DNA of 16,828 nt, taken from NCBI GenBank assembly GCA_027460535.1, contig JAPZAR010000013.1, positions 1 to 16,828 on the forward strand. Reading direction: 5' to 3'. The notes beneath the pieces are model-generated. The model ran no database searches. It had not been told where the DNA came from and saw nothing but the letters and a program-made list of their open reading frames with translations. A program made the translations under genes and the position numbers. Shown one piece after another: positions 1-16,828 of this stretch (the stretch's first letter is position 1; each line of letters begins with the position of its first letter). The stretch is from Candidatus Methanoperedens sp. Lineage in GTDB: Archaea; Halobacteriota; Methanosarcinia; Methanosarcinales; Methanoperedenaceae.

Positions 1-313
1 ATAAAGCTCATAGTTGTCATGTATTATATGACAACAAAGCATATATATTTTTTGGTCGAAATTCTAATAAAAAGGTTACTGCCTTAGGAAAAATAATTTT
101 TCTTAGATTTTGTTGTCAGAGGATAGGGGTAAAGTTGGGAGATTTATTGAGATTTTGGATATTGGCTAGTTATTTCTCTGTAAGCCCCAGGCATGAATAC
201 TTACTATGAATAAATGTAATTTTTCATACAGTATCTATGGATCTTTTAGATCAATGATTAGTTTCACTCTTCATACCCAATATTTTTACCCTTATATACC
301 ATGCTGAAATGCG

Positions 314-802
314 ATGAAGTTCTCAAGTTTCGGGACAACGATAAACTCTCAAGAGATCGTAAACTCAATTACCCGGCACGGGGCCCCGGTATTCCATACG
401 TCCGAGATGCATATCAAGCCTTTCATATGCAGGGAGAGCGTTTGCAACCTTGCCGACATTATCGCCGTTTTCAAAAAAGATGAGAGATTCCATATCGTTG
501 GTATTGAGATAAAGGAATGGAATAGCACAGTACATCCAAAACTTGCAGTGGAATACCTGGAAACATACAGGCAGACATGTGAATACTTCTATCTTGCAGC
601 GAAACACTTCTCCAGTGGCACTCTTGAGGTGAAAGAAATAGGACTGCTTGACCTGACAGACATGAAAGTCGTTAAGGATCCTGCATATCTATTCCCGGAT
701 CCGGATTTCAGGGCAAATATGATGAAAAGGATAAAAAAACATTTCCAGGTTCTCCAGGATGTGGTGGATGATCCGTTCCAGAGGACGCTTTTAGAATTTT
801 AG
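314..802 (+). CDS. hypothetical protein with PD-(D/E)xK (restriction-endonuclease-fold) nuclease-like motif
   Basis: 162-codon ATG ORF. The motif pair NLADIIAV then HIVGIEIKEW gives an acidic residue after a hydrophobic strand followed by E-x-K, the classic PD-(D/E)xK arrangement. TATA-like cttatata at 291-298 lies about 20 nt upstream, suggesting a short or absent leader. No family name can be assigned without a search. Confidence 0.6.
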   Translation: MKFSSFGTTINSQEIVNSITRHGAPVFHTSEMHIKPFICRESVCNLADIIAVFKKDERFHIVGIEIKEWNSTVHPKLAVEYLETYRQTCEYFYLAAKHFSSGTLEVKEIGLLDLTDMKVVKDPAYLFPDPDFRANMMKRIKKHFQVLQDVVDDPFQRTLLEF

Positions 803-846
803 GTACTTATACGTCAAAATTATTTAAGTTAGAGTTGTTAAGGATT

Positions 847-1326
847 ATGATGGATCATTCTTTAAAAACTGGACTCAGTTTTGGTATAACCTCGGGAATA
901 ATCACCACTCTTGGATTAATTGTGGGTTTGCATGCCGCAACTCCTACTAAACCGGTGATTATCGGAGGAATCCTGACGATAGCGATAGCAGATGCATTCT
1001 CCGATGCGCTGGGGATCCATATTTCTGAAGAATCTGAGAACAGACATACCGTCAGGGAGATATGGGTATCGACCTTTTCTACTTTTATGGCCAAATTCAC
1101 CTTTGCACTGGCGTTTATCATTCCGATAGTCCTGCTTCCGCTCACAACCGCGATCATCGTGAGCATCGCCTGGGGATTATCTCTTCTCGGGATATTCAGC
1201 TATTACATTGCAAAACAGCAAAAAGCAAAACCCTGGAAAGCGGTCTTCGAACATCTGTTGATCGCATTGATTGTAATAGCTATTACGCATTATGCGGGTG
1301 ACTGGATAGGGGCGACTTTCGGCTAA
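847..1326 (+). CDS. VIT1/CCC1-like (DUF125-type) small integral membrane protein, putative Fe/Mn transporter
   Basis: Sequence GLSFGITSGIITTLGLIVGL followed by ADAFSDALG and three further hydrophobic segments resembles the membrane domain of VIT1/CCC1 family proteins. The ORF opens at TTG 835. ATGs at 847 and 850 follow AGGA at 841-844, so the exact start is uncertain. Confidence 0.6.
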   Translation: MMDHSLKTGLSFGITSGIITTLGLIVGLHAATPTKPVIIGGILTIAIADAFSDALGIHISEESENRHTVREIWVSTFSTFMAKFTFALAFIIPIVLLPLTTAIIVSIAWGLSLLGIFSYYIAKQQKAKPWKAVFEHLLIALIVIAITHYAGDWIGATFG

Positions 1327-1557
1327 ATCGCCCCAATTCCCACTCGCGCCCACCTTTCTCCCTTCATTTGTTGATCTAGTGTTCATCCCCTATGTAATCC
1401 GGGTGCTGTCGCAGCACAGGTATCCTGTTCACGGCCCAGCGGTAGTCAGGGCAGGTACGACCAGAGAGGATGAAGCTTCCCCCCTGGGGCCAGAAGGAAC
1501 ATCGCGCTTAGAGCGGACTGGTGGAGCGTTGAGAGCATCACGCCGCCAGCGCGCAAA
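1327..1557. other. GC-rich (~59% by hand count) non-coding island between convergent genes; possible structured RNA or gene remnant
   Basis: 136 G+C in 230 nt by manual count, whereas other intergenic stretches here are clearly AT-rich. Hairpins: 1403-1408/1412-1417 (GTGCTG/CAGCAC), and 1518-1524/1543-1549 (CTGGTGG/CCGCCAG, where one G-T pair works only on the + strand). No convincing ORF in any frame. Confidence 0.3.
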
Positions 1558-2373
1558 TTACAGAATATATGTCCTAACTGCCTCAACCAGTACCTGATAT
1601 GAAATCCACAGCATCCAGATGGTGATTGCTAAGAAAAATATCGCGAAAAGTAACTTTGCAAACCCTGTAATCATCTTATTGCCTCCCCTGCTCTCAATTT
1701 TATTTACTGGAGCATTGATTACATAGTTCCCCATTACCTCTTCATATTCGAGAGGATGCTCATGGCGCAGTTCCTCTTCTGAAATAGTACCTGTTAACCA
1801 GGACATATTAGGGAATTTTTCCAGATGCTCATCATAGAAGTGTCCGATGAACACCGCAATGGAAGCAAGAACCGCCTCCCATGTGTGGAAAAGGTTAGCG
1901 ACCTGGATGATACCTATGGGAAAGTACTGCATGGCCTCAAAGGGCTTCCACATCAATATCCCGGTAAAACCCATAACGACAGCTCCAAATCCTGCTCCGA
2001 AATATTCGAACTTCTGTTTCCATGTATATCTTCCGGATTTGGGACGCTCATCTGAATATCGTAAGGAATATCGAATCTGCTGCAGAAAGTTGCTAATATC
2101 ATCCATATTAAATAATACGTCATAGCGTGGTTTCTCCAAAATATGGTAAACCACATGATATACGCTTACACCGATCATTATCAGGCCTGCACCATGGTGT
2201 ATAAAGGTCCTGTTATCAAAACCACCCACAGATGAAATCATCCATTTAGACCACCATTCGTCAGGGAACATCAGGGGAAAACCCGTATAAGCCAGCAATA
2301 TAAACGTTGAAAAAAATATTATATGCTCGATACGCTGGTTAAGAGTGAACCTCTTGAATTTAAACTCTGGCAC
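1558..2373 (-). CDS. b-type cytochrome, FdnI/HydC-like (formate dehydrogenase gamma / Ni-Fe hydrogenase cytochrome b family), 5 predicted TM helices
   Basis: N-terminus KRFTLNQRIEHIIFFSTFILLAYTG is typical of this family. Conserved-looking His sit in TM segments (RIEH, FIHHGAG, VYHVVYH, LFHTWEA, IGHFYDEH). GTG start at 2373 is preceded by AGGAGGG (2381-2387 on the + strand, read as complement). It lies 1 nt after the TGA of the upstream cytochrome c gene. Confidence 0.8.
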   Translation of the reverse strand: MPEFKFKRFTLNQRIEHIIFFSTFILLAYTGFPLMFPDEWWSKWMISSVGGFDNRTFIHHGAGLIMIGVSVYHVVYHILEKPRYDVLFNMDDISNFLQQIRYSLRYSDERPKSGRYTWKQKFEYFGAGFGAVVMGFTGILMWKPFEAMQYFPIGIIQVANLFHTWEAVLASIAVFIGHFYDEHLEKFPNMSWLTGTISEEELRHEHPLEYEEVMGNYVINAPVNKIESRGGNKMITGFAKLLFAIFFLAITIWMLWISYQVLVEAVRTYIL

Positions 2374-2374
2374 C

Positions 2375-3241
2375 TCATTCCCTCCTTTTTATCTCGAACT
2401 TTGAATTAATATCAAGGGATATAAGCCCCAGTGTAAAGGCGACTTCAAACAGGATCATAAGTATGTAGAAATAGGTTACAAGTTTTTTAGCATCAATGGA
2501 TAGTAAGTAAACAGACTGCCCTTCGTGAATCTTACCTCCATAAATCAGCTTACTTTGACCTGGGTGGCAGCCAGGTTTTCCACATGTAGAAGGAAGATTT
2601 GCTGGATATATTGACGATGTGGGATCGCTTTGATCTTTCGTATCATGGTTTTCATGACAATCCGGACATGTTGCAACCCCTTTTCCTCCTGAAATAAGTG
2701 CTTTATAGTGATATGAATTTTTATAGGTATCAAATCTATCCGTCTGAATCCCGTAGTACCATGCGCTCATCTTGGTCTGATTTTCATGACAACTCGCGCA
2801 GAGTTGAGGAACATTTCCTGAATAAGTCATGGATCCAGGGTTTTTGGAGGATAGAATATTATGGGTTCCGTGGCAATCTGTGCATGTAGGTGCTATTCCG
2901 TGTCCGTTTTCAAGCTCTTTCCAGTGTATGCTTTCTTTGTATAGTCTGGTCTCCTCACGATGGCATGTGGAGCATAAATCAGAGATATTAGTTCGTGTTG
3001 GTACACCTGTAAAATTTGTGCTCATGACGTTTACTGATATTGTGGACCCATTGACATGTATTTCCCCGCCGTGACAGTCAATACATGAAATATTTTTATT
3101 AAAGTGCACGCTTTCCATTAACTCATTCACCTGTTTGGAATGACAATGGAAACATGATACATCCTCGTTTTGCCCGGATACTACTTCGATCCCTGCCAGT
3201 ATTAAGAGTCCTGCGATGAAAAATAAATCTAATCTGTTCAT
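2375..3241 (-). CDS. multihaem c-type cytochrome (6 CxxCH + 1 CxxxxCH), signal peptide and C-terminal TM anchor
   Basis: Haem motifs CFHCH, CIDCH, CSTCH, CTDCH, CASCH, CPDCH and CGKPGCH. At least 8 additional His are available as distal ligands. N-terminal MNRLDLFFIAGLLILAGIEVVSG looks like a signal peptide. C-terminal LVTYFYILMILFEVAFTLGLISL is a TM helix. The ORF opens with TTG at 3247; the first ATG is at 3241. Confidence 0.9.
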   Translation of the reverse strand: MNRLDLFFIAGLLILAGIEVVSGQNEDVSCFHCHSKQVNELMESVHFNKNISCIDCHGGEIHVNGSTISVNVMSTNFTGVPTRTNISDLCSTCHREETRLYKESIHWKELENGHGIAPTCTDCHGTHNILSSKNPGSMTYSGNVPQLCASCHENQTKMSAWYYGIQTDRFDTYKNSYHYKALISGGKGVATCPDCHENHDTKDQSDPTSSIYPANLPSTCGKPGCHPGQSKLIYGGKIHEGQSVYLLSIDAKKLVTYFYILMILFEVAFTLGLISLDINSKFEIKRRE

Positions 3242-3269
3242 ACTCAAGCCCGGAAAAATCCACTGGTTT

Positions 3270-3581
3270 CTATTTTATCACAGCGGTGTATTCTTCATGC
3301 AGGATTCTTTCTTTCTCTCTTTTGAGTTCTTCCTCCCTGCGGGCAATGGCTTTCATGGCCTCAGTTGGTTTTACAGTCACCGTAATCCTGTTCTTCCTAT
3401 CCCTCATAGATACTACAAGCCCATAGACCAGAAGTACAACTGCAGCCACTGGAATAAGGAACAGCCATCCCATAACGAAAGCCATAAAAACTCCAGCTAT
3501 CAAAGAAGTTGTATACTTTGCCCATCTGGGCATCTTCCATTTCTCCCTGTCAAATTTGTTCATGTCGTATTTCATACTCAT
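3270..3581 (-). CDS. small membrane protein (103 aa, 2 predicted TM helices, charged helical C-terminus), unknown family
   Basis: ATG at 3581 overlaps the upstream stop (ATGA). AAGGAGGAA lies immediately upstream; a second in-frame ATG at 3575 has better spacing. Hydrophobic SLIAGVFMAFVMGWLFLIPVAAVVLLVYGLVV is followed by the KAIARREEELKREKERIL tail. Confidence 0.6.
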   Translation of the reverse strand: MSMKYDMNKFDREKWKMPRWAKYTTSLIAGVFMAFVMGWLFLIPVAAVVLLVYGLVVSMRDRKNRITVTVKPTEAMKAIARREEELKREKERILHEEYTAVIK

Positions 3582-3757
3582 TTCCTCCTTTTCTCAAAAA
3601 ACAACTTATATATCAAAATCACTATCAGGATTAACGGGATGCCAGGAGACACCCACAAAACAAAAGCCATGAACGCCTCTGCCGGGTAATAATAAGCAGC
3701 TACCATAATTGCTACTGCTGCTGCCGCAGCTGCAACATATTTTATTCTTTTGGCCAT
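3578..3757 (-). CDS. small membrane protein (59 aa, 2 predicted TM helices), unknown family
   Basis: The track ORF runs to 3805, but the internal ATG at 3757 is preceded by GGGGAG (complement of 3766-3771), giving MAKRIKYVAAAAAAVAIMVAAYYYPAEAFMAFVLWVSPGIPLILIVILIYKLFFEKRRK. There is a 4-nt overlap with the next gene. Confidence 0.5.
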   Translation of the reverse strand: MAKRIKYVAAAAAAVAIMVAAYYYPAEAFMAFVLWVSPGIPLILIVILIYKLFFEKRRK

Positions 3758-4317
3758 GAATTGCTCCCCTATGGTACCTATAGTATTCGTATCATCACCT
3801 CGCAAAAATTATCCCGGATTTCCCCATATGGTCTATTATGTCTCTTATCGCAGCACTGAATTTGCCATTATGCCATACAATGTGAGGTTCCATTTTCTTG
3901 ATACAATTATTATCAATGGAAATATGCCTTGTAACTATCATGTTCCACTACCCTGAGTTATGATGCTTGGACTCATCAGCCCGACCCTCATTTTTCCTAT
4001 TTTATCCAAATATCCATTCGACCAAAGTCGACCTTTTTGAGGCTGACGGATTCCCTCTTGAAGTTTTTGAGCCTTTTTATCAGTAACCAATTTCAGATTC
4101 AAGCTTTTTATCCAAGCCCCATTATAATCTGGTTTGCTAACGTAAATAATTTGCTATTCGCGATTGAGCATTTGGGACGAAAGTCGGATTCTACACGGAT
4201 ATACGCAAACTTTATATATCATGTTCGCATATCATCGAAGCACAGTGGGCAGAAAAATAACTTTTTTAAAACCACCATCCAACCCAACCTGCCCACTAAC
4301 CACTATTTTCATTTAAA

Positions 4318-5226
4318 TTATATAACAGCAGGAAGTCTTTTTTGAGAAATCGCTATTTTCTCTTCAAAACCCGGGTCTTTTATTTCATTCAAATGCAGTC
4401 CGACTTCTTCCGGAGAATATCCAAGCGCCATGCCGAGCAACTGGCTATAATGAACAACGGGAATATTATAGGTCTCTCCCACAGCTTTTAGTTCGACCTG
4501 TCCGGCATCGTACTGCATATGGCAAAAGGGACATGCGTCCACGATGCAGTCCACGCCGGCCTTTTTTATCCTCTTGAGCTTGTATTCTGTCATTTTGATA
4601 GATGTTTCTGGCATAGCAGACCGGACACCTCCTCCTGCCCCGCAGCAGCTTGTCTTACCTTCATACCGGACACTTTCTGCGCCCGTTGCTTCTACAAGCT
4701 CATCGAAAAACACGGGACATTCAGCTTTCCCAAGCTTCCTGTCCCTTGTGGGTTTCAAGAGATGGCATCCGTAATGCACGGCTGCCCTGATCCCAAGGGG
4801 TTTCTCTATGGACTTTCCCAGGTTCTCAGGTCCAATATCCCTGTAGAGGAATTCGATTATGTGCCTGACCTCGATAGTGCCGCGGAATTCTTTTCCGATT
4901 TTTTTTAAATGTGCATTCACTTCGTTCCTCAGGGTTACATCGCTCTTCAGGATATCGTTGGCATCCATCAACGAACTGAAACACCCGTTGCATAATGTCA
5001 GGATGTCGGTATTTTTCGCTTCAGCCAGCACGAGGTTTCTCGATGCCAGAGTCAGCCACGTGACCCTGTCAAATGAACGAAATACGCCAGGGGCAGGGCA
5101 ACATGCAGCTTCTTCGAGTTCGCTCCATTTGATCCCGAGCCTGTCCAGGACAAGCTTCGTGGCCTTTTCAATGCCGGGATAGCGATTGGGGATGAGACAT
5201 CCCAGAAAAAGAGATAACTCCTTCAT
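4318..5226 (-). CDS. hdrB: heterodisulfide reductase subunit B (two CCG domains)
   Basis: N-terminus MKELSLFLGCLIPNRYPGIEKATKLVLDRLGI...AACCPAPGVFRSFD closely matches remembered HdrB sequences. Second CCG motif is SCCGAGGG, plus CNGC and CPFCH. 4-nt overlap with hdrC. Confidence 0.9.
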   Translation of the reverse strand: MKELSLFLGCLIPNRYPGIEKATKLVLDRLGIKWSELEEAACCPAPGVFRSFDRVTWLTLASRNLVLAEAKNTDILTLCNGCFSSLMDANDILKSDVTLRNEVNAHLKKIGKEFRGTIEVRHIIEFLYRDIGPENLGKSIEKPLGIRAAVHYGCHLLKPTRDRKLGKAECPVFFDELVEATGAESVRYEGKTSCCGAGGGVRSAMPETSIKMTEYKLKRIKKAGVDCIVDACPFCHMQYDAGQVELKAVGETYNIPVVHYSQLLGMALGYSPEEVGLHLNEIKDPGFEEKIAISQKRLPAVI

Positions 5227-5720
5227 TCTTTTATCAGCTCATTGAATCCTGTCGATTCAAGAAGTTTCTTTATGTCCGTGAGGGCTTTTGGATACTTGTG
5301 GACAGTCTCAGGCAATCCCAGTCCTATTTTTTTTCGAACTGCGATGTGCTTGTCGTCTATTGGGATGGCTTGCCCTGTTTCGACTAAGAAATTGCATACC
5401 TTCCTGTGGGCAGGAAGTATATGCCCTTTTTTCACTGCATTGCTTCTCAAGATGAGTATCTCGTCTGTTATTTTTATCCCGCGAGGGCACCGTTCCTGGC
5501 AATTGTAGCAGGTGGTACACAACCAGAGATCAGGATCTGAAGATGTATCCTTCTTTACTGAATCCCTGACAATCCGCCTGACATTCAGGCTTGTATACCT
5601 GCCTGACGGGCAGCTGCCCGTGCAGGTACCGCACTGGAAACAGGTAAGTATCTTTGAAAATTCAGTCGAATATTTAGAGGTCAAAGGCTTATCTGAATTT
5701 TCAAACTCGGAATTTTTCAT
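5223..5720 (-). CDS. hdrC: heterodisulfide reductase subunit C (2x[4Fe-4S] ferredoxin-like)
   Basis: CFQCGTCTGSCPSGR and LWLCTTCYNCQERCPRGI cluster motifs, then a helical tail ending HRKVCNFLVETGQAIPIDD, as in HdrC. Confidence 0.9.
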   Translation of the reverse strand: MKNSEFENSDKPLTSKYSTEFSKILTCFQCGTCTGSCPSGRYTSLNVRRIVRDSVKKDTSSDPDLWLCTTCYNCQERCPRGIKITDEILILRSNAVKKGHILPAHRKVCNFLVETGQAIPIDDKHIAVRKKIGLGLPETVHKYPKALTDIKKLLESTGFNELIKE

Positions 5721-5732
5721 TGAGTGAATAAT

Positions 5733-5752
5733 GTATATACTTATATATATTC
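5733..5752 (-). promoter_or_regulatory. TATA-box-like element upstream of hdrC
   Basis: The minus strand reads gaatatatataagtatatac, centred about 25 nt upstream of the hdrC ATG (5720). This spacing suggests a leaderless or very short-leader transcript. Confidence 0.4.
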
Positions 5753-5961
5753 TTTAGTCGAATGGGCACAATCCTAAATTCTGATTTTTACTTTTTCCGA
5801 AAAAGAAACCAGATGATCTGGTTACCAAAGCTCTTCAATGAGTCTCAATAGTTCAAGCGTCTGTCCTTCAGACAGTCTCTCGTACCAGATACCTAACGAT
5901 TGTTGCTTCTTCAGGATATGAGGTAGGTGAGGAACGTTATTATGCCCACTGTAAGGGTGGC

Positions 5962-6000
5962 AAAAATGAGGGTTGCGGGATAGCCCTGCCAAAACCCTCA
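5962..6000 (-). terminator. hairpin plus T5 tract downstream of the ABM-like gene
   Basis: Outer stem 5967-5974 pairs with 5993-6000 (TGAGGGTT/AACCCTCA). An inner GCGGG/CCC(T)GC helix extends it. On the minus strand it is followed by TTTTT (complement of 5962-5966). It begins 15 nt after the stop at 6015-6017. Confidence 0.5.
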
Positions 6001-6014
6001 CTCTTCCATTTTCT

Positions 6015-6614
6015 TCACACTCCCGGTATGAATAAAGCGTGTAGCGGATATACTTCTATAACTGGTTCTGTCTCCGTCATTTTTCCAATCACGGGCATAA
6101 GTCTTTCCCGGGTATAGTTATTAAAATCTTCTTCAGATTCCCATATATCACTAACTCTTATGCCTTTGTCATCGAATGTGACAATATGAAGCACTAACCC
6201 TTCAGGGACATCGCCTTCAAAATCTACTTGTTTTCTCCCCTCTTCATACATTTCTTTTGTAAATCCTTCCCATTTTAGGAGTAAAACTATGCGCGTATTC
6301 AGTCCTTCTCCTCTTCGCTCAGGAATGAATAAATTGTGCAGTGGATATACTTCTACATCCGGTTCCACATCTATCAATTCTTTGGTCACGGCCATTAGTC
6401 TATTTTGGACAAAGTCATTGAAGTCCCTCTCAGATTTCCATACATCCGTAACTCGTGCTCCTTTGTCGTCAAATGTAGCAATATGAAGTACTGCTCCTTT
6501 TGGGACTTCCCCTTCCCAGTTCACTTGTTCTCTCGCCTTTTCATAGAGTTCTTTTGTAACTCCTGTCCATTGCATAAGCATAACTATGCGTTTTTCTTCT
6601 GATCTCTTTGTCAT
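6015..6614 (-). CDS. tandem-duplicated ABM/Dabb-like (ferredoxin-fold, antibiotic-biosynthesis-monooxygenase-like) protein
   Basis: Two ~92-aa halves align end to end at roughly 60% identity by eye: RIVMLMQWTGVTKELYEKAREQVNWEGEVPKGAVLHIATFDDKGARVTDVWKSERDF...EVYPLHNLFIP versus RIVLLLKWEGFTKEMYEEGRKQVDFEGDVPEGLVLHIVTFDDKGIRVSDIWESEEDF...EVYPLHALFIP. Strong RBS GAGGAGGT is the complement of 6619-6626. Confidence 0.75.
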   Translation of the reverse strand: MTKRSEEKRIVMLMQWTGVTKELYEKAREQVNWEGEVPKGAVLHIATFDDKGARVTDVWKSERDFNDFVQNRLMAVTKELIDVEPDVEVYPLHNLFIPERRGEGLNTRIVLLLKWEGFTKEMYEEGRKQVDFEGDVPEGLVLHIVTFDDKGIRVSDIWESEEDFNNYTRERLMPVIGKMTETEPVIEVYPLHALFIPGV

Positions 6615-6635
6615 ATTTAACCTCCTCTTAATTTT

Positions 6636-6931
6636 TCATCACCGAGACTGCACGGATACATTTTCAACTTCTTCCACGTACAAATCAGGTTTTTCAGAAA
6701 CACCAGCCCGTTCCATCGTCTTTCGCAAATCCTCAGACTTGGCGAATTTTTTCGCCTTTCTAATGCTTTCCCATTCAAAGAGGATCACAGTCTCATTTCG
6801 GTTATCAGCATTACGGAAGAGACGTCCCCTTTGGAACCGTTTGCGTTGCGGGTGGCAGCGTGCTCATCGAACACAGTTTTCCACTTGGAATAGTCTTTGA
6901 CTTCATGACGTACAAGCTTAAGTGCCCTAAT
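6636..6931 (-). pseudogene. frameshifted ABM/Dabb-like small protein (intact length about 97 aa)
   Basis: One minus frame reads (I)RALKLVRHEVKDYSKWKTVFDEHAATRNANGSKG and then runs to a stop. The neighbouring frame continues GRLFRNADNRNETVILFEWESIRKAKKFAKSEDLRKTMERAGVSEKPDLYVEEVENVSVQSR, followed by TGA TGA (6636-6641). The frames join at a GGGG run (CCCC 6826-6829 on +), and adding one G restores a single ORF. The expected start position carries ATT (6929-6931), 5 nt after GGGAG (complement of 6937-6941). Confidence 0.65.
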
Positions 6932-7238
6932 TTATACTCCCAAACTAATACAGGATTCTTTTGTACTTAAGCATTTCTTCTAATTCAGTATCTCCAGGAG
7001 AATAGTTGTGTTACTATTATAATAATCCAAAAACGAGTAAGACTCAGGTAATGACGGAGGCATGTTATAATTAATAAAACTGATGCAAACTTTAATCATG
7101 CAAAATCTCTTGGCATTATTTCGGTACGGGCTTATTATCATCAAAGCATAATACACTCGAACGTGTTTATTGATCGTTTTCATTAGCCTTAAAAAAAGAA
7201 AGATTGAAATCATTAGACTGCGGGTTCAGTATGTTAAA

Positions 7239-7889
7239 ATGAATTTTAAAGAATGGGAACCAATTTACAAAGAAATACTCTGCGATTTCGGATGGAGACG
7301 TGAGAGTGATGAACAAGCTGCCAGGTTATTGTCAAGACTGCTTTCAGGGAAATCCATTGATATAACCGAGCTAAGGGATAGAATTAAAGGAAAAGATGTT
7401 CTTGTATGCGGTAACGCGCCCACTCTTTCGCAGGACCTTGAAAAAACCGATGTGAAGCGATACATGATAATAGCGGCGGACGGCGCAACAAGTACGCTTC
7501 TGGAAAAAGGCATTGTACCCGATATAATCGTCACTGACCTTGATGGCGATATACCGGATGAGATTGAAGCCAGCAGGAGAGGTGCGATAATGGTAGTCCA
7601 TGCACACGGAGATAATATAGATAAGCTGAATATTGTAAAGGAATTGAGTAATGTCATAGGAACAACCCAATCAAAGCCTCTTTCAAACATATACAATTTT
7701 GGCGGGTTCAGCGACGGGGACAGATGCGTTTTTCTCGCACATGCGTTCGGAGCAAGAAATATCACTCTTATCGGCTTTTATTTTGAGGATGAGAACGTGA
7801 CGGAGATGAAAAAGAAAAAACTCAGGTGGGCGCGCAAGCTGATCGGGATGATACCGGGTGTAATCAATCGCAGTTCAGTCGCCGATTAA
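7239..7889 (+). CDS. mptE: 6-hydroxymethyl-7,8-dihydropterin pyrophosphokinase, archaeal MptE-like (DUF115)
   Basis: VLVCGNAPTLSQ, IIAADGATSTLLEKGIVPDIIVTDLDGD and VVHAHGDN match the remembered DUF115/MptE signature. The track ORF opens at TTG 7170, but the first ATG (7239, MNFKEWEPIYKEI) gives the usual length. Confidence 0.7.
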   Translation: MNFKEWEPIYKEILCDFGWRRESDEQAARLLSRLLSGKSIDITELRDRIKGKDVLVCGNAPTLSQDLEKTDVKRYMIIAADGATSTLLEKGIVPDIIVTDLDGDIPDEIEASRRGAIMVVHAHGDNIDKLNIVKELSNVIGTTQSKPLSNIYNFGGFSDGDRCVFLAHAFGARNITLIGFYFEDENVTEMKKKKLRWARKLIGMIPGVINRSSVAD

Positions 7890-7982
7890 ACCACAAATTA
7901 TAAAAGAGACTGTGTTAAATAGGGAAAAGTTTCCAGACGTTATGGTAGTCTGGAATCAAATTACCATAGGAGGAAGAAAGTA

Positions 7983-9119
7983 ATGGCACTGGATATAGGA
8001 ATTTCAATAGGGCTTTTTCTAATATTCCTGGTCGTATTGATCGGGCCGTTCAAGATTAAGATCATCGAACAGAATCTGGAAGTATTCCTGTTCATATGCG
8101 GCGTATTCGCGCTGACAATTGCCGGTTTCGTTGTAGGTCTGGAGTTTAAGGGAGTACCTATAGAAACAGGATGGAGCTGGGCAATCGTCAAAGAAGGATT
8201 AACCGCCCCCCTCAAGATCGCAGAAGTCTATGGTATCCCAATAGGGATCGTGCAGATAGTTCTGGTCGTGGGATTGATAATCTACAAGTGGCACGGGCCT
8301 ATCCACAGTGGAATCAGGAGAATGACCGAGGCGCTTTCCTTGAAGGTCATGGCTTTCATCCTGATCGCGGTCCTTGGTCTTGTTTCCAGTGTGATTTCCG
8401 CTATTCTTGCCGCCATAATTCTTGTAGAGATGGCAAACGCGATGCCGCTTTCCAGGAAATCAAAAGTGGATCTCGTGGTCATAGCATGCTTTTCCATCGG
8501 TCTTGGTGCAGCGCTCACACCTCTTGGGGAGCCGCTTTCAACTATTGCGATCTCTAAACTCTCAGGTCCACCTTACTATGCAGGATTCGATTATCTGATA
8601 AATCTGCTCGGGAAATACATTGTCCCAGGTATCATCGCTTACGGAATTGTCGGGATGTTCTTCCTGGGGAAAGTAGACCCAAAGGATCAGGGCCTGAAGG
8701 GAGAAGACTACAAAGAGACACTAAAAGATGTCATTATGAGAGCCGTCAAGGTCTATGTTTTCATTATGGCGCTCGTTTTTCTTGGTGATGGATTCAAACC
8801 TCTTATCATTACATACTTTACGCAAGTGCCCTCAGAGGCTCTCTACTGGGTCAATATGGTTTCGGCTATCCTCGATAATGCAACGCTGACAGCAGCAGAG
8901 ATAGGGCCGTCACTATCTCAGATTCAGATAGAGGCAGCGCTCATGGGACTTTTGATCGCAGGTGGTATGCTGATACCTGGAAATATCCCGAACATAATCT
9001 CAGCCGGAAAACTTGGGATCACAAGCAAAGAATGGGCAAGACTTGGAGTGCCACTCGGGCTTGTAACGATGGCAGTATATTTCGTCATCATCTTCGTTCC
9101 GGGTTATTTCGTAAAATGA
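7983..9119 (+). CDS. polytopic integral membrane transporter, possibly DUF1646/predicted cation transporter family
   Basis: 378 aa, with about ten or more hydrophobic segments throughout. RBS taGGAGGAAg at 7968-7977. The family call is from memory of Methanosarcinales DUF1646 proteins and is not verifiable here. Confidence 0.7.
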   Translation: MALDIGISIGLFLIFLVVLIGPFKIKIIEQNLEVFLFICGVFALTIAGFVVGLEFKGVPIETGWSWAIVKEGLTAPLKIAEVYGIPIGIVQIVLVVGLIIYKWHGPIHSGIRRMTEALSLKVMAFILIAVLGLVSSVISAILAAIILVEMANAMPLSRKSKVDLVVIACFSIGLGAALTPLGEPLSTIAISKLSGPPYYAGFDYLINLLGKYIVPGIIAYGIVGMFFLGKVDPKDQGLKGEDYKETLKDVIMRAVKVYVFIMALVFLGDGFKPLIITYFTQVPSEALYWVNMVSAILDNATLTAAEIGPSLSQIQIEAALMGLLIAGGMLIPGNIPNIISAGKLGITSKEWARLGVPLGLVTMAVYFVIIFVPGYFVK

Positions 9120-9167
9120 GTATGCGGCAAAGAACCAAAAAAGTCGGGGCACGGCCAACATGTCCCG

Positions 9168-9190
9168 TCTTTTCTTTTTCCTTTTTTCTA
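9168..9190 (+). terminator. oligo-T tract downstream of the transporter gene
   Basis: tcttttctttttccttttttcta: several T4-T6 runs about 50 nt after the stop, the usual archaeal termination signal. Confidence 0.45.
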
Positions 9191-9350
9191 TTACTTTGCT
9201 TTTAGCAATATAGTGCTTTATTGTTAAGAGGCAAATATTTTAAACCATAACATTATACTTAGGTATGATAGCAGGTTCGCAGGAGAAAAAAAGGGAAAAA
9301 CCCTGAAAGAAAAATGTAAATTGGAGTCTGCTGTCTAAGGAGGAAATCAA

Positions 9351-9623
9351 ATGAGTAAAGTTGTTCTAATGGATTTTTACGCTGAATGGTGCGGGCCATG
9401 TAAGATGCAAGACCCCATTAATGAAGAGATAAAGAAGAAATTTGGGGACAAGATCGAGATTAAAAAGATCGACGTAGATACAAACTATGAACTTGCCTCT
9501 AAATTCACGGTTCATGCAGTACCTACGCTGGTAATCGAGAAAGATGGCGCTGTTTTCAAGCGATACACAGGTGTGACCCGTGCGAACGTGCTGGAAGCCG
9601 ATCTGAACGCTGCCCTGAAATAA
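9351..9623 (+). CDS. trx: thioredoxin (short, 90 aa)
   Basis: FYAEWCGPCKM active-site motif, then cis-Pro context HAVPTLVI. RBS AAGGAGGA at 9338-9345. Confidence 0.9.
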   Translation: MSKVVLMDFYAEWCGPCKMQDPINEEIKKKFGDKIEIKKIDVDTNYELASKFTVHAVPTLVIEKDGAVFKRYTGVTRANVLEADLNAALK

Positions 9624-9633
9624 CGGGGTTTGC

Positions 9634-10614
9634 TTGAAACCTTTAATTGACCTTGGCGTACTGCCTATCAGGCACAAGACCAATAGAGGATTCAAGCCCC
9701 ACGTTTCATTGACTTTTAATCGGGAGAAAAGGATTGCTTTTGCAATAGACACCACGAACTCTCGCTTGGTTCAGCCCGATGCCTACCTGATCACCCATGC
9801 CCATTCGGACCATTATGGGAAATCTGCAATGCTCTCTGAAAGAGCGGTATGCTCAGAAGAGACCGCCCGCGCCCTTGAGATCCTTTATGGCAAGAAATAC
9901 GCAGGTCAGACCTTTAAGCTTGGCGAGACTATAAACGTCTGCGGGGTCGACGTGACTACCTATCCAACCCATCATACCATCGGTTCCACGGCCTTTTGCT
10001 GGCAAAACGAGGTCGGGACACGGATCCTTGTCACAGGAGATGTGAAAGATGCGAATGACCTGCCCGAATGTGATTGCCTGGTCACCGAAGCCAACTACGG
10101 GGATCCCGGGGACCCCAATTGTCATTTCCAGGATGACATCAGCTCATTCAGGGAAGCGGTCGAAACTTATGATGATATAGCTTTCGGCGCTTACGCTTTC
10201 GGGAAAGCACAGCGTGCCGTCAAGCTTCTGCGCGAGTCGGGTTACACCGGGGATATAGGCATGGATCCTGTATCGCTTGCTCTTACCAGAGGCCTGATGC
10301 AGGACATAGGGCATGTTGTGGATCTTGAGAGCGACTGCGGGATCCGCATAACCACGCCTGCTGAAATCCCATGGATCAGTGCCGCAAAGAAATTCATACT
10401 GACCGGAAGGCGTGATTACAGGATCCCAACGATAAACATCAGCGATCACATGGATGTTAACGGCTTGGTCGGAATGGTGCACCAGTGCGCCCCTGAAGCG
10501 GTAATCGTGTACCACCCGGCCGGTCACAGGCCGCTCAAGCTATCAGCTCATCTGAATAAATCAGGGATATACGCACGTGCACTTGAAGAGATAAATACCT
10601 GTATAGAAATATAA
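9634..10614 (+). CDS. metallo-beta-lactamase fold, beta-CASP family nuclease (short form, 326 aa)
   Basis: MBL motifs AIDT, HAHSDH, THHTIGSTAF and LVTGDVKD. Beta-CASP motifs A (LVTEANYG), B (ISDHMDVNGLVGMV) and C (VIVYHPAGH). The HxHxDH motif precedes the first ATG, so the gene must use a non-ATG start. TTG at 9634 is 10 nt after the trx stop and follows GGGG. Confidence 0.75.
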   Translation: MKPLIDLGVLPIRHKTNRGFKPHVSLTFNREKRIAFAIDTTNSRLVQPDAYLITHAHSDHYGKSAMLSERAVCSEETARALEILYGKKYAGQTFKLGETINVCGVDVTTYPTHHTIGSTAFCWQNEVGTRILVTGDVKDANDLPECDCLVTEANYGDPGDPNCHFQDDISSFREAVETYDDIAFGAYAFGKAQRAVKLLRESGYTGDIGMDPVSLALTRGLMQDIGHVVDLESDCGIRITTPAEIPWISAAKKFILTGRRDYRIPTINISDHMDVNGLVGMVHQCAPEAVIVYHPAGHRPLKLSAHLNKSGIYARALEEINTCIEI

Positions 10615-10755
10615 TTCTGGATGAGTAATCTGTAAGCAAGATTCATGAGTCAAGCTTCACTTTGAGCTAGTTCAGTCCTGGAAAATTTGAAATTTTAAAA
10701 ATTTACAATTCTCGATATCATTTTCCTTGAAGATCTGCTGATAATATTAGTTAAA

Positions 10756-11334
10756 TCATTTCCATATTTTCCCATTATAACTATTCGTAACAGGGCACCC
10801 AAGGCACCTATTTGAGATATGATGTGTACACTCCTTGCAGTTGCACCCGTTGCCGCAGGGCGGCGTGTCGCTGAAATCAAAGCTCATCTTCAACGGCATG
10901 ATCAGGTCCTTCATGGGTGTTATCACGATGCTGACCTCAGCGCTCATGACAAGTGGATTGTTTCTCAGGTGCCCGTCCACGATAGCTTCGAGCGTGGCAA
11001 TGTCCTCGCCAACGAAAAATAGGCACAGATTATGCTTCCCAGAAACGATAAGGCCATTCAGGAAATAAGGACAATCCTTGAAAATATCAAGGACGGATGA
11101 CGTGTTACTTGCTATCACGTCCACCTTTGCCATGTAAAGGTTCACTTTTTTCAGGTTCATGCCCACAACGTGCGCCAGCGCACCTTTTTGCTTGAGTTTG
11201 TGTATCCTGGCGCTGACAGATGGCTGGGAGATATTGAGTTTTTCAGCTATATCTTTCTGTGATATTTCAGGGTTTTTCTCGAGCAGGGATAGAACTTCCC
11301 TGTCCCTTTTGTCAAGATCAAGAAATTCTCGCAT
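10756..11334 (-). CDS. Lrp/AsnC-family transcriptional regulator with C-terminal Cys/His-rich extension
   Basis: HTH ISQKDIAEKLNISQPSVSARIHKLKQKG, followed by a RAM/AsnC_trans_reg-like domain (YMAKVDV...SAEVSIVITPMKD), then the tail CGNGCNCKECTHHISNRCLGCP. Confidence 0.8.
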   Translation of the reverse strand: MREFLDLDKRDREVLSLLEKNPEISQKDIAEKLNISQPSVSARIHKLKQKGALAHVVGMNLKKVNLYMAKVDVIASNTSSVLDIFKDCPYFLNGLIVSGKHNLCLFFVGEDIATLEAIVDGHLRNNPLVMSAEVSIVITPMKDLIMPLKMSFDFSDTPPCGNGCNCKECTHHISNRCLGCPVTNSYNGKIWK

Positions 11335-11338
11335 ATAA

Positions 11339-11354
11339 TCCTGAATTCTCAGGA
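11339..11354. promoter_or_regulatory. inverted repeat TCCTGA-attc-TCAGGA between the lrp-like start and its TATA-like element
   Basis: Perfect 6-bp arms with a 4-nt spacer, 5 nt upstream of the lrp-like ATG (11334). A minus-strand TATA-like tttatac lies at about 11358-11364. Candidate operator. Confidence 0.35.
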
Positions 11355-11451
11355 ATGTATAAATATCTTACCTATATCTTAAAATTTATTTCCTCAATAA
11401 TGCTATAAATTACAACCAATAGATTTATAAATTATCAAAGACAATCAATGC

Positions 11452-12171
11452 ATGAAAAATATGAAGAGAAAAATCGTATCTATAGATGAGGAGAAGTGTA
11501 ACGGCTGCGGCCTATGTGTCCCAAACTGTGCCGAAGGGGCGATAAAGATCATTGATGGAAAGGCAAAACTCGTGGATGACATGTTCTGCGATGGCCTGGG
11601 GGCATGTCTCGGGCACTGCCCGCAGGACGCAATTACAGTAATTGAAAGGGATGCACCCGAATTCAATGAGGAAGCTGTGAGAGAACATCTGGGCACAGTG
11701 GCAAAAAAACCTGTTATGGTTTCGCATGCTCAACATTCATGCCCGGGAAGTATGGCAATGGACTTCAGGAGCGAGAAAAAAGCAGCAGGTGGCTCCGGGA
11801 GGCAGACCGGGCAATTGAGACAGTGGCCCGTGCAATTAACCCTTGTTTCCCCGGAGGCGCCATATTTTGGGGACTCGGAACTTCTCGTGGCGGCAGACTG
11901 CGTCCCATTCGCTTACCCGAATTTCCATACGGACTTCCTTGCAGGAAAATCACTGGTCATAGGCTGTCCGAAACTTGATGATGCGGAATATTATGCAGAT
12001 AAGCTCACAGAGATACTTAAGAAAAACAATGTTAAAAGTATCACGCTTGCCAATATGGAAGTGCCCTGCTGTTTTGGATTGCAGAGTATAGTTGAAGAGG
12101 CTGTGAAGAGATCCGGGAAGGTTCTTCCGATCCGCCAGACAGTAATAACAATAAGAGGAGAGAAACAATAG
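11452..12171 (+). CDS. 4Fe-4S dicluster (ferredoxin-type) domain protein with a Cys-containing C-terminal domain of unknown function
   Basis: CNGCGLCVPNC and CDGLGACLGHCP motifs in the first 60 aa. The C-terminal half carries AADCVPF, IGCPKLDD and EVPCCFG. TATA-like atttataaa at 11423-11431 lies about 25 nt before the ATG. Confidence 0.75.
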   Translation: MKNMKRKIVSIDEEKCNGCGLCVPNCAEGAIKIIDGKAKLVDDMFCDGLGACLGHCPQDAITVIERDAPEFNEEAVREHLGTVAKKPVMVSHAQHSCPGSMAMDFRSEKKAAGGSGRQTGQLRQWPVQLTLVSPEAPYFGDSELLVAADCVPFAYPNFHTDFLAGKSLVIGCPKLDDAEYYADKLTEILKKNNVKSITLANMEVPCCFGLQSIVEEAVKRSGKVLPIRQTVITIRGEKQ

Positions 12172-12175
12172 GGCA

Positions 12176-12502
12176 ATGGGCTGCGTTGATGAACTAGAAT
12201 ATGAGGTATTGCTTGCGAGCAGTACAATTGCGGAATGTGCGGATTACATAAAGAAGAACTTTAAAGAAATATATTATGTGCATCAGGGCTATAAGATTTT
12301 CAATACTTACTTGATAGGTAGCAACCCGATCCCTGTTGCTGTAGACGATGATCACGTCATCATGCCTTATGTTAAGCCATGCCAGGGAAGTTTTGTCTTG
12401 AGGATAAAAGGAAAAGATGAAGTTGAGAGGCTTAGGGCAGGAAGAGATAATCCGTATTATACCAGTTTAAATCATCTCAAACCCGGCCAATCCCACAGTT
12501 GA
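12176..12502 (+). CDS. hypothetical protein (108 aa)
   Basis: The ATG is 4 nt after the stop of the Fe-S gene, so co-transcription is likely. No recognisable motif. Confidence 0.45.
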   Translation: MGCVDELEYEVLLASSTIAECADYIKKNFKEIYYVHQGYKIFNTYLIGSNPIPVAVDDDHVIMPYVKPCQGSFVLRIKGKDEVERLRAGRDNPYYTSLNHLKPGQSHS

Positions 12503-12572
12503 AGATAGGAGTTACACATGTTCTGGCGGAAAACTATCTTATTCGTGAATGTATCTATTCTTGATTTCAGTT

Positions 12573-12761
12573 TTAATATTTATACCTTAAAGGGACCCTC
12601 GAGATGACTCTGTTTTCTGGAACCTTGTAAGCCCATCTACAGAAACCATTTACATAGAGCGTAGCTTCGTTTCTACCGTTTTCAACAAATTGGACATTTC
12701 CTTCCTGCACTTCGCCGGATTCAAGTTTAAATCTTACATTATCTCCAATAGAGCATTTCAT
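12573..12761 (-). CDS. hypothetical small protein (62 aa), probably beta-rich
   Basis: The ATG is preceded by GGGGTGA (complement of 12766-12772). The composition looks protein-like (MKCSIGDNVRFKLESGEVQEGNVQFVENGR...). No family recognised. Confidence 0.45.
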   Translation of the reverse strand: MKCSIGDNVRFKLESGEVQEGNVQFVENGRNEATLYVNGFCRWAYKVPENRVISRVPLRYKY

Positions 12762-12923
12762 AAGTTCACCCCACTAATCTGAACACGATTGCCATTGGTG
12801 CGAGCCTATAAAAACTTTTTGTTTTTTTATGGAGCCGGCAATTCTATACCGATACAAACCCGTGTTCTCAATATTATAAGAATTATATCGCCACGTGCAT
12901 ACCATTTACATATGCTATCTCAA

Positions 12924-12936
12924 CCGATAGTTTAAA
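12924..12936 (+). promoter_or_regulatory. BRE/TATA-like promoter element of the rpl1 operon (CCGATAGTTTAAA)
   Basis: TTTAAA preceded by a purine-rich BRE-like CCGATAG, about 80 nt upstream of the rpl1 start. The identical 13-mer recurs upstream of the 16S gene (15846-15858). Confidence 0.5.
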
Positions 12937-12971
12937 GTACTATATAGTTGAAAAGAGTACCTCCCTATCAT

Positions 12972-13007
12972 CCGTAGGAGACATTGATAGTCGACTACTA
13001 CGGGAGG
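12972..13007 (+). promoter_or_regulatory. leader hairpin overlapping the rpl1 Shine-Dalgarno; candidate L1 autoregulatory site
   Basis: CCGTAGGAG (12972-12980) pairs with CTACTACGG (12995-13003) with one G/A mismatch and a 14-nt loop. The 3' arm runs into GGGAGG (13002-13007). Confidence 0.3.
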
Positions 13008-13014
13008 AATCTTA

Positions 13015-13656
13015 TTGGAACATGAAACGATAGTAACAGCTGTGAAACAGGCATTAGAAAAAGCTCCACAGCGTAAATTTTCAGAAAGTATTGACCTGGC
13101 GATCAATCTTAAAAATCTTGATATGAACCAGCCGCAGAACAGGTTCGACGAAGAGATCATCCTGCCGCACGGCGTGGGTAAACCGATCAAGATCGCGGTA
13201 TTTGCAAAAGGTGAGACCGCCCAGAGGGCAAAAGCGGCAGGTGCTGATTATGTTTTTGATCCTGAGGAAATCAATGTGCTCGGAGAAGACAAAGCAAGGG
13301 CAAAAACCCTTGCCGAAGAAGTCAATTTTTTTATCTCAGAGTCGGCATACATGCCAATAATTGGTAAAACCCTTGGTCAGGTACTCGGTCCCAGGGGAAA
13401 AATGCCCATACCCCTGACCCCGGATAAGGATATTGTCCAGATAATCAACAAGTCAAAGAACTCAATTAAGGTGAGATCCAAGGATAAGATGACATTCCAC
13501 ATCTCGATCGGAAGAAAGGAAATGGACCCGGTGAAGGTATCGGAGAATGTCGAGGCTATAATAAATCGTATAGAGCACAAGTACGAACGCGGCCTATATA
13601 ATGTTAAATCGGTGTATGTTAAAACGACCATGGGGCCATCAGTGAGGGTGATTTAA
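13015..13656 (+). CDS. rpl1: 50S ribosomal protein L1 (uL1)
   Basis: KQALEKAPQRKFSESIDLAINLK and MPIIGKTLGQVLGPRGKMPIPL are typical uL1 sequences. TTG start at 13015 follows GGGAGGAA. The only nearby ATG (13022) is out of frame. Confidence 0.9.
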   Translation: MEHETIVTAVKQALEKAPQRKFSESIDLAINLKNLDMNQPQNRFDEEIILPHGVGKPIKIAVFAKGETAQRAKAAGADYVFDPEEINVLGEDKARAKTLAEEVNFFISESAYMPIIGKTLGQVLGPRGKMPIPLTPDKDIVQIINKSKNSIKVRSKDKMTFHISIGRKEMDPVKVSENVEAIINRIEHKYERGLYNVKSVYVKTTMGPSVRVI

Positions 13657-14685
13657 ATGGCGGCAGAACTAAAACACCACAGTATCCATATCCCTCAATG
13701 GAAAAAAGATGAAGTTGAGACTATAAAGAAGCTGCTAACAAATTATTCTTCCACAGGCATTGTCGGGGTCCATGGCATTCCTTCAAGCCAGCTTCAAATA
13801 ATGCGAAAGAACCTTCGCGGTATGGCTGATATAAAGATGTGCAGGAATTCGCTCATTTTCCGTGCCCTGGACGAATCCGCGGATAATATAAAACAGATAG
13901 AAAAATATGTGGATTCCCAGACCGCTTTATTATTCACGAATGAGAATCCTTTTAAACTTTATAAGATACTGCAAAAAGGGAAGACCGAGGCCCCCATTAA
14001 AGCAGGCGGTATCGCACCAAAGGATATAATTGTGCAGAAAGGCCCGACCTCATTCCCGCCAGGGCCGATCGTGGGAGAATTGCAGGGTGCTGGAATACCT
14101 GCAGGGATAGAAGGCGGGAAGGTCGTGATCCGAGAGACGAAGACCGTAGCCAGACAGGGTGATGTAGTAGATGCCAAACTTGCATCCATCCTTTCACGTC
14201 TCGGTATTCGTCCAGTCGAACTTGGGCTTGACCTTCGTGCGGTATACGAGAAAGGCATGGTATACGAGTCGATATTGTTGGCTGTGGATGAGACAAAATA
14301 CAGAAGCGATCTGACGCTTGCGGTGCAGCGGGCGTTCAACCTGTCCATTAATTCAGCATATCCGGCAAAAGCCACGATCAGCACACTGCTTACCAAAGCG
14401 GCCTCTCAGTCGAGGAATCTTGCTATCAATGCAGAGATAATAATGCCTGATATCATCGATGTACTGCTTGCAAAAGGTAATTTACAGATGCTATCCCTTG
14501 CGAAGATCGCATCTGTTAAAGATGCAAATGCAGTCAGTGCCAGGCTAAAGGAAAAGCTTGCTGCAGCACCCAGGGAAGAAAAGAAGCCCGAGGCAGCGGC
14601 TCCCAAGGAAGCCAAGGAAGAGAAGAAAAAGGAAGAACACAAGGAATCAGATATTGCAGCGGGCCTGGGCTCGCTGTTCGGTTAA
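13657..14685 (+). CDS. rpl10: 50S ribosomal protein L10 / acidic P0 (uL10)
   Basis: The ATG directly abuts the rpl1 TAA. IPQWKKDEVETIKKLL N-terminus, a Lys/Glu/Ala-rich hinge and the stalk tail AAGLGSLFG. Confidence 0.9.
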   Translation: MAAELKHHSIHIPQWKKDEVETIKKLLTNYSSTGIVGVHGIPSSQLQIMRKNLRGMADIKMCRNSLIFRALDESADNIKQIEKYVDSQTALLFTNENPFKLYKILQKGKTEAPIKAGGIAPKDIIVQKGPTSFPPGPIVGELQGAGIPAGIEGGKVVIRETKTVARQGDVVDAKLASILSRLGIRPVELGLDLRAVYEKGMVYESILLAVDETKYRSDLTLAVQRAFNLSINSAYPAKATISTLLTKAASQSRNLAINAEIIMPDIIDVLLAKGNLQMLSLAKIASVKDANAVSARLKEKLAAAPREEKKPEAAAPKEAKEEKKKEEHKESDIAAGLGSLFG

Positions 14686-14706
14686 GCTAAATAAAAGGTG
14701 ATTAAA

Positions 14707-15018
14707 ATGGAATACGTATATGCAGCGCTATTATTACACAGCGCAGGAAAGAAAGTAACAGATGAAGCAATTACTGCCGTGATAAAGGCAGCAGGTATGG
14801 AAGTCGATGCAGTGAGAGCCAAAGCTCTTGTTTCCGCTCTTGAAGGTGTCAATATCGAGGAAGCCATCTCAAAGGCGGCTTTCGCGGCACCAGCAGCAGC
14901 GGCTCCGGCGGCAGCGGCTCCAGCGGCAGCAGAAGCTCCAAAGAAAGAAGAAAATCCAAAAGAGAAAGAGAAAGCTGAAGAAAGCGGAATGGAAGGACTC
15001 GGCGCCCTTTTCGGGTGA
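14707..15018 (+). CDS. rpl12: 50S ribosomal protein L12 / P1 stalk protein
   Basis: [30 protein letters not shown], an Ala/Pro hinge and the tail [10 protein letters not shown]. The ATG at 14707 follows AAGGTGA. The track ORF starts at an upstream GTG (14698). Confidence 0.9.
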
Positions 15019-15030
15019 GTTCTTACATTC

Positions 15031-15060
15031 TCATTTTTTATTATTTTCTTTTTTGTTTAT
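15031..15060 (+). terminator. oligo-T tracts after rpl12
   Basis: tcattttttattattttcttttttgtttat: T6, T4 and T6 runs starting 13 nt after the stop. Confidence 0.5.
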
Positions 15061-15473
15061 TCTGCACCAGTTCTCAACCTGGTTTTTACTGTGATCTGAT
15101 TTGATTTATTGGGTGCGTTTACGCGTACCCACTCCCTTCCCTGCAGGGTATCTCTTCCGCTTCCACCGAATTCCAGTCATTAGGGCGAAAGGGCGAATGG
15201 TCTTGATGATAGATTTTGCAGGGCTGCCAGGGATAATATTAATCGATAGAATACATATCTTTCTACTCTTCTCATTATTTTTGCGCCATCAATTATTTTC
15301 ATAAGCTAGCGACCCACACGAATCCATTCGGAATCTATTGGTTTGGGTTAAAATATTTATCAGATATTTTGACTATTCAAACTTTCAAAAACCCCACCCG
15401 CAACTCTTATATACGTGGGAGTTGTAGTTGGGGAAGCCCGGCAACTACGTTGCCAGGACATATGTAATACCGG

Positions 15474-15497
15474 AAAAACAGAATTCGTTCTGTTTTT
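15474..15497. other. perfect 10-bp hairpin AAAAACAGAA-ttcg-TTCTGTTTTT
   Basis: Every position of 15474-15483 pairs with 15488-15497. The loop is UUCG on the + strand. The A-tract/T-tract arms give it the look of a bidirectional terminator. Confidence 0.4.
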
Positions 15498-15845
15498 AAC
15501 ACTGAAAAAAATAATGAACTCGTGTATAAAATCGTATACGAGGGAAAGTGTTAAATACGGTGGATTACATACATAGAACTTCCTGCGTGGTAAAACACGA
15601 AGGAGTTGTGTTGCAAAATACAACGATTCTTTATCACCACCTTATTCATGGTTAATATTTGGCGTCGGCCCTGATTGTAGGTAAAACCTGAATGTGACGG
15701 GCTGCCTTCCGACCATGATACATTAAATGGAGACAAGAACGCAGTTTCTCGTCTGACATTGGCGTGACAGTTCGGTTAATTCCAATCGACAGAGAGGAAT
15801 TAACAAGGAACTATTGTACCTTATATAATAGTTCCTCCTAAAATT

Positions 15846-15858
15846 CCGATAGTTTAAA
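15846..15858 (+). promoter_or_regulatory. BRE/TATA-like promoter element proximal to the 16S rRNA gene (CCGATAGTTTAAA)
   Basis: Identical to the rpl1 element. TTTAAA at 15853-15858 lies about 45 nt before the mature 16S 5' end. Confidence 0.5.
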
Positions 15859-15900
15859 CAATACTTCAACGTGTGCAGATATCAACGAGATATCAAATCA

Positions 15901-16828
<928 letters not shown>

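Follow-up and report, generated by a model that had tools for sequence, protein, structure and literature searches.

Introduction

Candidatus Methanoperedens oxidizes methane and disposes of the electrons to nitrate, Fe(III), Mn(IV) or anodes. In its family, the Methanoperedenaceae, menaquinone (MK):cytochrome c oxidoreductase clusters have been described and interpreted as quinol oxidases (Leu et al. 2020, mBio, PMC7327174). Group 4 of these consists of a b-type cytochrome and a 6-haem cytochrome c (BLZ2_01084/83; Data Set S1A of the same work), with the group 2 cluster (BLZ2_01079-77) at a distance of three genes from it. In Geobacter sulfurreducens, CbcBA (Cbc5) and CbcL are inner-membrane quinol oxidases, and besides a dihaem cytochrome b and a 7-haem cytochrome c that has a C-terminal transmembrane (TM) segment, the cbcBA operon codes for a regulator and two hypothetical proteins (10.1101/2021.04.15.440034). 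The methanophenazine:cytochrome c oxidoreductase Mco of ANME-2a/2b combines a cytochrome b of the PF01292 superfamily with a neighbouring 7-11-haem cytochrome that replaces the catalytic dehydrogenase, and its subunit McoA is closely related to VhtC, a hydrogenase subunit (Chadwick et al. 2022, PMC9012536).

Here, we compare with these systems a cytochrome locus of Candidatus Methanoperedens sp. (assembly GCA_027460535.1, contig JAPZAR010000013.1). The whole stretch of DNA analysed, 16,828 nucleotides in length, is referred to as the window, and related loci are given L numbers where they have to be told apart.

Results

Arrangement of the genes

On the minus strand of the window, four open reading frames (ORFs) run head to tail in the order mini59, mini103, cytochrome c and cytochrome b, and all four are called by independent gene callers. 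These and the features lying upstream of them are the following:

Cytochrome b: 1558..2373, minus strand, 271 aa with a GTG start, PF01292/FdnI-type dihaem subunit
Multihaem cytochrome c: 2375..3241 (to 3247 with TTG), minus strand, 288 aa or 290 aa
mini103: 3270..3581, minus strand, 103 aa, more likely 101 aa from the ATG at 3575
mini59: 3578..3757, minus strand, 59 aa, start uncertain (ATG at 3757 or TTG at 3805)
C1 remnant: 3778..3941, minus strand, pseudogene, deletion remnant of an about 480-aa V4R/Bet3-fold protein (PF27313, AF_0136_C)
Intergenic region: 3942..4317, minus strand, from the hdrB stop to the C1 remnant
hdrC-hdrB: 4318-5720, minus strand, upstream of the mini and cytochrome genes

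The head-to-tail run had been recognized in a preliminary description made from the letters of the window alone, and its coordinates and most of its junctions were confirmed. From mini59 through cytochrome b, no junction exceeds 28 nt: the mini103 ORF is followed by the cytochrome c gene after 22 nt if the latter starts with TTG and after 28 nt if it starts with ATG, and the TGA of the cytochrome c gene is separated by a single G from the GTG of the cytochrome b gene, the AGGAGG of which sits inside the final codons of the cytochrome c gene. Taken as longest ORFs, mini59 and mini103 also show the ATGA overlap reported earlier (3578-3581). However, the second ATG of mini103 (3575, 101 aa) has an AGGAGG 8 nt upstream and is the start that the gene callers chose and that the L005 orthologue uses. 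Since this is the conserved start, the functional junction is probably stop, 2 nt, ATG rather than ATGA.

Region 3942..4317 contains no ORF conserved among relatives and presumably holds the promoter that now drives the C1 remnant, mini59, mini103, cytochrome c and cytochrome b. An Rfam scan of the window at gathering thresholds returned the 16S rRNA as its sole match, and a search of the window for tRNAs found none. Downstream of the cytochrome b gene lies a G+C-rich stretch (1300-1620) that gave no match in a permissive Rfam scan, and its predicted folding on the two strands did not surpass that of shuffled sequence (z = -0.25 and +0.86).

The cytochrome pair

The cytochrome b passes the gathering cut-off of PF01292 with 54.2 bits versus 30.1 (E 2e-14). 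When aligned to FdnI, the gamma subunit of E. coli formate dehydrogenase-N (1KQF chain C), its residues H17, H59, H163 and H178 fall on H18, H57, H155 and H169, TM1 and TM2 contributing one His each and TM4 two. In 23 of 23 orthologues, these four residues and three further histidines (H73, H77 and H206) do not vary. Besides four FdnI-homologous TM helices, the protein has an extra C-terminal hydrophobic segment (232-264), so that the five-TM b-type cytochrome with a GTG start proposed earlier stands, and conservation of its haem-ligand histidines, which had been put forward as a check, was found. On the formate dehydrogenase gamma model TIGR01583, an equivalog with a cut-off of 115.85, it scores 67.8 bits, compared to only 25.1 bits on the hydrogenase cytochrome b model TIGR02125. 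The gene next to it codes for a multihaem cytochrome, and neither a molybdopterin subunit nor an FeS subunit accompanies the two. An assignment as a true formate dehydrogenase gamma subunit was rejected on the sub-threshold TIGR01583 score and on the absence of FdnG and FdnH genes nearby. A word-indexed search with this cytochrome b returned only orthologues of at least 58% identity, and those named by organism were all from Methanoperedens or unclassified archaea.

In the cytochrome c, six CxxCH motifs and one CxxxxCH (CGKPGCH) are found, all seven of which are kept in 26 of 26 orthologues. Motif and hydrophobicity analysis agree with the earlier picture of this protein: hydrophobic segments lie at 3-24, a signal-peptide-like N-terminus, and at 253-279, a C-terminal TM anchor with a basic tail behind it. 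With Pfam, only partial matches were obtained (NapC/NirT, c3 and c7). Membership in the NapC/NirT/NrfH quinol dehydrogenases was rejected, since the PF03264 match spans only profile positions 17-78 of 174, TIGR02161 gives 45.8 bits versus a cut-off of 310.6, and those proteins are tetra- or pentahaem cytochromes with an N-terminal anchor, whereas the anchor is C-terminal here. The ratio dN/dS was 0.11 for cytochrome c and 0.13 for cytochrome b (the latter against L005).

Related loci (n=28) were all from Methanoperedenaceae, at 67-88% identity, and cytochrome c lies directly upstream of cytochrome b in 26 of 26. In L008 (BLZ2), L014 (FeB_1) and L022 (MnB_21), full-length identities were 67-76% for cytochrome b and 61-67% for cytochrome c. 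The gene order in L008 is MHC, cyt b, C1, mini, C1, MHC, FeS. Three genes separate the pair from the 7-haem/FeS/NrfD cluster, which matches the numbering from BLZ2_01083 to 01079; the locus tags BLZ2_01084/83 were thereby mapped from gene order and not from sequence. The window has the features of group 4, with cytochrome genes 1 nt apart, six CxxCH motifs, and orthology to the clusters of BLZ2, M. ferrireducens and Mn-1/Mn-2. These results indicate that its cytochrome pair corresponds to the group 4 MK:cytochrome c oxidoreductase, and so is already described and no new kind of module.

The small proteins mini59 and mini103

As had been noted, neither small protein matches a recognized family: Pfam gave only sub-threshold matches (DUF350 with 18 bits versus 26, bPH_10 with 18.2 versus 27), and nothing in NCBIfam rose above its cut-off. 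The description of mini103 as a two-TM protein had to be abandoned. Its hydrophobicity profile has one unbroken apolar stretch of 37 residues (23-59) rather than two clear TMs, and its AlphaFold model (pLDDT 72) has helices at 19-67 and 72-102, with the apolar part in one helix. In the alignment, mini103 is without the first TM found in other family members. By contrast with the membrane segment, the charged tail that follows it is the most conserved part of the family (RKNRITVxVKPTEAMKAIARREEELKREKE in mini103), and it would be cytoplasmic. This tail is missing from mini59, which has two apolar segments (7-26 and 28-50).

Compared directly by BLASTP, mini59 and mini103 gave no significant match (E 4.1); mini59 is 40-50% identical to the N-terminal half of family members of about 100 aa (E down to 1e-13). 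Because intermediate family members link both, the comparison identifies mini59 and mini103 as paralogues in one tiny family. Orthologues of mini59 occur in L005 (88%) and L038 (72%). Values of dN/dS are 0.23-0.31 for mini59 and 0.21-0.34 for mini103, and the reading frames stay open down to 58-72% identity, indicating that both are real genes under purifying selection. Of mini103, 42 homologues were found, and the few that are named by source or were traced to a contig belong to Methanoperedens; a set of 1.84 billion proteins contains only 34 representatives of the family. As far as these searches indicate, it is a family of small membrane proteins restricted to Methanoperedens.

The C1 protein and its remnant

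Directly upstream of the two small genes, at 3778-3941, there is a pseudogene remnant which the preliminary description had missed. It retains the first ~43 and the last ~9 codons of a gene called C1 here, in different frames, while ~425 codons (~1.27 kb) are gone; the deletion junction lies near 3813-3815. The 48-aa ORF at 3795-3941 clusters with C1 N-termini, and in a DNA alignment to L005 identity resumes at GGGATAATTTTTGCGAGGTGATGATACG, corresponding to the C1 C-terminus HGDNFCEVMIRVQ and its stop. The gene spacing of the window is repeated in three other assemblies.

For C1, 521 homologues were found, those named by organism all being from Methanoperedens or unclassified archaea, and among the matches listed 120 of 120 homologues carry PF27313. 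Many have the JGI name "predicted hydrocarbon binding protein", and V4R is spelled out in one NCBI name. With the C1 structure model, which is of low overall confidence (pLDDT 62), Foldseek returned Bet3/TRAPPC3, H-NOX and the MopR sensor domain. There was no match in a Pfam release predating PF27313, and against PDB sequences the single sequence found nothing and the profile only a weak Bet3 match. Intact C1 homologues carry a C-terminal V4R/Bet3-like ligand-binding fold, an assignment that holds for the homologues and not for the remnant. A guess from its ribbon-helix-helix-like pattern would be that the C1 N-terminus binds DNA; this part had no Pfam match and no PDB sequence match, and in hhalign it aligned in register with a CopG sequence, a match that was not significant (E 0.034, probability 1.5%). 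A profile comparison found no relation between the mini family and C1.

Distribution in related loci

For 32 of the 47 mini-family ORFs, C1 is the next gene downstream, on the same strand and within 0-101 nt, and in the usual related loci this 1.4-kb gene intervenes between mini and cytochrome c. A mini gene directly upstream of an intact cytochrome c gene was found only in the window and two others among 28 genome-collection loci. Tight coupling of minis just upstream of cytochrome c characterizes the sub-clade of the window, L005, L013 and, ancestrally, L038: the order mini59, mini103, cytochrome c recurs in L005 and ancestrally in L038, where an intact mini pair now lies beside a decayed cytochrome c fragment, and L013 has a single mini. 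The cytochrome pair occurs without mini or C1 in L023, L026 and L028, and three or four loci have the pair with no mini within 5 kb. Conversely, L033 and L036 have a mini without the cytochrome pair, L036 containing a lone mini103 homologue. In every case, a respiratory cytochrome cluster lies within a few kb of the minis, and in relatives mini-then-C1 pairs precede group 4 (cytochrome c and b) as well as group 2 (cytochrome c, FeS and NrfD) clusters; in M. nitroreducens, mini and C1 are followed by the group 2 cluster, and the group 4 cluster is absent. The co-location of minis with cytochrome pairs, suggested earlier as a check, was found as far as the neighbourhoods are concerned, but the gene to which minis are coupled is a different one, C1. 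In the gene table of Leu et al. 2020 (Data Set S1A, PMC7327174), C1 and mini genes are not listed, and the supplements of that work have no 'V4R' or 'hydrocarbon binding' entry. A literature search for Methanoperedens together with V4R found no paper.

Discussion

Like group 4 (Leu 2020, PMC7327174), which comes from the same family of archaea, the window has a cytochrome b adjoining a cytochrome c in which CxxCH occurs six times. Group 4 was published with six haems, whereas the seventh site, CxxxxCH, is invariant here, and the gene order is C1 remnant, mini, mini, cytochrome c in the window versus mini, C1, cytochrome c in group 4 loci. The sole close analogue with genetic evidence for function is CbcBA, which likewise has a dihaem b-type subunit and a seven-haem cytochrome c with a C-terminal TM anchor, a match by description and not by sequence. 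As in the region of the window, two small hypothetical proteins and a regulator belong to the cbcBA operon; the regulator is a sigma-54 response regulator there and a V4R-fold protein in the Methanoperedens loci. The bacterial CbcB is of the hydrogenase type, with three His ligands and the fourth supplied by CbcA. Since all four lie in the window cytochrome b, as in FdnI, the comparison argues for a different subtype.

The window resembles Mco in concept, since in both a multihaem cytochrome takes the place of the catalytic dehydrogenase beside a membrane cytochrome b from the PF01292 superfamily. It differs in that its cytochrome b scores higher on the formate dehydrogenase gamma model than on the hydrogenase model, and in that cytochrome c precedes cytochrome b, the reverse of the order in Mco; quinone and lineage differ as well. 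Identity with the Mco of ANME-2a/b was rejected on the reversed gene order and on the host being Methanoperedens. FdnI has the same four-helix dihaem fold, with all four His ligands aligning; in contrast to it, the window cytochrome b has no FdnG/FdnH partner, carries an extra fifth TM, scores below the equivalog cut-off and likely operates in the reverse direction. In the 1KQF structure, FdnH is anchored by its own C-terminal helix, and the window cytochrome c is anchored in the same manner.

The explanation that we consider rather probable joins a known quinol-oxidizing cytochrome pair with minis that are tied to C1 and are not subunits of the pair, C1 having been deleted in this genome. The anchored multihaem cytochrome c and the FdnI-type dihaem cytochrome b are best read as a quinol:multihaem-cytochrome oxidoreductase. 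This core, which had been proposed before, is supported by the invariant ligands and motifs and by the strict adjacency of the two genes, and it is not new. The two proteins would form a two-subunit membrane complex of Candidatus Methanoperedens, in which the cytochrome b would draw electrons from menaquinol and its two b-haems would carry them across the membrane to the seven-motif cytochrome c. The latter would be kept at the outer face by its own C-terminal helix, as FdnH is beside FdnI, and would pass electrons to other multihaem cytochromes or external acceptors. The host family, the Methanoperedenaceae, points to menaquinone as the quinone, and of the earlier wording "methanophenazine or menaquinone" only the second part is retained. 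We infer the quinone species in this way and, likewise, where the quinone site of the pair lies and which way its electrons flow.

Electrons might also flow in the opposite direction, the cytochrome c taking them from outside (reduced metals, humics, cathodes or partner cells) and menaquinone being reduced, as in an Fdh-N in which a cytochrome replaces FdnGH. The cytochrome b is most similar to FdnI, a quinone reductase fed on the outer face, and the sequence holds nothing that fixes the direction. Nevertheless, we regard this as quite improbable, as Methanoperedens disposes of electrons from methane, these clusters are interpreted as quinol oxidases (PMC7327174), and the Geobacter analogues CbcL and CbcBA are quinol oxidases. 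A fusion of function with the upstream genes deserves hardly any credence. The products of hdrC and hdrB reach equivalog level (TIGR03290, 186 bits, and TIGR03288, 430 bits), and the genes lie on the same strand 561 nt upstream, so that together with the cytochrome b they might form an HdrDE-like membrane heterodisulfide reductase, the module being part of a larger Hdr unit. But the cytochrome b is of the FdnI type, and hdrCB adjoins the pair only in the window's own genome and in 0 of 28 related loci, and was ruled out as part of the module on this synteny. Because the C1 remnant lies between hdrCB and the module, their adjacency is a secondary rearrangement.

As to the small proteins, it was proposed that all four products form one minimal quinol:multihaem-cytochrome oxidoreductase in which the minis are novel subunits with a structural, assembly or scaffold role, much like the small ones of bc/b6f complexes. 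This would suit the tight linkage of the four genes with their Shine-Dalgarno-like sequences, the conserved order within the window sub-clade, the purifying selection on the minis and their occurrence almost only near respiratory cytochrome clusters. We nonetheless hold it to be unlikely. In most related loci C1 parts mini from cytochrome c and is itself the close neighbour of mini, minis also stand ahead of the unrelated NrfD-type cluster, and their conserved part is the charged tail and not the membrane segment. The four-subunit complex is weak because some pairs lack minis, some minis lack pairs, standing alone or beside a decayed cytochrome c, and the usual partner, constant in relatives, is C1, a cytoplasmic V4R-like protein. 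Most likely, therefore, the minis are not structural subunits of the cytochrome complex, and a role as membrane partner of a sensor appears more likely. That they are non-functional leftovers, spurious or decaying, is very unlikely indeed: they are very short, lie next to a pseudogene and match no annotated family at threshold, but their frames and tail motif are conserved, their dN/dS is low and independent gene callers call them.

If the minis belong with C1, as we prefer, the usual partner of a mini would be the gene immediately downstream, coding for a cytoplasmic protein with a ligand-binding fold of the V4R/Bet3/H-NOX type. Our best guess is that the mini tethers this sensor or regulator to the membrane, or modulates it there, through the conserved charged tail, and that the mini/C1 pair may control the adjacent respiratory genes. 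In the window, the internal deletion destroyed C1 and left the minis next to the cytochrome genes, with which they are probably co-transcribed. It is a tentative and still doubtful proposal that minis and C1 constitute an undescribed, Methanoperedens-specific, membrane-tethered sensor pair placed before at least two menaquinol:cytochrome c oxidoreductase operons (groups 4 and 2), which it would switch on or off; the signal sensed might be a lipophilic ligand, for instance the quinone pool.

How electrons from methane leave the quinone pool of Methanoperedens and reach nitrate, metals or electrodes is still described by a purely genomic model. To this model, the comparison adds that the "6-haem" subunit of group 4 carries an invariant seventh CxxxxCH site, that the group 4 cytochrome b is of the FdnI type with four ligands and three more invariant histidines, that genes for a small membrane protein and a V4R-fold protein regularly stand ahead of the group 4 and group 2 clusters, and that strains differ by gain, loss and recombination of these accessory genes. 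If the sensor pair is real, this genome, by losing C1, would have released its group 4 module from that control. Should the mini/C1 pair regulate which quinol oxidase the cell employs, the choice of acceptor in anaerobic methane oxidation could be approached through it.

Gene Organization and Genomic Setting of the Cytochrome Locus

The preliminary description of this DNA had reported four head-to-tail minus-strand ORFs with an ATGA overlap, a gap of 22-28 nt and a TGA-1 nt-GTG junction, and this layout was recovered in full. All four genes were also called by independent gene callers in four public assemblies.

Features of the cytochrome locus
3778-3941, minus strand: pseudogene remnant of C1 (a V4R/Bet3-fold protein of ~480 aa), directly upstream of mini59; N-terminal ~43 and last ~9 codons, out of frame
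3578-3757, minus strand: mini59, ORF of a small membrane protein
3270-3581, minus strand: mini103, ORF of a small membrane protein, ATGA overlap with mini59
2375-3241, minus strand: cytochrome c (ATG start; alternative TTG at 3247), 22-28 nt after mini103
1558-2373, minus strand: cytochrome b, GTG start

The cytochrome c stop codon TGA is separated by 1 nt from the GTG of cytochrome b, and an AGGAGG lies within the final codons of the cytochrome c gene. In mini103, it is the second ATG (3575, 101 aa) that is conserved as the start, with a well-spaced AGGAGG before it. The exact cytochrome b sequence is also present in the Candidatus Methanoperedens MAG GCA_027460495.1 and in two ENA assemblies.

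Further features of the window
4318-5226, minus strand: hdrB, equivalog-level match
5223-5720, minus strand: hdrC, equivalog-level match, 4-nt overlap with hdrB
13015-15018, plus strand: ribosomal protein L1-L10-L12 (P-stalk) operon, upstream of the 16S rRNA
15901-16828, plus strand: archaeal 16S rRNA, 5' part (first 933 positions, cut by the window end)
6015-6614, minus strand: conserved 199-aa ORF, no Pfam or NCBIfam assignment
314-802, plus strand: conserved 162-aa ORF, no assignment in a Pfam scan

Since it carries hdrC/hdrB, the L1-L10-L12 operon and the 5' part of a 16S rRNA, the window is chromosomal. No hdrA adjoins hdrB/hdrC in the window, and among the loci examined these genes lie beside the cytochrome module in this genome alone. 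Between the cytochrome b stop and a VIT1-family gene there is a G+C-rich intergenic stretch (1380-1557; ~60% GC versus ~42% for the window), which had no Rfam match and folded no better than shuffled sequence. A DDE (IS4-like) transposase gene starts at the left edge of the window (12354-13826 of locus L001, just beyond position 1), and the next gene encodes the R subunit of a type I restriction system. The cytochrome locus lies within a rearranged region.

The Cytochrome Pair Is an Orthologue of a Catalogued Oxidoreductase

As had been described, the cytochrome c contains six CxxCH motifs plus a single CxxxxCH (CGKPGCH), and 26/26 orthologues keep all seven. Its N-terminus is hydrophobic and signal-like, and at the C-terminal end a hydrophobic segment precedes KRRE. 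Cytochrome b scores above the PF01292 threshold, and its H17, H59, H163 and H178 align on the ligands H18, H57, H155 and H169 of E. coli FdnI (1KQF chain C). These haem ligands, on which the identification had been made to depend, are all invariant in the 23/23 orthologues; a fifth hydrophobic segment spans residues 232-264. The protein obtained 67.8 bits with the formate dehydrogenase gamma model versus 25.1 with the hydrogenase cytochrome b model, both below the equivalog cut-offs. H73, H77 and H206 are likewise invariant (23/23) and might form part of the quinone site or of an additional cofactor site. Two of these three residues are at the far end of TM2 (VYHVVYH). Cytochrome b lies immediately downstream of cytochrome c in all 26 related loci that have the cytochrome c gene, and the dN/dS values against the closest relative were 0.11 (cytochrome c) and 0.13 (cytochrome b).

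Five "menaquinone:cytochrome c oxidoreductase" clusters have been catalogued in Methanoperedenaceae (Leu et al. 2020, PMC7327174). Group 4 consists of "6 heme c-type cytochrome + cytochrome b", e.g. BLZ2_01084/01083, and group 2 of "7 heme + 4Fe-4S + NrfD" (BLZ2_01079-01077), three genes from group 4 (Data Set S1A, PMC7327174). The order in the BLZ2 locus (L008) is cytochrome c, cytochrome b, C1, mini, C1, seven-haem cytochrome and TAT-signal FeS protein; group 2 is completed by an NrfD gene, which was observed in a locus of M. nitroreducens (L033). As the BLZ2 order reproduces the published spacing of groups 4 and 2, the cytochrome pair of the window is an orthologue of group 4. The proposal of a quinol:multihaem-cytochrome oxidoreductase was right in its cytochrome part; the system had already been published, and its quinone should be menaquinone rather than methanophenazine.

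Judging from FdnI homology and the literature, menaquinol would be oxidised at cytochrome b, the two b-haems would carry the electrons across the membrane to the cytochrome c anchored at the outer face, and the latter would hand them on to further cytochromes or to acceptors. With a cytoplasmic quinone site like that of FdnI, this step would consume membrane potential instead of building it. The best genetically tested analogue is CbcBA of Geobacter sulfurreducens (10.1101/2021.04.15.440034), in which a dihaem cytochrome b is likewise partnered by a seven-haem cytochrome c bearing a C-terminal TM anchor, and whose operon further encodes two hypothetical proteins and a regulator. The proposed Mco of ANME-2 (Chadwick et al. 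2022, PMC9012536) follows the same concept, with a VhtC-like cytochrome b.

The Two Small Proteins Are Paralogues

Neither mini59 nor mini103 matched a curated family. A search of 5.8 billion proteins gave 42 homologues of mini103, and the few with a source name or a traced contig were from Methanoperedens; in a profile search, the family had only 34 matches among 1.84 billion cluster representatives. No significant similarity was found when mini59 and mini103 were compared directly. Mini59 matches the N-terminal half (two apolar segments) of family members of ~100 aa, while mini103 matches the second apolar segment and the conserved tail of the same members, and the two are therefore paralogues. 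Instead of the two TMs first assigned to the 103-aa protein, we found one apolar stretch of 37 residues, for which AlphaFold gives one helix (19-67), with a second one at 72-102 (pLDDT 72). Conservation within the family is highest in the tail, RKNRI-V-VKPTEAMKAIARREEELKREKE; as a basic stretch precedes it after the membrane segment, it is probably cytoplasmic according to the positive-inside rule. With dN/dS values of 0.21-0.34 in five comparisons, the data show that the minis are coding genes under selection.

The Usual Genetic Partner of the Small Proteins Is C1

The ORFs of all related loci were clustered and the conserved ones mapped; in the genome collection, 28/28 of these loci belong to Methanoperedenaceae. 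Typically, a short mini (55-62 aa) is followed by C1, cytochrome c, cytochrome b, a second C1, a long mini (~100 aa), a third C1 and then group 2, and 32 of the 47 mini ORFs have a same-strand C1 within 101 nt downstream, often within 0-40 nt.

C1 has 521 homologues, and all those with an organism name are from Methanoperedens or unclassified archaea. PF27313 (AF_0136_C) was present on 120/120 homologues among the matches listed; many are named "predicted hydrocarbon binding protein" by JGI, and one NCBI name contains V4R. AlphaFold gave a model of modest quality (pLDDT 62), whose more reliable regions resemble Bet3/TRAPPC3, H-NOX and the aromatic-sensor domain of MopR, together a V4R-type ligand-binding fold, in agreement with a weak sequence-profile match to Bet3. 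Three cysteines are invariant in this domain. The most conserved part of C1 is formed by its N-terminal 45 residues (model helices 11-23 and 28-41), whose pattern resembles a ribbon-helix-helix; Pfam and PDB searches gave no support for this fold, and the hhalign match to CopG was not significant. Altogether, C1 is a probable sensor and possibly a regulator. In M. nitroreducens (L035, 10001-12338), C1 occurs in a third context: no mini gene was called upstream of it, and downstream lie a DUF5611 gene and one of the Rv2949c-like (chorismate pyruvate-lyase-type) kind, an arrangement that could link the family to quinone metabolism.

In the window, a 48-aa ORF (3795-3941) corresponds to the N-terminus of C1, and the last nine C1 codons (CEVMIRIL*, 3778-3804) come directly after it in another frame. 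In the DNA alignment with L005, a related locus that keeps the intact order C1, mini, mini, cytochrome c, cytochrome b, similarity resumes exactly at the C1 C-terminus. Thus, ~425 internal codons (~1.27 kb) were lost, with the junction near 3813-3815, and three other assemblies share this structure and spacing. As a consequence of this deletion, what had been described as a compact four-gene module is a secondarily compacted form of the order seen in L005. A public protein of 420 aa (P0286), in which C1 residues 1-322 are fused to a complete mini, is probably the product of a deletion that joined neighbouring genes; it shows that these repeated genes recombine and that deletions of this kind happen repeatedly.

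The minis had been proposed as novel subunits of the cytochrome complex. Their linkage to the pair holds for the window, L005 and L013, the only loci with a mini immediately upstream of the cytochrome c gene, but their usual partner is C1 and the pair also occurs without them: in three loci (L023, L026, L028) there is neither mini nor C1 in the 5 kb upstream, and the same applies to L025, with less flank. Conversely, M. nitroreducens has a 99-aa mini and C1 before group 2, with no group 4 at that site; the table of Leu et al. (PMC7327174) lists no group 4 cluster for its genome. A lone mini103 homologue (66% identity) lies between unrelated genes in L036/L037, and the mini59-like/mini103-like pair of L038/L039 is intact and likewise overlaps by ATGA, but of the cytochrome genes just a decayed cytochrome c fragment devoid of its haem motifs follows it; cytochrome b is absent. 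Taken together, a subunit role appears unlikely.

The L038 contig (ENA ERZ27247996 k141_1640864, 94 kb) carries a second copy of the mini59/mini103 pair, 72% identical, at 5741-6700. The rest of the contig is full of unannotated genes and also encodes a TROVE/Ro60-like protein and a helicase that contains an intein. One assembly of the window's genome was obtained from the sample that yielded this contig, which may represent a mobile or extrachromosomal Methanoperedens element.

Since the consistent genetic partner of the minis is the V4R-fold protein C1, their gene neighbourhoods make a role as membrane tether or modulator of this putative sensor more likely than a subunit role. The cytochrome module itself was largely known already, and what is new, a modest addition, is the association of the minis with C1.
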